From Escherichia phage teqhal, in sequence record MN895435.1: a stretch of DNA of 64,000 nt; one strand, given 5' to 3'. Below are positions 1-64,000 of this stretch, one piece after another. Each line of letters opens with the position of its first letter. Positions within the stretch are counted from its first letter, which is position 1. Below the pieces are notes generated by a model, which saw only the letters and a program-made list of their open reading frames with translations, was not told where the DNA came from and did not search any database. The position numbers and the translations under genes were made by a program.

Positions 1-1
1 T

Positions 2-226
2 GAAAATTATATTCCATTGTGGTTTATTGCATTATATCATTTTGCTTTCGCTAGTGAATATGATATAATGAGATGGTTTACTCGAGAAGAGCGTGAAGAC
101 TTAAAAGATCGTGGAATGTACATTGCGATTTATGAAGTGCCAGATGATCAAGTTATCATTGGTGGGCATCAAGTAATGTTTCGCAAATCGCATGCCGAAT
201 TAAAAGGCTTTATTACCTTAGATTAA
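2..226 (+). CDS. hypothetical protein, probable 3' part of a gene starting upstream of the window
   Basis: Frame open from position 2; first in-window start is TTG at 17; no RBS seen; synteny suggests dexA/motB region. Confidence 0.3.
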   Translation, partial: ENYIPLWFIALYHFAFASEYDIMRWFTREEREDLKDRGMYIAIYEVPDDQVIIGGHQVMFRKSHAELKGFITLD

Positions 227-235
227 AGGAAAATT

Positions 236-736
236 ATGATTAAAATTAATACTACGTATCAAATGAAAAAACCATCTGAAATTGATTTCCAGACAATGTC
301 GAATACGACTGATAGCAAGTTTTGGGAACTTCTTGGTACAACTGGCGGATATCCTTTTACTGTTATTAGTGTTAATAGCGGAATTCTCATTGGTACAGTG
401 TACATGGAAATTAGAAACTATTATGGAAGGGTATCATCATTCATCATCTATGAAGAAGATTTCAATTTATTGACAGAAATTGAAAAAGAAGAACAAGAAA
501 AATCCCATATTGATATGGATTTAGTTTCTATGTATGTAACACCAGTTGAAAAAATTGAAGACCCGACTGATTTGTTGTGTAAGGCAGTTTATATTCGTCG
601 TCCATTCGCGAATCCGATTGGCGGTTGGGTAACTGATCAGTGGATTGAAGATGGTGTTGAACTTCTGAACGTAGTTCATGCTGGAGAGTACTCTGTAGTT
701 CCTCGCAGCGCAGTGATTAATGTTCGTGTAAGCTAG
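236..736 (+). CDS. hypothetical early protein, 166 aa; paralog of the next ORF
   Basis: ATG with AAAGGA RBS; C-terminus (TDQWIEDGVELLNVV..G.Y.V.P.S) clearly related to C-terminus of 810..1301. Confidence 0.55.
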   Translation: MIKINTTYQMKKPSEIDFQTMSNTTDSKFWELLGTTGGYPFTVISVNSGILIGTVYMEIRNYYGRVSSFIIYEEDFNLLTEIEKEEQEKSHIDMDLVSMYVTPVEKIEDPTDLLCKAVYIRRPFANPIGGWVTDQWIEDGVELLNVVHAGEYSVVPRSAVINVRVS

Positions 737-809
737 TTTACAAACTCTTGGGACCAGAGTATAATGGTCCTGCGGAGTATAAAATCTTTTTAACAAGTGA
801 GAGATAATT

Positions 810-1301
810 ATGAATATTAATATCGGTGAAATTGCTCGTGTATCTGATAAATCCCGTTCTAAGGCAGCAGGAAAATTGGTTGAAGTTGTAAGCATTCAGC
901 TTAAACATGGCGTTAAAGATGAAGATTCTGAAGTAAAAGTGCGTATCATTCCTAAAGATGGAATGTCTAAACCTCAGTTTGGTTATGTTCGATGGAAATT
1001 TCTTGAGCCTGCGTTTTTGAAAGCTGTTCCCGCTAAAGGAATTGAAACGATTGATACTTCGCATGTAGGTGTAGACTTTAAGTGGAAACTCGGTCAAGCT
1101 ATCAAGTTCGTTGCTCCTTATGAGTTTGAATTTACTGAAGGTGAGGAAGGTGTTGTTAACCGTACTCGCGCTATGTGTGCATACATTACCGATCAATGGG
1201 TAGAAGACGGTGTTAAGTTGTACAACACGGTATTTTTAGGAACATACAAAGTCATTCCTGAAAGCTGGATTAAACACTATAGCAAAGCTCGTTATGCATA
1301 A
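810..1301 (+). CDS. hypothetical early protein, 163 aa; size and position consistent with T4 MotB (tentative)
   Basis: ORF with RBS; shares C-terminal motif with 236..736; synteny upstream of gene 39. Confidence 0.55.
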   Translation: MNINIGEIARVSDKSRSKAAGKLVEVVSIQLKHGVKDEDSEVKVRIIPKDGMSKPQFGYVRWKFLEPAFLKAVPAKGIETIDTSHVGVDFKWKLGQAIKFVAPYEFEFTEGEEGVVNRTRAMCAYITDQWVEDGVKLYNTVFLGTYKVIPESWIKHYSKARYA

Positions 1302-1398
1302 AGTTTAAAATTTTTTCATAAAACTATATACATCAGTAGTTGATTATGGTACTATATCAATATCAACTACTGATACAGAAAACAACTTGGAGAATAAA

Positions 1399-1668
1399 AT
1401 GGAAAACTTAATTATCATCGAGCAATCTTTCAACGATTATGGTATGGCTTATGGTTATCGTGCGATAATGGAAGATTCTCGTGGATGTGTTATCGATATT
1501 GCTGAATGTAAAGATTTACTGCAGCTTTTGAAGATTGTTCGCAAAAATTGGGATTGTGAAAACATTAAAGCTCGTGTTGTAACGGAAGAAGAAACTGTTT
1601 TTCATGATGTAAAATTTGCCAAAGATGCTGCTACTCTTCTGAAACGCATCGCTCCACTGTTCAATTAA
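1399..1668 (+). CDS. hypothetical protein, 89 aa
   Basis: ATG preceded by conserved GGAGAATAAA leader (track start 1387 is a TTG inside the RBS). Confidence 0.5.
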   Translation: MENLIIIEQSFNDYGMAYGYRAIMEDSRGCVIDIAECKDLLQLLKIVRKNWDCENIKARVVTEEETVFHDVKFAKDAATLLKRIAPLFN

Positions 1669-1681
1669 TGAGGAAATTGTA

Positions 1682-1897
1682 ATGAAACGTAAAATTGTTC
1701 AGAATTGCACTAATGACGAATTTGAAGATGTATTATTCGATCCAGATTTGGTAGTAGTTCAAAAGGAACACACCATCAAGTTTACTCACTTGACTTCGGT
1801 TTATGTGTATGAAAAGGTTGGTGATAAACAACCGATTTATGGTGTATTCCGTGAAATCACTGAAGACGGTACAACTTACTGGAAGGAAATTTATTAA
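1682..1897 (+). CDS. hypothetical protein, 71 aa (size and synteny compatible with T4 cef; tentative)
   Basis: ORF with GAGGAA RBS. Confidence 0.45.
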
Positions 1898-2316
1898 TGG
1901 CTATTAAATTTGAAGTTAATAAATGGTATCAATTTAAAAATAAACAAGCTCAAGAAGCTTTTATTAAAGACCATACTGAAAACGGAATTTATGCACGACG
2001 TTTAGGTATGGAACCTTTTAAAGTTATAGATATTGACTATCTTGGTCGTCCTACTAAAATTATGTCATCTACTGGAAGATTGGCATTATCCTCCGGTAAA
2101 GATATTTTGGATGAAGATTTTATTTGGCTTTCTACTAGCGAAGCTGAATTCTTTGATGAAGTGGAAAATCCATACCAGGCAGCTGAAGAGCAAGAGCAGG
2201 AAGAGAAAGAGCAAATAGAAGATTTCACAGAATTCCCAATCATGAAAGTTACTATTGAAAATAATGAACAGGCATGGTCCTTGTATCAGATGTTGAAAGC
2301 TCACTTTAAGGAATAA
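1897..2316 (+). CDS. hypothetical acidic protein, 139 aa (position compatible with T4 goF/comC-alpha; tentative)
   Basis: ORF start overlaps previous stop; glutamate-rich C-terminal region. Confidence 0.45.
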
Positions 2317-2318
2317 TT

Positions 2319-2495
2319 ATGCCAATGTATGATTATAAATGCCAATCCGAAGATTGCGGGCATGAATATGAAAAAATTAAAAAGATTTCTGAACGAGAAA
2401 ATGATGTTTGCCCTAAATGTCATCGTTTGTCTACTCGTCGGCCTTCTGCTCCTAAGCATGTGAATGGTGGTTTTTACGACTTACTTAAAGGGTAA
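2319..2495 (+). CDS. small zinc-ribbon protein, 58 aa
   Basis: Not in ORF track (under 60 aa); CxxxxC and CxxC cysteine pairs (CQSEDC ... CPKC); start overlaps upstream stop. Confidence 0.4.
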   Translation: MPMYDYKCQSEDCGHEYEKIKKISERENDVCPKCHRLSTRRPSAPKHVNGGFYDLLKG

Positions 2496-2497
2496 TT

Positions 2498-2869
2498 ATG
2501 TTTAAAATCGGTAAGAAATATTGCATTCGTGAAGGTGAAGAACAGAAATATCTACTTTCTGCTAGTAATAGGAATAGTTCTATTAATGCTGTAATATCTA
2601 CAAGCGAATTTATCGTTGAAGATATGAAAGGTAATAATGTCACAATGATTAGTACAGCATCTGGAAATGATGGAAAAATTCTTCACAGTTTTCAGAGTAA
2701 TGTTCTAATTTATGATGAAGAATTTGACCTATTCGAAGAAGTTACAGAAGATTTTGATTTTGAATGCACTATCACTATGAAATCTGGCGATCCTCTTTCT
2801 TTTACAGTTAAAGATGAAAGAAGCCGCTTGAGAGTTATTAGTCTTCTTCAAGCCATTAAATTTAAGTGA
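2498..2869 (+). CDS. hypothetical protein, 123 aa
   Basis: ORF with RBS, tightly packed with neighbours. Confidence 0.5.
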   Translation: MFKIGKKYCIREGEEQKYLLSASNRNSSINAVISTSEFIVEDMKGNNVTMISTASGNDGKILHSFQSNVLIYDEEFDLFEEVTEDFDFECTITMKSGDPLSFTVKDERSRLRVISLLQAIKFK

Positions 2870-2874
2870 AAATT

Positions 2875-3135
2875 ATGAAATATATTAATCGTTCTATCGC
2901 AGCATTAGTATTAGCAGTGTCTTTAGTAGGATGTACTGATGCTGATAATGCAACTAAAGTTTTGTCTTCAAGTGGTTTTACTAATATTGAAATCACTGGA
3001 TATAACTGGTTCGGTTGCTCTGAAAATGATTTCCAACATACTGGATTTCGTGCTATTGGACCTACCGGGCAGAAAGTAGAAGGAACAGTATGTTCTGGGC
3101 TGTTCTTTAAGGATTCAACTATTCGTTTTAAATAA
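2875..3135 (+). CDS. putative lipoprotein, 86 aa
   Basis: Signal peptide followed by lipobox LVGC (MKYINRSIAALVLAVSLVGCTD); followed by a hairpin. Confidence 0.5.
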   Translation: MKYINRSIAALVLAVSLVGCTDADNATKVLSSSGFTNIEITGYNWFGCSENDFQHTGFRAIGPTGQKVEGTVCSGLFFKDSTIRFK

Positions 3136-3136
3136 A

Positions 3137-3153
3137 AGGCCTTCGGGCCTTTA
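3137..3153 (+). terminator. UUCG-loop hairpin after the lipoprotein ORF (weak terminator or RNA stability element)
   Basis: aggcc-ttcg-ggcct stem-loop followed by TT. Confidence 0.35.
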
Positions 3154-3204
3154 GCTTTATGATTACCGGAGTATAATATTCCCGAAACCAAACGAGGATA
3201 AGTG

Positions 3205-5022
3205 ATGATTAAGAATGAAATTAAAATTCTGAGCGATATTGAACATATCAAAAAGCGTAGTGGCATGTACATTGGCTCTTCTGCTAATGAAATGCATGAG
3301 CGCTTTCTGTTTGGTAAATGGGAAAGTGTTCAGTATGTACCTGGTCTTGTTAAGCTTATTGATGAAATTATCGATAACTCAGTCGATGAAGGTATTCGTA
3401 CTAAGTTTAAATTCGCGAATAAAATTAATGTTACCATTAAAAATAATCAGGTAACAGTTGAAGATAACGGTCGCGGTATTCCACAAGCGATGGTTAAAAC
3501 ACCTACCGGTGAAGAAATTCCTGGTCCAGTTGCTGCTTGGACTATTCCAAAAGCGGGTGGTAACTTCGGTGATGATAAAGAACGCGTCACTGGCGGTATG
3601 AATGGTGTTGGTTCTAGTTTAACTAACATTTTTTCTGTGATGTTTGTCGGAGAAACTGGCGACGGTCAAAATAATATTGTAGTTCGTTGTTCAAACGGCA
3701 TGGAAAATAAATCATGGGAAGATATTCCTGGAAAATGGAAAGGAACCCGTGTTACTTTCATTCCTGATTTTATGTCATTTGAAACTAATGAGCTGTCCCA
3801 AGTTTATCTTGACATTACACTAGATCGTCTCCAGACACTTGCTGTTGTTTATCCTGATATTCAATTTACCTTTAATGGTAAAAAGGTTCAGGGCAATTTT
3901 AAGAAATATGCACGCCAATATGATGAGCATGCTATTGTTCAAGAACAAGAAAATTGTTCTATTGCGGTTGGTCGTTCACCGGATGGTTTTCGTCAATTAA
4001 CTTATGTGAATAACATCCACACTAAGAATGGTGGCCATCACATTGACTGTGTTATGGATGATATTTGTGAAGACCTTATTCCACAAATCAAACGTAAGTT
4101 CAAAATTGATGTAACTAAAGCACGTGTCAAAGAATGTTTGACTATCGTTATGTTTGTTCGTGATATGAAAAACATGCGATTTGATTCTCAAACTAAAGAG
4201 CGTTTGACTTCTCCATTTGGCGAAATTCGTAGTCATATTCAGCTTGATGCTAAAAAGATTTCACGCGCTATTTTAAACAATGAAGCGATTTTGATGCCAA
4301 TTATTGAAGCTGCGTTGGCTCGTAAATTGGCGGCAGAAAAAGCAGCAGAAACTAAAGCAGCTAAAAAGGCTTCTAAAGCTAAGGTTCATAAACATATCAA
4401 AGCGAATCTTTGTGGTAAAGATGCTGATACTACTCTTTTCTTGACTGAGGGTGATTCGGCTATCGGATATCTTATTGATGTTCGTGATAAAGAACTTCAT
4501 GGTGGTTATCCATTGCGTGGTAAAGTTCTCAACAGTTGGGGTATGTCATATGCTGATATGCTTAAAAACAAAGAACTGTTTGATATTTGCGCAATCACTG
4601 GATTAGTTCTCGGTGAAAAAGCTGAAAACTTGAATTATCATAATATTGCTATTATGACTGATGCTGACCATGATGGTCTAGGAAGCATTTATCCTTCTCT
4701 GCTCGGGTTTTTTAGTAATTGGCCAGAATTGTTTGAGCAAGGACGAATTCGCTTTGTCAAAACTCCTGTAATCATCGCTCAGGTCGGTAAAAAACAAGAA
4801 TGGTTTTATACAGTCGCTGAATATGAGAGTGCTAAAGATGCTCTACCTAAACATAGCATCCGTTATATTAAGGGACTTGGCTCTTTGGAAAAATCTGAAT
4901 ATCGTGAGATGATTCAAAATCCGGTATATGATGTTGTTAAACTTCCTGAGAACTGGAAAGAGCTTTTTGAAATGCTCATGGGAGATAATGCTGACCTTCG
5001 TAAAGAATGGATGAGCCAGTAG
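3205..5022 (+). CDS. 39: DNA topoisomerase II large (ATPase) subunit, single-chain 39+60 type
   Basis: 605 aa from ATG at 3205 (track start 3202 is GTG); N-terminus MIKNEIKILSDIEHIKKRSGMYIGS is GyrB/gp39-like; continuous ORF with no bypass element. Confidence 0.9.
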   Translation: MIKNEIKILSDIEHIKKRSGMYIGSSANEMHERFLFGKWESVQYVPGLVKLIDEIIDNSVDEGIRTKFKFANKINVTIKNNQVTVEDNGRGIPQAMVKTPTGEEIPGPVAAWTIPKAGGNFGDDKERVTGGMNGVGSSLTNIFSVMFVGETGDGQNNIVVRCSNGMENKSWEDIPGKWKGTRVTFIPDFMSFETNELSQVYLDITLDRLQTLAVVYPDIQFTFNGKKVQGNFKKYARQYDEHAIVQEQENCSIAVGRSPDGFRQLTYVNNIHTKNGGHHIDCVMDDICEDLIPQIKRKFKIDVTKARVKECLTIVMFVRDMKNMRFDSQTKERLTSPFGEIRSHIQLDAKKISRAILNNEAILMPIIEAALARKLAAEKAAETKAAKKASKAKVHKHIKANLCGKDADTTLFLTEGDSAIGYLIDVRDKELHGGYPLRGKVLNSWGMSYADMLKNKELFDICAITGLVLGEKAENLNYHNIAIMTDADHDGLGSIYPSLLGFFSNWPELFEQGRIRFVKTPVIIAQVGKKQEWFYTVAEYESAKDALPKHSIRYIKGLGSLEKSEYREMIQNPVYDVVKLPENWKELFEMLMGDNADLRKEWMSQ

Positions 5023-5076
5023 TTTACTTTACCACAAGGATGTGGTATAATTAATTGGGCAAATGAGGATATTGGA

Positions 5077-5280
5077 ATGAAATCATATAAAGTAAATTTA
5101 GAACTTTTTGATAAAGCAGTTCATCGAGAATATAGAATCATTCAACGCTTTTTCGATATGGGAGAAGCCGAAGAATTTAAAAACCGCTTTAAGGATATTA
5201 GAGATAAAATTCAATCCGACACCGCAACTAAAGATGAACTACTAGAAGTTGCTGAAGTTATTAAACGTAATATGAATTAA
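5077..5280 (+). CDS. hypothetical protein, 67 aa (rIIA.1 position)
   Basis: ORF between gene 39 and rIIA. Confidence 0.5.
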
Positions 5281-5290
5281 TGAGGAAATT

Positions 5291-7468
5291 ATGATTATCA
5301 CCACTGAAAAAGAAACAATTCTTGGTAATGGTTCTAAATCAAAAGCATTTAGCATCGCAGCAAATCCTAAAGTATTTAAAATTCTATCATCTGATTTGTA
5401 TACAAACAAGATTCGCGCAGTAGTCCGTGAATTGATTACTAACATGATTGATGCTCATGCACTTAATGGAAATCCTGAAAAATTTATCATTCAAGTTCCA
5501 GGACGATTAGATCCACGATTTGTTTGTCGAGATTTTGGTCCGGGTATGAGTGATTTTGATATTCAGGGTGATGATAATTCTCCTGGTTTGTATAATTCAT
5601 ACTTCAGTTCATCTAAGGCTGAATCTAACGATTTCATTGGCGGATTTGGGTTAGGTTCTAAATCTCCGTTTAGTTATACTGATACATTTAGTATTACTTC
5701 TTATCATAAAGGTGAAATTCGTGGTTATGTAGCTTACATGGATGGCGATGGTCCACAAATTAAACCTACATTCGTAAAAGAAATGGGTCCAGATGATAAA
5801 ACTGGTATTGAAATCGTAGTTCCAGTTGAAGAAAAAGACTTTAGAAACTTTGCTTATGAAGTTTCTTATATCATGCGACCATTCAAAGATTTGGCTATCA
5901 TTAATGGTCTTGACCGCGAAATTGATTATTTTCCGGATTTTGATGATTATTATGGCGTAAATCCAGAAAGATACTGGCCTGATCGCGGTGGATTATATGC
6001 TATCTATGGCGGTATTGTTTATCCTATCGATGGTGTTATTAGAGACCGTAACTGGCTAAGCATTCGCAATGAAGTGAATTACATTAAGTTTCCAATGGGT
6101 TCACTTGATATTGCTCCATCTCGCGAGGCTCTTTCACTGGATGATCGCACTCGTAAAAATATTATTGAACGAGTTAAAGAACTCAGTGAGAAAGCATTTA
6201 ATGAAGATGTAAAACGATTTAAAGAATCTACATCTCCTCGTCATACATATCGTGAATTGATGAAGATGGGGTATTCTGCTCGAGATTATATGATTAGTAA
6301 TTCAGTCAAATTCACGACTAAAAATCTGTCATATAAGAAAATGCAGAGCATGTTTGAACCTGACAGTAAGTTATGTAATGCAGGCGTGGTGTATGAAGTA
6401 AATCTTGACCCTCGACTGAAGCGTATTAAGCAAAGTCATGAAACTTCAGCCGTTGCATCAAGTTATCGTCTGTTTGGTATTAATACGACAAAAATTAATA
6501 TTGTTATTGATAATATTAAAAATCGTGTTAATATTGTCCGTGGATTAGCACGTGCATTAGATGATAGTGAATTTAATAACACCTTAAATATTCATCACAA
6601 TGAGCGTCTTCTGTTTATTAATCCGGAAGTAGAATCACAGATTGATTTGCTTCCTGACATTATGGCGATGTTTGAAAGTGATGAAGTTAACATTCATTAT
6701 TTGTCAGAAATTGAAGCTTTAGTTAAAAGCTATATTCCAAAGGTAGTTAAAAGTAAAGCTCCTCGTCCTAAAGCTGCTACAGCATTTAAATTTGAAATTA
6801 AAGATGGGCGATGGGAAAAAGAGGAACTATTTACACTTACGTCAGAAGCAGATGAAATTACTGGTTATGTAGCGTATATGCATCGTTCTGATATTTTCTC
6901 TATGGATGGTACTACATCGCTTTGTCATCCATCTATGAATATTTTGATTCGTATGGCTAATCTTATTGGCATTAATGAATTTTATGTTATTCGTCCGCTT
7001 TTGCAGAAAAAGGTAAAAGAGCTTGGTCAGTGCCAATGTATTTTTGAAGCTTTACGTGATTTATATGTAGATGCTTTTGATGATGTAGATTATGATAAGT
7101 ATGTAGGTTATTCAAGTTCAGCTCAACGATATATTGATAAAATTATCAAGCATCCTGAACTAGATTTTATGATGAAGTACTTCAGTACAGATGAAGTTTC
7201 TGAAGAATATACACGACTTGGTAATATGGTTAGTTCATTACGCGGTGTATATTTCAACGGTGGAAAAGATACCATCGGTCATGATATCTGGACAGTAACT
7301 AATCTCTTTGATGAATTATCACGTAATGCTTCAAAAAATAGTGATAAAATGGTTGCTGAGTTTACCAAGAAATTCCGTATTGTTTCCGACTTCATCGGTT
7401 ATCGCAACTCTTTAAGTGATGATGAAGTTTCCCAAATCGCTAAAACTATGAAGGCCCTTGCGGCCTAA
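5291..7468 (+). CDS. rIIA: rIIA membrane-associated protein (protects against Rex-type exclusion)
   Basis: 725 aa, the T4 rIIA length; N-terminal ATPase-like region; followed directly by a 312 aa ORF. Confidence 0.85.
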
Positions 7469-7479
7469 TAAGGAAAATT

Positions 7480-8418
7480 ATGTACAATATTAAATGCCTG
7501 ACCAAAAACGAACAATCTGAAATTGTTAAATTGTATTCAAGTGGTAATTACACCCAACAGGAATTGGCTGATTGGCAAGGTGTATCGGTTGACACAATCC
7601 GTCGTGTTTTGAAAAATGCTGAAGAAGCTAAACGCTCTAAAGTTACTATTAGCGGTGATATTACAGTTAAAGTTAATAGCGATGCAGTTATTGCTCCAGT
7701 TGCTAAATCTGACATTATTTGGAATGCATCTAAAAAATTCATTTCAATTACTGTTGACGGTGTAACTTATAACGCAACTCCTAATACTCATTCAAACTTC
7801 CAGGAAATTCTTAATCTGCTTGTAGCGGATAAGCTGGAAGAAGCTGCACAAAAAATTAATGTTCGCCGTGCTGTTGAAAAATATATTTCCGGCGATGTTC
7901 GAATTGAAGGTGGAAGCTTGTTCTATCAAAATATCGAATTGCGGTCTGGTTTGGTTGATCGTATTCTTGACTCGATGGAAAAAGGCGAAAACTTTGAATT
8001 TTATTTTCCGTTCTTGGAAAATCTGCTGGAAAACCCAAGCCAAAAAGCGGTATCTCGACTCTTTGATTTCTTGGTAGCAAACGATATTGAAATTACAGAA
8101 GATGGTTACTTCTATGCTTGGAAAGTAGTTCGCAGCAATTACTTTGACTGTCACTCAAACACCTTTGATAACAGTCCGGGTAAAGTAGTTAAAATGCCGC
8201 GTACTCGTGTGAATGACGATGATACACAAACTTGTTCTCGTGGTCTGCATGTGTGTTCTAAATCTTATATTCGTCACTTCGGTGGTTCAACCAGCCGAGT
8301 TGTAAAAGTTAAAGTACATCCACGCGATGTAGTATCAATTCCGATTGATTACAACGATGCTAAAATGCGTACCTGCCAATACGAAGTAGTTGAAGACGTT
8401 ACTGAACAATTTAAATAA
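7480..8418 (+). CDS. rIIB: rIIB protein
   Basis: 312 aa, the T4 rIIB length; immediately downstream of rIIA. Confidence 0.85.
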   Translation: MYNIKCLTKNEQSEIVKLYSSGNYTQQELADWQGVSVDTIRRVLKNAEEAKRSKVTISGDITVKVNSDAVIAPVAKSDIIWNASKKFISITVDGVTYNATPNTHSNFQEILNLLVADKLEEAAQKINVRRAVEKYISGDVRIEGGSLFYQNIELRSGLVDRILDSMEKGENFEFYFPFLENLLENPSQKAVSRLFDFLVANDIEITEDGYFYAWKVVRSNYFDCHSNTFDNSPGKVVKMPRTRVNDDDTQTCSRGLHVCSKSYIRHFGGSTSRVVKVKVHPRDVVSIPIDYNDAKMRTCQYEVVEDVTEQFK

Positions 8419-8432
8419 GGGCTTCGGCCCTT
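8419..8432 (+). other. UUCG tetraloop hairpin just after the rIIB stop
   Basis: gggc-ttcg-gccc. Confidence 0.4.
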
Positions 8433-8446
8433 AACTAAGGAAAATT

Positions 8447-8641
8447 ATGTTAGGTTATCAAGCACGAGTAAAAGAAGAATACGATCAATTAATGCTCAAA
8501 ATTAATGCACTGAGTAAATTTTTAGAAAGCACAAAGTTTCTAACGGTTAGTGCAGTTGAGCAAGAACTGCTACTTTCACAGTTCATCTCAATGAAATCTT
8601 ATGCTGAATGTTTAGAGAAAAGAATTGCACAATTCAAATAA
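8447..8641 (+). CDS. hypothetical protein, 64 aa
   Basis: ORF with AAGGAAA RBS. Confidence 0.45.
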   Translation: MLGYQARVKEEYDQLMLKINALSKFLESTKFLTVSAVEQELLLSQFISMKSYAECLEKRIAQFK

Positions 8642-8645
8642 ATAA

Positions 8646-8666
8646 GGGCTTCGGCCCTTTTGTTTT
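8646..8666 (+). terminator. rho-independent terminator
   Basis: gggc-ttcg-gccc hairpin followed by TTTTGTTTT. Confidence 0.6.
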
Positions 8667-8723
8667 AAGGGAAACTATGATTTTGTATGAATATCAGTGA
8701 TTCCGACGTAAAAGGAAAGTTTA

Positions 8724-9281
8724 ATGCAGAAAACGAATCCGGGTTTACAGAGACTATTTCAGATTCCGACATTTACCCTATCGAACAGTGACTTGACTAG
8801 TGAAATGAAGGTCAAAATTGCTGATACAGCAAGATACTCTTTAAAACAAAATCCAAATCAGGATAAGGCAGAAGTTATCGAAAGATGCCGTATCGCTGTG
8901 TACGCAGAGTTTTTTGTGGCAGATTGGCTAAGCGGATATGTCAATAAAGGCCAAGAAGATGTCGATGATCCGTACACATATGCATGGGATGTTTTAGCAC
9001 ATCCAAAATACTGTGGGCTCCGTGTAGAAGTTAAGACACATCAAACTGACTCGCGTTGGATTTCGGTAACAACGGGATGCAGCGGAGAGTATCCATATGG
9101 TTCTGGAATAAATCTAGGGCCCATTCTAAATCATCAAGTCGCGGACTGTATAATTATATTCAACACTAAAGAAATTCATCCAGGTGTCATCCAGTACACT
9201 CCGAAGTTCATTGGTGATAGAGAAGACCTTCGTAAGGTTGTAAGAAAAAGCAACTACAACGGCTGGTATCTTTCCATTTAA
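8724..9281 (+). CDS. denB: endonuclease IV (cytosine-DNA-specific ssDNA endonuclease)
   Basis: 185 aa, the T4 DenB length; adjacent to rIIB as in T4; AAGGAAAG RBS. Confidence 0.65.
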   Translation: MQKTNPGLQRLFQIPTFTLSNSDLTSEMKVKIADTARYSLKQNPNQDKAEVIERCRIAVYAEFFVADWLSGYVNKGQEDVDDPYTYAWDVLAHPKYCGLRVEVKTHQTDSRWISVTTGCSGEYPYGSGINLGPILNHQVADCIIIFNTKEIHPGVIQYTPKFIGDREDLRKVVRKSNYNGWYLSI

Positions 9282-9297
9282 AAATTTTCACAAAACG

Positions 9298-9328
9298 GTT
9301 TACATACCACAAGGACCGTGGTATTATA
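9298..9328 (+). promoter_or_regulatory. early (sigma70-type) promoter
   Basis: -35 GTTTACA, TG-extended -10 TGGTATTAT, A/T-rich upstream; followed by conserved leader ACTATCAACTACTGATAC. Confidence 0.5.
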
Positions 9329-9364
9329 CAACTATCAACTACTGATACGGATTTGGAGAATAAA

Positions 9365-9628
9365 ATGAAATTTAAATTTTATTACGCTAAACATAAAATA
9401 ACTGATGAGTTTGTGTCAGTTGAATATTCTAGCGATGATGAAGGTATGATTTATACTCGCTTGGGACTATCGCATTGGGAGTCTGATACGCCTTATTTTT
9501 CAACTCCCGAAGAAATTACACGCTTAGTTAATGGTCATATGAATGACCACTGGAATGTAATTCTTTCAGATAGTCTTAAAGCAGCTATTAATAGTAATGA
9601 AATGAAAATCGCTGAGATTGAGCTATGA
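9365..9628 (+). CDS. hypothetical protein, 87 aa
   Basis: ATG preceded by GGAGAATAAA leader. Confidence 0.5.
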   Translation: MKFKFYYAKHKITDEFVSVEYSSDDEGMIYTRLGLSHWESDTPYFSTPEEITRLVNGHMNDHWNVILSDSLKAAINSNEMKIAEIEL

Positions 9629-9711
9629 GTTCACTATGGTGGTGTTTTGTTTGGTTAATTAGTATTCCAGTAATTTGTTTAACATTTACTTTTGTAATGA
9701 GGTTATTATGA
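9625..9711 (+). CDS. tiny hydrophobic peptide, 28 aa
   Basis: ATGA overlap with upstream stop; sequence MSSLWWCFVWLISIPVICLTFTFVMRLL. Confidence 0.25.
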   Translation: MSSLWWCFVWLISIPVICLTFTFVMRLL

Positions 9712-9806
9712 AAATTTTGAATTCTGTACTTATTGCTTGTGCGTGGTGGGTTGCACAGGTTTCAGCGGTAGTAGTTGGTATTCACATTTATTACGAATAT
9801 TTTTAA
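9708..9806 (+). CDS. tiny hydrophobic peptide, 32 aa
   Basis: ATGA overlap with upstream stop; single predicted transmembrane helix. Confidence 0.25.
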   Translation: MKILNSVLIACAWWVAQVSAVVVGIHIYYEYF

Positions 9807-9871
9807 AAAAGTTGTTTACAGGACTGTTCTTCCGTGGTACTATTACCCTATCAACTACGGAGGAACAGAAA

Positions 9872-9985
9872 ATGAAAAAGATTGTTAAAGCTATATGGAA
9901 TGTAGTTATAATACTAATAGTTTTGAGTATATTCCCAATCGTTTTAATGATTGATATGTTAAACGCTTATTTTGGATTTATGTGA
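9872..9985 (+). CDS. small membrane peptide, 37 aa
   Basis: GGAGGAACAGAAAATG RBS; one transmembrane helix (track ORF 9737 extends upstream without an RBS). Confidence 0.35.
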   Translation: MKKIVKAIWNVVIILIVLSIFPIVLMIDMLNAYFGFM

Positions 9986-9992
9986 GGAAAAT

Positions 9993-10190
9993 ATGAAGCG
10001 TAAACGCAGTGCTTTTACATTTATTGAATGGTTTTTCGATAATATTTTTCCGGCTTTATTCATTTTCATGCTTATTTTTGCCTTGGGTTCAGTTGTAGTT
10101 GGAATCTATTTGATGACAGTAGTCGGAATTGATATTCATCAAAATGGTTTAAAATCTGTGGTTGAAACAATTTGGAATGGTGTAAAATAA
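9993..10190 (+). CDS. small membrane protein, 65 aa
   Basis: GAGGAAAATATG RBS; basic N-terminus then hydrophobic helices. Confidence 0.4.
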   Translation: MKRKRSAFTFIEWFFDNIFPALFIFMLIFALGSVVVGIYLMTVVGIDIHQNGLKSVVETIWNGVK

Positions 10191-10297
10191 TGAATTTACT
10201 AAACATTTGGTTTTATATTCTTATGTTTTACATTGGTGCAAATTTTCCATATTGGATGGGATGGTCAACAACTGCATTCGGATTTTATACTCCTTGA
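10190..10297 (+). CDS. tiny hydrophobic peptide, 35 aa
   Basis: Start overlaps previous stop (TAATG); aromatic-rich hydrophobic sequence. Confidence 0.25.
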   Translation: MNLLNIWFYILMFYIGANFPYWMGWSTTAFGFYTP

Positions 10298-10305
10298 GGT
10301 GAATT

Positions 10306-10521
10306 ATGAAAATTTTTAAAGATGTAAAAGTTGGTGAAATTTTTTGTTTAGATAATGGTGATCAGTTAATTCGCATTTCACCTCTTAAGAGCACTAGCGA
10401 AAAAATGACAGTTAATGCTACTTTAGCAAACAATAGTAATGAACGTTTCTGTATTGAAAATGATACTGAAACTTATACCGTAGAAGAGTTTTGGGAATTG
10501 AGCGTCGACTGCGACGATTAA
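10306..10521 (+). CDS. hypothetical protein, 71 aa
   Basis: ORF with GAGGTGAATTATG RBS. Confidence 0.5.
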   Translation: MKIFKDVKVGEIFCLDNGDQLIRISPLKSTSEKMTVNATLANNSNERFCIENDTETYTVEEFWELSVDCDD

Positions 10522-10581
10522 TTTAATGGCCGCGTGTATTCATGCGGCCTTGGAGTAGAAAATAATTTAGAGGAAATTAAT

Positions 10582-11040
10582 ATGAAATATATGACTGTTA
10601 CTGATCTAAATGATGCAGGCGCTACTGTTATTGGTACAATCAAGGGTGGTGAATGGTTTTTAGGAACTCCGCATAAAGATATTTTATCTAAACCTGGATT
10701 TTACTTTTTAGTAAGTAAATTAGATGGTCGTCCATTTAGTAATCCATGTGTGTCTGCACGATTTTATGTAGGTAATCAGCGTTCTAAGCAAGGATTCAGT
10801 GCAGTTCTAAGTCATATTCGTCAACGTCGGTCTCAGCTTGCACGTACTATTGCAAATAACAATATGGTATACACAGTATTTTATCTGCCTGCTTCTAAGA
10901 TGAAACCTCTGACGACAGGATTTGGTAAAGGTCAGTTAGCTTTGGCGTTTACCCGTAATCATCATTCCGAGTATCAAACACTTGAAGAAATGAACCGTAT
11001 GTTGGCTGATAACTTTAAATTCGTTTTGCAGGCATATTAA
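10582..11040 (+). CDS. ndd: nucleoid disruption protein
   Basis: 152 aa from ATG at 10582 with AGGAAA RBS (track start 10534 is GTG); sequence [26 protein letters not shown] matches recalled T4 Ndd; followed by stp and ac as in T4. Confidence 0.8.
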
Positions 11041-11120
11041 TGAGTAATTTCCACAACGAACACGTGATGCAGTTCTATCGTAATAATCTTAAAACTAAAG
11101 GCGTCTTCGGACGCCAGTGA
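11040..11120 (+). CDS. stp: Stp peptide (26 aa; modulates the host EcoprrI/PrrC anticodon-nuclease system)
   Basis: [26 protein letters not shown]; ATG overlaps the ndd stop (TAATG); not in ORF track because under 60 aa. Confidence 0.8.
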
Positions 11121-11127
11121 GGAAAAT

Positions 11128-11286
11128 ATGAATATTGCAAAATTATTAGGAGTTATTTCATTTATTTGTTGGATAGTAGCATGTGTTTTAACTATCTGTA
11201 TCGATGCTAGCAGTGTGTTTTCGCAAGCTTTAGCTCAGGGTATGTGTGCATATTTAACATTTGTGTTGTTATCTACTAATGATTAA
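11128..11286 (+). CDS. ac: acriflavine-resistance small membrane protein
   Basis: 52 aa hydrophobic, Cys-rich peptide (T4 Ac is about 51 aa) in the T4 position between stp and gene 52. Confidence 0.6.
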   Translation: MNIAKLLGVISFICWIVACVLTICIDASSVFSQALAQGMCAYLTFVLLSTND

Positions 11287-11419
11287 GAAAATCTTGGGCT
11301 ATTCATTAGCCCTTGCTACTTTATTAGTAGCACTATATTATGGAGTAATGTTCGGATTGATTCAAGTCGTGCTTTTCATTTCTGATGTTATTATGGCACT
11401 ACATTCACTAGTATGGTAA
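11279..11419 (+). CDS. small membrane peptide, 46 aa (52.1-like position)
   Basis: Overlaps ac stop; hydrophobic. Confidence 0.3.
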   Translation: MIKKILGYSLALATLLVALYYGVMFGLIQVVLFISDVIMALHSLVW

Positions 11420-11423
11420 ATTT

Positions 11424-12752
11424 ATGCAACTGAATAATCGCGATTTAAAAAGTATCATTGATAATGAAGCATTGGCTTATGCTATGTACACGGTTGAAAA
11501 TCGTGCTATTCCAAATATGATTGATGGATTTAAGCCAGTTCAACGATTTGTTATTGCTCGAGCTCTTGATTTGGCACGAGGAAATAAAGATAAGTTTCAC
11601 AAACTTGCTTCTATTGCAGGTGGTGTAGCGGACCTTGGATATCACCATGGTGAAAACTCTGCACAAGATGCAGGGGCTTTGATGGCTAATACTTGGAATA
11701 ATAACTTTCCTTTGTTAGATGGTCAAGGAAACTTCGGTTCTCGTACTGTCCAAAAGGCAGCAGCTAGTCGTTATATTTTTGCTCGTGTAAGTAAAAATTT
11801 CTATAACGTATATAAAGATACTGAATATGCTCCAGTACATCAAGATAAAGAACACATTCCGCCTGCTTTCTATTTGCCTATTATTCCTACTGTTCTTCTT
11901 AATGGTGTTTCCGGTATTGCAACTGGTTATGCAACTTACATTCTTCCTCATAGTGTTTCTTCTGTCAAGAAAGCTGTACTGCAAGCTCTTCAAGGAAAGA
12001 AAGTAACTAAACCGAAGGTAGAATTCCCAGAATTTCGTGGTGAAGTCGTTGAGATTGATGGGCAATATGAAATTCGTGGAACATACAAGTTTACTTCACG
12101 AACTCAAATGCATATCACTGAGATTCCGTATAAGTATGATCGTGAAACTTATGTGAGTAAAATCTTAGACCCACTTGAAGATAAAGGCTTCATTACGTGG
12201 GATGATGCTTGTGGTGAGCATGGCTTTGGCTTTAAAGTTAAATTCCGTAAAGAATATTCTTTGAGCGATAATGAAGAAGAACGCCATGCAAAAATTATGA
12301 AAGACTTCGGGTTGATTGAGCGTCGTTCCCAAAATATTACCGTTATTAATGAGAAAGGAAAGCTACAAGTTTACGATAACGTAGTTGATTTAATCAAAGA
12401 CTTCGTTGAAGTTCGTAAAACTTATGTCCAAAAACGAATTGATAACAAAATCAAAGAAACTGAATCAGCATTTCGTTTAGCCTTTGCCAAGGCGCATTTC
12501 ATTAAGAAAGTAATTTCAGGTGAAATTGTTGTACAGGGTAAAACTCGTAAAGAACTGACCGAAGAACTTTCTAAAATTGAGATGTATTCTTCTTATGTTG
12601 ATAAACTAGTTGGAATGAATATTTTTCATATGACTTCTGATGAAGCAAAGAAACTTGCTGAAGAAGCTAAAGCTAAAAAAGAAGAAAACGAATATTGGAA
12701 AACTACTGATGTAGTTACAGAATACACTAAAGATTTAGAGGAAATCAAATGA
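11424..12752 (+). CDS. 52: DNA topoisomerase II medium (GyrA-like) subunit
   Basis: 442 aa, the T4 gp52 length; N-terminal region AYAMYTVENRAIPNMIDGFKPVQRFVIARAL is the type II topoisomerase A-subunit motif. Confidence 0.9.
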   Translation: MQLNNRDLKSIIDNEALAYAMYTVENRAIPNMIDGFKPVQRFVIARALDLARGNKDKFHKLASIAGGVADLGYHHGENSAQDAGALMANTWNNNFPLLDGQGNFGSRTVQKAAASRYIFARVSKNFYNVYKDTEYAPVHQDKEHIPPAFYLPIIPTVLLNGVSGIATGYATYILPHSVSSVKKAVLQALQGKKVTKPKVEFPEFRGEVVEIDGQYEIRGTYKFTSRTQMHITEIPYKYDRETYVSKILDPLEDKGFITWDDACGEHGFGFKVKFRKEYSLSDNEEERHAKIMKDFGLIERRSQNITVINEKGKLQVYDNVVDLIKDFVEVRKTYVQKRIDNKIKETESAFRLAFAKAHFIKKVISGEIVVQGKTRKELTEELSKIEMYSSYVDKLVGMNIFHMTSDEAKKLAEEAKAKKEENEYWKTTDVVTEYTKDLEEIK

Positions 12753-12898
12753 GTCCATTCATTGGTATTACAAGCGCTGCATTAGTATCTGGCGGCATTT
12801 TACTAGCGGGGGTAGGTGTTGTTCCAGCCGTAGCAGGAGGTCTTCTTGCGTTCGGCATTCAACGTGTTATCATGACAGTTATCACAGTCATGCAGTAA
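12749..12898 (+). CDS. small membrane peptide, 49 aa
   Basis: ATGA overlap with the gene 52 stop; glycine/alanine-rich hydrophobic peptide. Confidence 0.35.
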   Translation: MSPFIGITSAALVSGGILLAGVGVVPAVAGGLLAFGIQRVIMTVITVMQ

Positions 12899-12903
12899 TT
12901 TTA

Positions 12904-12929
12904 GGGAGAGCCGAGGCTCTCCCTTTTTT
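12904..12929 (+). terminator. rho-independent terminator
   Basis: gggagagc-cgag-gctctccc hairpin followed by TTTTTT. Confidence 0.7.
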
Positions 12930-12955
12930 ATTTCAAAAATTTTTTCATAAAACGG

Positions 12956-12984
12956 TTTACAACCAAAGCATACTGTGGTACTAT
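12956..12984 (+). promoter_or_regulatory. early promoter upstream of motA
   Basis: -35 TTTACA, 17 bp spacer, TG-extended -10 TGGTACTAT; followed by conserved leader AACTATCAACTACTGATACAGAA. Confidence 0.55.
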
Positions 12985-13025
12985 ACAACTATCAACTACT
13001 GATACAGAATTACGGAGATTAGAAA

Positions 13026-13661
13026 ATGTCTAAAGTAACTTACATCATCAAAGCTTCTAACGATGTTCTGAATGAAAAAACTGCTGCGATTTTAATTACT
13101 ATTGCTAAGAAAGATTTCATTACAGCTGCAGAAGTTCGTGAGGTGCATCCAGATTTAGGTAACGCAGTAGTTAATAGTAATATTGGGGTATTGATTAAAA
13201 AAGGCCTGGTGGAGAAATCTGGTGATGGATTAATCATTACTGGTGAAGCTCAGGATATTATTTCAAATGCAGCAACTTTATATGCACAGGAAAATGCTCC
13301 GGAACTACTGAAAAAACGAGCAACTCGTAAAGCTCGCGAGATTACTTCCGATATGGAAGAAGATAAAGACCTCATGTTAAAACTTTTAGATGAAAATGGA
13401 TTTGTTCTTAAAAAGGTTGAAACTTATCGTAGTAATTATCTTGCCATTTTAGAAAAACGCACTCACGGAATTCGTAATTTTGAAATTAACAACAATGGAA
13501 ACATGCGAATTTTTGGATACAAAATGATGGAACATCATATTCAGAAATTTACTGACATCGGAATGTCATGTAAAATCGCTAAAAACGGTAATGTGTATCT
13601 TGACATTAAACGCTCGGTAGAAAACATTGAAGCAGTAATCACTGTAGCATCTGAACTGTGA
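13026..13661 (+). CDS. motA: MotA, activator of middle transcription
   Basis: 211 aa, the T4 MotA length; sequence and position between 52 and asiA as in T4. Confidence 0.85.
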   Translation: MSKVTYIIKASNDVLNEKTAAILITIAKKDFITAAEVREVHPDLGNAVVNSNIGVLIKKGLVEKSGDGLIITGEAQDIISNAATLYAQENAPELLKKRATRKAREITSDMEEDKDLMLKLLDENGFVLKKVETYRSNYLAILEKRTHGIRNFEINNNGNMRIFGYKMMEHHIQKFTDIGMSCKIAKNGNVYLDIKRSVENIEAVITVASEL

Positions 13662-13671
13662 GGAATAAATA

Positions 13672-14001
13672 ATGAACAAGTTAGAAATTGTTAATGAACT
13701 TCGTCGTTGTGCAGAACCTACCCAAGAGGGTTGGGACATCTGGTATCATGGAGCTTATCTTGGAACTATCGTAAAGATTAAGACTGGTAAATACATGATT
13801 ATTCGTGAAAGTAAAGATGCTCCAGTAGGTATTCGTAATAATTTTATGGCAGCGATAAGTTCATTTACGGATGCAGCTTACGAAATTTACCTTGCTGATT
13901 ATAAAGAATTCCAGGAATCTCAACCAGTTATTCGTTCAATTGGTGTTAACAAAGCTCAACAGAAAACTTTGTGGCAACGTATTAAAGGATGGTTTAAATG
14001 A
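13672..14001 (+). CDS. hypothetical protein, 109 aa
   Basis: ORF with GAGGAATAAATAATG RBS. Confidence 0.5.
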
Positions 14002-14459
14002 ACCCGTTTGTTAATCGTTTAAAAATGCTGAATGTTCCTTTATCTCGCGAGACTCCAGAAAGTCTTGTTCAAAAATTTAAAGCACACGGTTATAAATGCA
14101 CAGAAGAAGATATTCTGAAAGAAGTTCCTGAAATCTGTTGGCAGACTGCATATTGGGATGAAAACCAAAAGTATCAACGACGAATTGTATGTGCTGCTAA
14201 TCGGTTTAAATTAAAAGATGGACGAACTCTTATTATTCCAGGTGCTCGTCATTATTCTAAAGATATGGCAGAAGTTTTAGATGTAGTTAAACCCCAATTA
14301 GTTACTCAACAAGTTTGTGATGATGACCAAGGGTTTATTGACCAATATAGTAATTATTGGACACGTGAAGAAGCAATGATTATTGCAACTTACGCTGGAC
14401 AAGTACGTATTGAACGTGGTGGTAGTGAAAAAGAACTTTACTCTGAGGACCTTTACTAA
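13998..14459 (+). CDS. hypothetical protein, 153 aa
   Basis: ATGA overlap with upstream stop. Confidence 0.5.
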
Positions 14460-14755
14460 TGAATATTAAAAAGTTTCAAATTGATGGAATTATGAATCAA
14501 ATCCAGGCACTAGAATATGCCAATAAAATGATGTCAACTAATTGGGGAATTTATACCAATGAGCCGGGATTTAAGTTCTGTGATATGGAATTCACCAAAA
14601 AGCTCGTAGGAAAAGATTATGTATGTCCATTTAGTTCTATAATAAATGACATGCTAAAACCTGCTTTACGCGATCTTTATATTGCGATGAACGAAGAAAT
14701 GATAAAAGAATTAAAACGTCAACTGAAGGTGATTCAATTTGGCCAGGGAAATTAA
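14459..14755 (+). CDS. hypothetical protein, 98 aa
   Basis: TAATG overlap with upstream stop. Confidence 0.5.
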   Translation: MNIKKFQIDGIMNQIQALEYANKMMSTNWGIYTNEPGFKFCDMEFTKKLVGKDYVCPFSSIINDMLKPALRDLYIAMNEEMIKELKRQLKVIQFGQGN

Positions 14756-14957
14756 TTCAAAATCTGATTATTTTAATTCTCTCAATGATAAAGATAAAAA
14801 TCTAATACGGCATTTTATTGTTGAGATGGGATATACGGATACACACGATTTAAGAGAACATATATTTGAATGTGGTGTAGCTAAAAAGTTTTCATTCACA
14901 TGCAAATGTTTGAGAGAGGTAATTCAGCACTATGAACAATTTAGTCGCAAAACATAA
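14739..14957 (+). CDS. hypothetical protein, 72 aa
   Basis: ORF overlapping previous gene by 17 nt; start uncertain. Confidence 0.35.
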   Translation: MAREINSKSDYFNSLNDKDKNLIRHFIVEMGYTDTHDLREHIFECGVAKKFSFTCKCLREVIQHYEQFSRKT

Positions 14958-15040
14958 TTTTAATAAAGCTTCTGTTCATAAGGATAAGAAGAAAGCGTTT
15001 AAAGAATCTAATCGCAAACAGAAACATAAGGGGAAGGTCT

Positions 15041-15319
15041 ATGATTATTGATTCTCAATCCGTGGTTCAATACACAATCAAAATTGATATTCTAGAAAAG
15101 CTATATAAGTTTCTACCAAACCTATACCATTCAATTGTTAATGAATTAGTTGAAGAACTACATCTTGAGAATAATGATTTCTTGATTGGAACTTATAAAG
15201 ACCTCTCAAAAGCAGGATATTTCTACGTAATTCCAGCTCCAGGAAAAAGTATTGATGATGTATTAAAAACTATAATGATTTACGTCCATGATTATGAAAT
15301 TGAAGATTATTTCGAATGA
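15041..15319 (+). CDS. arn: Arn-like anti-restriction protein (McrBC inhibitor)
   Basis: 92 aa acidic protein, the T4 Arn length, immediately upstream of asiA as in T4. Confidence 0.6.
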   Translation: MIIDSQSVVQYTIKIDILEKLYKFLPNLYHSIVNELVEELHLENNDFLIGTYKDLSKAGYFYVIPAPGKSIDDVLKTIMIYVHDYEIEDYFE

Positions 15320-15480
15320 GTCATAATCTTGAAAAAGTAATCGAGCATAATGTAGCTCAGGAACGTAAGTCGTTCAAGGAATTCGTAGAAAAAATTTTTG
15401 AAGAAAATAACACAGACCAGTTTACAAATCAAGCGTCTGATGATATTATAACAAAGTCAACTAATTGAGTGGTATAGTTA

Positions 15481-15753
15481 ATGAATAAAAACATTGATAC
15501 AGTTCGTGAAATTATTACTGTTGCGTCTATTTTGATTAAATTTTCCAGAGAAGATATTGTTGAGAATCGTGCTAATTTTATTGCATTTCTGAATGAGATT
15601 GGAGTAACGCATGAAGGTAGAAAATTAAATCAGAATTCATTCCGTAAAATTGTTTCTGAATTAACTCAAGAAGATAAGAAAACCCTCATCGACGAATTCA
15701 ACGAGGGTTTTGAGGGTGTATATCGATATCTAGAGATGTATACGAACAAATAA
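15481..15753 (+). CDS. asiA: AsiA anti-sigma70 factor
   Basis: 90 aa; MNKNIDTVREIITVASILIKFSREDIVENRANFIAFLNEIGV matches recalled T4 AsiA. Confidence 0.9.
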   Translation: MNKNIDTVREIITVASILIKFSREDIVENRANFIAFLNEIGVTHEGRKLNQNSFRKIVSELTQEDKKTLIDEFNEGFEGVYRYLEMYTNK

Positions 15754-16410
15754 TTATTTAGCCCTTCCTAATATTCTGGCCGCCTGAGCGCATATTGATT
15801 CAAGGCGGTCATTACTTATATGATCATTTCTATACCAGTACATGGTTATCGTTCCAGCATAGATATTATCCAAATTAAAATATGGACAACTGTACATGTA
15901 GTTTATTTCGGGAGTAGGCTTTTTAGTTGGTAAAAAAGCAAATTTTGAGTCAGAATAATAATGACGTCCATTTAAATGAACTATATATTCATCCATAGTT
16001 TTATCAACAGGATATCCTCCAAGTGATTTTTCAGTTATTGTTGAAGGTAATCTTCCTTCGTATGCTATAATATCAACAAAATAGTTTAAGTTTTTAGGGC
16101 GGAAAGAATACACCGCACTAAAGTCTGCCTCAGATGATATATGAACTATCTGGAGTTGTTCCAGGGCGACAGATTCAAAGCGTGCATTTCTTTCCTTTTC
16201 AATAATTTCACTGTATGTTTCATACTTTGATTGCTTATAGTACTCAAAGAAACTATCTCCCCTATACCAAACAATCGCCATCATAAATAAAAGAATTACG
16301 ACAGCTACCCGGGAAGCAAGAACCTTCCCAGTAGCGTTATCTTTGAACAAGCGATCTAGAACACCAAATAGAATATCAGAGGGCGAAAATGATATTCTAG
16401 GTGCTGCCAT
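15754..16410 (-). CDS. t: holin T (lysis and lysis-inhibition)
   Basis: 218 aa, the T4 T length; N-terminal transmembrane segment and large periplasmic domain; directly downstream of gene 38. Confidence 0.85.
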   Translation of the reverse strand: MAAPRISFSPSDILFGVLDRLFKDNATGKVLASRVAVVILLFMMAIVWYRGDSFFEYYKQSKYETYSEIIEKERNARFESVALEQLQIVHISSEADFSAVYSFRPKNLNYFVDIIAYEGRLPSTITEKSLGGYPVDKTMDEYIVHLNGRHYYSDSKFAFLPTKKPTPEINYMYSCPYFNLDNIYAGTITMYWYRNDHISNDRLESICAQAARILGRAK

Positions 16411-16442
16411 AGACCCTCCTTTTAAGGATATTTATTCAAAAA

Positions 16443-17228
16443 TTATACTCTTGAACCATATATTGTACCAACCTTAGTCCAAGTTGGAGCATTACCAGTA
16501 ACAGCTTTACCGGCCGCGCCGCCGTTATATTCTGATCCTTGCCCACGAATATTACATTTACCACCTGCGGCACCAGCATCACCGCCATTCCCGCCATTAT
16601 AGATACCATTGACAGACCCTTTACCAGGTGCAGAAATAGTACCAGCAGTAGCGCCCTGTTCCATATTAGCAGACCCGCCAGCAGCACCAAATGGACGACC
16701 GCCGCCACCGCCAAAAGTCAATTTCATTTGTGAAAAAGGAGAATAATATCCGCCTCCACCGCCGCCACCGCCTCCTGCGATAACACCATTGTTGTTAATA
16801 CGCAATCTAGTTCCAATTCCATTATTTATTGCAGTTCCTCCTGCTCCACCGGCAGAGTTATTTCCGCCATTCCCGCCACGGCCCCAAACATGCACTCCTG
16901 AATTGATATTAAGTGTCACGTATGCATTAGTTAATGAGCTAGGAAAATCTAAGCATGGAACACCAGTAGATTGAGAAACAATATTTCCTGTAATAGTAAT
17001 AACAACAGGAGTACTGCCTTGGGCTTTTATCCAGTTTATTAATGTATCTTTATTATAAGAATTACTAGCACCAATGCTATAATATACTTCTTTAGATTGT
17101 CCGGCCATTGAGCTCATCCAACCGGGAACTGAAACACGGACTGCTCTCATTGCAGCATCCATCCAACGTTGTCCAGTTTCATTCACGGCAGATTCACCAA
17201 TCCAGCCAGGAACACCTACAATTGCCAT
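16443..17228 (-). CDS. 38: gp38 receptor-recognising tail-fibre adhesin, T2 type
   Basis: 261 aa; C-terminal half has several glycine-rich runs (GGGGGGGGGYY, FGGGGGRPFGAAGG, NGGNGGDAGAAGG) separated by variable segments; downstream of gene 37. Confidence 0.8.
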   Translation of the reverse strand: MAIVGVPGWIGESAVNETGQRWMDAAMRAVRVSVPGWMSSMAGQSKEVYYSIGASNSYNKDTLINWIKAQGSTPVVITITGNIVSQSTGVPCLDFPSSLTNAYVTLNINSGVHVWGRGGNGGNNSAGGAGGTAINNGIGTRLRINNNGVIAGGGGGGGGGYYSPFSQMKLTFGGGGGRPFGAAGGSANMEQGATAGTISAPGKGSVNGIYNGGNGGDAGAAGGKCNIRGQGSEYNGGAAGKAVTGNAPTWTKVGTIYGSRV

Positions 17229-17240
17229 TAAAAATCCTTA

Positions 17241-17256
17241 GAGGGCCGAAGCCCTC
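17241..17256 (-). other. intercistronic UUCG hairpin between genes 37 and 38
   Basis: gagggc-ttcg-gccctc on the - strand, just after the gene 37 stop and before the gene 38 RBS. Confidence 0.5.
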
Positions 17257-17258
17257 TT

Positions 17259-20200
17259 TTACATAAGTTTAGATTCAAGTTCTTTTACACGAGAAGAAAG
17301 CGTTTTCACAGCTTCAACCAGAAGAGCAATCTGGGCTTGAGAAGAAACAGTGAGTATTTTATTACCCTTGCTGTCTTCTGTTTCACGGACGGCTTCTGGT
17401 AAAACGTCTTGTAACGTTTGAGCTACAATACCCGCTTCAGTTTCAATTGCCTCTCCACCGATGTATTCAGCTTTATCATAAATGACACCATTGAGTTTTT
17501 CAACTTTATCAAGTGCATTTTCGATAGGTTTGAAATTAGATTTTAAGCGAATATCAGAACGAATATAAACGTTTGGAGCATTTATATTTTTATATGAGTA
17601 CAAATCACCGTTTTGGAAACGGAATACTTGTACGCTGTTCGCATATATGTCTAATAATCCATCGCCATTTTGCTTAATACCAGTATCGCTATCACCAAAT
17701 GCTATACTATTTCCACCAAGTGCGTTATTGATATTAATACCAAATGAATTCATTTGGTTAACACCAGCTACAGTAGCATTATTTACTACAAAGCGGTTAG
17801 CTCCACCTGGAGCTTTTTCAAAGTAAGCAATATAGTTAGTTTCATCGGCAATTTCAATACGGTTACCACGAGAAGCATCGCCAGCATGAAATATTCTCAT
17901 ATTTCTTGGGTTAGCACCAGACTTATCAAAGTTAATAGAACCATTATCTTTGACATTTATGCTATTATAGAATAAAGCAGCACTGCGAACAGCTATGCCG
18001 TTATTCATTAATACTTCACCGGTTGTTAAGTTAATTGCGAAAGGACGCTTACTATTCCAATCACCGTTAACAGTTGCTTCGCCATCGGTGGCATTTTTAT
18101 CTGTAAACAGAATATAAAAACTACTGCCATCATTTCGTAGCATTGTAGCAACAGAACCAGTTTTATCGCTGTTGCTTCTAATACGAATACCAGTTTGGTT
18201 ATTAATAGCTATTTCAGAATCGGCTTCATAACGCTTAACTTTGCCGCGATCAACCAAGTTATTAAGAACATTAGCAACTTGCCCATCAACTGCTGTATCT
18301 GGAAGAGCATCCACAGGTGATTGGGTAGATGAGTTAATACCAATAACGCTAACAGTAGCATTTTCGGTACATGACCATTCACAAGTTAATTGATTGCAAT
18401 ATGTTCCGGCATAAACATAAATGTCATATGTATCTCCAGAGACGTTATTAACTGCAATATTTTTAAATGCAGCTGCAATTGTTCTTGTGTATAATACAGC
18501 ATTTAAGTCAGCAGGTCTTTCATTACTAGTACGTAAAACAATTTCAGCAATATTGCATTGTGTGAATAATCCACTATTAAATCCAGAACCACCGGCTATT
18601 TTAAAGAAGACCGTAGAAGTGGATTGTGGCATTGTTACTGTTGCAAACTTATACCATCCAGCAGTTGCTCCATAAGTAATAAATCCAGAATTAACTTTAC
18701 GATTTAGCGTGGTGTTTAAGTTAGCAAAGTTTCCTGAACCGCTAGTAATATTACCATCAGTTCCTAGTTGGGCATTTCCGACTTTAAGAGGTTTACTGAT
18801 TGACACGAAATTATCGCTTATAACAAGACCGTGTCCATAAGATTGACTATAAAGCGATAAATCACTTCCAGCGCCACCAAGACCAACATACCACGATCTA
18901 GTTCCAGCTTTAGAACCCTGCAAATAATTAGCAGAAGAAGATGAAGGAGAATCTAGAGTAAGCGCTGCATTACGTTCATTAATAGTTACTGGACATATCA
19001 TTTTAATAGTTTTAAGACTATTACTTACTTGTAATAATCCTGTACCAGATCCAGAATCTCCTAAATGAACATCATGCGACATTTTAACTGTGCCGGTGTT
19101 CAGTTCTATTATCAATGGTCTAAGATTACTTATACCGCCAGATTCTCCAGCATCTTTAGGAGTCGGGATAATATAAAGATTTCTTTCTGAGCGACGGAAA
19201 ATAGCACCATATTCGGCATTCCAAATTCTTAATGCATCAGCAGTTCCGCCGATTTTAACTTGTCCAGTAATAGAAGAACCACCTTGGACAAACAAACCAT
19301 TAGACATGGTAACATTACCGACTAAAGTGCTTAATCCATTAACTTTAAAACTTCCGTCAGTAATAATACTTCCTCTAGCATTAACAGCTCCAGCAAACTG
19401 GGTTACAACAGGACCAGTAGTTTCTGAGCCGCTTGGGGCTACACGCTGGGAATAAAAATAATAACCTTGTCCGTCAGCTACTTCAAAAACTGTTTCACGA
19501 TTACGATCGCCAGATGCGTTAAATGAATTACCCCACGCTTTAACAGTTACATAGCTTTTATTCTGACCAGCACGAGTACCGCCTTCCCACAAAATTTGCT
19601 TAGTGCCATCAATTGTAGTAGTTGGAGCGAATGTTAGCCCAGCAGTAGAATTATTAGCTGCTAAATATATGCCGTTATATATTGAAAGCTGCTTAACAGA
19701 TGTAATACCGCCATCAGCATAAAACATTACATTATTAGAGCCAGTTACCAATTTCAAAATACCTGGGTTAACTTCCATGCCTTCTTGAGTATTAATATTA
19801 GTTTTTCCTTTACCACGGAAATAGTGGTTCATTTTACCGCCAGAGTTATATCCAATGTGGGTTTGACCATCTCCAGCAGAGTTTTCATCAGCCTGTGTTT
19901 GAACCGATAAAAAAGCAGCGTTCGTTCCAGGCATAATCCATGTTCCGCCTTGGTCTTCTGAACGTCCAAATAATGCTTTACGAGTACTACGGAAACTGTC
20001 AGGAGTAATAGACGCGATAGAAAGACCATTAGCAACTAAATCATATACACCAGATCTTTTATATGATACACCAGTTGCGGCATCTCCAATGACTATATAG
20101 CATTCACCCATTGCTCCAGTGGAGCCGTAATTATTAATGTTTTCATCTGTTGTAATTGTACCAATTGCGAGTGAGCGTCGCAACACTAAAGACCCATCAT

Positions 20201-21041
20201 TGCGAAGGCCCATTTGTTTATTAACGGCTGTATTACCGGTCCACCAAGACAGTTCATCACTTTTTCCGGTTTGTGCAGAAGCTAATTCATGATAAATCGT
20301 ACCACCAGATTTTGCACGGAATTTACGAAGGTAATTAATTCCGTTTGTTTCACCAGTTCCAGGATAAACATATTGAACTAATGACTGCGAATCGTATTGT
20401 CCAAACGCTTTCGTATCAAATGAAATATTTTTAGTTACAACAGATGGACCAATCAAAGAACCTGTTCTTGTTTCAATATTACTCTGAGCGACTAAATACC
20501 CACCAGATACTAATAAATTACCAGAATCAACTTGAAAATTACCTGAGCGCGCAAATGTCCAATATTTAGATTGACCAGTTTCATCAATATAATGAATCTT
20601 CAACGAACCTTCAGAAACTAAAGTACCTAATGAAAAAGTTCCATCTTTAAAGCGCTGTTTAATTATAGGATTATATTCAGATGTGGAAGTAGCTGAGCTT
20701 AAATCTACAAAAATTGGAGCCTTTGCAGTGTGTTGACCGGACCAAGCCCCACTTCCAGTAGTACGATAATTAAACTCAATATATCCACCACTTGCTATAA
20801 TCTGCGGGCCAATTAAATTAAATTTTCCAGTCTGTGTATAATCACCAGTTTGAGTGATATTACCACTGATATTACCGCCAGCGGTAATGCTTAAGTCAAT
20901 GATATTTCCTGAATCGTCTTTAGTAAAAATTGTTCTATCTTTTAAGTTTATAGCCAATTCACCTTCGGCTAATACTGAAGCAGCAGGACGTTGACCTGCA
21001 GTTTTGCTTCTTTTAAATTGTATTTGTTTTAAAGTAGCCAT
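17259..21041 (-). CDS. 37: long tail fibre distal subunit gp37 with C-terminal chaperone-like domain
   Basis: 1260 aa; C-terminal about 120 aa (SDIRLKSNFKPIENALDKVEKLNGVIYD...) resembles the self-cleaving intramolecular chaperone domain; synteny 34-35-36-37-38-t. Confidence 0.9.
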   Translation of the reverse strand: MATLKQIQFKRSKTAGQRPAASVLAEGELAINLKDRTIFTKDDSGNIIDLSITAGGNISGNITQTGDYTQTGKFNLIGPQIIASGGYIEFNYRTTGSGAWSGQHTAKAPIFVDLSSATSTSEYNPIIKQRFKDGTFSLGTLVSEGSLKIHYIDETGQSKYWTFARSGNFQVDSGNLLVSGGYLVAQSNIETRTGSLIGPSVVTKNISFDTKAFGQYDSQSLVQYVYPGTGETNGINYLRKFRAKSGGTIYHELASAQTGKSDELSWWTGNTAVNKQMGLRNDGSLVLRRSLAIGTITTDENINNYGSTGAMGECYIVIGDAATGVSYKRSGVYDLVANGLSIASITPDSFRSTRKALFGRSEDQGGTWIMPGTNAAFLSVQTQADENSAGDGQTHIGYNSGGKMNHYFRGKGKTNINTQEGMEVNPGILKLVTGSNNVMFYADGGITSVKQLSIYNGIYLAANNSTAGLTFAPTTTIDGTKQILWEGGTRAGQNKSYVTVKAWGNSFNASGDRNRETVFEVADGQGYYFYSQRVAPSGSETTGPVVTQFAGAVNARGSIITDGSFKVNGLSTLVGNVTMSNGLFVQGGSSITGQVKIGGTADALRIWNAEYGAIFRRSERNLYIIPTPKDAGESGGISNLRPLIIELNTGTVKMSHDVHLGDSGSGTGLLQVSNSLKTIKMICPVTINERNAALTLDSPSSSSANYLQGSKAGTRSWYVGLGGAGSDLSLYSQSYGHGLVISDNFVSISKPLKVGNAQLGTDGNITSGSGNFANLNTTLNRKVNSGFITYGATAGWYKFATVTMPQSTSTVFFKIAGGSGFNSGLFTQCNIAEIVLRTSNERPADLNAVLYTRTIAAAFKNIAVNNVSGDTYDIYVYAGTYCNQLTCEWSCTENATVSVIGINSSTQSPVDALPDTAVDGQVANVLNNLVDRGKVKRYEADSEIAINNQTGIRIRSNSDKTGSVATMLRNDGSSFYILFTDKNATDGEATVNGDWNSKRPFAINLTTGEVLMNNGIAVRSAALFYNSINVKDNGSINFDKSGANPRNMRIFHAGDASRGNRIEIADETNYIAYFEKAPGGANRFVVNNATVAGVNQMNSFGININNALGGNSIAFGDSDTGIKQNGDGLLDIYANSVQVFRFQNGDLYSYKNINAPNVYIRSDIRLKSNFKPIENALDKVEKLNGVIYDKAEYIGGEAIETEAGIVAQTLQDVLPEAVRETEDSKGNKILTVSSQAQIALLVEAVKTLSSRVKELESKLM

Positions 21042-21049
21042 AAGTCCTC

Positions 21050-21715
21050 TTAATAATAGCCGAAATCTTGAACAGAATCCTTAATTACGATTTGATCAAA
21101 TCGCGGAACGTGAGAAGGTTGAGACGCAGGATTCTGTGAGAAAAAGTTTGGCGCGGTTAAATTACCTATCATAGTGTCGCCAGAACGCAACACTCTAGAG
21201 TTCGCATTTGCTGTAACAGTATTTATTGCTCCATCAACATAGTCCTTTCTAGTAAGGTCATTCGCTGCTATAGGAGCAGCTGCATCACTTCTTACTTGAC
21301 CTGCCGCAGACACAACACCTTTTGTGCTAATATCACCATTACGTGCATTAATTACAACAGTTCGGGCTGCTGAACCCTGCGATGATTTAAAACCAATACC
21401 ATTCCACGAAACAATATCAATATTTGCTACAGCAAAAGTAGCATTATCACCGTTACCTGGATAAATACCGCATGGGTTTGTGTTGTTTACAGCATACGGG
21501 ACTTGGACGCCGCCGTTAAATGTTACCTTTGATGCATAAGTACCACCATTAGCTTTAGAAACGAAATCGTTATCTGCAGCTTGTGGTTTGTTATATTCTG
21601 AATATATTTTAAATGATTTATAGAGTACATCGTCACCGGCCGGATTCAATGGAAAATTTCCTTGATGCCAAATGACAGAGCCTCCAGCTGTTGAACCTAC
21701 TTTTAAATCAGCCAT
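21050..21715 (-). CDS. 36: long tail fibre distal connector gp36
   Basis: 221 aa, the T4 gp36 length; synteny. Confidence 0.85.
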   Translation of the reverse strand: MADLKVGSTAGGSVIWHQGNFPLNPAGDDVLYKSFKIYSEYNKPQAADNDFVSKANGGTYASKVTFNGGVQVPYAVNNTNPCGIYPGNGDNATFAVANIDIVSWNGIGFKSSQGSAARTVVINARNGDISTKGVVSAAGQVRSDAAAPIAANDLTRKDYVDGAINTVTANANSRVLRSGDTMIGNLTAPNFFSQNPASQPSHVPRFDQIVIKDSVQDFGYY

Positions 21716-21738
21716 TGTATGCCCCTTTATTTTAATAG

Positions 21739-21746
21739 TATTTATA
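21739..21746 (-). promoter_or_regulatory. late promoter (TATAAATA) for gene 36
   Basis: + strand TATTTATA is TATAAATA on the - strand, about 25 bp upstream of the gene 36 start. Confidence 0.6.
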
Positions 21747-21749
21747 AAG

Positions 21750-21772
21750 AAAAAGGGAACCCGAAGGCTCCC
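21750..21772 (-). terminator. hairpin plus T-run after gene 35
   Basis: - strand gggagcc-ttcg-ggttccc followed by TTTTT. Confidence 0.5.
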
Positions 21773-21777
21773 TCAAT

Positions 21778-22893
21778 TTATACTTCTCTAAATTCTTGCC
21801 CAAACACTTTACCAGTTTTAGACGATGCTTGTGTAGGAAGTACCATTATATCCGGAGGTGAAGCAGATTCACAGATATAATTAACACGAATGCCGTTGAC
21901 GCCAAATTCAGCGGGTTTTGAAATTCCGCCATTTCTTGATACTTCAGAAAAGCTTAAATTTCGCATACCGCCTTGTCCCGCTTGAGCAGTTCTTTGTGCA
22001 TATATCGTAAATCCAACTGCATTTTCTGGAACAACTACATAATCTTCCTTTAATTCCCAAGACCCAGCTTGTCCAGTAAACTCAGCTTGTGTCGAGGAAA
22101 TATATCCGTTAGATGCATTATAAAAACGGATAGATATATTTGTTGTTCCAAGAGCAAGTAAATCGGCATCAGCATATAACTGGGCTTTAAGATAAAGAAC
22201 GTCACCAGGAATTAAATTATAATCAGAGAGTTTACTTATAGCAGCTGAAGTTGGTAGACGCGCAATTTCGTTATTAGTTCCACCAACCGCTGACATGAAT
22301 TGCTCAACACTTTCATACGTTCTTCTTGGAAACCCGGTAGCTCCGACATCTTCTAAACTGTCAAATACAACATCTAAAATAGTTTGATAATCATCTGTGC
22401 TTTTTCTATTACTTAATTTAACATGCTCTAATGCGATAGCTCTTTTAGAAGAAGTGTAAAAAGCAGCATATGATACATCAAATCTCGACAATATAGAGTC
22501 AGATGGAAAAGCAGACGTTCCGGCGGTTCTTAACCAAGATACTACTTCAGGAGGAAAATTAACCTTTCCGTTAGTTAATATAGCAACAATTCGATTATTC
22601 GTCAAAGAATTCATGAAATTAACAAAAGCAGCTGATGTAGTATCATTTGAAGTCGAAAAAGCATATGACTTACTATCAACTAATGCTCCTGTAGAAGGGT
22701 CAAAAACTCTTAAATGAAGGCCTGCGCTAAATGTTTGACTTCCGACAGGATTATCCTGAAATTTAACGTATGGTCCTGCTGTAGAAAGCGGGCAAGAACC
22801 CGCTATGCTTATTTTATATCTTACTGAATTGCTTTCCGATAAAAATGGCGTTTGGACATATCCTTGTCCAAACTCTGCCATAAATTTTTCCAT
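21778..22893 (-). CDS. 35: long tail fibre hinge protein gp35
   Basis: 371 aa (T4 gp35 is 372 aa); synteny. Confidence 0.85.
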   Translation of the reverse strand: MEKFMAEFGQGYVQTPFLSESNSVRYKISIAGSCPLSTAGPYVKFQDNPVGSQTFSAGLHLRVFDPSTGALVDSKSYAFSTSNDTTSAAFVNFMNSLTNNRIVAILTNGKVNFPPEVVSWLRTAGTSAFPSDSILSRFDVSYAAFYTSSKRAIALEHVKLSNRKSTDDYQTILDVVFDSLEDVGATGFPRRTYESVEQFMSAVGGTNNEIARLPTSAAISKLSDYNLIPGDVLYLKAQLYADADLLALGTTNISIRFYNASNGYISSTQAEFTGQAGSWELKEDYVVVPENAVGFTIYAQRTAQAGQGGMRNLSFSEVSRNGGISKPAEFGVNGIRVNYICESASPPDIMVLPTQASSKTGKVFGQEFREV

Positions 22894-22901
22894 AATACCT
22901 C

Positions 22902-25900
22902 TTATTCAACCCATTCAAATTTAACAGTTTTATTCACTGGGTCAGGAATAATGCGAACATTACCAATTCGTAAGAAATCACGAATAGTAAGATTCCCCAT
23001 TGTAGCATTATCAGATGGTAAAGCACCGATATCAGACGGCTGAGGAGGGTTACCTCCGTCAAATACCTGAACAAAACTTGACCAAGAGTTTTTGGTTTTC
23101 TGCCATGTACGTGTCCAGCGAGTGGTACGCGCTTCTGGTGTCGTTGGATAAGTAATCCAATCTTGGTAAAGCGAATCAAGTGTGTTACCAAACTGTGTCA
23201 GTGTACCAGGAGATTTAACTTCTTCGCCACGTTCTAAGTATGGAAGTCCAGTCACTTCATTAGTTTTTTCAACCATTTTAAAATAACCTGGGAACTGGTT
23301 ATAAGTGGCTGAATCGTTAATATCGATTGACCAGAATCCTACCGTATCAGATGTTGGCGCACGGGTATATAAATCAGATGTTTTAGTACCCTGAGAACGA
23401 ATTCTCGAGTTAACAGTTAAACCGCCTGAATTTATAGTAGCACCTTTGGCAATGATTAAGCTTTCACCAATTGTGACTTGACCGGATTGATTATTAATTG
23501 ATAATGGACGTAATCCATTAAATCCACCGGTCTGATCACCAGATGCAGTAAGCATAAAATATGTGCTGCCGCCATCATTCCTGATAAAGAATCCATAATC
23601 ACCGTTTATTGCTCTGAAAGCATTTGCAGACTTGCTAATGAATTCACCATTGGCTGTAACTGAACTACCAAATGTTGCTACGCCATTCGCATTCAATGAA
23701 CCGGAAGCGTTAACATTTATTGGCATCACAGTACCATTAATGCTAAACGTAATATTACCAGCTTTATTACGTTGAGAATAAAAGTGATTAGATGTTTCAT
23801 CACCAACTTCAAATACAGTAGAACGCGTTGTATCTGATCCGCCACTAAACTGATTTCCCCAAACTCTGATAGTCATCGTCTGTGCTGGGTTAGTTCCAGT
23901 TTGAGGTCCTTTCTCAAAAATCAGACGAGTTGCTGTTCCAGTATTAGAAATAGTTAATGTACTATTTGCCGAAACTGAACCACCAAACGTAGCAGTACTA
24001 GATGATACAAGAGGGGCACTCAGATTCGTTTGTTGGGTTAAGGTTAGTGAACCATTAACCGTCTGTGCAATATCCCTACGAATGAACTGAGATGAATCTA
24101 GACCATCCAATAAATTACTATCTGCAGCTTTTGCTTTTAACGGTAAATAATTTGCTAATACACGGTTTAATTCATATGGTGATATTGCATAGCTATTTTT
24201 CTCATACAGTTCTAAATCTTGGGTAGAACCGACTGTATCATTACCAACGAACGTAATTGAACCAGATGAAGTTTTAACAAAACCTCTTACCGCAGTAGTA
24301 GCTGCCCAGGTAGGTTCACTCTGCACAATCCATTTTAAATTTTTTGGAGATACAGCAGTATTTGCTGATGCTCCAGTCACAGTTTCAGACTGAGTTGCAA
24401 CTTTAATAACACCTTCCTGTGATTCGGTAGATTTAGTACTTAAAAGCTTTTTAGGAGTTATTAAAACATTATCTAATGTTCCTGTAGCAGCTTCAACTTG
24501 TGTAGCTACACGAAGTGTACCACGTTGCGTCTCATTTGCTTCAAGAATATTAAGGGTATAATGGTCCCAGAGAGTTCCTGATTCAACTAATCCAGATAGA
24601 GCAACAACAGAAGTACGATCAGTACTATTAAATCTGGTTTTAATTTTTAATGGTGTAGAGATACGAGTATCGTCGACGCCTGCGTCGAATTCAACTTGTG
24701 TAGCAATTTCAGCTATACCACTTAAACTTTCAGTTGCTCTACGGTCATTTAAAGTTTTAGGAGTGACTGCACGAGTATAATCAGTTCCTGTATTAACTTC
24801 ACTTTGCGTAGCAATTTCAATTAAACCAATTCTTCCATCAGTTGATGTCTTTTTATGTAACGTTTCTGGCGTTACAACAGCATTTGCCCATCCTTCTTGA
24901 CTCTGTCCAGCAATTACTTCACTTTCAACTGCTAAAATTACTGCACCTTGTTGCGTTGGAGTAGCTTTATACTGATCCAAAGCTTTAGGTGAAACAACTA
25001 AATTATTAGTGTTTTTATTATAAACGTTTGTACCATTTAATTCACGACTAGAAGCTGGAGTAGCGCCTGCGGTAGATACAAAAGTTACAATACCAGATAA
25101 TGATTCAGAACCTTGACGAGCTTGAAGCTTTTTAGGAGTGATGATTGTAGTATCATCGGTTCCTGCATTAGTTTCTTGCTGCGTAGCAATTTCAGCAACA
25201 CCTCTGCGAGTTTCTGTAGCAGTTCTTTCATTCAGCTTTTTAGGAGTAATGATAAGGTCATCTGCAAAAGAGAATGTGGTGTTCTGATTCACTTGAGCAG
25301 TAGTTGCTATTCTTGCAATACCTCTGCGAGTTTCTGTAGCAGTACGGTTAGCTAATGTTTCTGGAGTAATTGCTAATTCTTTTTGTGGAGAATTTTCTAA
25401 ATCGACATTAGCTTGAGCTTGTGTAGCTAAAGCAATTACGCCTAATCTTGCTCTAGTAGAATCATTCAAAGAGTCTACTCTTTCTACGGTTGGAACGTTT
25501 TGTTGTACAACCCAGTATTTTCCATCAGAATCTTCTATATAAGCAAGTTGTAAAACTGGAACATAATTAGTTTCACCGTTAAAAACTAATTCTTGAACAG
25601 TTACCCATTCAGCTTCAGGCGGATATTCTGAACGTTTTGGGAATTGCAGCAATTGAACTGAAGAAGCAATTTTATCTTCACCGGCAGCTTTGATTTTAAC
25701 TGTTTGTCCTTTTCTCATGTAATTCATGGAAATTTTAACAGTATCACCAACAGAAATATTAGTTGGAAGCTGAAGCTCAATTGTTTGAGTTGTTCCGTTA
25801 TTCGCACCAAATACCATAACTTCTTCGTTTGGACGAATATTAGAATTAGTCGTTATAATGCGTAAACGTGCTTTACTATCCCCGTCAAACAATCTCCACA

Positions 25901-26771
25901 ATTTCTCATTATCATCAAACATCAAGAAACCGTCAATCGATGTACGGCCTTCAATGGAATGAGTTCCAACTTCTTGTACTGAAGTCGTTTCATCGTATGT
26001 AGTAACAATTGTATGATAAAGTGGATTCAGTTTATCTAAATCAACGAAATTAATAATATCGCCATGATTAGCAAATCTTGGAAGTTTAACATTAATTGGT
26101 GCAGCAGAAGTAAATCTACGTACGATAAAATCATTTGATTGCGCTTGATAAGTATTCGCTGGTGTTACAACTACAGCTTCTCTACTATAATCAGCAACAT
26201 ACATTTGCCACAGACGATTACTAAAAATTAAAACTAGCTGTGACTTTGGATGAGTCATTAGTACTGAACGTACTTGTTGACCTCTGAAGTTTACAATACT
26301 TTGCACCGGAGCTACAATTAAAACTTGGTTAACTCCAGGTTTTCCTCCAATATCTTGGAGAACGATAGTATCACCATCAATTGGGGTAGATGGTAAAGTA
26401 AATGTAATATCATTACCAGCTGCGGTGTTAACCGAAATAGCTTCACCAGATTTTAATTGATATGAACCAGATGAAACCGTAATCCAGTTAGCATCGGTAC
26501 GTAATGCTCTCCAGCGTCCGCTATTAAAAGCTCCTGCCGGTTTTGGAATATCATTTATAGCAGCCCAAAAGCGGTTATCATAAATGATTACAAAATCTTT
26601 TAAATATCCACGAGTTGGATCGTATTGTTGAACTGTGTTTTCTTGAATTAAGTAATCAACGTTAACACCGTCAGTTCCTACGGTACGATCAGCTAAAGCT
26701 ACGTTGATTATTTTATCACCACCTGCGTCCAGACCGTCTTCTGCTCTGAACTTTCTTTTAATCTCGGCCAT
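22902..26771 (-). CDS. 34: long tail fibre proximal subunit gp34
   Basis: 1289 aa, the T4 gp34 length; internal repeated peptide units; synteny. Confidence 0.9.
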   Translation of the reverse strand: MAEIKRKFRAEDGLDAGGDKIINVALADRTVGTDGVNVDYLIQENTVQQYDPTRGYLKDFVIIYDNRFWAAINDIPKPAGAFNSGRWRALRTDANWITVSSGSYQLKSGEAISVNTAAGNDITFTLPSTPIDGDTIVLQDIGGKPGVNQVLIVAPVQSIVNFRGQQVRSVLMTHPKSQLVLIFSNRLWQMYVADYSREAVVVTPANTYQAQSNDFIVRRFTSAAPINVKLPRFANHGDIINFVDLDKLNPLYHTIVTTYDETTSVQEVGTHSIEGRTSIDGFLMFDDNEKLWRLFDGDSKARLRIITTNSNIRPNEEVMVFGANNGTTQTIELQLPTNISVGDTVKISMNYMRKGQTVKIKAAGEDKIASSVQLLQFPKRSEYPPEAEWVTVQELVFNGETNYVPVLQLAYIEDSDGKYWVVQQNVPTVERVDSLNDSTRARLGVIALATQAQANVDLENSPQKELAITPETLANRTATETRRGIARIATTAQVNQNTTFSFADDLIITPKKLNERTATETRRGVAEIATQQETNAGTDDTTIITPKKLQARQGSESLSGIVTFVSTAGATPASSRELNGTNVYNKNTNNLVVSPKALDQYKATPTQQGAVILAVESEVIAGQSQEGWANAVVTPETLHKKTSTDGRIGLIEIATQSEVNTGTDYTRAVTPKTLNDRRATESLSGIAEIATQVEFDAGVDDTRISTPLKIKTRFNSTDRTSVVALSGLVESGTLWDHYTLNILEANETQRGTLRVATQVEAATGTLDNVLITPKKLLSTKSTESQEGVIKVATQSETVTGASANTAVSPKNLKWIVQSEPTWAATTAVRGFVKTSSGSITFVGNDTVGSTQDLELYEKNSYAISPYELNRVLANYLPLKAKAADSNLLDGLDSSQFIRRDIAQTVNGSLTLTQQTNLSAPLVSSSTATFGGSVSANSTLTISNTGTATRLIFEKGPQTGTNPAQTMTIRVWGNQFSGGSDTTRSTVFEVGDETSNHFYSQRNKAGNITFSINGTVMPINVNASGSLNANGVATFGSSVTANGEFISKSANAFRAINGDYGFFIRNDGGSTYFMLTASGDQTGGFNGLRPLSINNQSGQVTIGESLIIAKGATINSGGLTVNSRIRSQGTKTSDLYTRAPTSDTVGFWSIDINDSATYNQFPGYFKMVEKTNEVTGLPYLERGEEVKSPGTLTQFGNTLDSLYQDWITYPTTPEARTTRWTRTWQKTKNSWSSFVQVFDGGNPPQPSDIGALPSDNATMGNLTIRDFLRIGNVRIIPDPVNKTVKFEWVE
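25201..25343 (-). repeat. in-frame tandem repeat within gene 34
   Basis: Exact 23 bp direct repeat cctctgcgagtttctgtagcagt at 25201 and 25321 (120 bp period), matching repeated peptide units of the TETRRG(I/V)A.IAT type. Confidence 0.6.
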
Positions 26772-26805
26772 TCTCCCGGGCTCCTATTGTGTTTTCAATA
26801 ATAAG

Positions 26806-26813
26806 TATTTATA
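26806..26813 (-). promoter_or_regulatory. late promoter (TATAAATA) for gene 34
   Basis: TATAAATA on the - strand about 35 bp upstream of the gene 34 start codon. Confidence 0.65.
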
Positions 26814-26875
26814 CTTGTTTACTTTAAGATTTGGATGGTATATAATAGAAATCTCACTAATTGAACGAGGTTCAT

Positions 26876-27793
26876 ATGGATTTAGAAATGATGCTGGATG
26901 AAGATTACAAAGAAGGAATTTGCTTTATTGACTTTAGTCAAATTGCGCTTTCAACTGCTTTAGTAAACTTCCCAGATAAAGAAAAAATTAATTTATCAAT
27001 GGTTCGTCATTTGATATTGAACTCAATTAAGTTTAATGTCAAAAAAGCAAAAACGCTTGGATACACTAAAATTGTACTGTGTATTGATAACGCGAAATCT
27101 GGATACTGGCGTCGTGATTTCGCTTATTATTATAAGAAAAACCGTGGAAAAGCACGAGAAGAATCGACTTGGGACTGGGAAGGTTATTTTGAATCCAGTC
27201 ATAAAGTTATAGATGAATTGAAAGCTTATATGCCATACATTGTTATGGATATTGATAAGTATGAAGCAGATGACCACATTGCTGTTCTTGTTAAAAAGTT
27301 CTCTTTAGAAGGACACAAGATTTTAATCATTTCATCGGATGGTGACTTTACACAGCTTCATAAATACCCAAATGTTAAGCAATGGTCACCGATGCATAAG
27401 AAATGGGTTAAAATTAAAAGCGGTTCTGCTGAAATTGACTGTATGACTAAAATCCTTAAAGGCGACAAAAAGGACAACGTTGCTTCAGTTAAAGTACGAT
27501 CTGACTTTTGGTTTACCAGAGTTGAAGGTGAACGAACTCCTTCAATGAAAACTTCAATCGTTGAAGCTATTGCTAATGACCGTGAGCAAGCTAAGGTGCT
27601 TCTTACAGAATCTGAATATAATCGTTATAAAGAAAATTTAGTTCTAATTGATTTTGATTATATTCCTGATAATATTGCTTCAAACATTGTGAATTACTAT
27701 AATTCATATAAATTACCACCGCGTGGCAAAATTTATTCATATTTTGTAAAAGCGGGTCTTTCTAAATTAACTAATAGCATTAATGAATTTTGA
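26876..27793 (+). CDS. rnh: RNase H (5'-3' exonuclease / flap endonuclease)
   Basis: 305 aa from the MDLEMML start; FEN-family acidic motifs; T4 position between 34 and dsbA. Confidence 0.85.
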   Translation: MDLEMMLDEDYKEGICFIDFSQIALSTALVNFPDKEKINLSMVRHLILNSIKFNVKKAKTLGYTKIVLCIDNAKSGYWRRDFAYYYKKNRGKAREESTWDWEGYFESSHKVIDELKAYMPYIVMDIDKYEADDHIAVLVKKFSLEGHKILIISSDGDFTQLHKYPNVKQWSPMHKKWVKIKSGSAEIDCMTKILKGDKKDNVASVKVRSDFWFTRVEGERTPSMKTSIVEAIANDREQAKVLLTESEYNRYKENLVLIDFDYIPDNIASNIVNYYNSYKLPPRGKIYSYFVKAGLSKLTNSINEF

Positions 27794-27801
27794 GGTGAAT
27801 A

Positions 27802-28071
27802 ATGGCTAAAAAAGAAATGGTTGAATTTGATGAAGCTATCCATGGCGAAGACTTGGCTAAATTTATTAAAGAAGCATCTGATCATAAACTGAAAATTTCC
27901 GGTTATAATGAATTGATTAAAGATATTCGAATTCGTGCCAAAGATGAACTTGGTGTTGATGGCAAGATGTTTAATCGTCTTTTGGCTCTATATCATAAAG
28001 ATAACCGTGATGTGTTTGAAGCTGAAACCGAAGAGGTAGTTGAACTTTATGACACAGTTTTCTCTAAATGA
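27802..28071 (+). CDS. dsbA: double-stranded DNA-binding protein DsbA
   Basis: 89 aa, the T4 DsbA length; position between rnh and 33. Confidence 0.75.
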   Translation: MAKKEMVEFDEAIHGEDLAKFIKEASDHKLKISGYNELIKDIRIRAKDELGVDGKMFNRLLALYHKDNRDVFEAETEEVVELYDTVFSK

Positions 28072-28387
28072 TATTCGCCCGGTCGATGAGACCGGTCTTT
28101 CAGAAAAAGAACTTTCAATCAAGAAAGAAAAGGATGAAATAGCAAAGCTTCTTGATCGTCAAGAAAATGGATTTATTATTGAAAAAATGGTAGAAGAGTT
28201 TGGAATGAGTTATCTTGAAGCTACGACAGCATTCTTAGAAGAAAACTCTATTCCTGAAACTCAATTTGCTAAATTTATTCCTTCGGGTATAATTGAAAAA
28301 ATTCAGTCAGAAGCTATTGACGAAAATCTTTTACGTCCTTCTGTTGTTCGTTGTGAAAAAACTAATACATTAGATTTTCTGCTATGA
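28049..28387 (+). CDS. 33: late transcription co-activator gp33
   Basis: 112 aa from ATG at 28049, the T4 gp33 length; overlaps dsbA 3' end. Confidence 0.75.
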   Translation: MTQFSLNDIRPVDETGLSEKELSIKKEKDEIAKLLDRQENGFIIEKMVEEFGMSYLEATTAFLEENSIPETQFAKFIPSGIIEKIQSEAIDENLLRPSVVRCEKTNTLDFLL

Positions 28388-29037
28388 TTAAACTCCGCAT
28401 GCCTGCTGGTGGTGAAAGATACATTGATGGTAAATCAGTTTATAAATTATACTTAATGATAAAACAACATATGAATGGAAAGTATGATGTTATTAAGTAT
28501 AATTGGTGCATGCGGGTGTCTGATGCCGCTTATCAAAAACGAAGAGATAAGTATTTTTTCCAAAAGCTATCAGAAAAGTATAAATTAAAAGAATTGACTT
28601 TAATTTTTATTAGCAATCTTGTAGCTAACCAAGATGCTTGGATTGGTGATATCTCTGACGCTGATGCATTAGTATTTTATCGTGAATATATCGGTCGCTT
28701 AAAGCAAGTTAAATTTAAATTTGAAGAAGATATTAGGAATATCTATTATTTTAGTAAAAAAGTTGAAGTTTCTGCTTTTAAAGAAATCTTTGAGTATAAT
28801 CCAAAAGTTCAATCAAGTTATATTTTTAAACTACTTCAATCGAATATAATTTCGTTTGAGACGTTTATCTTGCTTGATTCATTTTTAAATATAATTGATA
28901 AACATGATGAACAGACTGATAATTTAGTCTGGAATAATTATTCTATAAAGTTAAAGGCTTATAGAAAAATTTTAAATATTGATTCACAGAAAGCTAAAAG
29001 TGTTTTTATTGAAACTGTGAAATCTTGCAAATATTAA
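28384..29037 (+). CDS. 59: helicase loader gp59
   Basis: 217 aa, the T4 gp59 length; directly upstream of gene 32. Confidence 0.8.
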   Translation: MIKLRMPAGGERYIDGKSVYKLYLMIKQHMNGKYDVIKYNWCMRVSDAAYQKRRDKYFFQKLSEKYKLKELTLIFISNLVANQDAWIGDISDADALVFYREYIGRLKQVKFKFEEDIRNIYYFSKKVEVSAFKEIFEYNPKVQSSYIFKLLQSNIISFETFILLDSFLNIIDKHDEQTDNLVWNNYSIKLKAYRKILNIDSQKAKSVFIETVKSCKY

Positions 29038-29062
29038 TTGCTTATTATAAATAGATTATAAT
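29036..29062 (+). promoter_or_regulatory. putative MotA-dependent middle promoter, overlapping a late-promoter motif, for gene 32
   Basis: MotA-box-like TTGCTTAT about 12 bp upstream of TATAAT; TATAAATA at 29046..29053. Confidence 0.45.
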
Positions 29063-29070
29063 TATCTCAC

Positions 29071-29136
29071 TGACCAGCTATGAGGTCATACATCGTCATA
29101 GCACCAACTGTTAATTAAATTAAAAAGGAAATAAAA
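29071..29136 (+). promoter_or_regulatory. gene 32 autoregulatory translational operator (pseudoknot plus A/U-rich region)
   Basis: tgacc-agctatga-ggtca-tacatcg-tcatagc gives two interleaved stems (tgacc/ggtca and gctatga/tcatagc), followed by A/U-rich sequence up to the gene 32 ATG. Confidence 0.75.
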
Positions 29137-30045
29137 ATGTTTAAACGTAAATCTACTGCTGAACTCGCTGCACAAATGGCTAAACTGGCTGGAAATAAAG
29201 GTGGTTTTTCTTCTGAAGATAAAGGCGAGTGGAAACTGAAACTCGATAATGCGGGTAACGGTCAAGCAGTAATTCGTTTTCTTCCGTCTAAAAATGATGA
29301 ACAAGCACCATTCGCAATTCTTGTAAATCACGGTTTCAAGAAAAATGGTAAATGGTATATTGAAAACTGTTCATCTACCCACGGTGATTACGATTCTTGC
29401 CCAGTATGTCAGTACATCAGTAAAAATGATTTGTACAACACTGACAATAAAGAGTACAGTCTTGTTAAACGTAAAACTTCTTATTGGGCTAATATTCTTG
29501 TTGTAAAAGACCCAGCTGCTCCAGAAAATGAAGGTAAAGTATTTAAATATCGTTTCGGTAAGAAAATCTGGGATAAAATCAACGCGATGATTGCGGTTGA
29601 TGTTGAAATGGGTGAAACTCCGGTTGATGTAACTTGTCCGTGGGAAGGTGCTAACTTTGTACTGAAAGTTAAACAGGTTTCTGGATTTAGTAATTACGAT
29701 GAATCTAAATTCCTGAATCAATCTGCGATTCCAAACATTGACGATGAATCTTTCCAGAAAGAACTGTTCGAACAAATGGTTGACCTTTCTGAAATGACTT
29801 CTAAAGATAAATTCAAATCGTTTGAAGAACTGAGCACTAAATTCGGTCAAGTTATGGGAACTGCTGTGATGGGCGGTGCTGCTGCAACTGCTGCTAAGAA
29901 AGCTGATAAAGTTGCTGATGATTTGGATGCATTCAATGTTGATGACTTCAATACAAAAACTGAAGATGATTTTATGAGCTCAAGCTCTGGCAGTTCATCT
30001 AGTGCTGATGACACGGACCTGGATGACCTTTTGAATGACCTTTAA
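29137..30045 (+). CDS. 32: single-stranded DNA-binding protein gp32
   Basis: 302 aa; zinc-binding Cys/His cluster ([15 protein letters not shown]); acidic Ser/Asp-rich C-terminal tail. Confidence 0.9.
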
Positions 30046-30067
30046 TAGATTATATTACTAATTAATT

Positions 30068-30092
30068 GGGGACCTCTAGGGTCCCTTTTTTT
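30068..30092 (+). terminator. rho-independent terminator after gene 32
   Basis: ggggacc-tcta-gggtccc hairpin followed by TTTTTTT. Confidence 0.7.
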
Positions 30093-30118
30093 ATTTCAAA
30101 AATTTTTTCACAAAATGG

Positions 30119-30147
30119 TTTACATCCTTGTCCTTCCATGGTACTAT
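30119..30147 (+). promoter_or_regulatory. early promoter
   Basis: -35 TTTACA, 17 bp spacer, TG-extended -10 TGGTACTAT, A/T-rich UP-like sequence. Confidence 0.55.
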
Positions 30148-30190
30148 ACAACTATCGGCAATACTGCTGATGATTAAAGAGGAAAATAAT

Positions 30191-30421
30191 ATGGCTAAAG
30201 TTGATATTGACATCGTTGATTTTGAATATATCGAAGAAATTATTCGTAATCGTTATCCTGAACTTAGTATCACAAGTATTCACGATGATCCCAATTATTG
30301 CAATTTTTCTATTGTCATTGAAGGTCCTCTTGAAGACCTCACCCGCTTTATGGCTAATGAATATTGTGATGGCATGGATTCTGAAGACGCAGAATTTTAC
30401 ATGGGACTGATTGAACAATAA
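30191..30421 (+). CDS. hypothetical acidic protein, 76 aa (frd.3-like position)
   Basis: AAGAGGAAAATAATATG RBS (track start 30128 lies inside the promoter). Confidence 0.45.
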
Positions 30422-30465
30422 TTATCAAGGGGCTATCAAGCCCCTATTAAAATGAGGAAACCGTA

Positions 30466-30846
30466 ATGTATACCGGTAAAAAGTATGAACTTGTTCCAAG
30501 ACTTATTGATACATTTATTAATTATAGCCCACGTTCTAATTCATCAATCGTTAAAGCTATTCGAGATAATGGCGGATGGTTTGAAGTTAAAGAAGTTTCC
30601 GTCGCTAATGGATATAAAGCAGTAAAACACATTGAATGCGCAAATGGAAAGCATTTTTACCTCAAAGATAGACTTTTAGAAATTTGCGAAGATGAATTTC
30701 ATTGTTTTCGTGAGTATAAAGAACCGACTTCTGAAGAAGATGAAGTCAAAGACAAGGTTTCTGGCGTAACAAAAATTCACTGCATTGTAGATGAAAACAA
30801 TGTAGATGAAATCATTGAACTTTTGCGAAAAACTTTTAAGGCCTAA
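30466..30846 (+). CDS. hypothetical protein, 126 aa
   Basis: GAGGAAACCGTAATG RBS. Confidence 0.5.
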   Translation: MYTGKKYELVPRLIDTFINYSPRSNSSIVKAIRDNGGWFEVKEVSVANGYKAVKHIECANGKHFYLKDRLLEICEDEFHCFREYKEPTSEEDEVKDKVSGVTKIHCIVDENNVDEIIELLRKTFKA

Positions 30847-30847
30847 T

Positions 30848-31069
30848 ATGACTAAAGATGATTTCCTGGATGCGGTAGAAAAAGCTAGTGAGAAATTTGA
30901 AGTGATGGGTGTACGGGTCCATAAAGACAGAAATTACGGGCTCGATATTCAAACGTATTCGTTATGGCTTGTGGGTGAACACAGTCTTGTAACCAGTTTA
31001 GTTATGGTGTCGATACCTATCCTCTATTGGTCAAGTTCAGAAGTATGGAAAAGGCTACTAAAGAAATGA
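30848..31069 (+). CDS. hypothetical protein, 73 aa
   Basis: ATG immediately after upstream stop; start uncertain. Confidence 0.4.
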   Translation: MTKDDFLDAVEKASEKFEVMGVRVHKDRNYGLDIQTYSLWLVGEHSLVTSLVMVSIPILYWSSSEVWKRLLKK

Positions 31070-31164
31070 TTAAGCTTGGTAAGTGGCTCGATAAAATTCA
31101 AAAATAATTGTTTACAACGGGCTATGGTAATGATACTATAGCCTTATCAACTAAGGAGAATAAA

Positions 31165-31407
31165 ATGAGATTACAACGTCAGAGCATCAAAGATTCGGAA
31201 GTTAGAGGTAAATGGTATTTTAATATCATCGGTAAAGATTCTGAACTTGTTGAAAAAGCTGAACACCTTTTACGTGGCATGGGATGGGAAGATGAATGTG
31301 ATGGGTGTCCGCTTTATGAAGACGGTGAAAGCGCAGGATTTTGGATTTACCATTCTGACGTCGAGCAGTTTAAAGCCGATTGGAAAATTGTGAAAAAGTC
31401 TGTTTAA
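31165..31407 (+). CDS. hypothetical protein, 80 aa
   Basis: AAGGAGAATAAAATG conserved leader; promoter-like GTTTACA...TGATACTAT upstream. Confidence 0.45.
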   Translation: MRLQRQSIKDSEVRGKWYFNIIGKDSELVEKAEHLLRGMGWEDECDGCPLYEDGESAGFWIYHSDVEQFKADWKIVKKSV

Positions 31408-31417
31408 GGAAAATAAT

Positions 31418-32244
<827 letters not shown>

Positions 32245-32263
32245 AATAACGCGTGGCGGAAAT

Positions 32264-32611
32264 ATGAATTTTAATTATTACCCTATTCTATTAGAAAAAG
32301 ATGAGAAACAGCCAAAGTGGCAGGGTCCTCAGTTTATTAAAGGCGTTTATCAATTAGTAGTTCCTAAAGACAAGATTTATAGTAGTTGTTTCACTGAATC
32401 CGCTTGCAGTATTTTCGGTAATAGTTCTCCGTATTGGAATTTTGACATAAAGCTGGATAGAAATATTGATATTTGGTTGAAAGCTATGGATATTGGTAAT
32501 ATCACGTTTGATGAGAATAATTATCATATTATTGGTCGTTTTTCCAAACGCGGTAAAGAATTATATTTCACACCTGAAATTGAGAGAAAATTTGATGCTA
32601 AACCGTATTGA
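32264..32611 (+). CDS. hypothetical protein, 115 aa, between frd and td
   Basis: ORF with weak RBS. Confidence 0.45.
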   Translation: MNFNYYPILLEKDEKQPKWQGPQFIKGVYQLVVPKDKIYSSCFTESACSIFGNSSPYWNFDIKLDRNIDIWLKAMDIGNITFDENNYHIIGRFSKRGKELYFTPEIERKFDAKPY

Positions 32612-32656
32612 TTATTTAGCTTCATAAAATGTATTATAATTTATATAAGGTACTAA

Positions 32657-33517
32657 ATGAAACAATACCAAGATTTAATTAAAGACATTTTTGAAAATGG
32701 CTATGAAACCGATGACCGAACGGGCACAGGAACAATTGCTCTGTTCGGTACTAAATTGCGTTGGGATTTAACCAAAGGTTTTCCTGCAGTAACAACTAAG
32801 AAGCTCGCCTGGAATGCATGCATTGCTGAGCTAATATGGTTTTTATCAGGAAGCACAAATGTTAATGATTTACGATTAATTCAACACGATTCGTTAATCC
32901 AAGGCAAAACAGTTTGGGATGAAAATTACGAAAATCAGGCAAAAGATTTAGGATACCATAGCGGTGAACTTGGTCCAATTTATGGAAAACAGTGGCGTGA
33001 TTTTGGCGGTGTAGACCAAATTATAGAAGTTGTTGATCGTATTAAAAAACTGCCAAATGATAGGCGTCAAATTGTTTCTGCGTGGAATCCAGCTGAACTT
33101 AAATATATGGCATTACCTCCTTGTCATATGTTCTATCAGTTTAATGTGCGTAATGGCTATTTAGATTTGCAGTGGTATCAACGTTCGGTAGATGTTTTCC
33201 TCGGTCTTCCATTTAATATTGCATCATATGCTACGTTAGTTCATATTGTAGCTAAGATGTGTAATCTTATTCCGGGAGATTTGATATTTTCTGGTGGTAA
33301 TACTCATATCTATATGAATCACGTAGAACAATGTAAAGAAATTTTGCGTCGTGAACCTATGGATTTATGCGAATTACAATTAAAATTTCCAGATGAATTT
33401 GATGAATGGGACACAGAATCGCAGGTATTTTGGTTGAGTCAATTTGCAAAGCCTCATAATTTTGTTCTTAACAACTATGTATCTCATCTGCCAATTAAAG
33501 GAAAAATGGCGGTATAA
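32657..33517 (+). CDS. td: thymidylate synthase, uninterrupted
   Basis: 286 aa continuous ORF; thymidylate synthase active-site region MALPPCHMFYQFNV. Confidence 0.9.
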   Translation: MKQYQDLIKDIFENGYETDDRTGTGTIALFGTKLRWDLTKGFPAVTTKKLAWNACIAELIWFLSGSTNVNDLRLIQHDSLIQGKTVWDENYENQAKDLGYHSGELGPIYGKQWRDFGGVDQIIEVVDRIKKLPNDRRQIVSAWNPAELKYMALPPCHMFYQFNVRNGYLDLQWYQRSVDVFLGLPFNIASYATLVHIVAKMCNLIPGDLIFSGGNTHIYMNHVEQCKEILRREPMDLCELQLKFPDEFDEWDTESQVFWLSQFAKPHNFVLNNYVSHLPIKGKMAV

Positions 33518-33540
33518 TTTTAATTTAATTGAGAGGATAT

Positions 33541-33804
33541 ATGATTTTACGATTTAAAGATACTTCTGGTGTCGTTCTTTTTACACTTCCTAATCCAAGC
33601 GAGTTAGAAGTTCCAGGACCAGAACAGCCTATTACCATTTATGGTAAAAAATACTATACTCATAAAATGACTCGTGAGTATTTTGACAATAAAATTTCCA
33701 CAGTTAAAACTTCTTCTGACTGTTACTACGATATTACTGTTTTAACGGAAAAACAATATGAAGAATTATTACCAACCGGGCCGTCTATGCCGGGTAGTGA
33801 ATAA
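33541..33804 (+). CDS. hypothetical protein, 87 aa
   Basis: GAGAGGATATATG RBS (track start 33529 is TTG). Confidence 0.45.
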
Positions 33805-34084
33805 ATACAAATCCGACTTTGATGTTAATATTCACCGCGGTACATTTTGGGGAAATTACGTCGGTAAAGATGCTGGCAGCCGGGAGGCTGCCATTGAATT
33901 ATTCAAAAAAGATTTTATACGTCGAATTAAATCCGGAGAAATAACTAAAGCACATTTAGAGCCTTTACGTGGAATGAGGCTAGGATGCACATGTAAACCA
34001 AAGCCGTGTCATGGTGATATAATAGCTCATATAGTTAACCGATTGTTTAAAGACGATTTTCAAGTTGAGGACTTATGCAATTAA
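33758..34084 (+). CDS. hypothetical protein, 108 aa
   Basis: ORF overlapping upstream gene by 47 nt; start uncertain. Confidence 0.4.
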
Positions 34085-36339
34085 TTAATGTTATCAAAAG
34101 TAGTGGTGTTTCTCAGAGCTTTGACCCACAAAAAATTATTAAAGTTTTATCTTGGGCAGCTGAAGGAACATCGGTAGATCCTTATGAATTATATGAAAAT
34201 ATTAAATCTTATCTCCGTGATGGAATGACAACTGATGATATTCAGACTATTGTCATTAAGGCCGCTGCGAATTCTATTTCGGTTGAAGAGCCTGATTATC
34301 AATATGTAGCTGCACGTTGTCTAATGTTCGCTCTTCGTAAGCATGTTTATGGGCAGTATGAACCACGTTCATTTATTGACCATATTTCTTACTGTGTAAA
34401 TGAAGGTAAATACGACCCTGAATTATTGTCAAAATATTCAGCAGAAGAAATTACATTTTTAGAATCAAAAATTAAGCACGAGCGGGATATGGAATTTACT
34501 TATTCCGGGGCGATGCAATTAAAAGAAAAATATCTAGTTAAAGATAAAACCACTGGTCAAATTTATGAAACTCCACAGTTTGCATTTATGACTATTGGAA
34601 TGGCATTGCATCAAGATGAACCTGTTGATAGATTAAAACACGTTATCCGTTTTTATGAAGCAGTATCTACTCGACAGATTTCATTGCCAACTCCTATTAT
34701 GGCTGGTTGCCGTACTCCGACTCGACAGTTTAGTTCATGTGTTGTTATTGAGGCAGGTGATTCATTAAAGTCTATCAATAAGGCTTCCGCTTCAATTGTT
34801 GAATATATCTCTAAACGCGCTGGAATTGGTATTAACGTTGGTATGATTCGTGCTGAAGGTTCTAAGATTGGCATGGGTGAAGTACGCCATACCGGTGTTA
34901 TTCCTTTTTGGAAACATTTTCAGACTGCTGTTAAATCATGCTCACAGGGTGGAATTCGTGGCGGCGCTGCTACTGCTTATTATCCTATTTGGCATTTGGA
35001 AGTTGAAAATCTTCTCGTTTTGAAAAATAACAAAGGTGTAGAAGAAAACCGCATTCGTCATATGGATTATGGTGTTCAACTGAATGATCTAATGATGGAA
35101 CGTTTTGGAAAGAACGATTACATTACTTTGTTCAGTCCACATGAAATGGGTGGAGAGCTTTATTATTCTTATTTTAAAGACCAAGACCGTTTCCGTGAAT
35201 TATACGAAGCAGCAGAAAAAGACCCTAATATTCGTAAAAAGCGCATTAAAGCCCGTGAACTATTTGAATTGCTCATGACTGAACGCTCAGGAACAGCAAG
35301 GATTTATGTGCAGTTCATTGATAATACGAATAACTATACTCCGTTTATTCGTGAAAAGGCACCTATTCGTCAGAGTAACTTGTGCTGTGAAATTGCTATT
35401 CCAACAAATGATGTGAATAGCCCTGATGCTGAAATTGGATTGTGCACGTTATCTGCATTTGTGTTGGATAACTTCGATTGGCAAGACCAAGATAAAATTA
35501 ATGAATTAGCAGAAGTTCAAGTTCGTGCTCTTGATAATCTTTTGGATTACCAAGGATATCCAGTTCCTGAAGCAGAAAAAGCTAAAAAGCGTCGAAACCT
35601 TGGTGTAGGTGTTACTAACTATGCAGCTTGGCTGGCAAGTAACTTTGCTTCTTATGAAGATGCTAACGATTTAACACATGAACTATTTGAGAGATTACAG
35701 TATGGACTCATTAAAGCATCCATTAAGCTCGCCAAAGAAAAAGGACCTTGTGAATATTATTCAGACACTCGTTGGTCTCGAGGCGAATTACCTATCGACT
35801 GGTACAATAAAAAGATTGACCAAATCGCAGCTCCAAAATACGTTTGTGACTGGTCGTCGCTGCGGGAAGACCTTAAGCTCTTTGGCATCCGTAATAGCAC
35901 ATTATCAGCACTTATGCCATGTGAGTCATCTTCCCAAGTTTCTAACAGTACAAACGGTATCGAGCCTCCACGTGGACCAGTCTCTGTTAAAGAATCAAAA
36001 GAGGGCTCCTTTAATCAAGTCGTGCCCAATATTGAGCATAACATAGACCTCTATGATTATACATGGAAATTAGCTAAGAAAGGTAATAAACCTTATCTTA
36101 CGCAGGTAGCTATTATGCTGAAATGGGTATGTCAATCAGCTTCAGCGAATACATATTATGACCCACAGATTTTTCCAAAAGGAAAGGTTCCAATGTCAAT
36201 AATGATTGATGACCTTTTGTATTTTTGGTATTTTGGCGGAAAAAATTTCTATTATCATAATACCCGTGATGGTTCTGGTACTGATGATTATGAAATAGAA
36301 ACTCCAAAAGCTGAAGATTGTTCATCCTGTAAATTATGA
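34075..36339 (+). CDS. nrdA: ribonucleoside-diphosphate reductase large subunit
   Basis: 754 aa, the T4 NrdA length; class I RNR large-subunit sequence. Confidence 0.9.
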   Translation: MQLINVIKSSGVSQSFDPQKIIKVLSWAAEGTSVDPYELYENIKSYLRDGMTTDDIQTIVIKAAANSISVEEPDYQYVAARCLMFALRKHVYGQYEPRSFIDHISYCVNEGKYDPELLSKYSAEEITFLESKIKHERDMEFTYSGAMQLKEKYLVKDKTTGQIYETPQFAFMTIGMALHQDEPVDRLKHVIRFYEAVSTRQISLPTPIMAGCRTPTRQFSSCVVIEAGDSLKSINKASASIVEYISKRAGIGINVGMIRAEGSKIGMGEVRHTGVIPFWKHFQTAVKSCSQGGIRGGAATAYYPIWHLEVENLLVLKNNKGVEENRIRHMDYGVQLNDLMMERFGKNDYITLFSPHEMGGELYYSYFKDQDRFRELYEAAEKDPNIRKKRIKARELFELLMTERSGTARIYVQFIDNTNNYTPFIREKAPIRQSNLCCEIAIPTNDVNSPDAEIGLCTLSAFVLDNFDWQDQDKINELAEVQVRALDNLLDYQGYPVPEAEKAKKRRNLGVGVTNYAAWLASNFASYEDANDLTHELFERLQYGLIKASIKLAKEKGPCEYYSDTRWSRGELPIDWYNKKIDQIAAPKYVCDWSSLREDLKLFGIRNSTLSALMPCESSSQVSNSTNGIEPPRGPVSVKESKEGSFNQVVPNIEHNIDLYDYTWKLAKKGNKPYLTQVAIMLKWVCQSASANTYYDPQIFPKGKVPMSIMIDDLLYFWYFGGKNFYYHNTRDGSGTDDYEIETPKAEDCSSCKL

Positions 36340-36390
36340 TATAATTTGACTCACGGACGAGTCACCAACTATTAACTAAGCGGAAAATTT

Positions 36391-37569
36391 ATGAGCACAG
36401 TTTTTAATACAAATCCAGTTGATGTTTTAAAAGAACCTATGTTTTTTGGTTCAGGTCTTGGTATTGCGCGTTATGATATTCAACGCCATAAAGTTTTTGA
36501 AGATTTAACCGAAAAGCAATTATCATTTTTCTGGCGTCCTGAAGAAGTAAACTTAATGATGGATGCTGCACAGTTTAATAAGATTCCTCAGTATCAGCAA
36601 AATATTTTTACTAATAATCTGAAGTATCAATCACTTTTGGATAGCATTCAGGGTCGTGCGCCGTCTGCTGTACTTATGTCATTAATTTCAGACCCAAGCC
36701 TTGATACATGGGTTGCTACGTGGACTTTTAGTGAAACTATTCACTCTCGTTCATATACACATATCATGCGAAATCTTTATACTGATCCATCGAAGGTATT
36801 TGATGAGATTGTATTAGATGAAGCTATTATGAAACGTGCTGAATCCATTGGACGTTATTATGATGATGTTCTGACTAAAACTCGTTATTGGGAAAACGCT
36901 AAAGCTGATATCGAATACCAAAAAGAAATTAATGCAGACGAAGATGTTATTGAAGATGCTATTGAGCATGAGACATATTGGAAGCGTGAGCTAATGAAAT
37001 CTCTTTACCTCTGTTTGCATGTAATCAACGCATTGGAAGCTATTCGTTTTTATGTATCTTTCGCATGTACCTTTAACTTCCATAAGAACATGGAAATTAT
37101 GGAAGGCAATGCAAAGATTATGAAGTTCATTGCACGTGATGAGCAGCTTCATCTTAAAGGTACACAATATATTATTCGTCAACTTCAATCTGGTACTGAT
37201 GGCGATGAATGGGTTAAAATTGCTCAAGAGTGTGAACAAGAAGCAGTTGATATTTTCATGGAAGTTAACCGCCAAGAAAAAGATTGGGCAGTTCATTTAT
37301 TTAAAGATGGCGATGTTCCTGGATTAAATACAAATAGCATGTGGAGCTTTATTGATTACTTAACTGTATCTCGTATGAAACAGTGTGGTCTTCCATGCCC
37401 AATTACCGATGCTCCGGTTAAACATCCATATCCTTGGATTCGTGAATATCTTAATTCTGATAATGTTCAATCCGCGCCACAAGAAGTAGAACTGTCATCT
37501 TATCTTGTTGCACAGATTGATAATGATGTTGATGATAAAGTTATGATGAGTTTTAAAAAATACTTTTAA
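36391..37569 (+). CDS. nrdB: ribonucleoside-diphosphate reductase small subunit, uninterrupted
   Basis: 392 aa continuous ORF; R2-like di-iron ligand spacing. Confidence 0.9.
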   Translation: MSTVFNTNPVDVLKEPMFFGSGLGIARYDIQRHKVFEDLTEKQLSFFWRPEEVNLMMDAAQFNKIPQYQQNIFTNNLKYQSLLDSIQGRAPSAVLMSLISDPSLDTWVATWTFSETIHSRSYTHIMRNLYTDPSKVFDEIVLDEAIMKRAESIGRYYDDVLTKTRYWENAKADIEYQKEINADEDVIEDAIEHETYWKRELMKSLYLCLHVINALEAIRFYVSFACTFNFHKNMEIMEGNAKIMKFIARDEQLHLKGTQYIIRQLQSGTDGDEWVKIAQECEQEAVDIFMEVNRQEKDWAVHLFKDGDVPGLNTNSMWSFIDYLTVSRMKQCGLPCPITDAPVKHPYPWIREYLNSDNVQSAPQEVELSSYLVAQIDNDVDDKVMMSFKKYF

Positions 37570-37574
37570 GGAGT

Positions 37575-37590
37575 GGGCCGCAAGGCCCAT
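37575..37590 (+). promoter_or_regulatory. hairpin between the Shine-Dalgarno sequence and start codon of denA
   Basis: AAGGAG at 37568..37573, then gggcc-gcaa-ggccc hairpin, then ATG at 37597; linear SD-ATG spacing about 24 nt. Confidence 0.45.
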
Positions 37591-37596
37591 TTTATT

Positions 37597-39184
<1,588 letters not shown>

Positions 39185-39187
39185 GCT

Positions 39188-39242
39188 GTTTACAAGTCCC
39201 TCATGTTGTGTTACAGTAGTCTTACTGACATAACATGAGGAC
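39188..39242 (+). promoter_or_regulatory. promoter-plus-hairpin cassette, copy 1, upstream of alc
   Basis: GTTTACA -35 then imperfect hairpin cctcatgtt...aacatgagg enclosing a -10-like TACAGTAGT; right arm contains the GAGGA Shine-Dalgarno; near-identical copy at 55009..55062. Confidence 0.5.
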
Positions 39243-39248
39243 TTTATG

Positions 39249-39752
39249 ATGGATTTACAGCTTATTACTACTGAAATGGTCGTTGAAGCATACGGTGATA
39301 CTACAGATGGGATTTCTGTATTCAAAGGAAATCGTCGAGTTGGATATATCACCGATCTTAAGAAAGATTTAGCTAAGCAAGTCAAGCGGAAAACGACCAT
39401 TAAAGAATATCGAAATCGTCGTCTTGAGCAAGCCCGTGATATGCTTCCTGATGCGGTTGGGGAGATGAAAGTCTTTTTAGAAAATCAACTCGCTAAGTAT
39501 GATTGTGAAGTGTTCATTAATCAGACTCAACCTAATGTTCATATTAACAACTGTAAATGCTATATCATCGTTAATCCTTTGACGGGAAAACATCGTCTTG
39601 GAATTAGTAATCCAAATCGTAGTGCATCGGATATGGCAGAAGATGTTGAGGCATGCTTTAAAATTTCTAAATCTCCAGCTGAACATCATATTTTAATTAA
39701 CGGTCTTTCTCAAGACGATATTATAGAGGTTATTAAAACTTTATGCAATTAA
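39249..39752 (+). CDS. alc: Alc (blocks elongation of host transcription on cytosine DNA)
   Basis: 167 aa from second Met, the T4 Alc length; position between rnlA and pseT cluster. Confidence 0.65.
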   Translation: MDLQLITTEMVVEAYGDTTDGISVFKGNRRVGYITDLKKDLAKQVKRKTTIKEYRNRRLEQARDMLPDAVGEMKVFLENQLAKYDCEVFINQTQPNVHINNCKCYIIVNPLTGKHRLGISNPNRSASDMAEDVEACFKISKSPAEHHILINGLSQDDIIEVIKTLCN

Positions 39753-40096
39753 GTAATACGACAGCAGGCTTGTTATTAATTGTAATTGCATTGGGCGGAA
39801 CTTCTTTAATTTTAAAAAATAAAATTGAAAGATTAGAAACGTCTGTTGTAGAAATTACAAAAACGGCCAATGAAAACGCTTTAGCATTAGATAATTTGCG
39901 AATTCAGTATAATTATATTGATGCGATGAATAATAAAAATCGTGAGGCAATTGCTGCTATTGAGCGTGAAAATGAAAAACTGCGCAAAGACGCAAAGAAG
40001 GCGGATGTGGTGGCTCATAAGCCAGGATTGGTTGAAAAACAAATCAACAACTCCTTCAACAAGTTCGCAGAAGACATCCAGGACCTTTCTAAATGA
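39743..40096 (+). CDS. membrane-anchored coiled-coil protein, 117 aa
   Basis: N-terminal transmembrane helix then charged helical region. Confidence 0.5.
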   Translation: MQLSNTTAGLLLIVIALGGTSLILKNKIERLETSVVEITKTANENALALDNLRIQYNYIDAMNNKNREAIAAIERENEKLRKDAKKADVVAHKPGLVEKQINNSFNKFAEDIQDLSK

Positions 40097-40392
40097 TTAG
40101 ACTATCAGCAGTAATATTATCTATTGGTCTTCTAGTTGGTTGTTCGACAAAGCCTCTAGAAGTAAAGAAAGAAACAGTTCATCCTAATTGGCCTGTGCAA
40201 ATAAAGTCATATGACGAAGCTAAACTATCTTGGCAAGTTAAAGTTATCGATGGTAAAGCTTGGGTCGGTATGCCATTTGAAGATTCTCAGGAATTTCGTA
40301 TTTGGCTTAATGATGTAAAACGATATGTACATGATCAGAAAACTATGATATGTTATTATCGCCAAGAGTTAAAAGAGGATAAATGCAAATGA
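40093..40392 (+). CDS. putative lipoprotein, 99 aa
   Basis: Signal peptide plus lipobox LVGC (MIRLSAVILSIGLLVGCSTK). Confidence 0.5.
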   Translation: MIRLSAVILSIGLLVGCSTKPLEVKKETVHPNWPVQIKSYDEAKLSWQVKVIDGKAWVGMPFEDSQEFRIWLNDVKRYVHDQKTMICYYRQELKEDKCK

Positions 40393-40613
40393 TTTCATGG
40401 CATCAATTTGAACATCTCAAAGGATTGATTTATGAATCCGAGATGGCTGCAATGATTTATGGACGCCAGATTCAACGATTAGAATCTTTACCTCCAACTA
40501 ATGATGTTTTATTAGCTCAATCACGTGCTAATCTTAAAAATGAATACCAAAATAAGTGGGGTAAAGCATCTAAAGACCTGCATGATTATATTCAATCATT
40601 GGTTGAGAAATAA
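40383..40613 (+). CDS. hypothetical protein, 76 aa
   Basis: ORF overlapping upstream stop. Confidence 0.45.
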   Translation: MQMISWHQFEHLKGLIYESEMAAMIYGRQIQRLESLPPTNDVLLAQSRANLKNEYQNKWGKASKDLHDYIQSLVEK

Positions 40614-40616
40614 TAA

Positions 40617-41841
<1,225 letters not shown>

Positions 41842-41842
<1 letters not shown>

Positions 41843-42039
41843 TGGCGTGGCATCATGAAACTTGGGCTATTATTATTGTAAATAGTGGTTTAGTCGGTAC
41901 TAGTAATGGGCAATTTTGTGTATTCACTAGTGAAATCAGAGCTTGGGAGGAATGTCTTAAATTGAGAGAAAAGAATCCTGATGTTGAACTAACAGTAAAG
42001 AAAACTAAACTGCCTTTACCATGGAAAACTTATGAATAA
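41842..42039 (+). CDS. hypothetical protein, 65 aa
   Basis: ATG overlapping the pseT stop. Confidence 0.4.
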
Positions 42040-42232
42040 CATAGAAAAGATTTATCGTCTTTGTGATAAAATTGAAAAAGAAAAGAAATATCTATTTTGT
42101 TTATGGCCTATTGTTGACGGAAGAGTAGGCTTAGATGTTCTTGATTATGAAACAGAAGACAAAGTAGATGGTTCAACTTTTGATAACGCTTTGGATGTTA
42201 TTGATTGGCTTGAAGAAAATTATGTGAGGTAA
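42032..42232 (+). CDS. hypothetical protein, 66 aa
   Basis: ORF in cd-upstream cluster. Confidence 0.45.
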   Translation: MNNIEKIYRLCDKIEKEKKYLFCLWPIVDGRVGLDVLDYETEDKVDGSTFDNALDVIDWLEENYVR

Positions 42233-42234
42233 AT

Positions 42235-42510
42235 ATGTTTCCGACTTATTCTAAAATCGTAGAAGTAGTGTTTAGTCAAATTATCGCTAATAATATGTTT
42301 GAAAAGCTTGATAACGCAGCCGAACTTCGAATCCATGCTCAAGTGACTCATGTATTAAACACTTTGCTTCCAGACCAGGTGGATTCTGTTGCCATTACGC
42401 TGTATCCAGGTTCCGCGCATATCATTGTCGTATTCGGTCTTGATGCTGAGTTAGTTATCAAAGGCGACATTCGCTTTGAATCTCAAACTGCGGAATTCAA
42501 AGCGATTTAA
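42235..42510 (+). CDS. hypothetical protein, 91 aa
   Basis: ORF with RBS. Confidence 0.5.
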   Translation: MFPTYSKIVEVVFSQIIANNMFEKLDNAAELRIHAQVTHVLNTLLPDQVDSVAITLYPGSAHIIVVFGLDAELVIKGDIRFESQTAEFKAI

Positions 42511-42572
42511 TAGTTTACTTTACAGTAGAGTTGTGATATTATGGCTCTACCAAACAAATGAGGAAATTGAAA

Positions 42573-43100
42573 ATGAGCGAATGGTTTGAAGAAGATAAGG
42601 TTTATCGCTTTAAAGCTGGATATAAAGATATTTTTAATGAAACTTGCGGGGCTAATAAACGAATTGCTCAGTTTATTGGGGAAAATTCATTTAAAGTAAA
42701 AATTGATCCCGCGAAAAATGTTATTAGCATTAAACGTGAAATTGACGATTACTGGTATAAAGCTGTTGATGTAATGGGTGAATGCTATAAAGATAGCCCA
42801 TTATTTTCAATTACTTATATGTCAGAATATTATTTTTTCGAAGAAGTTCAAAAAGATGATTCTGTCAGTAAATTTGAAATTAAAACTGATAAAGAAATTA
42901 AATGGAAAGTAGTAGGTATTACTGGTTGTATGTTTTATATCTATGCTCAAACTGATACGAAGGAAGAAGCTAAAAAGAAAGCTCTAGAATATCTTGAAGA
43001 GTATGAAGAAGGCCCGGTAATGATTACTCAAGATGCTGAATTAGTTTCTGTCAAATTAGTTAAAAACGTTGAAAGTAAGGAGCTGGGATCAACATGCTAA
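42573..43100 (+). CDS. hypothetical protein, 175 aa
   Basis: GAGGAAATTGAAAATG RBS. Confidence 0.5.
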   Translation: MSEWFEEDKVYRFKAGYKDIFNETCGANKRIAQFIGENSFKVKIDPAKNVISIKREIDDYWYKAVDVMGECYKDSPLFSITYMSEYYFFEEVQKDDSVSKFEIKTDKEIKWKVVGITGCMFYIYAQTDTKEEAKKKALEYLEEYEEGPVMITQDAELVSVKLVKNVESKELGSTC

Positions 43101-43330
43101 GTGAAAAACCGATTACTGTTAAAGAATTCCAAGAAAAAGTTAAGCTATTTGCACAGGAATTGGTAAATAAGGTTTCTGAACGATTTCCTGAAACATCGGT
43201 TCGTGTTATTACCGAAACTCCTCGTTCAGTATTAGTAATTGTGAATCCAGGTGATGGTGATCAAATAACACATCTTAAATTGGATTTTGATGGATTAGTT
43301 GAAGCACAAAGGGTGTATGGCGTACTATGA
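43094..43330 (+). CDS. hypothetical protein, 78 aa
   Basis: ORF overlapping neighbours. Confidence 0.45.
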   Translation: MLSEKPITVKEFQEKVKLFAQELVNKVSERFPETSVRVITETPRSVLVIVNPGDGDQITHLKLDFDGLVEAQRVYGVL

Positions 43331-43665
43331 TGAATTTAACTGATATAATTGATAATTGTCTTGAAAATGATACTGGCGATCATAGAGCGCTTGACTCTGA
43401 AACAGCACAGTTCATTAGAATAACTTTAATGAATGACACTCTAGTAAATAGTATTCATCCTTCTGTATATGATGCTATTATTGTGACGAAGTATCCAGTT
43501 GAGCTTCACAAAAAGATGGTTGGCGCAATTTTTATTGATAAGAAAAACCGCTTTAAAGACGGACAGAATATAATTAGTTCTGTTATTAAAAGTATAACTA
43601 AACTTCGCCATGAAATTTATCGTGTTGAAACTGCTAAATCTGCTTATCTGGTGATTATGAAATGA
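43327..43665 (+). CDS. hypothetical protein, 112 aa
   Basis: ORF overlapping neighbours. Confidence 0.5.
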   Translation: MMNLTDIIDNCLENDTGDHRALDSETAQFIRITLMNDTLVNSIHPSVYDAIIVTKYPVELHKKMVGAIFIDKKNRFKDGQNIISSVIKSITKLRHEIYRVETAKSAYLVIMK

Positions 43666-44243
43666 AAGCGAGTACAGTACTTCAAATTGCATATTTAGTA
43701 TCACAAGAATCAAAATGTTGCTCCTGGAAGGTAGGAGCAGTAATTGAAAAGAATGGACGTATTATTTCTACTGGGTATAATGGTTCACCCGCAGGAGGTG
43801 TGAACTGTTGTGATTATGCCGCTGAGCAAGGTTGGTTGCTGAATAAACCTAAACATACTATCATCCAAGGCCATAAGCCTGAATGCGTATCATTTGGTTC
43901 AACTGATCGCTTTGTCTTGGCGAAAGAACATCGTAGTGCTCACTCGGAATGGTCATCTAAAAATGAAATTCATGCTGAACTAAATGCAATTTTGTTTGCT
44001 GCACGAAATGGTTCTTCTATTGAAGGTGCTACTATGTATGTAACACTTTCTCCATGTCCGGATTGCGCAAAAGCGATAGCTCAATCTGGTATTAAAAAGC
44101 TGGTTTATTGCGAAACATACGATAAAAATAAACCTGGCTGGGATGATATTCTGCGAAATGCAGGTATTGAAGTGTTTAATGTTCCTAAGAAAAACTTGAA
44201 TAAGTTAAACTGGGAAAATATCAACGAATTCTGTGGTGAATAA
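43662..44243 (+). CDS. cd: dCMP deaminase
   Basis: 193 aa, the T4 Cd length; zinc-binding deaminase motifs HAE and PCxxC. Confidence 0.85.
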   Translation: MKASTVLQIAYLVSQESKCCSWKVGAVIEKNGRIISTGYNGSPAGGVNCCDYAAEQGWLLNKPKHTIIQGHKPECVSFGSTDRFVLAKEHRSAHSEWSSKNEIHAELNAILFAARNGSSIEGATMYVTLSPCPDCAKAIAQSGIKKLVYCETYDKNKPGWDDILRNAGIEVFNVPKKNLNKLNWENINEFCGE

Positions 44244-44479
44244 TGAAATTTCGTTTGGTAAAGCTCACAGCAATTAGTTCTTATTCTAACGAGAACATCT
44301 CATTTGCTGTAGAGTATAAGAAATATTTTTTCTCTAAATGGAAACAGTATTATAAAACTGATTGGACTAGTATTGATAGACCATATAGTTGGAAATCTGA
44401 TTTAGAAAAATGCCAAAAATTACTTTCCACCCTTAAAGAACGTGGAACAACTCATATTAAAACTGTGATAGGTAAATAA
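44243..44479 (+). CDS. hypothetical protein, 78 aa
   Basis: TAATG overlap with cd. Confidence 0.45.
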   Translation: MKFRLVKLTAISSYSNENISFAVEYKKYFFSKWKQYYKTDWTSIDRPYSWKSDLEKCQKLLSTLKERGTTHIKTVIGK

Positions 44480-44788
44480 ATGAAACTGACAACTGAGCAG
44501 AAAGTAGCAATTCGCGAAATTTTGAAAACTAAATTGTCCATGGGTGTTTCAAACGTAGTTTTTGAAAAGTCTGATGGTACTATTCGTACTATGAAAGGTA
44601 CTCGTGATGCAGACTTTATGCCAACCATGCAAACTGGTAAATTGACTGAATCTACTCGGAAAGAATCTACTGACATGATTCCAGTATTTGATGTTGAACT
44701 TGGTGCATGGCGAGGTTTTTCTATTGACAAATTGATTTCCGTTAATGGTATGAAAGTTGAGCATTTACTCCAATTTATTGGTAAATAA
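44480..44788 (+). CDS. hypothetical protein, 102 aa
   Basis: ORF with RBS. Confidence 0.5.
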   Translation: MKLTTEQKVAIREILKTKLSMGVSNVVFEKSDGTIRTMKGTRDADFMPTMQTGKLTESTRKESTDMIPVFDVELGAWRGFSIDKLISVNGMKVEHLLQFIGK

Positions 44789-44844
44789 ATGCTTTAAGAA
44801 TTATTTGTTATTATTAATTCATCTGTTAACAAAAAGGAAAAACA

Positions 44845-45180
44845 ATGTCTGAAGTACAACAGCTACCAATTCGTGCTGTCGGTGAATATGTTATTTTAGT
44901 TTCTGAACCTGCACAAGCCGGTGATGAAGAAGTTACAGAATCAGGACTTATTATCGGTAAACGTGTCCAAGGTGAAGTTCCTGAACTGTGTGTAATTCAC
45001 TCTGTCGGTCCTGATGTTCCTGAAGGTTTTTGTGAAGTTGGTGATTTGACTTCTCTTCCAGTTGGTCAAATTCGAAACGTTCCGCATCCTTTTGTAGCTC
45101 TGGGTCTTAAGCAGCCAAAAGAAATTAAACAAAAATTCGTTACCTGTCATTATAAAGCTATTCCGTGTCTTTATAAGTGA
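44845..45180 (+). CDS. 31: co-chaperonin gp31 (GroES analogue for capsid folding)
   Basis: 111 aa, the T4 gp31 length; sequence consistent with recalled gp31. Confidence 0.85.
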
Positions 45181-45188
45181 TATAAATA
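45181..45188 (+). promoter_or_regulatory. late-promoter motif TATAAATA upstream of rIII
   Basis: TATAAATA immediately after the gene 31 stop, about 140 bp upstream of rIII. Confidence 0.4.
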
Positions 45189-45327
45189 ATAATATGAATT
45201 GGGTGTCGGAATAATAAGTTAACCGAACAATTCTATGTGGTAGTCTACAACTGAGAGATCTGTCGAAAGAAGATGAAATTCAGAAGAACGTGACTACCGA
45301 GTTTTAATCTCTAACGAGAATTTTTAA

Positions 45328-45576
45328 ATGATTAAACAATTACAACACGCTCTTGAACTGCAACGAAACGCATGGAATAATGGTCACGAAAACTATGGCG
45401 CATCTATTGATGTTGAAGCCGAAGCTCTTGAAATCCTGCGTTATTTCAAACATCTGAATCCTGCTCAAACTGCATTAGCTGCTGAGCTTCAGGAAAAAGA
45501 TGAACTTAAATATGCTAAGCCTTTGGCTTCTGCTGCACGAAAAGCAGTTCGTCACTTTGTGGTAACACTGAAGTAA
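45328..45576 (+). CDS. rIII: rIII lysis-inhibition accessory protein
   Basis: 82 aa, the T4 RIII length; T4 position between 31 and the 30.x cluster. Confidence 0.8.
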   Translation: MIKQLQHALELQRNAWNNGHENYGASIDVEAEALEILRYFKHLNPAQTALAAELQEKDELKYAKPLASAARKAVRHFVVTLK

Positions 45577-45821
45577 TTTATTGGAGATTCACTGCCTTAG
45601 TGTGAGCTAAAATCGAGGAGCCATCGAACTGTCTGATTAATGATTTGCGAATCATTATAGTTTTAAGACCCCGGCAGTTTTATGGTGTACCTCTTGAATG
45701 TGAATGATGACGGGTTTATGGTTATCCTGGTCGTTAAATATTCAAAAACCTATGTTCCCCTTGAGGGCTTGCGCAGGCAATGCCAATAAGTCCTGCATTT
45801 TCATTTAAAAGAGAATTTATA

Positions 45822-45998
45822 ATGGCAAAACAAGCTAAAGCAAAGAAAGCAGTTGAAAAGAAAGTTGGTGATTCTAAACGCGCTGGTTACAAGCGTGGGT
45901 CGAACTCTCGTATCAATCAAACTGTTGAGAAGATCATGCGCCGAGCACGTGCGGTTCTTCGAGATGATGCTTCTCGTTTTGGTAAGCAGAAAGCATAA
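45822..45998 (+). CDS. small lysine/arginine-rich protein, 58 aa
   Basis: Basic sequence (MAKQAKAKKAVEKKVGDSKRAGYKRGSNSR); terminator immediately downstream. Confidence 0.45.
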   Translation: MAKQAKAKKAVEKKVGDSKRAGYKRGSNSRINQTVEKIMRRARAVLRDDASRFGKQKA

Positions 45999-46002
45999 GT
46001 TG

Positions 46003-46027
46003 AGGACTCCTTCGGGAGTCCTTTTTT
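46003..46027 (+). terminator. rho-independent terminator
   Basis: aggactcc-ttcg-ggagtcct hairpin followed by TTTTT. Confidence 0.7.
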
Positions 46028-46052
46028 ATTTTCCAAAGATTGCACAAAGTTG

Positions 46053-46081
46053 TTTACAGTATGGTTCCTTTGTGATAGTAT
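46053..46081 (+). promoter_or_regulatory. early promoter
   Basis: -35 TTTACA, 17 bp spacer, TG-extended -10 TGATAGTAT; followed by AAGGAGAATAAAATG leader. Confidence 0.5.
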
Positions 46082-46108
46082 TATCTTACACAAACAAAGG
46101 AGAATAAA

Positions 46109-46441
46109 ATGAAAACGATTAATCTGAACGCTACAGTTAAAACTAAATGCTTCAACGGTAAATATGATGAAACTATGTGGTTCTTAATGGCAGTTGAAGG
46201 TGATATTATTGAAGTAGAAACAACAGAAGGTATGGGAACAGATTTCACCTTTACAATTCAAGTTCATAATTTCTTTACTGGTTGGATTTATGAATTGAAT
46301 ACAGTAATCGTTGGAAAAATTGAACAAAATGAATTAGGCGAATGGCATTATGTTACAGCTCGCCAACGTGCCGAACGCTTAATTGAGAAGATGAAAAAAG
46401 TTGGTAAACTTGACATGCAGCATTGGAAAGTAGTAAAATAA
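46109..46441 (+). CDS. hypothetical protein, 110 aa
   Basis: ORF with conserved leader. Confidence 0.5.
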   Translation: MKTINLNATVKTKCFNGKYDETMWFLMAVEGDIIEVETTEGMGTDFTFTIQVHNFFTGWIYELNTVIVGKIEQNELGEWHYVTARQRAERLIEKMKKVGKLDMQHWKVVK

Positions 46442-46509
46442 TTGTTTACTTTGGTACAGGATATGATATTATATACCTGTACCGCAATTAAACATCTCGG
46501 AGAATAAAA

Positions 46510-46875
46510 ATGAACTACATCAACTTTGAACGTAAATATGTTTCTAATGGTATTGCAGGTTCTATTGATACTATTTGCCTTTGGAAACATCAAAATGGAT
46601 CAGTATGCGAAATTGAACAGTATATGACTCCTAACTACGTTTATATGCGATTTGAAAACGGTATCACGGTTTCAATCACGATGGAAGGTTCCAACTTTAA
46701 AATCGCTCTGGATGATGATTTCCGTCAACGCGATTTAGGGACTCATCCTTGCTGGAATGGTGTTAATCGTAAACTCTTAGTTAAAACTTGGATTCGTCAT
46801 ATTCTGAGTAACAAAGCCAAACCTGAGCATCTTGAAGCAATCTTTGATGTAGTTCTTAATGAATTTGATATTTAA
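46510..46875 (+). CDS. hypothetical protein, 121 aa
   Basis: ORF with GGAGAATAAAAATG leader; promoter-like sequence with stem-loop upstream. Confidence 0.5.
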   Translation: MNYINFERKYVSNGIAGSIDTICLWKHQNGSVCEIEQYMTPNYVYMRFENGITVSITMEGSNFKIALDDDFRQRDLGTHPCWNGVNRKLLVKTWIRHILSNKAKPEHLEAIFDVVLNEFDI

Positions 46876-46916
46876 AATAAAATGAGGGGCTTTGGCCCCT
46901 TACTGAGGAAAATGTT

Positions 46917-47204
46917 ATGTTTATGACTACTTATTTTGATACCCGTAAAAACTTCTGCGAAGTAGTTTTCTCAAAGTCGCCTAAAGACCTTCCTGCACAT
47001 TTGCAACCTACTAGCGAATCGATTAAAAACTACGTTGATGTGGTTTGTCCTTTAGAGTTTCGTACTGTAAATGGGCATGATACTTTAGCTATCACTAAAC
47101 TCAATCGCGAAATTGACATTGACCCTTCAATTGCGCGTGAAATTAACATTTCTGATATTGGCGGCGGTAATGTTAAATCGCACGGTTTTCAGATGAGGTT
47201 CTAA
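46917..47204 (+). CDS. hypothetical protein, 95 aa
   Basis: ORF with GAGGAAAATG RBS. Confidence 0.45.
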   Translation: MFMTTYFDTRKNFCEVVFSKSPKDLPAHLQPTSESIKNYVDVVCPLEFRTVNGHDTLAITKLNREIDIDPSIAREINISDIGGGNVKSHGFQMRF

Positions 47205-47401
47205 TGAAATTCTTTTTAGGTCAAACTGTTGAATTAAAGGGAGTTGGTATACCTGGATTAATTTCTAAGGTTCTACCTCCATTTAAATGGAGTGGTATTC
47301 AAATAAAAGAGGCTTATATTGTTTCCTGGGTAGATGGAAATGAAGACCTTCGTATGGGTGATGAATTATCTCCTATTTACGGATTAAAGGAACTAGTATG
47401 A
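47204..47401 (+). CDS. hypothetical protein, 65 aa
   Basis: TAATG overlap. Confidence 0.45.
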   Translation: MKFFLGQTVELKGVGIPGLISKVLPPFKWSGIQIKEAYIVSWVDGNEDLRMGDELSPIYGLKELV

Positions 47402-47604
47402 ATATAATTAATAAGATTTTTGGAATTCAGTACATTAAGGTCACATATAAAGTAACAGATAAAAATCCATATACTGATGAACATGAAGAACCACAAGTTG
47501 AGTCTATTATATTAGAAAAGGACCCTAACTGGCCAGTTGAATTTCGTCTTCCTTGCTATGGTCATTGGGCTGATGTTGAAATTATAAGTATTGAAAATGT
47601 CTGA
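47398..47604 (+). CDS. hypothetical protein, 68 aa
   Basis: ATGA overlap. Confidence 0.45.
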   Translation: MNIINKIFGIQYIKVTYKVTDKNPYTDEHEEPQVESIILEKDPNWPVEFRLPCYGHWADVEIISIENV

Positions 47605-48055
47605 GTTAGAGATTAGAAGCAATTTTAGGTGGCCATCATGTGCATTAAGTAATTTCGCCCATTGGCCTTTCGTTATGGATGGTATTCAATTTGGAGGTCT
47701 CGAAGGATTCCTTCAAGGGTGTAAGGTGAAAAATGTTGAACAACAACGTCGTATATTTGGGTTATCCGGTCTTGCCGCCCAACAAGCTGGAAGGTCTTAT
47801 GCAAGAGCTCAGGACCGTGGGACCCTCTTCTGGCTTGGAGTTCCGTTTTCAAGATACTCCCCAGCGTGGAAAGAATTATACACAAATGCATATTTTGAAG
47901 CAGCGATCCAAAACAGGGGCTTTCGTGATGCATTACAAGCCTCGAAAGGAAAAGTTTTGAAGCACAGCATGGCTAGTGGTCTAACAAAAGATGATACAAT
48001 ACTAACCGAAGCTGAATTTATTGATGTGTTAAACCTATTAAGAGACTCTCTATGA
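47591..48055 (+). CDS. NADAR/YbiA-like (DUF1768) protein, candidate ADP-ribose-processing or N-glycosidase enzyme
   Basis: 154 aa; motif LSNFAHWPFVMDGIQF then EGFLQGCKV resembles the E. coli YbiA/NADAR core as recalled; ORF is visibly more GC-rich than its surroundings. Confidence 0.5.
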   Translation: MKMSELEIRSNFRWPSCALSNFAHWPFVMDGIQFGGLEGFLQGCKVKNVEQQRRIFGLSGLAAQQAGRSYARAQDRGTLFWLGVPFSRYSPAWKELYTNAYFEAAIQNRGFRDALQASKGKVLKHSMASGLTKDDTILTEAEFIDVLNLLRDSL

Positions 48056-48888
48056 AGCCTACTATTTTAACTGATATTGATGGAGTATGTTTAAGCTGGC
48101 AATCAGGACTTCCTTATTTTGCCCAGAAATATAATCTTCCGTTGGAACATATTTTAAAAATGATCCAAGATGAGAAATTTATTTCTCCAGGTAAACTTTT
48201 TAATTGTGATGAAGAACTTGGCGTCAAGTTAATTGAAAAATACAATCGTTCAGATTTTATTCGTTACTTGTCTCCATATAAAGATGCCCTGTGTGTAATT
48301 AACAAATTAAAAGAAGATTATAATTTTGTAGCTGTTACAGCATTGGGTGATTCTATTGACGCTCTGCTGAATCGTCAATTTAATTTGAATGCTCTTTTTC
48401 CTGGTGCCTTCTCAGAAGTATTGATGTGTGGTCATGATTCTTCAAAAGAAGAGTTGTTTAAAAAGGCAAAAGAGAAATATAACGTAATTTGTTATATTGA
48501 CGATCTCGCTCACCACTGCGATCATGCGAGTGAAATATTACGTGTTCCTGTGTATTGGATGGCTCGAGGGGAACGTGACAGTATTCCAAAAACCGCTCAG
48601 CGAGTTTATACATGGAACGATGTAGAGAATAAGCTTTTTTCACCAAAGGAAAATAAAGAAAGTTTTGATAGTGAAAAAGCTATAAAAGATGTAATTGAAA
48701 AGATGATTAAAAATGATTCTTTTCGTTGGAACACTACCTGGAGAACTCCTGGATTTAATCCTTATAATCCATATCATCCATATCAGACACATCCGTTTCA
48801 GACATGGAACTATATTAAACCTGGTGGCATAGAGTATTTGTATAATAGACCTACTAGTGGTGATAATATTTTCCAAGGAGCATTCTAA
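48052..48888 (+). CDS. HAD-superfamily-like hydrolase with Pro/Tyr/Asn-rich C-terminal tail
   Basis: 278 aa; N-terminal DIDGV (HAD motif I-like) and later DD pair; C-terminus PGFNPYNPYHPYQTHPFQTWNY. Confidence 0.45.
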   Translation: MKPTILTDIDGVCLSWQSGLPYFAQKYNLPLEHILKMIQDEKFISPGKLFNCDEELGVKLIEKYNRSDFIRYLSPYKDALCVINKLKEDYNFVAVTALGDSIDALLNRQFNLNALFPGAFSEVLMCGHDSSKEELFKKAKEKYNVICYIDDLAHHCDHASEILRVPVYWMARGERDSIPKTAQRVYTWNDVENKLFSPKENKESFDSEKAIKDVIEKMIKNDSFRWNTTWRTPGFNPYNPYHPYQTHPFQTWNYIKPGGIEYLYNRPTSGDNIFQGAF

Positions 48889-49157
48889 TGTTTGTTGTTC
48901 ACACTATTTATGAAAATGAAGGTAATACTACACGTGATTACGGTCACGTAAATCAATTTTTTAGATGCAATCCAGAATTCCGAGCTCAAAAAGACGAACG
49001 AATTTTTAAAAAATGTGTAGAGCAAGGTTTCATTTACGTCAAACACTGGATGCAAGGAAATAAAGTTAGAACCACGTACCACAGGTCTTTGACTGAGCTT
49101 AATGATGAATTGATTTATAATAGAGCTGTAAACCAAACTCTAAAGGATGAACAATGA
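48888..49157 (+). CDS. hypothetical protein, 89 aa
   Basis: TAATG overlap; immediately upstream of gene 30. Confidence 0.45.
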   Translation: MFVVHTIYENEGNTTRDYGHVNQFFRCNPEFRAQKDERIFKKCVEQGFIYVKHWMQGNKVRTTYHRSLTELNDELIYNRAVNQTLKDEQ

Positions 49158-50617
49158 TTCTTAAAATTCTGAACGAAATAGCATCTATTGGTTCAACTAA
49201 GCAGAAGCAAGCAATTCTTGAAAAGAATAAAGATAATGAATTGCTTAAACGAGTATATCGTCTGACTTATTCTCGTGGGTTGCAGTATTATATCAAGAAA
49301 TGGCCTAAATCTGGTATTGCTACCCAGAGTTTTGGAATGTTGACTCTTACCGATATGCTTGACTTCATTGAATTCACGTTAGCTACTCGGAAATTGACCG
49401 GAAATGCGGCAATTGAGGAATTAACTGGATATATTGCTGACGGTAAAAAAGATGATGTTGAAGTTTTGCGTCGGGTGATGATGCGAGACCTTGAATGCGG
49501 TGCTTCAGTATCTATTGCAAACAAAGTTTGGCCAGGTTTAATTCCTGAACAACCTCAAATGCTTGCAAGTTCTTATGATGAAAAAGGCATTAATAAGAAT
49601 ATCAAATTTCCAGCTTTTGCCCAGTTAAAAGCTGATGGAGCTCGGTGTTTTGCTGAAGTTAGAGGTGATGAATTAGATGATGTTCGTCTTTTATCACGAG
49701 CTGGTAATGAATATCTAGGATTAGACCTTCTCAAAGAAGAGTTAATCAAAATGACCGCTGAAGCCCGCCAGATTCATCCAGAAGGTGTGTTAATTGATGG
49801 CGAATTGGTATACCATGAGCAAGTTAAAAAGGAGCCAGAAGGCCTAGATTTTCTTTTTGATGCTTATCCTGAAATTAGTAAAGCTAAAGAATTCGCCGAA
49901 GTAGCTGAATCACGTACTGCATCTAATGGCATCGCCAATAAATCTTTAAAGGGAACCATTTCTGAAAAAGAAGCACAATGCATGAAGTTTCAGGTCTGGG
50001 ATTATGTCCCGTTGGTAGAAGTATACGGTCTTCCAGCATTTCGCTTGAAATATGATGTACGTTTTTCTAAATTAGAACAAATGACATCAGGCTATGATAA
50101 AGTAATTTTAATTGAAAACCAGGTAGTAAATAACCTAGATGAAGCTAAGGTAATTTATAAAAAGTATATTGACCAAGGTCTTGAAGGTATTATTCTCAAA
50201 AATATCGATGGATTATGGGAAAATGCTCGTTCGAAAAATCTCTATAAATTTAAAGAAGTAATTGATGTTGATTTAAAAATTGTAGGAATTTATCCTCACC
50301 GTAAAGACCCTACTAAAGCAGGTGGATTTATTCTTGAGTCAGAGTGTGGAAAAATTAAGGTAAATGCTGGTTCAGGCTTAAAAGATAAAGCCGGCGTAAA
50401 ATCACATGAACTTGACCGTACTCGCATTATGGAAAACCAAAATTATTATATTGGAAAAATTCTAGAGTGCGAATGCAACGGTTGGTTAAAATCTGATGGC
50501 CGCACTGATTACGTTAAATTATTTCTTCCAATTGCGATTCGTTTGCGTGAAGATAAAACTAAAGCTAATACATTCGAAGATGTATTTGGTGATTTTCATG
50601 AGGTAACTGGTTTATGA
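49154..50617 (+). CDS. 30: ATP-dependent DNA ligase
   Basis: 487 aa, the T4 ligase length; adenylation motif KADGAR. Confidence 0.9.
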   Translation: MILKILNEIASIGSTKQKQAILEKNKDNELLKRVYRLTYSRGLQYYIKKWPKSGIATQSFGMLTLTDMLDFIEFTLATRKLTGNAAIEELTGYIADGKKDDVEVLRRVMMRDLECGASVSIANKVWPGLIPEQPQMLASSYDEKGINKNIKFPAFAQLKADGARCFAEVRGDELDDVRLLSRAGNEYLGLDLLKEELIKMTAEARQIHPEGVLIDGELVYHEQVKKEPEGLDFLFDAYPEISKAKEFAEVAESRTASNGIANKSLKGTISEKEAQCMKFQVWDYVPLVEVYGLPAFRLKYDVRFSKLEQMTSGYDKVILIENQVVNNLDEAKVIYKKYIDQGLEGIILKNIDGLWENARSKNLYKFKEVIDVDLKIVGIYPHRKDPTKAGGFILESECGKIKVNAGSGLKDKAGVKSHELDRTRIMENQNYYIGKILECECNGWLKSDGRTDYVKLFLPIAIRLREDKTKANTFEDVFGDFHEVTGL

Positions 50618-50802
50618 AAGCTTACTTAGAAACAGTTGTCGTAGCTCAAAAAGAAGGTGGAGATGTTTCTACTTCTGTATCACAAGTCGTTCTCGAATTT
50701 GTAGATGCATATGCTTATAATAAATTTACAGAAACATTTGATGCCTATGAAAAAGGTCCAAAGTTTGAAATATACCGTACTCTCTTACCACTAGATTATT
50801 AA
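50614..50802 (+). CDS. hypothetical protein, 62 aa
   Basis: ATGA overlap with ligase stop; followed by hairpin. Confidence 0.45.
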   Translation: MKAYLETVVVAQKEGGDVSTSVSQVVLEFVDAYAYNKFTETFDAYEKGPKFEIYRTLLPLDY

Positions 50803-50818
50803 AGGCCTTCGGGCCTTT
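50801..50818 (+). other. UUCG tetraloop hairpin (weak terminator or stability element)
   Basis: aaaggcc-ttcg-ggccttt. Confidence 0.4.
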
Positions 50819-50854
50819 AATTTTATAAATAGAATAAACACTAGAGAGGATATG

Positions 50855-52948
50855 ATGGAACTCATTACAGAATTATTTGACGAAGATACTACTCTTCCGA
50901 TTACAAACTTAAATCCAAAGAAGAAAATACCACAAATTTTTTCAGTTCACGTTGATGATGCAATTGAACAACCAGGCTTTCGTTTATGTACCTATACATC
51001 TGGAGGTGATACTAATCGCGATTTAAAGATGGGCGATAAAATGATGCATATTGTTCCTTTTACATTAACTGCTAAAGGTTCAATTGCTAAATTGAAAGGT
51101 CTTGGTCCAAGCCCAATTAATTATATCAATTCAGTTTTTACTGTTGCAATGCAAACAATGCGTCAGTATAAAATTGATGCCTGTATGCTCCGTATTCTTA
51201 AGTCTAAAACTGCTGGTCAAGCTCGACAAATTCAAGTTATTGCTGATAGACTTATCCGTAGTCGTTCAGGTGGAAGATACGTCCTTCTTAAGGAACTCTG
51301 GGATTATGATAAAAAGTATGCATATATTCTTATACATCGCAAAAATGTATCACTAGAAGACATTCCAGGAGTTCCGGAAATTAGTACCGAGCTCTTTACT
51401 AAGGTTGAATCGAAGGTCGGTGATGTTTATATCAATAAAGATACTGGAGCTCAAGTAACTAAAAATGAGGCAATTGCAGCATCTATTGCACAAGAAAATG
51501 ATAAACGTTCTGACCAAGCTGTAATCGTTAAAGTTAAAATTTCCCGTAGAGCAATTGCACAAAGTCAGTCATTGGAATCTTCTAGATTTGAAAGTGAATT
51601 ATTCCAGAAGTATGAATCTACCGCAGCTAATTTCAATAAACCTGCTACTGCTCCTTTAATTCCCGAAGCAGAAGAAATGAAGCTTGGAATTAATTCATTA
51701 GCTTCTAAAACTAAGGCAGCAAAAATTATTGCCGAAGGAACTGCGAATGAACTTCACTATGACTATAAATTCTTTTCAAAAAGTGAGGTTAATGAAGTTT
51801 CCGAAAAAATTAAAGATGTAATTCTTAATGCGATCAAAAATGAACCAACTACTTCAATAAAATGTTTAGAGAAATACGCAGCAGCTGTCAATCAATTCTT
51901 TGAAAAATATAAAGATAATTGGCTTGATAAACATAATAAAACTCGTAAAGGGCAGCCAGATGAAGTCTGGGAAGAAATAACTAAAAATTCCTGGAACGCA
52001 GCAAAAACTAAATTCCTCAAACGAATGATTTATAGTTTTTCTGGAATTGGTGCAGGCCCAATGATTGATATTACTATTGCCCGCGATGGTTCTAAATATA
52101 CTCCATCACAAAAGCGTGGCATTAGAGAATATTGCGGTTCAGGATATACTGACATCAATAATCTTCTTTTAGGTCGTTACAATCCAGAACGATATGATGT
52201 AATGAGTGAAAAAGAAATTGAATCTGCTATAAATAATTTAGATTCAGCTTTTGAAAATGGTGACCGTATACCAGAAGGCATTACAGTTTATCGTGCTCAA
52301 AGCATGACTGCTCCTATATACGAAGCACTAGTTAAAAATAAAGTGTTCTATTTCAGAAATTTTGTATCTACTTCTTTAACTCCTATCATTTTTGGACGTT
52401 TTGGAATTACACATGCTGGTATTGGTCTTTTAGAACCAGAAGCTCGTAACGAATTAACGGTTGATAAAAATGAAGAAGGAATAACTATTAATCCAAACGA
52501 AATAAGAGCGTATAAAGAAAATCCTGAATACGTTAAAGTTCAAATAGGATGGGCAATTGATGGAGCTCATAAAGTTAATGTTGTATATCCAGGAAGTCTC
52601 GGAATAGCAACAGAAGCTGAAGTTATTCTACCGCGCGGATTGATGGTTAAAGTTAATAAAATAACTGATGCTTCTAATAATGACGGAACCACGTCTAATA
52701 ATACAAAACTCATTCAAGCTGAAGTTATGACCACAGAAGAACTCACCGAATCGGTAATCTATGACGGAGACCATTTAATGGAAACCGGCGAAGTAGTTGC
52801 AATGACAGGTGATATTGAAATAGAAGACAGAGTTGACTTTGCATCATTTGTTTCATCAAATGTTAAACAGAAAGTAGAATCATCTCTTGGAATTATTGCG
52901 TCTTGCATAGATATTACAAACATGCCTTACAAGTTCGTTCAAGGATAA
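50855..52948 (+). CDS. Alt-family ADP-ribosyltransferase, paralog 1
   Basis: 697 aa; candidate R-S-E motifs (VYRAQ, FVSTSL, EAEVILPRG); N-terminal MELITELFDE leader; N- and C-termini near-identical to the downstream paralog. Confidence 0.8.
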   Translation: MELITELFDEDTTLPITNLNPKKKIPQIFSVHVDDAIEQPGFRLCTYTSGGDTNRDLKMGDKMMHIVPFTLTAKGSIAKLKGLGPSPINYINSVFTVAMQTMRQYKIDACMLRILKSKTAGQARQIQVIADRLIRSRSGGRYVLLKELWDYDKKYAYILIHRKNVSLEDIPGVPEISTELFTKVESKVGDVYINKDTGAQVTKNEAIAASIAQENDKRSDQAVIVKVKISRRAIAQSQSLESSRFESELFQKYESTAANFNKPATAPLIPEAEEMKLGINSLASKTKAAKIIAEGTANELHYDYKFFSKSEVNEVSEKIKDVILNAIKNEPTTSIKCLEKYAAAVNQFFEKYKDNWLDKHNKTRKGQPDEVWEEITKNSWNAAKTKFLKRMIYSFSGIGAGPMIDITIARDGSKYTPSQKRGIREYCGSGYTDINNLLLGRYNPERYDVMSEKEIESAINNLDSAFENGDRIPEGITVYRAQSMTAPIYEALVKNKVFYFRNFVSTSLTPIIFGRFGITHAGIGLLEPEARNELTVDKNEEGITINPNEIRAYKENPEYVKVQIGWAIDGAHKVNVVYPGSLGIATEAEVILPRGLMVKVNKITDASNNDGTTSNNTKLIQAEVMTTEELTESVIYDGDHLMETGEVVAMTGDIEIEDRVDFASFVSSNVKQKVESSLGIIASCIDITNMPYKFVQG

Positions 52949-52951
52949 ATC

Positions 52952-55009
52952 ATGGAACTTATTACAGAATTATTTGACGGCGCTTCGGCGCCGGTTGTTA
53001 ACTTAAATCCTAAGCATAAAATACCACAAATTTTTGCTATTCAAGCCGGCGAAGAAAGTGTGCTTCCTGGATTTAGATTTTGTACATACACCTCTGGCGG
53101 TGATACAAATAAAAACGTTAAGCCAGGCGATAAAATGATGCATATCGTAATGATAGGCGTCAACGAGAAATTATCGCTGGTTAAGCTTAGAAACTTGGGT
53201 GGAAATCCAATTGGCGTCATTAATGCGGTTTTTGATACTGCTCTTCAAACAATGAAGCAGTATAAAATCGACGCATGCTTATTCCGCGTACTAAAAAGTA
53301 AAACAAATGGCGCAGCTCGTCAAATGCAAGTTATTGCTGACCGTTTAGTACGTACTAAAGGAGCAGGTCGATATGTTCTTTTAAAGGAAATCTGGGATTA
53401 TGATAAAAAGTACGCATATATTATGGTTTACCGTAAAAATGCCAAATTAGAAGACATTCCAGGTGTACCTCCTATTTCAACTGAGTTATTCACAAAAGTT
53501 GAATCAAAGGTTGGTGATGTTTATGTAGACGTTAAAACAGGTAATGCTGTTCCTAAAGCTGTTGCTGTTGCTGCTTCTATTGCTTTAGAAAATGATAAGC
53601 GCACGGATCAAGCTGTTATTCAGAAAACTAAAATTAGTCGTCGATTAGCAGCGCAAGCTCAATATTCTACTGTTGATGCTTCACTTCAGGGTGATAGCTT
53701 CGCTGCTAAGAAATATCAAGAGTTTGAATCTAAAGTTCCGGTATATAAAGCAGAAGGACCAATGAACTCTGGCGTTATTCAGATTGGTTCAAACTTTAGC
53801 AAAGGAGCTATCGGTGGTATGAGAAGTGCTTCTCGTTTTAAATCTAGCGATTATGAACTAGAAAGTTTCCGAAATCATATTGCATTAGCCCATGCACGTT
53901 TACGTGATCCATCTATCAAGTTGCAGAGCGATATAACATATCAAGGTTCTCAAGAATATTTAAAGAATAAAGAATTCTTTGATTATAAAACTGATAAAAT
54001 TTTAAGCGATCTTGCTGATATTAATATTTCTAATAGCTTTGATGTTATTAAGAAAATTATCAATGATTTGGTTAAAGGTTCTAAAGCTACGCCAGATGAA
54101 AAGACAGCTATTATTCAATTTGTCATGAATGGCATTTATAAATTGATTAATGAATCTGCTGCTCAGGCATATGAATACGCAAGCACTGAAGTAACTCCAA
54201 AAGGACTGACTCAGGCTGAGTCTGATGTAATTGAAGATTATTGTGCAGATTCATATGTTGAAATGAACTCGTTCCTTTTGGGTAAACCAGATTCTACCCG
54301 TGAAGAATATATGGAACGAGCTATTAAGCACATTGAGACGTTGGATTCTGCATTCGCTAAAGGTTCAGTTCTTCCTCCAGGAACTACGCTTTATCGTGGA
54401 CAAGAAGTTACCTTTAAAACTTTGCGTCATAACATTGAAAACAAAATGTTCTATTTCAAGAACTTCGTATCGACATCGCTTAAACCAAATATCTTCGGTG
54501 AGCATGGTAAAAACTATATGGCTCTAGATGATTCCGGTGCAGTATTTTCTGGCGAAGGAGAAGGTTCTGTTGATGCAGAAGATTTAATGCATATGGGTAG
54601 TCATTCTGCATATGCTAATGAAGATGCTGAAACTAGCGTAGGTATGGTAATTAAAGGGGCTGAGCGAATCAAAGTTATCGTTCCAGGTCATTTATCAGGA
54701 TTTCCATCAGAAGCTGAAGTTATTCTACCACGTGGAATTTTGTTAAAGATTAATAAAGTAAGCACGTACATGATGAAAGAAACTGCTTATAACAAGTATC
54801 TAATCGAAGGCACAATCGTTCCTCCTTCTGACCAATTAGAAGAATCAGTATATGATGGCGACCATTTAATGGAAACTGGTGAAGTTCGTCCAATGGCTGG
54901 ATTTAATCAATTCCTTGTAGAAGAATCAAAAGAAGAGGAAAACGAAGTTTCTCAAATCTTGGCTTCTTTGGTTAACATCAACGGAATGTCTAAAAAGTTC
55001 AAAATGTAG
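52952..55009 (+). CDS. alt: Alt-family ADP-ribosyltransferase, paralog 2 (685 aa, closest in size to T4 Alt)
   Basis: 685 aa; candidate R-S-E motifs (LYRGQ, FVSTSL, EAEVILPRG); shared MELITELFDG leader; which paralog is the T4 alt orthologue is uncertain. Confidence 0.7.
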   Translation: MELITELFDGASAPVVNLNPKHKIPQIFAIQAGEESVLPGFRFCTYTSGGDTNKNVKPGDKMMHIVMIGVNEKLSLVKLRNLGGNPIGVINAVFDTALQTMKQYKIDACLFRVLKSKTNGAARQMQVIADRLVRTKGAGRYVLLKEIWDYDKKYAYIMVYRKNAKLEDIPGVPPISTELFTKVESKVGDVYVDVKTGNAVPKAVAVAASIALENDKRTDQAVIQKTKISRRLAAQAQYSTVDASLQGDSFAAKKYQEFESKVPVYKAEGPMNSGVIQIGSNFSKGAIGGMRSASRFKSSDYELESFRNHIALAHARLRDPSIKLQSDITYQGSQEYLKNKEFFDYKTDKILSDLADINISNSFDVIKKIINDLVKGSKATPDEKTAIIQFVMNGIYKLINESAAQAYEYASTEVTPKGLTQAESDVIEDYCADSYVEMNSFLLGKPDSTREEYMERAIKHIETLDSAFAKGSVLPPGTTLYRGQEVTFKTLRHNIENKMFYFKNFVSTSLKPNIFGEHGKNYMALDDSGAVFSGEGEGSVDAEDLMHMGSHSAYANEDAETSVGMVIKGAERIKVIVPGHLSGFPSEAEVILPRGILLKINKVSTYMMKETAYNKYLIEGTIVPPSDQLEESVYDGDHLMETGEVRPMAGFNQFLVEESKEEENEVSQILASLVNINGMSKKFKM

Positions 55010-55062
55010 TTTACAAGTTCCTTATGTTGTGTTATAGTAGTCTTACTGACATAACATGAGGA
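55009..55062 (+). promoter_or_regulatory. promoter-plus-hairpin cassette, copy 2
   Basis: Near-identical to 39188..39242: GTTTACA then hairpin ccttatgtt...aacatgagg with the SD in the right arm. Confidence 0.5.
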
Positions 55063-55069
55063 ACACAAA

Positions 55070-55360
55070 ATGAAATCTTCTTTGCGCTTTTTAGGTCAAG
55101 AACTTGTAGTTGAAGGCGTTATTCCTGCTGATAACGCTTTTAATGAAGCAGTTTACGATGAATTTATTAAAATTTTTGGAACAGATAAAAAGTTCGGAAT
55201 TTTTCCTTCTGAAAATTTTTCAAAGTCAGAACAGACTGAAAGTATTTTTCAGGGTGTAGTAACAGGTAAATTTGAGTCAGAAGCTCCGGTAAAAATTGAA
55301 GTTTATATTGAAGACAGTTTAGTTGCTTCAGTTGCTGCTTTCATTTCATTCCGTAAATAA
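55070..55360 (+). CDS. hypothetical protein, 96 aa
   Basis: ORF downstream of the cassette; followed by a hairpin shared with convergent gene 54. Confidence 0.5.
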   Translation: MKSSLRFLGQELVVEGVIPADNAFNEAVYDEFIKIFGTDKKFGIFPSENFSKSEQTESIFQGVVTGKFESEAPVKIEVYIEDSLVASVAAFISFRK

Positions 55361-55365
55361 AAATA

Positions 55366-55385
55366 TGGGGACCGAAAGGTCCCCA
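55366..55385. terminator. hairpin between convergent genes (55070 ORF on +, gene 54 on -)
   Basis: tggggacc-gaaa-ggtcccca GNRA-loop hairpin in the 28 bp gap between convergent stop codons. Confidence 0.55.
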
Positions 55386-55388
55386 TTG

Positions 55389-56354
55389 TTATATTGCTCC
55401 TAATATTTTACTTTGCGAATTGACAATTCCTGTCATAGTATTAATGTTTGAAATGCTTCCTGCAGTTCCACCTAATCTACTGAGTCGTGAAAGAGAATTA
55501 GATAGTCCAGTAACACCTCCACTATTTCCGAGAACGCTTTGAATACCATTTATAGCAGCAGATTCAAGCCATTCAAGCGCAGCTTGCCTATCAACTGCTC
55601 CAGCCTGCATGACTCTATACGCAAAAGTAACATCAAATGTAGTTATTTGGTTATCTCCATCATATGATAATTCAGGAGCGCTCACTGACATTGGAATGCA
55701 TCCGGTGAACATTACCGCAGTATGAGGTAATCCATTGCGAGAATGAAGATTAACCTGAATATCTGCCTCGACATCTTGTGGCAAAGCACGCAGTCCAGTT
55801 ACTGGGTCTTGAACAGCGTTAACCCAGTCTTGCATTGCACGATAGTTACAAGCTTCTGAATCCATTCTAAATGAAATAACCAAAGGGTCTAATTCTCTCC
55901 CAGTTATACGAATATTAGGAGAGTTGTAGTTCCAGTCAGTTTCATAGGATAATCTATTCTCTGGCATTTTTACAGAGTATATCATCAATCCAGATGAGTT
56001 ATATGCCATGTTAAAGAAGTCAATTAAATATGTACCAACTGTAAATGAGCCTAATAAACTTTGAACTGTACGTTGACTCATGGCACCAATAAGATATTTA
56101 CTAACCCCTGATTTTCTTATCAGTTTTTGTGTGCCAGCTGTAATTAGCGTGGTAATTCCCTGATTAATATCACCTTGAGTTAATCCTAGCCAATCTGAAT
56201 TTAGGCCCAAGTTATTATAAGAAAAGTTGCTAATTGAACTTATCAACGAAGAGCTTTTAGTTGATGGAGTTGTTGCAAAAACGCAGCTAAACATATTATT
56301 ACGTTGGAAATCTGCGTTTATTGCTTGATTATTAAATTCCTCTAAAGAATACAT
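55389..56354 (-). CDS. 54: baseplate tail-tube initiator gp54
   Basis: 321 aa (T4 gp54 is 320 aa); synteny 29-48-54. Confidence 0.85.
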   Translation of the reverse strand: MYSLEEFNNQAINADFQRNNMFSCVFATTPSTKSSSLISSISNFSYNNLGLNSDWLGLTQGDINQGITTLITAGTQKLIRKSGVSKYLIGAMSQRTVQSLLGSFTVGTYLIDFFNMAYNSSGLMIYSVKMPENRLSYETDWNYNSPNIRITGRELDPLVISFRMDSEACNYRAMQDWVNAVQDPVTGLRALPQDVEADIQVNLHSRNGLPHTAVMFTGCIPMSVSAPELSYDGDNQITTFDVTFAYRVMQAGAVDRQAALEWLESAAINGIQSVLGNSGGVTGLSNSLSRLSRLGGTAGSISNINTMTGIVNSQSKILGAI

Positions 56355-57448
56355 TAAAAAGTCCCCGCATATAAAGAAGCACGGTTTAACGTGATAATTT
56401 CTCTCATAGTAATCTCGAGAGTAAATGTACTAGGGAGGTTTGGAGCAATAGCTAATCCGTTAAAGTTACCATTAGGTGTTTTGTCAAATCTGATACTCTG
56501 GATTTGACATGGGCCAAATATTTCCGTTTTTCCATCAAACTTAGATGTTGCACCAAAGTTTTTCACCATCCAAATTGTCGGGTTTGAAACTACTAGAACG
56601 TTAGTTAAACTCGATGTCATTTTCTCAAATAGTGTTTTATTTTTAGCTGCGTCTTCCGGAGATAAAGGTTCAATTAACGTAGAACGATACCAATCATCTA
56701 AATACCCCTTTATTTCAGCAGCATATTGAGATTTACCCGTTTCACCGTAAGAAAAATAGTTAAAATATTGATAGATATTAATAATAGCCATTAAATCTTC
56801 TGTTGAACGTGGAGTCAAATCCCATGTAAACACTTTAGTTCTATTTTCAGCACCACCATACATACTTCTGGCTGTCGTATAAATCTGTTCATTATTATCA
56901 GCCATTATACCTTGTGTTATACTTTCCAGTGCCCCAAATACTGCGGTTGAAGCAATATTACTTAGCACTCCAGTAGCAGTACCTCCGCCTCTACTGATAA
57001 GGCTTTCTTGAACATCATTAAATCTATGTGATGATGTATCAACATCAGATTTAGATCTCGGTAAAAGAATGTTTGCGATAGGAGCTTTACTTATTGTTCC
57101 TGAATTATTATTTGATATTAATCCATTTGATAGTTTTGACACTGTACTACTAATAGTGTTTCTGGCTGTACGTAAAATACTCGAAGATGAAGAAGAGTAG
57201 TTAGATCTCATCGATCTAAGACTTCCAGAATCCCTAGATGACATATTGTATGCAGTAAATAATAATCCATTCTTATACAGATCTGTTACCTGGAAGTCCC
57301 CTGTAGTGTCATTACCACTAGCACGCCCAGTTGGAAACTGGGCTGTGTATGTTTTAGTTCCTACTTCTGATTTAGTACTCTGTCCGGCTGAAATTTTCTC
57401 ACCGGACTTTTTAATTAAATCAGCAGTTATTTCTTTAACAATTGCCAT
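56354..57448 (-). CDS. 48: baseplate tail-tube cap gp48
   Basis: 364 aa, the T4 gp48 length; synteny. Confidence 0.85.
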   Translation of the reverse strand: MAIVKEITADLIKKSGEKISAGQSTKSEVGTKTYTAQFPTGRASGNDTTGDFQVTDLYKNGLLFTAYNMSSRDSGSLRSMRSNYSSSSSSILRTARNTISSTVSKLSNGLISNNNSGTISKAPIANILLPRSKSDVDTSSHRFNDVQESLISRGGGTATGVLSNIASTAVFGALESITQGIMADNNEQIYTTARSMYGGAENRTKVFTWDLTPRSTEDLMAIINIYQYFNYFSYGETGKSQYAAEIKGYLDDWYRSTLIEPLSPEDAAKNKTLFEKMTSSLTNVLVVSNPTIWMVKNFGATSKFDGKTEIFGPCQIQSIRFDKTPNGNFNGLAIAPNLPSTFTLEITMREIITLNRASLYAGTF

Positions 57449-57456
57449 ATTATTCC

Positions 57457-59229
57457 TTAATTAACTCCAGTCGCATCAAATACACCAGGAGCAGTCGTGC
57501 TCGTTACGGGTGTCATATTATGAACGACAGTATTTTTCTTAATAACATTATTAGTATTATTGATCGAAGGAGATGCTTGTTGAACAGGAGCTTGCTGTGC
57601 TTTATTCTTTTCTATTACCTGGACTTGTTTTGCTTCTGGTGATTTAGCAGAAGTTTCAGGTTTGGCATTAGGCTGATTTTTCTTGAGCTCTTGATAAGTA
57701 GCATCAATTTTAGAAAATCTAGCAGCAAGTTCTTTTTTAACTGCCGGTGAATTATTTAAATCCGGGTCATCCATTCGTTTTTTAAGGTCTTCATAGGCAG
57801 CTTCAACTGATTTAACCGTTGAGTCTTTACTCATATCAGCTGAATCAGCATATTTTTCAAAACGAATCATCGCGGCACGTGCTTCATTAGCCTTCATTAA
57901 AGCATTTTTTCTTTCTTCAGGTGAAAGCTGCTTTAATTTTTCTTCTTCTGCTGCACGTTCTTCGTCGGTAGTTAGTGCTTCTTTATTATCAACCCCACGA
58001 ATCCAATTAGATGCACGAGTTTTCCAATTAGCAATTTTATCTAATCCTTTTGCTATCGGACCAAGGTCTCCATTCATTCGTTTATCTTGATAATTTGCAA
58101 CTTTTTCTTGGTCTTCTTTATTGAGAGATGCTCCAGTAGAATTTTGGAAATTTTCCAATGCTCTTCCTTCTACTTCATCAGCGGTATCCTTCATACCAGG
58201 AATGACTCGAAGAATTGCAGCAGATAATTTAGCCATACCTAATTGAATAAGCTCTCCTAAATTAAAAAGAACACTTCCGAGTCCTTCTACGATAGCTGCT
58301 GTCAATCCACCCCAATCTCCCGCTTCCCAAAGTTGTTTAATTTTATCAATAGAATCAAAGATGCTCTGTAATAAAGGACCCCAAGTTCCGGTTTCGCTAG
58401 AGAATTTAGTAAAGTCAGTATTAAATAAATCCCAGGCTTTTGAAAATTTATCTGACCAATATTTAAAGTGAACCATCAGCAGATCTATTCCAACAACAAC
58501 AGCCAATATCATTGCAGTCATTTTAGCGGCTTCAATAGCAGCACTGATGGTGTACTTAAATAACATGCTTGATATTTTATCACTAATTGAAATGGATTTC
58601 TTAAATCCAAAATCAACAGTCTTTGTTAATTTATCTAAAGCTTGAGATAATTTTAAGTTAAATGCTTCTTTTTTCTGTTTTTCTTCTGGCGATTCTTGTT
58701 TGGGTTCAACTGGTTGAGGGGTAGGGAAAAAATCAGCGTCAGGATCATTATTAACTGCTTCGGGAGCCGGTAATAAAGGACCCACAGATTCAGCGGTATC
58801 ATCCTCAACGACTTTAACAGGAATAGCGCTTTCAACCGTGGCTAAACTAGTTCCAGTCTGTTGAATTCCAGCTGTCTGAATTTTTTGCTCTAGTAAACTT
58901 GTTAATTTATCTAATTTGCTTCCGAGCGATTCGCCGATTTCTTTATTAATATTATTGCCAATTTCGACAGTTTCAGCAATTAACTCAGAACCAGCAGTAG
59001 TATCACTCACTGCGCTTTCTACATTGTCAATTGCTCCAATTATTTCATTCGATTTTTCTTCGACAGTTTGAGCAATTAATTCAGAAGCAGCTTGAGCATC
59101 ATCCAATTTCGTAGATATATCGTTAAGTCCAGATAAAGTATTAGAAGCGGATTTAGCCGCTTCCTGTGTTGGTTTATTATCTGAAATAACTTTTCTACGC
59201 ATCGTTTGCATTTCTTGTGGCTTTTTCAT
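57457..59229 (-). CDS. 29: tail length tape-measure / baseplate hub protein gp29
   Basis: 590 aa, the T4 gp29 length; low-complexity helical regions. Confidence 0.85.
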   Translation of the reverse strand: MKKPQEMQTMRRKVISDNKPTQEAAKSASNTLSGLNDISTKLDDAQAASELIAQTVEEKSNEIIGAIDNVESAVSDTTAGSELIAETVEIGNNINKEIGESLGSKLDKLTSLLEQKIQTAGIQQTGTSLATVESAIPVKVVEDDTAESVGPLLPAPEAVNNDPDADFFPTPQPVEPKQESPEEKQKKEAFNLKLSQALDKLTKTVDFGFKKSISISDKISSMLFKYTISAAIEAAKMTAMILAVVVGIDLLMVHFKYWSDKFSKAWDLFNTDFTKFSSETGTWGPLLQSIFDSIDKIKQLWEAGDWGGLTAAIVEGLGSVLFNLGELIQLGMAKLSAAILRVIPGMKDTADEVEGRALENFQNSTGASLNKEDQEKVANYQDKRMNGDLGPIAKGLDKIANWKTRASNWIRGVDNKEALTTDEERAAEEEKLKQLSPEERKNALMKANEARAAMIRFEKYADSADMSKDSTVKSVEAAYEDLKKRMDDPDLNNSPAVKKELAARFSKIDATYQELKKNQPNAKPETSAKSPEAKQVQVIEKNKAQQAPVQQASPSINNTNNVIKKNTVVHNMTPVTSTTAPGVFDATGVN

Positions 59230-59759
59230 TCAAATAATCCAATAATATTGCCAATTCCAGTTATTGGACCATTAGGGCCAGGAATTGCTAAAGTTGTAAA
59301 AATATCATTTGCCCATTTTAAAACGAATGCTGGCATCTCAAGAAAATTAATTTCTTTAACTTCATCATTGACCTTAAGCAAGCATTTAGACAACATATCG
59401 CTCACCGTTAAAAATTGTTCAAATTTTCCAGGAGGTCTAAAATAAAATGTATTTCCTTGGTATTGAAATTCTAATCTTTGGCACACATAAACATCATTAA
59501 TGTCATAAGTATAGCCATCTATTTCTTTACGAGATTTAATCTTTCCATTAAATTCCAATAAATGAATAGAAACGAAATCAACTTCTGCCGGTGATAAATT
59601 CGGACAAATAGAATCAATAAGAAGTTTTAAATTTTCATCAGGACCTTTAACATCTTTTAAAATGTTATAATGCTTAAGACCCATTTTAGGAATAGAAACT
59701 TCTTTATTGCTTATTGGAAGAACTACTTTCTTCAGTGGTAGTATCAGATTTAAATTCAT
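59226..59759 (-). CDS. 28: baseplate hub distal subunit gp28
   Basis: 177 aa, the T4 gp28 length; synteny. Confidence 0.8.
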
Positions 59760-60879
59760 TTTTAACCTTAACTGGGTCTATTGTTTCCAGTTTCGTTGCA
59801 TTAGTGAACATATATAGATGAGTTACTGAATTATTATTGGATAATTCATGGATAACTTCATCAACGTAAAATTCTGTTTTAAATTGGTTTTTACTATCAT
59901 TAAAAATAATTTTAACGCCAGGAGTCAAGTTAAAATTACCGACAGTAGAACATTTAGCATAGCCGTCATATTGTGCCATAGTTTGAAGACGAATAGCTTC
60001 TTCATATCCATTCCTATAAGTCATTTCAGAATAAGCACCTGACCTTGACACTACAATAGAGTTTTCACCCTTTCCTGTAGTAATCATTGGTAATGAAGAA
60101 TCTAAAAATGAATGCGCATAGATAGTAGCGTTTTTCATTGGATCACGTTTGTGAGGATTCGATTTAGTCAACCAAACGAAATCATATGCTAATGGATATT
60201 TTAATTCTTGGACAAATTGACCTATTAAAGATGGCTCACCGACAATCATTGGATATGGTTCTTGATTTATCATCATATCATAGTCCATCATGTTAACTCC
60301 CATGATGTCTTGCCATACAAATACAAATTTGTCGCTTCCTACAGCTAGAGCAACTTCTCTTACATATGACAAATAGTTTTCAAATGTGCTAGTCCATGGA
60401 ATATCAGGAACATAAGCATTTATAGCATTTATTGCTGGAGTTAATAATGTACGGTCTTGATAAATGACACCAAGCATTTCTTTTATAGATTCACCTGCAT
60501 CAGGGAAAAATGGTCTACCAAATTTAAGATTTTCTATAGAATGAATAGTTCCCAATTCAATAGCAATGATGTTATCACCTTTTGAATCTACTGACACGGA
60601 AAAATGCTTACATCCATAAATTCGTGTTTTAACATTATTAATATCATTTGCATTAGCTACAGAAATCTGAATTATTTCATTTCCATCCATTTTTGTATGG
60701 ATGTTTTTAGAATCATAAAATTGCAGCATTCCTTCATTTCGGCCATAAAGAGAATCCCGCATAGTTAATGTAGTAATAGTAGCAGCTAATTCAACAAATC
60801 TATTATTACTCCAAGCGTCGTAGCTATCAAATAATTTAACGCTGAGATTTGGATATCCGGGGCGTTGCAACATACTCAT
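59704..60879 (-). CDS. 27: baseplate hub subunit gp27
   Basis: 391 aa, the T4 gp27 length; synteny. Confidence 0.85.
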
Positions 60880-61628
60880 TATTGTTTATCCTTCTCAATC
60901 AGTTTTAATACGAATCCGCGCTCAGCAGGAATCATTTTCATTATTGAATTTAAGCTATAATTACTTTTTACGAGTGTGTGATTAATTTGATAAAAAGTAA
61001 ATATCTCATCTGGGTTAACTAATAGCTTAAACACGTCTACTATATCAGTGTATTTTTTAATGTACTTATTACAGCATGACATATGTAGAGTTAAATTAAT
61101 AGGATTCATTGCATCGAGAATTTTTTCTAATGTTTCTATCTCGATAGCATCAACAAGTTCTATTTGACTTGATTCACTAATTTCCTTCCAATCATACCAA
61201 ATTTCATCTACTTGGACGGAATGAATATTTTCAGTAATCATCTTTGCTTTATTTTCATAAAACTCAGAAGGAAACTTTAATTTAATTTTAACATTAGCTA
61301 CATCAAAAACAGGTTCCTTTAATTCTTTTTGATATATTTCAAATGGAACTGTCTTTTCTTTTTTACATTTTGGACATACAAATGTGACCGGTACTTTAGT
61401 TTTACCTATTGACCCTACAAATACCTGCAAAAATATAAATGGTTGCCAAGTCTTCGGATAGTCTCCAAAATAATCATCAATTAAATCAGTAATTATTTCT
61501 TTTTGTTCTTGTGGTGACCGATGCTCTATATCGTTTCGAACTAACAAAAAATCTCGATAATCTTCTACCGTAAATGGTTTAAAACGATGAACACCATCTG
61601 GTAATTTACAACGAATAATGTTTGCCAT
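60879..61628 (-). CDS. 51: baseplate hub assembly protein gp51
   Basis: 249 aa, the T4 gp51 length; Cys pairs (CPKC ... CC). Confidence 0.8.
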
Positions 61629-61645
61629 AGATGCTCCTTTTATTC

Positions 61646-61653
61646 TATTTATA
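61646..61653 (-). promoter_or_regulatory. late promoter for gene 51
   Basis: + strand TATTTATA is TATAAATA on the - strand, 18 bp upstream of the gene 51 start. Confidence 0.6.
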
Positions 61654-61657
61654 AATA
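61650..61657 (+). promoter_or_regulatory. late promoter for gene 26
   Basis: TATAAATA 21 bp upstream of the gene 26 ATG; overlaps the divergent gene 51 late promoter within TATTTATAAATA. Confidence 0.6.
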
Positions 61658-61678
61658 TGATAAATAAAGGAGCTAAAT

Positions 61679-62305
61679 ATGTATGAATACAAATTTGACG
61701 TGAGAGTTGGTTCTAAAATAATCAACTGTCGCGCATTTACTCTTAAAGAATATCTAGAACTTATTACTGCTAAAAAGAACGGTTCAGTAGAAGAGATCGT
61801 TAAAAAGCTAATTAAAGACTGTACAAATGCAAAAGATTTAAACCGCCAAGAATCAGAACTATTGTTGATTCATTTATGGGCGCATTCTCTTGGAGAAGTT
61901 AATCATGAAAACTCCTGGAAGTGCACCTGCGGAACTGAAATACCAACCCATATAAATCTATTACATACACAAATAGATGCACCAGAAGACCTCTGGTATA
62001 CACTGGGTGACATTAAAATTAAATTCCGATACCCTAAAATTTTTGATGATAAAAATATAGCCCACATGATAGTATCATGTATAGAAACGATTCACGCTAA
62101 CGGGGAAAGCATTCCAGTTGAAGACTTAAATGAAAAAGAGTTGGAAGATTTATATTCTATCATCACAGAGTCAGATATTGTAGCTATAAAAGATATGCTT
62201 TTAAAGCCTACTGTTTATTTGGCTGTTCCAATTAAGTGTCCAGAGTGTGGAAAAACTCACGCTCATGTAATAAGAGGGCTCAAAGAATTCTTTGAGCTAT
62301 TGTAA
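61679..62305 (+). CDS. 26: baseplate hub subunit gp26
   Basis: 208 aa, the T4 gp26 length; Cys motifs CTCGTE ... CPECGK. Confidence 0.8.
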
Positions 62306-62703
62306 TGGCAAATATTAATAAGCTTTATTCTGACATTGACCCAGAAATGAAAATGGATTGGGACAAAGATGTTTCAAGATCTCTTGGATTAAGGTCAATT
62401 AAAAATAGCCTTTTAGGAATTATTACAACCAGGAAAGGGTCAAGGCCATTTGACCCAGAATTTGGATGCGATTTATCTGATCAGCTTTTTGAGAATATGA
62501 CTCCTCTTACTGCTGATACTGTTGAGCGTAACATTGAAAGCGCAGTAAGAAACTACGAGCCACGTATTGATAAATTAGCAGTTAATGTAATACCGGTTTA
62601 TGATGATTATACTCTAATAGTAGAAATACGCTTTTCAGTCATCGATAACCCTGATGATATTGAGCAGATAAAACTGCAACTGGCTTCTAGTAACAGAGTA
62701 TAA
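62305..62703 (+). CDS. 25: baseplate wedge protein gp25
   Basis: 132 aa, the T4 gp25 length; TAATG overlap with gene 26. Confidence 0.85.
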   Translation: MANINKLYSDIDPEMKMDWDKDVSRSLGLRSIKNSLLGIITTRKGSRPFDPEFGCDLSDQLFENMTPLTADTVERNIESAVRNYEPRIDKLAVNVIPVYDDYTLIVEIRFSVIDNPDDIEQIKLQLASSNRV

Positions 62704-62729
62704 TGCTTCACGTATAAACGTGGTATAAT
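62703..62729 (+). promoter_or_regulatory. putative MotA-dependent middle promoter for uvsY
   Basis: MotA-box-like ATGCTTCA about 13 bp upstream of TG-extended TATAAT. Confidence 0.5.
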
Positions 62730-62769
62730 GAATCTAAGTCCATCCAATAACAATTGAATAGAGAACAAT

Positions 62770-63183
62770 ATGAGATTAGAAGATCTTCAAGAAGAATTGA
62801 AGAAAGATGTGTTTATAGATTCGACTAAATTACAGTATGAAGCAGCTAATAATGTGATGTTATATAGTAAATGGCTCAATAAGCATTCAAGTATTAAAAA
62901 GGAAATGCTTAGAATTGAAGCACAGAAAAAAGTTGCTCTTAAAGCTAAATTAGACTACTACTCGGGACGAGGAGATGGTGATGAATTTAGTATGGACCGT
63001 TATGAGAAATCAGAAATGAAGACAGTTCTATCAGCTGATAAGGATGTTTTAAAAGTTGATACTTCATTACAATATTGGGGAATTTTATTGGATTTCTGTA
63101 GCGGAGCTCTTGATGCTATTAAATCACGCGGATTTGCTATTAAGCATATTCAAGACATGCGAGCATTTGAGGCTGGAAAATAA
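62770..63183 (+). CDS. uvsY: UvsY recombination mediator
   Basis: 137 aa, the T4 UvsY length; position after gene 25. Confidence 0.85.
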   Translation: MRLEDLQEELKKDVFIDSTKLQYEAANNVMLYSKWLNKHSSIKKEMLRIEAQKKVALKAKLDYYSGRGDGDEFSMDRYEKSEMKTVLSADKDVLKVDTSLQYWGILLDFCSGALDAIKSRGFAIKHIQDMRAFEAGK

Positions 63184-63407
63184 TGAAATATAGCATTGAT
63201 GATGCTTTTAATTATGAAGAAGAATTCGAAACGGAAATTCAATTCTTAATGAAAAAGTATAATCTCAAGCGTCAGGATATTCGTATCCTGGCCGACCACC
63301 CATGCGGTGAAGATGTACTTTATGTTAAAGGAAAATTTGCTGGATATCTTGATGAATATTTTTATTCTAAAGATATGGGTATTGATATGCATATGAGAGT
63401 TATATAA
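63183..63407 (+). CDS. hypothetical protein, 74 aa (uvsY.-1 position)
   Basis: TAATG overlap with uvsY. Confidence 0.5.
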   Translation: MKYSIDDAFNYEEEFETEIQFLMKKYNLKRQDIRILADHPCGEDVLYVKGKFAGYLDEYFYSKDMGIDMHMRVI

Positions 63408-63435
63408 ATAGATATATAATTTAGAGGAGACAATC

Positions 63436-63603
63436 ATGTCAGATAAGATTTGTGTTGTCTGTAAAACTCCAATCGATTCTGCATTGGTTGTTGAAACAGA
63501 CAAAGGTCCTGTACATCCTGGGCCTTGTTATAATTACATTAAAGAACTACCAGTTTCAGAAAGTTCGGAAGAACAATTAAATGAAACACAACTTTTGCTA
63601 TAG
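63436..63603 (+). CDS. small Cys-containing protein, 55 aa (uvsY.-2 position)
   Basis: GAGGAGACAATCATG RBS; CVVC ... C cysteines; not in ORF track. Confidence 0.4.
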   Translation: MSDKICVVCKTPIDSALVVETDKGPVHPGPCYNYIKELPVSESSEEQLNETQLLL

Positions 63604-63657
63604 TGTGACCTTTAGTCTATAGTTTTGGCCCTTCCTTTTGGTTGGGCCTTTTTTAAT

Positions 63658-63888
63658 TTAAAAGCTTTCTTCTACTTCATCGTCTGAATCTTCTAATTCA
63701 GCTCTTTTTCCTGCCAAAGCATCTCTCACAGAGATGTCATCAGTATCTTTTAATTCAGTTTCTTTAACTCTTTTCTTATAATAAGCTTCAAGTTCTTCTA
63801 GACCTTCTATCGTTTGACAAGAGGCAATTTTACCCATAAATTCATCAATAGAAGCTTCATAAAGAAATTGTTTAAATTCTAGTAACAT
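63658..63888 (-). CDS. uvsW.1: UvsW.1 small acidic protein
   Basis: 76 aa from second Met (MLLEFKQFLYEASIDEFMG...), the T4 UvsW.1 length; acidic C-terminus. Confidence 0.7.
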   Translation of the reverse strand: MLLEFKQFLYEASIDEFMGKIASCQTIEGLEELEAYYKKRVKETELKDTDDISVRDALAGKRAELEDSDDEVEESF

Positions 63889-63913
63889 CTTTTTCTCCAA
63901 AGGGCCGAAGCCC

Positions 63914-64000
63914 TTATAAATTAACTGTTTTCATTACGTAATTAAATTTTTCATCTGCGTAGCGCTGAATACGATCAATGCCGTGTTTTAAAAGATAGTT
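63914..64000 (-). CDS. 3' end of a gene running off the window (probably uvsW helicase, by synteny)
   Basis: - strand frame open from the window end to a stop at 63914..63916; encodes ...NYLLKHGIDRIQRYADEKFNYVMKTVNL. Confidence 0.4.
   Translation of the reverse strand, partial: NYLLKHGIDRIQRYADEKFNYVMKTVNL

Follow-up and report, generated by a model that had tools for sequence, protein, structure and literature searches.

Gene 30.3 (adfN) of the T4-like Escherichia phage teqhal, a probable NADAR-superfamily DNA ADP-ribosylglycohydrolase directed against DarTG1

An open reading frame of Escherichia phage teqhal, analysed here within a window of 64,000 nucleotides (MN895435.1), is very probably adfN, the early-expressed gene of a NADAR-superfamily enzyme that strips ADP-ribose from phage DNA and thereby defeats the host system DarTG1. 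The gene, its fold, its activity and its anti-DarTG1 role are already known from work published in 2024-2025, so that the locus is not unstudied, as the first-pass annotation had supposed. The same annotation had identified both the NADAR enzyme and its action against DarT with only the raw sequence to go on, and the function that it proposed, an eraser against DarT-type toxins, is proven for the 98%-identical protein of T4 (PMC11825919).

Sequence comparison assigns the window to a T4-like phage (Tequatrovirus). Positions 47000-49200 share 99.0% identity with Escherichia phage vB_Eco_EH2 and 97.6% with T4T, whose matching stretch comprises genes 30.4, 30.3, 30.3', 30.2, 30.1 and 30 (DNA ligase). 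Overlaying the T4T annotation on the window gave the order cd, 31.2, 31.1, 31, rIII, 30.9 ... 30.4, 30.3, 30.2, 30.1, 30, alt.1, alt (Table 1). We assign the flagged reading frame to T4 gene 30.3 (adfN); its product is 98% identical to T4T gp30.3 across all 152 aa, with three substitutions (Q22H, K107R and I125M), and synteny with T4 extends from 30.9 through alt. The frame of 154 aa described earlier at 47591..48055 is present on the plus strand and contains LSNFAHWPFVMDGIQF, but its start was misplaced, given that the T4 annotation begins at ATG 47597, two codons (6 nt) past TTG 47591. Only when counted from this ATG do the catalytic residues of the literature become E36 and K43, and the real product is therefore the 152 aa protein. 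Its stop codon TGA (48053-48055) overlaps the start of gene 30.2.

Table 1. Features of the window discussed in the text (positions are those of the 64,000-nucleotide stretch)
Feature	Position	Strand	Remark
Holin t	15754-16410		Adjoins gp38 adhesin
gp38 adhesin, Gly-rich, T2/T6 type, 261 aa	16443-17228	-	GC maximum of the window (0.50)
gp37	17259-21041		Adjoins gp38 adhesin
Terminator-like hairpin with T-run	46002-46023		3' of 30.9
Sigma-70-like promoter match, 11/12	46410-46439		Upstream of 30.7
Gene 30.4, 68 aa	47398..47604	+	100% identical to T4 gp30.4
adfN (T4 gene 30.3), 152 aa, predicted NADAR-superfamily DNA ADP-ribosylglycohydrolase	47597..48055	+	
E36, catalytic Glu, codon GAA	47702..47704	+	Aligns with Glu of YbiA SEHYFQAQK
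K43, catalytic Lys, codon AAG	47723..47725	+	Aligns with Lys of YbiA SEHYFQAQK
30.3', 75-aa ORF	47733..47960	+	Other frame within adfN; T4 annotation
H123, codon CAC	47963..47965	+	Last beta-strand (120-123 in model)
C-terminal helix of AdfN, aa 138-151	48008..48049	+	From model; complete here
Gene 30.2, HAD-superfamily hydrolase	48052..48888	+	Overlaps 30.3 stop (ATGA)
gp30.2 tail, aa ~200-278	48649-48885	+	Disordered, Asn/Pro/aromatic-rich
alt, virion-packaged ADP-ribosyltransferase, 698 aa	50852..52948	+	70% identity to T4 Alt, full length, syntenic
Second alt paralog, intact, 685 aa	52952..55009	+	41% identity to T4 Alt

In Pfam, gp30.3 matched Phage_30_3 (PF08010) along the full model 1-138 (E=1.7e-69, 232.4 bits, gathering cut-off 36), and the NADAR family PF08719 gave no match even at E<=1. 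In sequence, the tie of gp30.3 to NADAR is thus only indirect or structural. A single-sequence search against PDB returned nothing meaningful, and NCBIfam contained no model matching any of gp30.3, gp30.2 and the two Alt proteins. The NADAR/YbiA-like fold that had been suspected was nonetheless recovered, as an AlphaFold model built from 10 family sequences (pLDDT 84.2, pTM 0.82) shows the alpha+beta NADAR fold, from which structure comparison reaches NADARs, and a family profile search of PDB returned YbiA as its best match (E 0.013), placing E36 and K43 on the E..K of that protein. The catalytic Glu and Lys of the E-x-[FY]-x-Q-x-x-K helix are both kept. E36 is invariant in all three family alignments, the 40-sequence set included. 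K43 is invariant among close relatives but stays below the 90% mark for near-invariance when 40 sequences are aligned. H123 is invariant in close relatives and invariant or nearly so across the alignments; a His in the last strand is the mark of the phage-NADAR subfamily of gp30.3, the corresponding residue being Glu in YbiA-type and Asp in DarT1-linked NADARs (PMC11125620).

Johannesman, Awasthi, Carlson and LeRoux (Nat Commun 2025, PMC11825919) renamed gp30.3 AdfN and described it as a DNA ADP-ribosylglycohydrolase, both required and sufficient for T-even phages to resist DarTG1. Using chimeras of RB69 with T2 and T4, resistance was mapped to the 3' portion of gene 30.3; T4 and T2 deleted for adfN no longer plated on DarTG1, and RB69 was rescued by ectopic AdfN (PMC11825919). 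The defective allele of RB69 itself carries a frameshift that costs it the final 15 aa and with them the C-terminal helix; a shortened allele of T4 was likewise less active, and full activity requires this helix. Purified AdfN removed ADP-ribose from DarT1-modified DNA and the E36A variant did not, K43A and E36A each impaired the protein, and AdfN did not bind DarT1 in a two-hybrid assay (PMC11825919). In vitro, T4 gp30.3 released ADP-ribose from guanine-modified DNA, not from thymine-modified DNA (PMC11125620, Toxins 2024). According to Methods section 4.2 of the latter paper, the construct named 'T4 phage NADAR (gp30.3)' spans residues 1-208, and T4 gp30.3 has 152 aa; the construct may represent another accession or an extended protein. 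In a transposon screen of T4 (HIDEN-SEQ, bioRxiv 10.1101/2025.11.20.689424), 30.3 was non-essential and fitness-neutral on K-12, while on DarTG1 insertions in 30.3 were wholly lost (log2FC -7.25, adj p 0).

DarT1, the toxin of host DarTG1, ADP-ribosylates guanine bases of the phage DNA and so blocks replication, and AdfN very probably hydrolyses the N-glycosidic bond between ADP-ribose and guanine and restores replicable DNA. This chemistry depends on E36 and K43, with H123 replacing the acidic residue of other NADARs, and its target is the modified DNA, not the toxin. Because the allele of the window is full-length and retains all catalytic residues as well as the C-terminal helix, it is predicted to be active and the phage to be resistant to DarTG1; the three substitutions are presumably neutral. 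An intact adfN as a predictor of DarTG1 resistance bears on host-range prediction and on phage therapy. The allele of the window shares with T4 adfN (PMC11825919) the neighbours 30.4 and 30.2, the residues E36, K43 and H123 and the intact C-terminal helix; the phage studied here departs from T4 further in that its second alt paralog is intact and its gp38 adhesin is of the T2/T6 type. AdfN lacks the N-terminal extension of DarG1, which serves as the NADAR antitoxin in DarT1-NADAR (DarTG1) systems such as that of Geobacter lovleyi (PDB 8bat), and has His where DarG1 has Asp in the last strand. As an orphan, AdfN lacks a partner toxin, and it cannot replace DarG1 in uninfected cells.

The preferred reading of AdfN as a DNA ADP-ribosylglycohydrolase has to be weighed against other substrates. 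It is very unlikely that adfN mainly tunes the modifications made by Alt, ModA and ModB, or that it degrades soluble immune signals derived from ADP-ribose, even though the gene lies 2.8 kb from two alt genes and Iyer et al. (2022) described T4-like NADARs as early genes beside ADP-ribosyltransferases and favoured soluble ADP-ribose derivatives as substrates. The direct assays point to hydrolysis of ADP-ribosylated guanine in DNA, with a DarTG1-specific phenotype (PMC11825919, PMC11125620), and alt, modA and modB had no DarTG1 phenotype in the transposon screen of T4 (bioRxiv 10.1101/2025.11.20.689424). Moreover, 30.3 is dispensable and neutral on K-12, where the Alt and Mod enzymes are active, and is essential only with DarTG1, which speaks against the earlier suggestion that it adjusts the phage's own transferases; the Alt and Mod enzymes modify arginines of proteins. 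To our knowledge, N-glycosidic linkages to bases are what all NADARs characterised to date act on. A housekeeping role as a YbiA-type N-glycosidase on intermediates of the riboflavin pathway has next to no probability. The catalytic Glu that the YbiA family carries in the last strand is replaced in gp30.3 by H123, in keeping with a separate phage subfamily, and E. coli YbiA (PDB 2b3w) and the Phytophthora NADAR (PDB 8bau), which have the YbiA-type Glu at the position of H123, are only 16-19% identical to AdfN. YbiA is linked to the detoxification of riboflavin intermediates and gave no protection from DarT1 in vivo (PMC11125620), in the published phylogeny the DarT1-linked NADARs are nearest to T4 AdfN, and the phenotype measured for adfN is the one against DarTG1.

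A further question is whether AdfN acts alone. In published experiments, T4 AdfN failed to protect uninfected E. coli against DarT1 and barely rescued T5 or Bas25, and the picture of the enzyme alone is therefore incomplete; a 'potentiating factor' of T-even phages has been postulated in the literature. Such a helper could be sought in gp30.2, which together with AdfN would form a translationally linked two-enzyme module and would, for example, act on a phosphorylated intermediate or on ADP-ribose after its release. The overlap of the two genes would suit such a module, as would the finding that a co-oriented 30.2-type HAD gene immediately follows the NADAR gene in 22 of the 80 viral loci with gp30.3-type NADARs, including 10 loci with a NADAR identity of only ~40-47%, and that one family member carries a fused NT5C nucleotidase domain of the HAD type. 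However, no 30.2-type HAD gene was present within 6 kb in 57/80 loci, among them T4-like genomes carrying 30.2 elsewhere, and the gp30.2 HMM matched none of the NADAR fusion proteins. Decisive are the published transposon data, according to which gp30.2 is not needed against DarTG1: 30.2 insertions were neutral (71 sites, log2FC -0.12, p 0.61) under the same selection in which those in 30.3 were lost (bioRxiv 10.1101/2025.11.20.689424). On these data we rejected gp30.2 as a partner of AdfN, a pairing to which we give hardly any credence, and gp30.2 stands outside the counter-defence by AdfN.

With 30.2 set aside, gene 30.4 offers a cheap candidate for the potentiator. In the supplement of the transposon study it is the only significant gene of the DarTG1 screen besides adfN (log2FC -1.79, adj p 0.014; bioRxiv 10.1101/2025.11.20.689424), and '30.4' occurs nowhere in the main text of the preprint (bioRxiv 10.1101/2025.11.20.689424). 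The gene is confined to the close T-even clade, in which T4 AdfN works. Its stop overlaps the start of adfN by 8 nt (ATGTCTGA), an arrangement kept in 13/13 close T-even loci, while 30.4 is absent from the more distant NADAR loci. Since 30.4 ends within the start of adfN and no recognisable Shine-Dalgarno sequence was found at the junction upstream of adfN, translation of adfN is likely coupled to that of 30.4. For the same reasons, insertions in 30.4 would lower the translation of AdfN, and the signal in the screen is more likely a polar effect through lost coupling. That 30.4 is itself a T-even-specific factor required for full AdfN activity appears doubtful, with some probability left to it.

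The first-pass annotation had also described the next gene as a HAD-motif protein with an odd tail, and both features were found. All four HAD motifs are present in gp30.2, namely I (DxD), II (T/S), III (K) and IV (DD); over 26 sequences, no substitution occurs at D8, D10, K132, D150 or D151, and T96 is nearly invariant. The model is confident for aa 1-195, where it shows a Rossmannoid core with squiggle/flap and a cap, and disordered for aa 200-278. None of the HAD models of Pfam and NCBIfam matched gp30.2 at E<=1 or 0.1; a weak PHROG PNK match and a profile match to PDB 2jao (E 0.058) were obtained. Despite the silence of the curated HAD models, gp30.2 is a HAD hydrolase, and we regard it as an independent, widely conserved, putative HAD phosphatase or nucleotidase-like enzyme. 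Its identity to the 5'(3')-deoxyribonucleotidase-like phosphatases of the superfamily (PDB 3bwv, 2jao, 6g2n) is at most 21%, and it differs from them by the additional disordered C-terminal tail. The tail is enriched in Asn, Pro, Tyr, Thr and Trp and highly variable among relatives of gp30.2, many of which lack it (forms of 196-220 aa). The motif G-(G/T)-I-E-Y-x2-N-x-P-T recurs in several otherwise unrelated tails of the gp30.2 type, which suggests a short linear interaction motif.

The presence of two ADP-ribosyltransferase genes some 3 kb downstream of adfN, as proposed from the letters, was likewise confirmed, the first of them, alt, beginning 2.8 kb downstream. By similarity over ~700 aa, both genes are placed in the T4 Alt ADP-ribosyltransferase family. 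The product of the second is 96% identical to T4 alt.-1 and alt.-2 along their lengths, corresponding to the N-terminus of the reading frame; of this second paralog, T4 retains only alt.-1 and alt.-2 as frameshifted remnants.

The GC-richness of adfN, taken in the first-pass annotation as a sign of horizontal acquisition, is real but mild. The gene has a GC content of 42.3% in comparison to 35.6% for the window, which places it in the top 1.2% of windows of the same length and second among 91 ORFs (z 2.2). Its GC3 is 0.33 in comparison to a mean of 0.25 (rank 5, z 1.75), and GC2 is raised as well as GC3, which points partly to amino-acid composition. The excess of approximately +0.07 is confined to Tequatrovirus: in relatives with 85% protein identity the gene has a GC content of 0.41-0.42 on a background of 0.40, and the mean excess of the NADAR gene over 80 loci is +0.015. 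GC-richness speaks clearly neither for nor against a recent horizontal transfer, and the GC patch alone is weak evidence for transfer. The excess would fit a transfer between lineages of T-even phages or an earlier acquisition from bacteria; the latter was proposed for adfN by the published authors from phylogeny.

The 75-aa frame 30.3', annotated in T4 within adfN, was rejected as a real overlapping gene. Its frame stays free of stops in close relatives, but several other frames, on both strands, contain open stretches about as long, with no signal specific to this one; 30.3' is probably a by-product of the raised GC content.

An exhaustive phmmer search with gp30.3 as the query gave 715 cluster representatives at E<=1e-3 (clusters at 50% identity). 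Of 40 longer representatives that were scanned, all 40 matched PF08010 and seven also matched PF08719 (best 4.9e-6), and these double matches tie the two Pfam families at the sequence level. The gp30.3-type family includes tandem double and triple NADARs, and matches to Tpt1/KptA, YpsA-SLOG, histidine phosphatase, NT5C, HD, ASCH, GDSL lipase and DUF6939 were found alongside; in part, these co-matches may stem from fusion of gene calls. Many T4-like genomes of 160-175 kb encode a NADAR of ~40% identity elsewhere on the map, about 60-80 kb into the contig. No 30.2-type HAD gene lies near these NADARs; at least some of the genomes, for instance those of Cronus and EcS1, carry a homologue of 30.2 at another place. 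Among T4-like phages, the NADAR gene has been relocated or acquired more than once.

The genes from 30.6 to 30 are tightly packed with overlapping start and stop codons, an arrangement that would fit a single early transcription unit. Scanning the window for promoters and terminators, including the two elements in Table 1, returned 22 elements in comparison to 20.9 expected, which as a whole is not above chance, and a tRNA search across the window found none. Outside the adfN region, the GC maximum of the window falls on a Gly-rich gp38 adhesin that adjoins gp37 and the holin gene t. This adhesin is of the T2/T6 type, and the receptor-binding module of the phage therefore differs from that of T4.

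Follow-up and report, generated by a model that had tools for sequence, protein, structure and literature searches.

Alt is the classic phage-injected enzyme of host takeover, and nearly all experiments on it were done on T4. ADP-ribosylation of the RNA polymerase alpha subunit ('alteration') has been described for T4 Alt only, in E. coli. Mutating the Glu of the ExE motif inactivates T4 Alt (PMC11404850), and its two gp21 prohead-protease sites, ITE-6 and LTE-619, have been mapped experimentally (PMC5694885). ModA and ModB of T4, which have been placed in one clade with Alt (PMC5512222), carry the same R-S-ExE signature and can be aligned with the ADP-ribosyltransferase (ART) domains of the two proteins described here. 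They are proteins of ~200 aa that consist of the ART domain alone, without the N-terminal Tevenvirinae domain, the helical middle or the propeptides, and, unlike Alt, they are encoded by early genes and are not injected. Bacterial ADP-ribosylating toxins, namely C3-like, Vis, Certhrax, iota/CDTa and VIP2 (PF03496), are also among the closest known systems. No solved structure of Alt was found, and PDB sequence and fold searches matched toxin ART domains only.

The T-even internal proteins are head-packaged, cleaved by gp21 after L/I-x-E and ejected with the DNA, as Alt is, and they are likewise variable between T-even phages (PMC9026906). However, they are small proteins with ~360 copies in each head, and a targeting sequence of 10-19 residues has been shown to function in them, whereas Alt is present at ~40 copies and has a 6-residue N-propeptide and a ~55-65-residue C-terminal propeptide. 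In the literature, we found a second Alt paralog mentioned only by Nolan et al. 2006, in a note on paralogs of alt, and no proteomic, transcriptomic or enzymatic work on it in any phage.

Here we describe a locus with two alt genes, Alt-A and Alt-B, in Escherichia phage teqhal (MN895435.1), for which a window of 64,000 nt was analysed; all coordinates are positions in this window. The explanation that we favor, with a probability of roughly 0.7, is that both proteins are functional paralogs of T4 Alt, an arginine-specific mono-ADP-ribosyltransferase, that both are injected and that they probably have different host targets.

Organization of the alt locus in phage teqhal

Alt-A (50855–52948; 697 aa plus stop) and Alt-B (52952–55009; 685 aa plus stop; named 'alt.-2' in RB32) lie on the + strand with a 3-nt gap between them, which bears out the two adjacent open reading frames of an earlier, sequence-only reading of this DNA. 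The pair is located between gene 30 (DNA ligase)/alt.1 and gene 54, with baseplate genes adjoining, and T4 Alt (gpAlt, NP_049811; 682 aa) is encoded at the same place, flanked by DNA ligase/alt.1 and gp54. GenBank holds both exact proteins for phage teqhal (Alt-B is QHR63754.1). The frame of Alt-A opens with ATGATG and may start at 50852 (698 aa) or 50855 (697 aa). The second ATG is most likely the true start, because it comes 5 nt past the ribosome-binding site GAGAGG (50844–50849, + strand) and is the annotated start in T4, where the ATGATG is identical.

Upstream of Alt-A, a hairpin terminator could be read from the sequence behind the alt.1-like gene (50803–50824, + strand; AGGCC-TTCG-GGCCT, then a T-rich run), followed by the T4-type late promoter box TATAAATA (50824–50831, + strand), the sole box immediately upstream of the pair. 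The T4 alt gene has the same hairpin, late promoter and ATGATG start. Octamers of the TATAAATA type are not enriched in the window (10 matches vs 10 expected by chance), and the promoter call at 50824 rests on its location, which is 24 nt ahead of the start codon and is conserved in T4. The ribosome-binding site of Alt-B, AAGGA (52940–52944, + strand), is located within the 3' end of Alt-A, and the ATG of Alt-B comes 3 nt past the TAA of Alt-A, which suggests that the two genes are translationally coupled. A second copy of TATAAATA inside Alt-A at 52228 could drive Alt-B separately; this copy is compatible with chance, no late-promoter box was found directly upstream of the Alt-B start, and a promoter of its own for Alt-B was rejected on these grounds. 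Both genes would instead be transcribed late as a single unit from the promoter at 50824, and co-transcription with Alt-A would account for late expression of Alt-B. A bidirectional hairpin terminator past the 96-aa DUF5498 gene (55365–55386, no strand assigned) ends the transcription unit. Scans for tRNA and Rfam families found no RNA genes in the window.

Conserved and divergent parts of the two proteins

Alt-A and Alt-B are 41% identical over their full length (BLASTP E 4e-159), a resemblance that is not due to chance. Both match phrog_802 'Alt-like' end to end (E 6e-273 for Alt-A and 7e-256 for Alt-B), and both exceed the curated Pfam cut-off of 23.4 bits for PF03496 (ADPrib_exo_Tox), with 129.3 bits (1.5e-37) for Alt-A and 73.2 bits (2.3e-20) for Alt-B. 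PF26846 (Tevenvirinae_ADPRT) is a precomputed match on family members and on a cluster representative 99% identical to Alt-B, not on the window proteins themselves, and NCBIfam has no model for either protein. Each begins with a predicted propeptide (residues 1-6; 50855–50872 in Alt-A and 52952–52969 in Alt-B) and an N-terminal domain (residues 7-240 in both), followed by a middle domain (~240-415) that is all-helical (241-412 in Alt-A, 51575–52090; 241-415 in Alt-B, 53672–54196) and by the ART domain (413-630 in Alt-A and 416-625 in Alt-B), the catalytic domain having the ART fold in both. The catalytic residues are R480 (52292–52294), S505-T-S507 (52367–52375) and E587-A-E589 (52613–52621) in Alt-A, and R482 (54395–54397), S507-T-S509 (54470–54478) and E587-A-E589 (54710–54718) in Alt-B. 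The R-S-E motifs that had been proposed for both frames are thus in place, and the catalytic Arg and Glu, the loss of which from one copy had been named as evidence against two Alt-type enzymes, are intact in both when the proteins are aligned. R, S and E-x-E are invariant among 62 diverse Alt-family proteins, and the motifs align with R72, S109 and E163-x-E165 of ModA and also with those of ModB. Judged by sequence, Alt-A and Alt-B belong to the Alt family of enzymes and have kept the R-S-ExE site intact, and the ExE signature points to NAD-dependent ADP-ribosylation of arginine.

Comparison of the two proteins showed that conservation and divergence are distributed in blocks. The shared leader noticed earlier is real, the first nine residues (MELITELFD) being identical, and conservation extends beyond it over ~240 residues at 50-80% identity; the N-terminal domain of Alt-B is 67% identical. 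The conserved N-terminus is a folded 240-residue domain, more than a leader. Comparison of this domain with GNAT structures, together with the criterion of an acetyl-CoA-binding motif, gave no clear answer for or against a GNAT acetyltransferase fold. Near-identity of the C-termini, as had been claimed, holds for 17 residues at the cleavage site, ESV(I)YDGDHLMETGEV (632-648 in Alt-A and 631-646 in Alt-B), and fails for the last ~35 residues, which are ~25% identical. The divergent center, put at ~250 residues, was confirmed as divergent with a total of ~235 residues, but it consists of two segments rather than one. The first spans residues ~240-420, at 13-26% identity, and the second (~518-573), at 0-6% identity, is located inside the catalytic domain between STS and ExE. 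The predicted models have low confidence precisely at this variable insert (residues 518-530), so that a part of the insert in substrate choice is conjecture.

The same pattern was observed across the family, where pairwise identity averages 40% for the N-terminal domain and 37-38% for the ART core, against 12% for the middle and 22% for the insert. In tandem pairs from 16 other loci, all of those compared, the conserved regions are ~47-68% identical vs 7-20% for the middle. Recent gene conversion between Alt-A and Alt-B in teqhal was considered and rejected, the N-terminal domains having 57-82% nucleotide identity and a longest exact match of 22 nt. Compared with RB32, dN/dS is 0.056 for Alt-A and 0.044 for Alt-B, and each gene is under strong purifying selection.

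These observations bear on whether the two enzymes are simply redundant, acting on one set of host proteins, the RNA polymerase alpha subunit above all, with the second copy only raising the injected dose or serving as backup. The two share their catalytic motifs and the ExE signature of arginine specificity, and either body can be lost in nature, that of Alt-B being absent from T4 and that of Alt-A from phages with A::B fusion genes. T4 grows well without Alt-B, and the fusion phages lack the Alt-A body, which indicates that neither effector is essential. Yet duplicates that serve dosage alone should remain alike or decay, whereas here the middle and the ART insert have fallen to 0-26% identity while each copy is held at a dN/dS of ~0.05, and all tandem pairs compared likewise combine conserved ends with a divergent middle. 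We consider redundancy unlikely.

Packaging and target choice

The gp21 motifs of T4 Alt are both present in the two proteins, as ITE-6 and LTE-632 in Alt-A (L-T-E632, 52742–52750) and as ITE-6 and LEE-631 in Alt-B (L-E-E631, 54836–54844), and cleavage at them is predicted to release C-terminal propeptides of residues 633-697 and 632-685, respectively. The Glu of either site shows a conservation of 90% or more across the Alt family. The idea that the leader is a processing signal agrees with this, since the shared N-terminus holds the gp21 site ITE-6 mapped in T4 Alt (PMC5694885). A leader acting as a capsid-targeting signal has been demonstrated for IPIII; for Alt, the 240-residue conserved domain and the C-terminal propeptide that is cleaved off are as good candidates as the six-residue leader.

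The conserved sites, together with the operon structure, suggest that Alt-B is packaged and injected. Alternatively, Alt-B may be made and left unpackaged, acting late in the producing cell or being a structural part of the core and not an injected enzyme. Besides its enzymatic role, Alt is described as part of the core (PMC11404850), and no virion proteomics covering Alt-B, or any two-copy phage, was found in the literature. However, Alt-B has kept both gp21 motifs and the 67%-identical N-terminal domain, which are parts common to the packaged T4 Alt, it is probably co-transcribed with Alt-A from a late promoter adjoining baseplate genes, and nothing would favor keeping prohead-protease sites in an enzyme that acts in the producing cell. 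An unpackaged Alt-B is thus quite improbable.

Under the favored explanation of two injected paralogs, the prohead core would take in both proteins through the common N-terminal domain and/or the terminal propeptides, and gp21 would trim both after Glu6 and after the L-x-Glu at ~631, leaving mature proteins of ~625 residues. Both would be ejected with the DNA, and their modification of host proteins would begin within seconds of the onset of infection. The parts needed for packaging and processing and the catalytic core would have been kept constant, while the helical middle and the ~55-residue insert diverged almost beyond recognition; the diverged middle and insert would most likely direct Alt-A and Alt-B to different host targets. 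The divergent middles may accordingly be what sets target choice.

A more specific proposal, which we put forward tentatively and at slightly less than even odds, is that Alt-B is a fourth, uncharacterised ADP-ribosyltransferase of T-even phages, injected beside Alt and directed against other host proteins, perhaps defence or stress factors and not RNA polymerase. If so, most natural T-even phages would inject more than the textbook set of three T4 ADP-ribosyltransferases suggests, because laboratory T4 has deleted Alt-B. The N-terminal domain and the two propeptides would then form a reusable packaging chassis, on which 'warheads' consisting of the middle and the ART domain are swapped by recombination. 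The putative target-recognition parts of Alt-B are unrelated in sequence to T4 Alt. The natural variants (A+B, T4-type+B, T4-type alone and A::B fusions) provide a ready experimental series for finding the targets of the warheads and the part that directs packaging.

Evolution of the alt region in T-even phages

The gene pair was already known, since RefSeq annotates it in T2, T6, RB32 and numerous other phages, and the two-gene arrangement is ordinary, annotated across hundreds of T-even genomes. The alt genes of T2, T4 and T6 were reportedly compared by Koch and Rüger in 1994. We found an Alt-B-type body in 401 phage records, T2, T6 and RB32 among them, and an Alt-A-type body in 324; among the records of related phages with a match to the region, about three quarters (401/541) thus have Alt-B. 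T4 is the exception, and most of these records carry the second, strongly conserved Alt paralog.

Decay of one copy in teqhal into a pseudogene, or its loss of catalytic activity, comparable to what is seen in T4, is refuted for the window by intact frames and motifs and is extremely improbable, for although the T4 remnants alt.-1 and alt.-2 prove that a second copy can decay and several IMG/VR loci have truncated or ART-only extra frames, all invariant catalytic residues are present here, dN/dS is ~0.05, and the 90%-identity clusters comprise 641 (Alt-A) and 772 (Alt-B) sequences.

Alt-A is 98.9% identical to RB32 Alt, and RB32 alt.-2 is 99% identical to Alt-B over the full length. T4 Alt and Alt-A are ~100% identical over residues 1-250 and ~96% over the C-terminal 60 residues, and T4 Alt has the same R-S-ExE site and the same two gp21 sites as Alt-A and Alt-B. 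In contrast, the middles of T4 Alt and Alt-A have 13-43% protein identity, with positions 51661–52091 of the window lacking DNA similarity to T4, and the ART domains are only 60-73% identical. The replaced middle and the diverged ART domain indicate that Alt-A is a mosaic allele and not a simple ortholog of T4 Alt. T4 Alt is 41% identical to Alt-B overall, and the T4-type middle domain is unlike those of Alt-A and Alt-B alike.

Arrays of one to three Alt paralogs occur in T4-like phages, as do A::B fusion genes, which arise by unequal crossover. Four distinct clean crossovers were observed among the A::B chimeras, two of them in assembled contigs of 65 kb and 110 kb; the fusion contigs include ERZ27282683, SRR24155011 and SRR19633722. 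An assembly artefact was considered for these chimeras and is unlikely, given the four clean crossovers and shared exact words that are shorter than the k-mers of assemblers. The two-gene state is common in T-even phages and would be ancestral, and single-copy states such as that of T4 would have arisen from it either through a deletion or through unequal crossover in the shared N-terminal domain.

The intact duplication is absent from the reference T4, which has only the remnants alt.-1 (61 aa) and alt.-2 (67 aa). These are 95-96% identical to residues 1-56 and 62-116 of Alt-B, T4 retaining only the first ~117 codons of the gene, split by a frameshift due to the loss of 1 nt in an A5 run. The edges of the missing part coincide in teqhal with two copies of a 9-bp direct repeat, CTAAAAAGT, at 53291–53299 and 54990–54998 (both + strand), and T4 lacks the 1,699 bp between the copies. 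The comparison indicates that T4 lost the body of Alt-B by a 1,699-bp deletion between the CTAAAAAGT repeats. The database notes give the opposite direction: for T4 they record a 'duplication of the first part of alt', and RB32 is said to have an 'apparent insertion'.

Gene content and expression signals of the tandem alt genes

The Alt-A (50855-52948, 697 aa) and Alt-B (52952-55009, 685 aa) genes were located in a part of a T-even (Tequatrovirus) phage genome, and their products aligned over the full length with 41% identity (E 4e-159). Both proteins were far over the threshold for PF03496, the ADP-ribosyltransferase exoenzyme family, and matched end to end the PHROG "Alt-like RNA polymerase ADP-ribosyltransferase", which is also the RefSeq label for both genes. 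The pair is already known and annotated: the exact proteins are in GenBank (QHR63753.1 and QHR63754.1, Escherichia phage teqhal), the 90%-identity clusters hold 641 (Alt-A) and 772 (Alt-B) sequences, and Alt paralogs in T4-like phages were reported in 2006 (PMC1524935). The literature searches turned up no experiments on the second paralog, and the function of Alt-B is an unsurprising question to ask.

The gene order was DNA ligase gp30 (49154-50617), a 62-aa alt.1-like gene (50614-50802; PF24647 "Phage blade protein" family, T4 alt.1), Alt-A, Alt-B, a 96-aa DUF5498 gene (55070-55360; T4 "alt.-3"), and then gp54 and gp48 on the opposite strand. PF24647 and DUF5498 are families without known function, and these small genes bracketed the alt array in the loci with called genes that were examined, except for L005, in which no blade-family gene was called upstream.

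Past the alt.1 stop codon, a hairpin terminator precedes the T4 late-promoter box TATAAATA at 50824-50831, which is followed by GAGAGG as ribosome-binding site and then by ATGATG; T4 has these elements in the same order upstream of alt. The second ATG (50855) is most likely the Alt-A start, since its spacing is better and it agrees with both a propeptide of six residues and the start annotated in T4. Alt-B starts 3 nt past the Alt-A TAA with its own AAGGA site. Since a sequence scan located no late box directly ahead of this start, Alt-B is most likely co-transcribed with Alt-A, possibly with translational coupling. A bidirectional terminator was located at 55365-55386.

A second exact TATAAATA at 52228-52235, inside Alt-A and ~720 nt upstream of the Alt-B start, may be either an internal late promoter or a coincidence, as the window contained 10 matches against 10 expected. 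Immediately past the Alt-B stop, a good sigma-70 or T4-early-like candidate promoter (55010-55038; TTTACA, 17 nt, TATAGT, with an upstream TG) precedes the DUF5498 gene, which would thus be early and the alt pair late.

Shared catalytic and putative packaging parts around divergent domains

The best-supported reading is that Alt-A and Alt-B would both be made late, packaged in the head, processed by the prohead protease gp21 and injected as arginine ADP-ribosyltransferases, with a common packaging and catalytic chassis and different putative target-recognition parts. Part boundaries were taken from a three-way alignment with T4 Alt (NP_049811) and a codon-level comparison, and the AlphaFold models agreed with this division (pLDDT 83 and 83.5, pTM 0.76 and 0.73). 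An identical leader (residues 1-6, MELITE) is followed by an N-terminal domain (~7-240, alpha/beta and then helices, 50-80% identity between the paralogs), an all-helical middle domain (~241-415, 13-26%) and an ADP-ribosyltransferase (ART) domain with a conserved core (~416-625, 20-56%). The ART domain contains an essentially unalignable insert of low model confidence (~518-573) between the STS and ExE motifs, and it is followed by a near-identical block, ESV(I)YDGDHLMETGEV (~631-648), and a tail of ~35 residues ending in a helix (~25%). The sequence-only reading had described conserved ends and a divergent middle; this outline was correct, but the N-terminal conservation covers an entire domain and the C-terminus is kept only at one short block. 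Averaged over pairs from the whole family, identity was 40% for the N-terminal domain but 12% for the middle; within the ART domain, the core averaged 37-38% and the insert 22%. We favor different targets for Alt-A and Alt-B (probability about 0.6); that the two are simply redundant is unlikely, given that their divergence is extreme yet maintained by selection.

T4 Alt is a prohead-core protein of ~40 copies that gp21 shortens at each terminus, as shown by mass spectrometry; the cuts follow I-T-E6 and L-T-E619, and the second removes 63 C-terminal residues (PMC5694885, PMC9026906). The corresponding motifs were ITE-6 and LTE-632 in Alt-A and ITE-6 and LEE-631 in Alt-B, and both cleavage-site glutamates were at least 90% conserved family-wide, though leader length ranges from ~5 to 17 residues. 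The near-identical C-terminal block of the paralogs coincides exactly with the C-terminal cleavage site, which, together with the conserved motifs, supports the idea that Alt-B is treated like Alt. Alt-B is thus probably packaged; its synthesis without packaging is improbable, as it conserves the prohead-protease sites. Targeting by the leader has been demonstrated for IPIII only, not Alt (PMC9026906), and in Alt either the N-terminal domain or the propeptide at the C-terminus could equally be the determinant.

The catalytic motifs are R480, S505-T-S507 and E587-A-E589 in Alt-A and R482, S507-T-S509 and E587-A-E589 in Alt-B, aligning with the R, S and E-x-E of T4 ModA and ModB. In an alignment of 62 Alt-family proteins, sampled family-wide from representatives at 50% identity, the few invariant columns were the start Met, Tyr430 and Asp465 of the ART domain, the catalytic Arg, Ser and two Glu, and likewise the P-R-G after the ExE glutamates. 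T4 Alt loses activity when the ExE glutamate is mutated (PMC11404850; numbered E577 there, the two Glu being 574 and 576 in the NC_000866 translation). Judged from these motifs, both proteins are very probably active enzymes, and a dead copy is excluded for this window.

Copy-number variation and recombination at the locus

An IMG/VR survey covered 62 distinct loci of T4-like phages: one full-length Alt-family gene was present in 42, two in tandem in 12 and three in tandem in two, and several loci carried truncated extra copies. All tandem pairs compared (16 of the 62 loci) showed the same contrast, with ~47-68% identity over conserved regions against 7-20% for the middle. The three-copy arrays were L011 (2852-9121) and L039 (6986-12779); the L039 copies were nearer to one another than to those of any other lineage, a sign of either concerted evolution or a duplication specific to that lineage.

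Four natural proteins (P0003, P0004, P0005 and P0007), known from assembled contigs, were clean single-crossover A-to-B chimeras with junctions near residues 50, 105, 185 and 222. All junctions fell in the shared N-terminal domain, which would therefore act as functional hardware common to the two paralogs and also as a substrate for recombination. In the three contigs examined, covering P0003, P0005 and P0007 (L068 4001-6061, L069 4001-6055 and L004 5001-7061), the chimera was the sole Alt gene between alt.1 and DUF5498, the product expected of unequal crossover between paralogs.

Derivation of the T4 locus and circulation of middle domains

Whereas teqhal has two intact genes, reference T4 has one alt and the small ORFs alt.-1 and alt.-2, which match Alt-B residues 1-56 and 62-116 at 95-96% identity. 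In T4 an A5 run (window 53110-53114) has lost one A, shifting the frame, and a 1,699-bp deletion occurred between two CTAAAAAGT direct repeats (53291-53299 and 54990-54998). The remnant (T4 locus L001, 5066-5451) can be derived from Alt-B in these two steps, indicating that the T4 state is derived. The T4 record instead notes a "duplication of the first part of alt", and that of RB32, whose "alt.-2" is the full-length counterpart of Alt-B, an "apparent insertion"; both are less accurate accounts. This microhomology-mediated loss, the A::B fusion series, and the C-terminal cleavage site kept in both paralogs and family-wide seem to go slightly past the database annotations.

Compared with T4 Alt, Alt-A is ~100% identical over residues 1-250, 60-73% in the ART domain and ~96% at the C-terminus, with no detectable DNA similarity in the middle domain (51661-52091). 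Alt-A is thus a mosaic relative to T4 Alt, with flanks 96-100% identical, and at least three unrelated middle-domain types (T4, A and B) circulate on one chassis. Megablast matches to the region came from 541 phage records, of which 353 reached ≥80% coverage; they include T2, T6, RB32, RB27, RB3 and many isolates. The B-type body was present in 401 records and the A-type in 324, the T4-type occurred among ~150 partial matches, and one metagenomic phage (L006) carried a T4-type Alt together with B.

Follow-up and report, generated by a model that had tools for sequence, protein, structure and literature searches.

Overlapping, oppositely pointing late promoters in the spacer between genes 51 and 26 of a Tequatrovirus and their conservation in T4 relatives

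The spacer between the divergent baseplate genes 51 and 26 carries, at 61646-61657, what we consider with a probability of roughly 90% to be a genuine pair of late promoters that overlap, point in opposite directions and are strongly conserved in T4 relatives, with the exact 5' ends of the two transcripts given here as predicted positions. All coordinates, unless another record is named, refer to the window, i.e., the whole stretch of 64,000 nucleotides that was analyzed. The first-pass annotation had proposed overlapping divergent late promoters at this site, and the proposal is supported by the match to the late consensus, the spacing to the Shine-Dalgarno (SD) sequences and ATG codons, the invariance of 12 bp among relatives and the annotation of homologous sites. 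The features of the region, from left to right, are as follows:

59704-60879, minus strand: gene 27, baseplate hub subunit (391 aa), whose start overlaps the gene 51 stop
60879-61628, minus strand: gene 51, baseplate hub assembly catalyst (249 aa; ATG at 61628), heading the leftward late unit
61639-61634, minus strand: Shine-Dalgarno AAGGAG of gene 51, a purine-rich block kept in all spacers
61640, minus strand: predicted +1 (A) of the gene 51 late transcript, placed by the -13 to -6 rule, with a 12-nt leader; T4 116467 (+)
61646-61657: perfect palindrome of 12 bp, TATTTATAAATA, formed by a pair of late-promoter octamers with the central TATA common to both
61653 (-13) to 61646 (-6), minus strand: late promoter box TATAAATA of P51, for gene 51 and then gene 27, leftward
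61650-61657, plus strand: late promoter box TATAAATA of P26 (-13 to -6), for genes 26 and 25, rightward
61659-61666, plus strand: another box close to the consensus, GATAAATA, in T4-type spacers only, at a distance of 12 nt from the ATG of gene 26
61663, plus strand: predicted +1 (A) of the gene 26 late transcript, placed by the -13 to -6 rule, with a 16-nt leader; T4 116444 (-)
61667-61672, plus strand: Shine-Dalgarno AAGGAG of gene 26, a purine-rich block kept in all spacers
61679-62305, plus strand: gene 26, baseplate hub subunit (208 aa; ATG at 61679), heading the rightward late unit
62305-62703, plus strand: gene 25, baseplate wedge subunit (132 aa), whose start overlaps the gene 26 stop

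Direct reading of the sequence bore out the claim that TATAAATA is present on both strands within the 12-mer, and the ORF ends at 61628 and 61679 leave between genes 51 and 26 a gap of exactly 50 bp (61629-61678), as had been noted before. The two boxes overlap by 4 bp at the self-complementary TATA of 61650-61653, and the site therefore has the overlap of opposite-strand core elements that is looked for in a bidirectional promoter. Distances of 18 and 21 bp from the boxes to the start codons had also been given; the second stands, with 21 nt between the plus strand box and the ATG of gene 26, and the first is corrected here to the 17 nt that separate the minus strand box from the ATG of gene 51. 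The mismatch came from mixing two counting conventions, as the coordinate differences are 18 and 22.

The gene names assigned earlier were also correct, given that T4 annotates gp51 and gp26 on the two sides of an identical spacer. All 50 bp of the T4 spacer (AF158101 116429-116478) are the same as in the window, the coordinates being converted as T4 = 178107 - window, and the annotated order in T4 (gp27, gp51, gp26, gp26', gp25, uvsY) matches the order found here. The window belongs to Tequatrovirus: the locus is 97.8-98.6% identical to many genomes of this genus, the gene 26 product is 99-100% identical at the protein level to Tequatrovirus gp26, and identity to T4 is 96.3% across the final 4 kb of the window. 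With the whole spacer sequence identical and the same flanking genes, the promoters are orthologous to T4 P51 and P26 and show no difference of substance from them, the window representing a different Tequatrovirus isolate. Of the genes for gp55, gp33 and gp45, which a phage with late promoters of the T4 type should encode, 55 and 45 are annotated in T4 and fall outside the span of the window, and gene 33 would be expected inside it. The distance from the spacer to oriF is ~1.1 kb.

Late promoters of T4-type phages are defined by an octamer that precedes the start site by about one helical turn (PMC1524935, PMC2988020), with the T4 box TATAAATA occupying -13 to -6 relative to that site (PMC1524935), and by an AT-rich melting segment directly 3' of the box (PMC2988020). 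Primary 5' ends of the late RNA are expected ~6 nt past such a box, in dependence on gp55, gp33 and gp45 and on replication. At the 51/26 junction the consensus octamer is exact on both strands, the spacing of each box to its SD and ATG is normal, and the segments from -5 to +2 (TGATAAA for P26 and GAATAAA for P51) are A/T at six of seven positions in each case. Both predicted promoters lie immediately upstream of a late gene on the same strand, i.e., gene 51 (baseplate hub assembly) and gene 26 (hub). A consensus scan of 61629-61678 found no sigma70-type promoter, and the spacer holds no further consensus box upstream of gene 51 or gene 26 on its own strand. The near-consensus box GATAAATA was considered as an alternative P26 and rejected as probably non-functional, as its predicted +1 would fall inside the SD and it is missing from all other genera.

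Additional TATAAATA boxes of the window with a box-SD-ATG context are found at 21746 (-), 26813 (-), 50824 (+) and 63403 (+). Downstream of the box at 63403-63410 (+) come GAGGAG and the start codon (ATG) of a 55-aa ORF (63436-63603) homologous to uvsY.-2; this box has the appearance of a further late promoter, in this case for a small conserved gene whose function is unknown. Separately, gene 26 contains in antisense orientation (61980-61998, minus strand; 0.3 expected by chance in the scanned region) a terminator-like hairpin that has a T-tract, and such a hairpin would halt minus strand transcription running toward the promoter region.

The conservation of the site was assessed by comparing the 51-26 junctions of 13 annotated phages (gp26 identity 27-65%) and of 41 IMG/VR contigs. 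The divergent 51/26 layout was found throughout the Straboviridae sampled, with spacers of 43-70 bp (47-53 bp in Tevenvirinae). All 49 loci with a gp26 at least 41% identical to that of the window contained the exact 12-mer, in 23 distinct spacer haplotypes. These loci represent Tequatro-, Mosig-, Karam-, Gelderland-, Jiaoda-, Marfa-, Roskilde- and Dhakavirus, together with an Acinetobacter phage; the IMG/VR lineages carry no genus assignment here, and the named genera number at least eight. Within the 23 haplotypes, 12 of 12 palindrome columns were invariant, compared to top-base frequencies of 53-58% in the flanks. Since a single promoter needs 8 bp, the invariance of all 12 indicates that selection acts on both boxes. 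The predicted +1 is an A in every haplotype for P51 (23/23) and in 20 of 23 for P26, which may in part come from the A-rich leader preceding the SD, and positions -5 to -2 are free to vary in the haplotypes of both promoters.

Variant geometries were observed in more distant relatives. In Krischvirus (L012 929-997, L013 934-1003) the corresponding sequence is GTATTTATAAAATACTAAATA, in which the P51 box has no mismatch; on the other strand an extra A breaks the plus strand box, which reads TATAAAATA, with a possible ACTAAATA located 5 nt further along. For RB49, Nolan et al. (PMC1524935) predicted no minus strand late promoter near 105-107 kb, where we infer the 51/26 junction of that phage to lie. 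The Aeromonas phages of Tulane- and Biquartavirus (L014 941-988, L015 940-982, L058) carry a 10-bp palindrome, TATTTAAATA, that provides boxes matching at 7 of 8 positions on both strands and overlapping by 6. At the 51/26 junction of 44RR, no predicted late promoters were listed by Nolan et al. (PMC1524935), the variant palindrome TATTTAAATA evidently scoring below the threshold of their model. Thus, the Krischvirus and Aeromonas phage variants indicate that the exact overlap is not obligatory for the gene pair 51/26. Genes 26 and 51 are co-directional in cyanophage S-CAM22 (L016 974-1872), Sinorhizobium phage phiM9 (L017 962-1833) and Pseudomonas phage Cygsa01 (L018 1072-1982), where, on the same strand, an ORF of ~45-59 aa annotated as gp51 comes after the gp26 homologue. 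From these sequences, a full-length gp51 and the divergent 51/26 layout appear to be specific to Straboviridae.

Homologous promoter pairs have been annotated or predicted in two other genomes. In OL960581 (vB_EcoM_SA20RB), regulatory features at the homologous site mark the two overlapping promoters, and in RB69 late promoters were predicted in the spacer with an HMM as Pl:118620 (+) and Pl:118672 (-) (Nolan et al. 2006, PMC1524935 Additional file 5), the first being the homologue of P51, as the plus strand of the RB69 record carries gene 51. In both cases two opposite-strand TATAAATA promoters with the same 4-bp overlap lie between the 51 and 26 homologues; the entries are sequence-based annotations and not transcript maps, and the RB69 spacer differs in its flanks and in its length of 47 bp. 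Other overlapping opposite-strand late pairs have been predicted in RB69, RB49, RB43 and Aeh1 (PMC1524935). The RB43 pair at ~165.9 kb was considered as a homologue and rejected, as it lies upstream of gene 34, with no divergent junction there.

Additional comparisons can be drawn with other late gene junctions. As at 51/26, the T4 junction of gene 4 (-) and gene 53 (+) has two exact opposite-strand TATAAATA boxes and two mirrored SDs. This 47-bp spacer, located outside the window (AF158101 77338-77384; L061 18439-18485), is ordered CAT TGGATTCTCCT TATAAATA GATAATA TATTTATA AACAGGAGGGCCC ATG. A gap of 7 bp separates its boxes, which are crossed, each lying beyond the start site of the other, whereas those of 51/26 overlap, and its predicted 5' ends at 18463 (+) and 18459 (-) of L061 overlap by 5 nt, whereas the 51/26 ends diverge. 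In Aeh1, the 52-bp divergent spacer between gene 4 and a baseplate tail-tube-cap gene (NC_005260 122786-122837; L062 787-838) contains a back-to-back 14-bp palindrome, TATTTAGCTAAATA. The late consensus of Aeh1 is CTAAATA, and late promoters were predicted on both strands at its gene 4 junction (PMC1524935); TATTTAGCTAAATA consists of two abutting copies of CTAAATA at this other gene junction, in contrast to the overlapping boxes of 51/26.

The arrangement described here would constitute a compact bidirectional late control region, in which two consensus gp55-dependent late promoters stand back to back with their first four bp (TATA) in common. P26, with the plus strand of the window as non-template, would start transcription at ~61663 and direct it through genes 26 and 25, and P51, with the minus strand as non-template, would start at ~61640 and serve gene 51 and then gene 27. 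As the predicted start sites (61640 and 61663) are 23 bp apart and face outward, the two RNAs would not overlap. The open complex of gp55-RNAP unwinds -12 to +2 and reads flipped bases of the non-template strand at -12, -9 and -8 (PMC7892883). The bubbles predicted on this basis are 61651-61664 for P26 and 61639-61652 for P51, with 2 bp (61651-61652) in common, and because they would need these same bp with opposite strands as non-template, only one polymerase should be able to hold the site at a time. The earlier statement that the two promoters share the same site was thus correct, both for the boxes (4 bp) and for the predicted bubbles (2 bp). The accompanying statement that they must compete holds in the steric sense only, in that the geometry of the bubbles would not allow two open complexes to coexist.

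The gp45 clamp occupies the upstream end of the late promoter complex and activates only if its loading started from a break in the non-transcribed strand. By this polarity rule, P26 and P51 would be served by oppositely oriented clamps, with a plus strand break activating P26 and a minus strand break activating P51, and the direction of transcription would be chosen by clamp orientation.

A related layout is known from sigma70 bidirectional promoters (Warman et al.; PMC12825309), where pseudo-symmetric -10-type elements, lying on the two strands of a single short site, drive divergent transcription and one polymerase excludes the other. The preferred separations of start sites in that system are 18, 10 and 23 bp (PMC12825309), the last being equal to the separation predicted for 51/26. 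Unlike the sigma70 promoters, the 51/26 pair depends on the phage sigma factor gp55 and has an 8-bp box and no -35 element; its symmetry is perfect, whereas that of the sigma70 sites is approximate, and it is activated by an orientation-specific sliding clamp, whereas the sigma70 systems use -35 contacts or classical activators.

For sigma70 bidirectional promoters the steric exclusion is real, and competition becomes measurable only at high occupancy (PMC12825309). It is quite plausible, at somewhat less than an even chance, that P51 and P26 are both real and sterically exclusive and yet fire independently at physiological occupancy, with the overlap reflecting genome compaction and the self-complementarity of TATA. 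Such independence would agree with the finding that interference between sigma70 promoters was seen only with one direction strongly activated (PMC12825309), with the retention of the divergent genes in Krischvirus and the Aeromonas phages despite their changed geometry, and with the different, non-overlapping geometry of the divergent late junction 4/53 in T4 itself. Against it, late promoters on replicating T4 DNA are strongly activated by the clamp, so that occupancy could be high (PMC2988020), and the exact 4-bp overlap, in place of one of 2 bp or of unjoined boxes, is invariant in at least eight genera, which suggests that the geometry was selected, although compactness could suffice as the reason.

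The whole spacer was also considered from the side of the RNA. Read-through RNA covering 61626-61684 folds into a hairpin of -13.9 kcal/mol on the plus strand and -12.7 kcal/mol on the minus strand (z-scores of -3.3 and -2.6), in which the SD and AUG of the downstream gene are paired with the complement of the SD and AUG of the divergent gene. By the same folding analysis, RNAs that begin at the predicted late +1 sites are without the 5' arm and their SD is left open. An equivalent gating logic, with a hairpin that hides the ribosome-binding site, is known for T4 genes e and I-TevI. Pairing of the SD follows automatically from the presence of two mirrored ribosome-binding sites; in other lineages the SD is paired in most cases and hairpin z-scores range from -4.2 to +0.2. 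The hairpin was therefore not retained as a selected RNA structure, as conservation does not discriminate in its case. A reading of the ~50-bp spacer as a mirror-symmetric module, combining a direction chosen by gp45 orientation with translation gated by the hairpin, is speculative and, in our estimate, unlikely; we found neither component described for the 51/26 junction. In such a module, the direction of initiation would follow the orientation of the arriving gp45 clamp and hence the strand that carries a nick or primer end. If true, the output ratio between the two hub operons would depend on the direction of the replication fork, and translation would be restricted to transcripts begun at the internal late promoters.

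Two functional late promoters are the preferred reading over the possibility that one octamer alone works and the other arises as a side effect of the palindromic TATA core and of AT-richness, with the second gene being transcribed from elsewhere. Single TATAAATA octamers are indeed not enriched in the AT-rich window (35.6% G+C), where 10 were observed and 10.06 expected, i.e., they occur at chance frequency, and not all of the 50 T4 late sites listed have been proven active in vivo (PMC2988020). This explanation is nevertheless very improbable: 12 bp are invariant where 8 would be needed and the adjacent bases drift, the A at +1 is conserved and the distance to the SD constrained on both sides, and genes 51 and 26 each head a unit of their own in a spacer that lacks an alternative consensus box or sigma70-like promoter.

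Slighter still is the probability that conservation of the palindrome serves mainly the binding of a dimeric protein to DNA, such as the regulator DsbA, and not a pair of promoters. Sites of this kind typically show perfect dyad symmetry, and T4 DsbA was reported to bind with low affinity to AT-rich sites that overlap two late promoters, not necessarily P51 and P26 (PMC2988020). The symmetry is, however, fully accounted for by two consensus octamers, and dsbA is non-essential (PMC2988020). Additionally, the Aeh1 palindrome at another junction uses the late consensus of that phage itself, CTAAATA, and the sequence thus tracks promoter specificity.

A functionless chance occurrence, for which one could cite the appearance of the 12-mer in 6 of 100 window shuffles, is effectively refuted by the conservation of the 12-mer, which is invariant among genera whose gp26 is only 41-65% identical and which falls exactly within the window's single divergent late-gene spacer of 50 bp. 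The expectation is 0.06 12-mers per window, and the 12-mer was counted once in the ~166 kb of T4-type genome examined; the case against a chance origin is strong through its conservation and not its count.

Altogether, these observations identify a promoter pair that is already known in T4 and its relatives, and the finding is no new biology. Divergent late transcripts from overlapping promoters in the T4 base plate cluster were reportedly mapped by Scarlato, Storlazzi, Gargano and Cascino in 1989 (Virology 171:475), and we take P51 and P26 of the hub cluster to be the overlapping pair that they mapped. The reviews PMC2988020 and PMC3014915 contain no discussion of the 51/26 junction, and a T4 dRNA-seq dataset exists (GSE255091; bioRxiv 10.1101/2024.04.04.588121). 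The additions made here are modest, namely the invariance across genera of the 12 bp and of the A at the predicted +1, and a catalogue of variant geometries, and a reader working from the sequence only had correctly spotted a classic T4 regulatory layout. The site represents a bidirectional promoter of perfect symmetry, served by a phage sigma factor and by a sliding-clamp activator that is orientation-specific, and could as such be a convenient natural case for testing how symmetric promoters settle the orientation of the polymerase.
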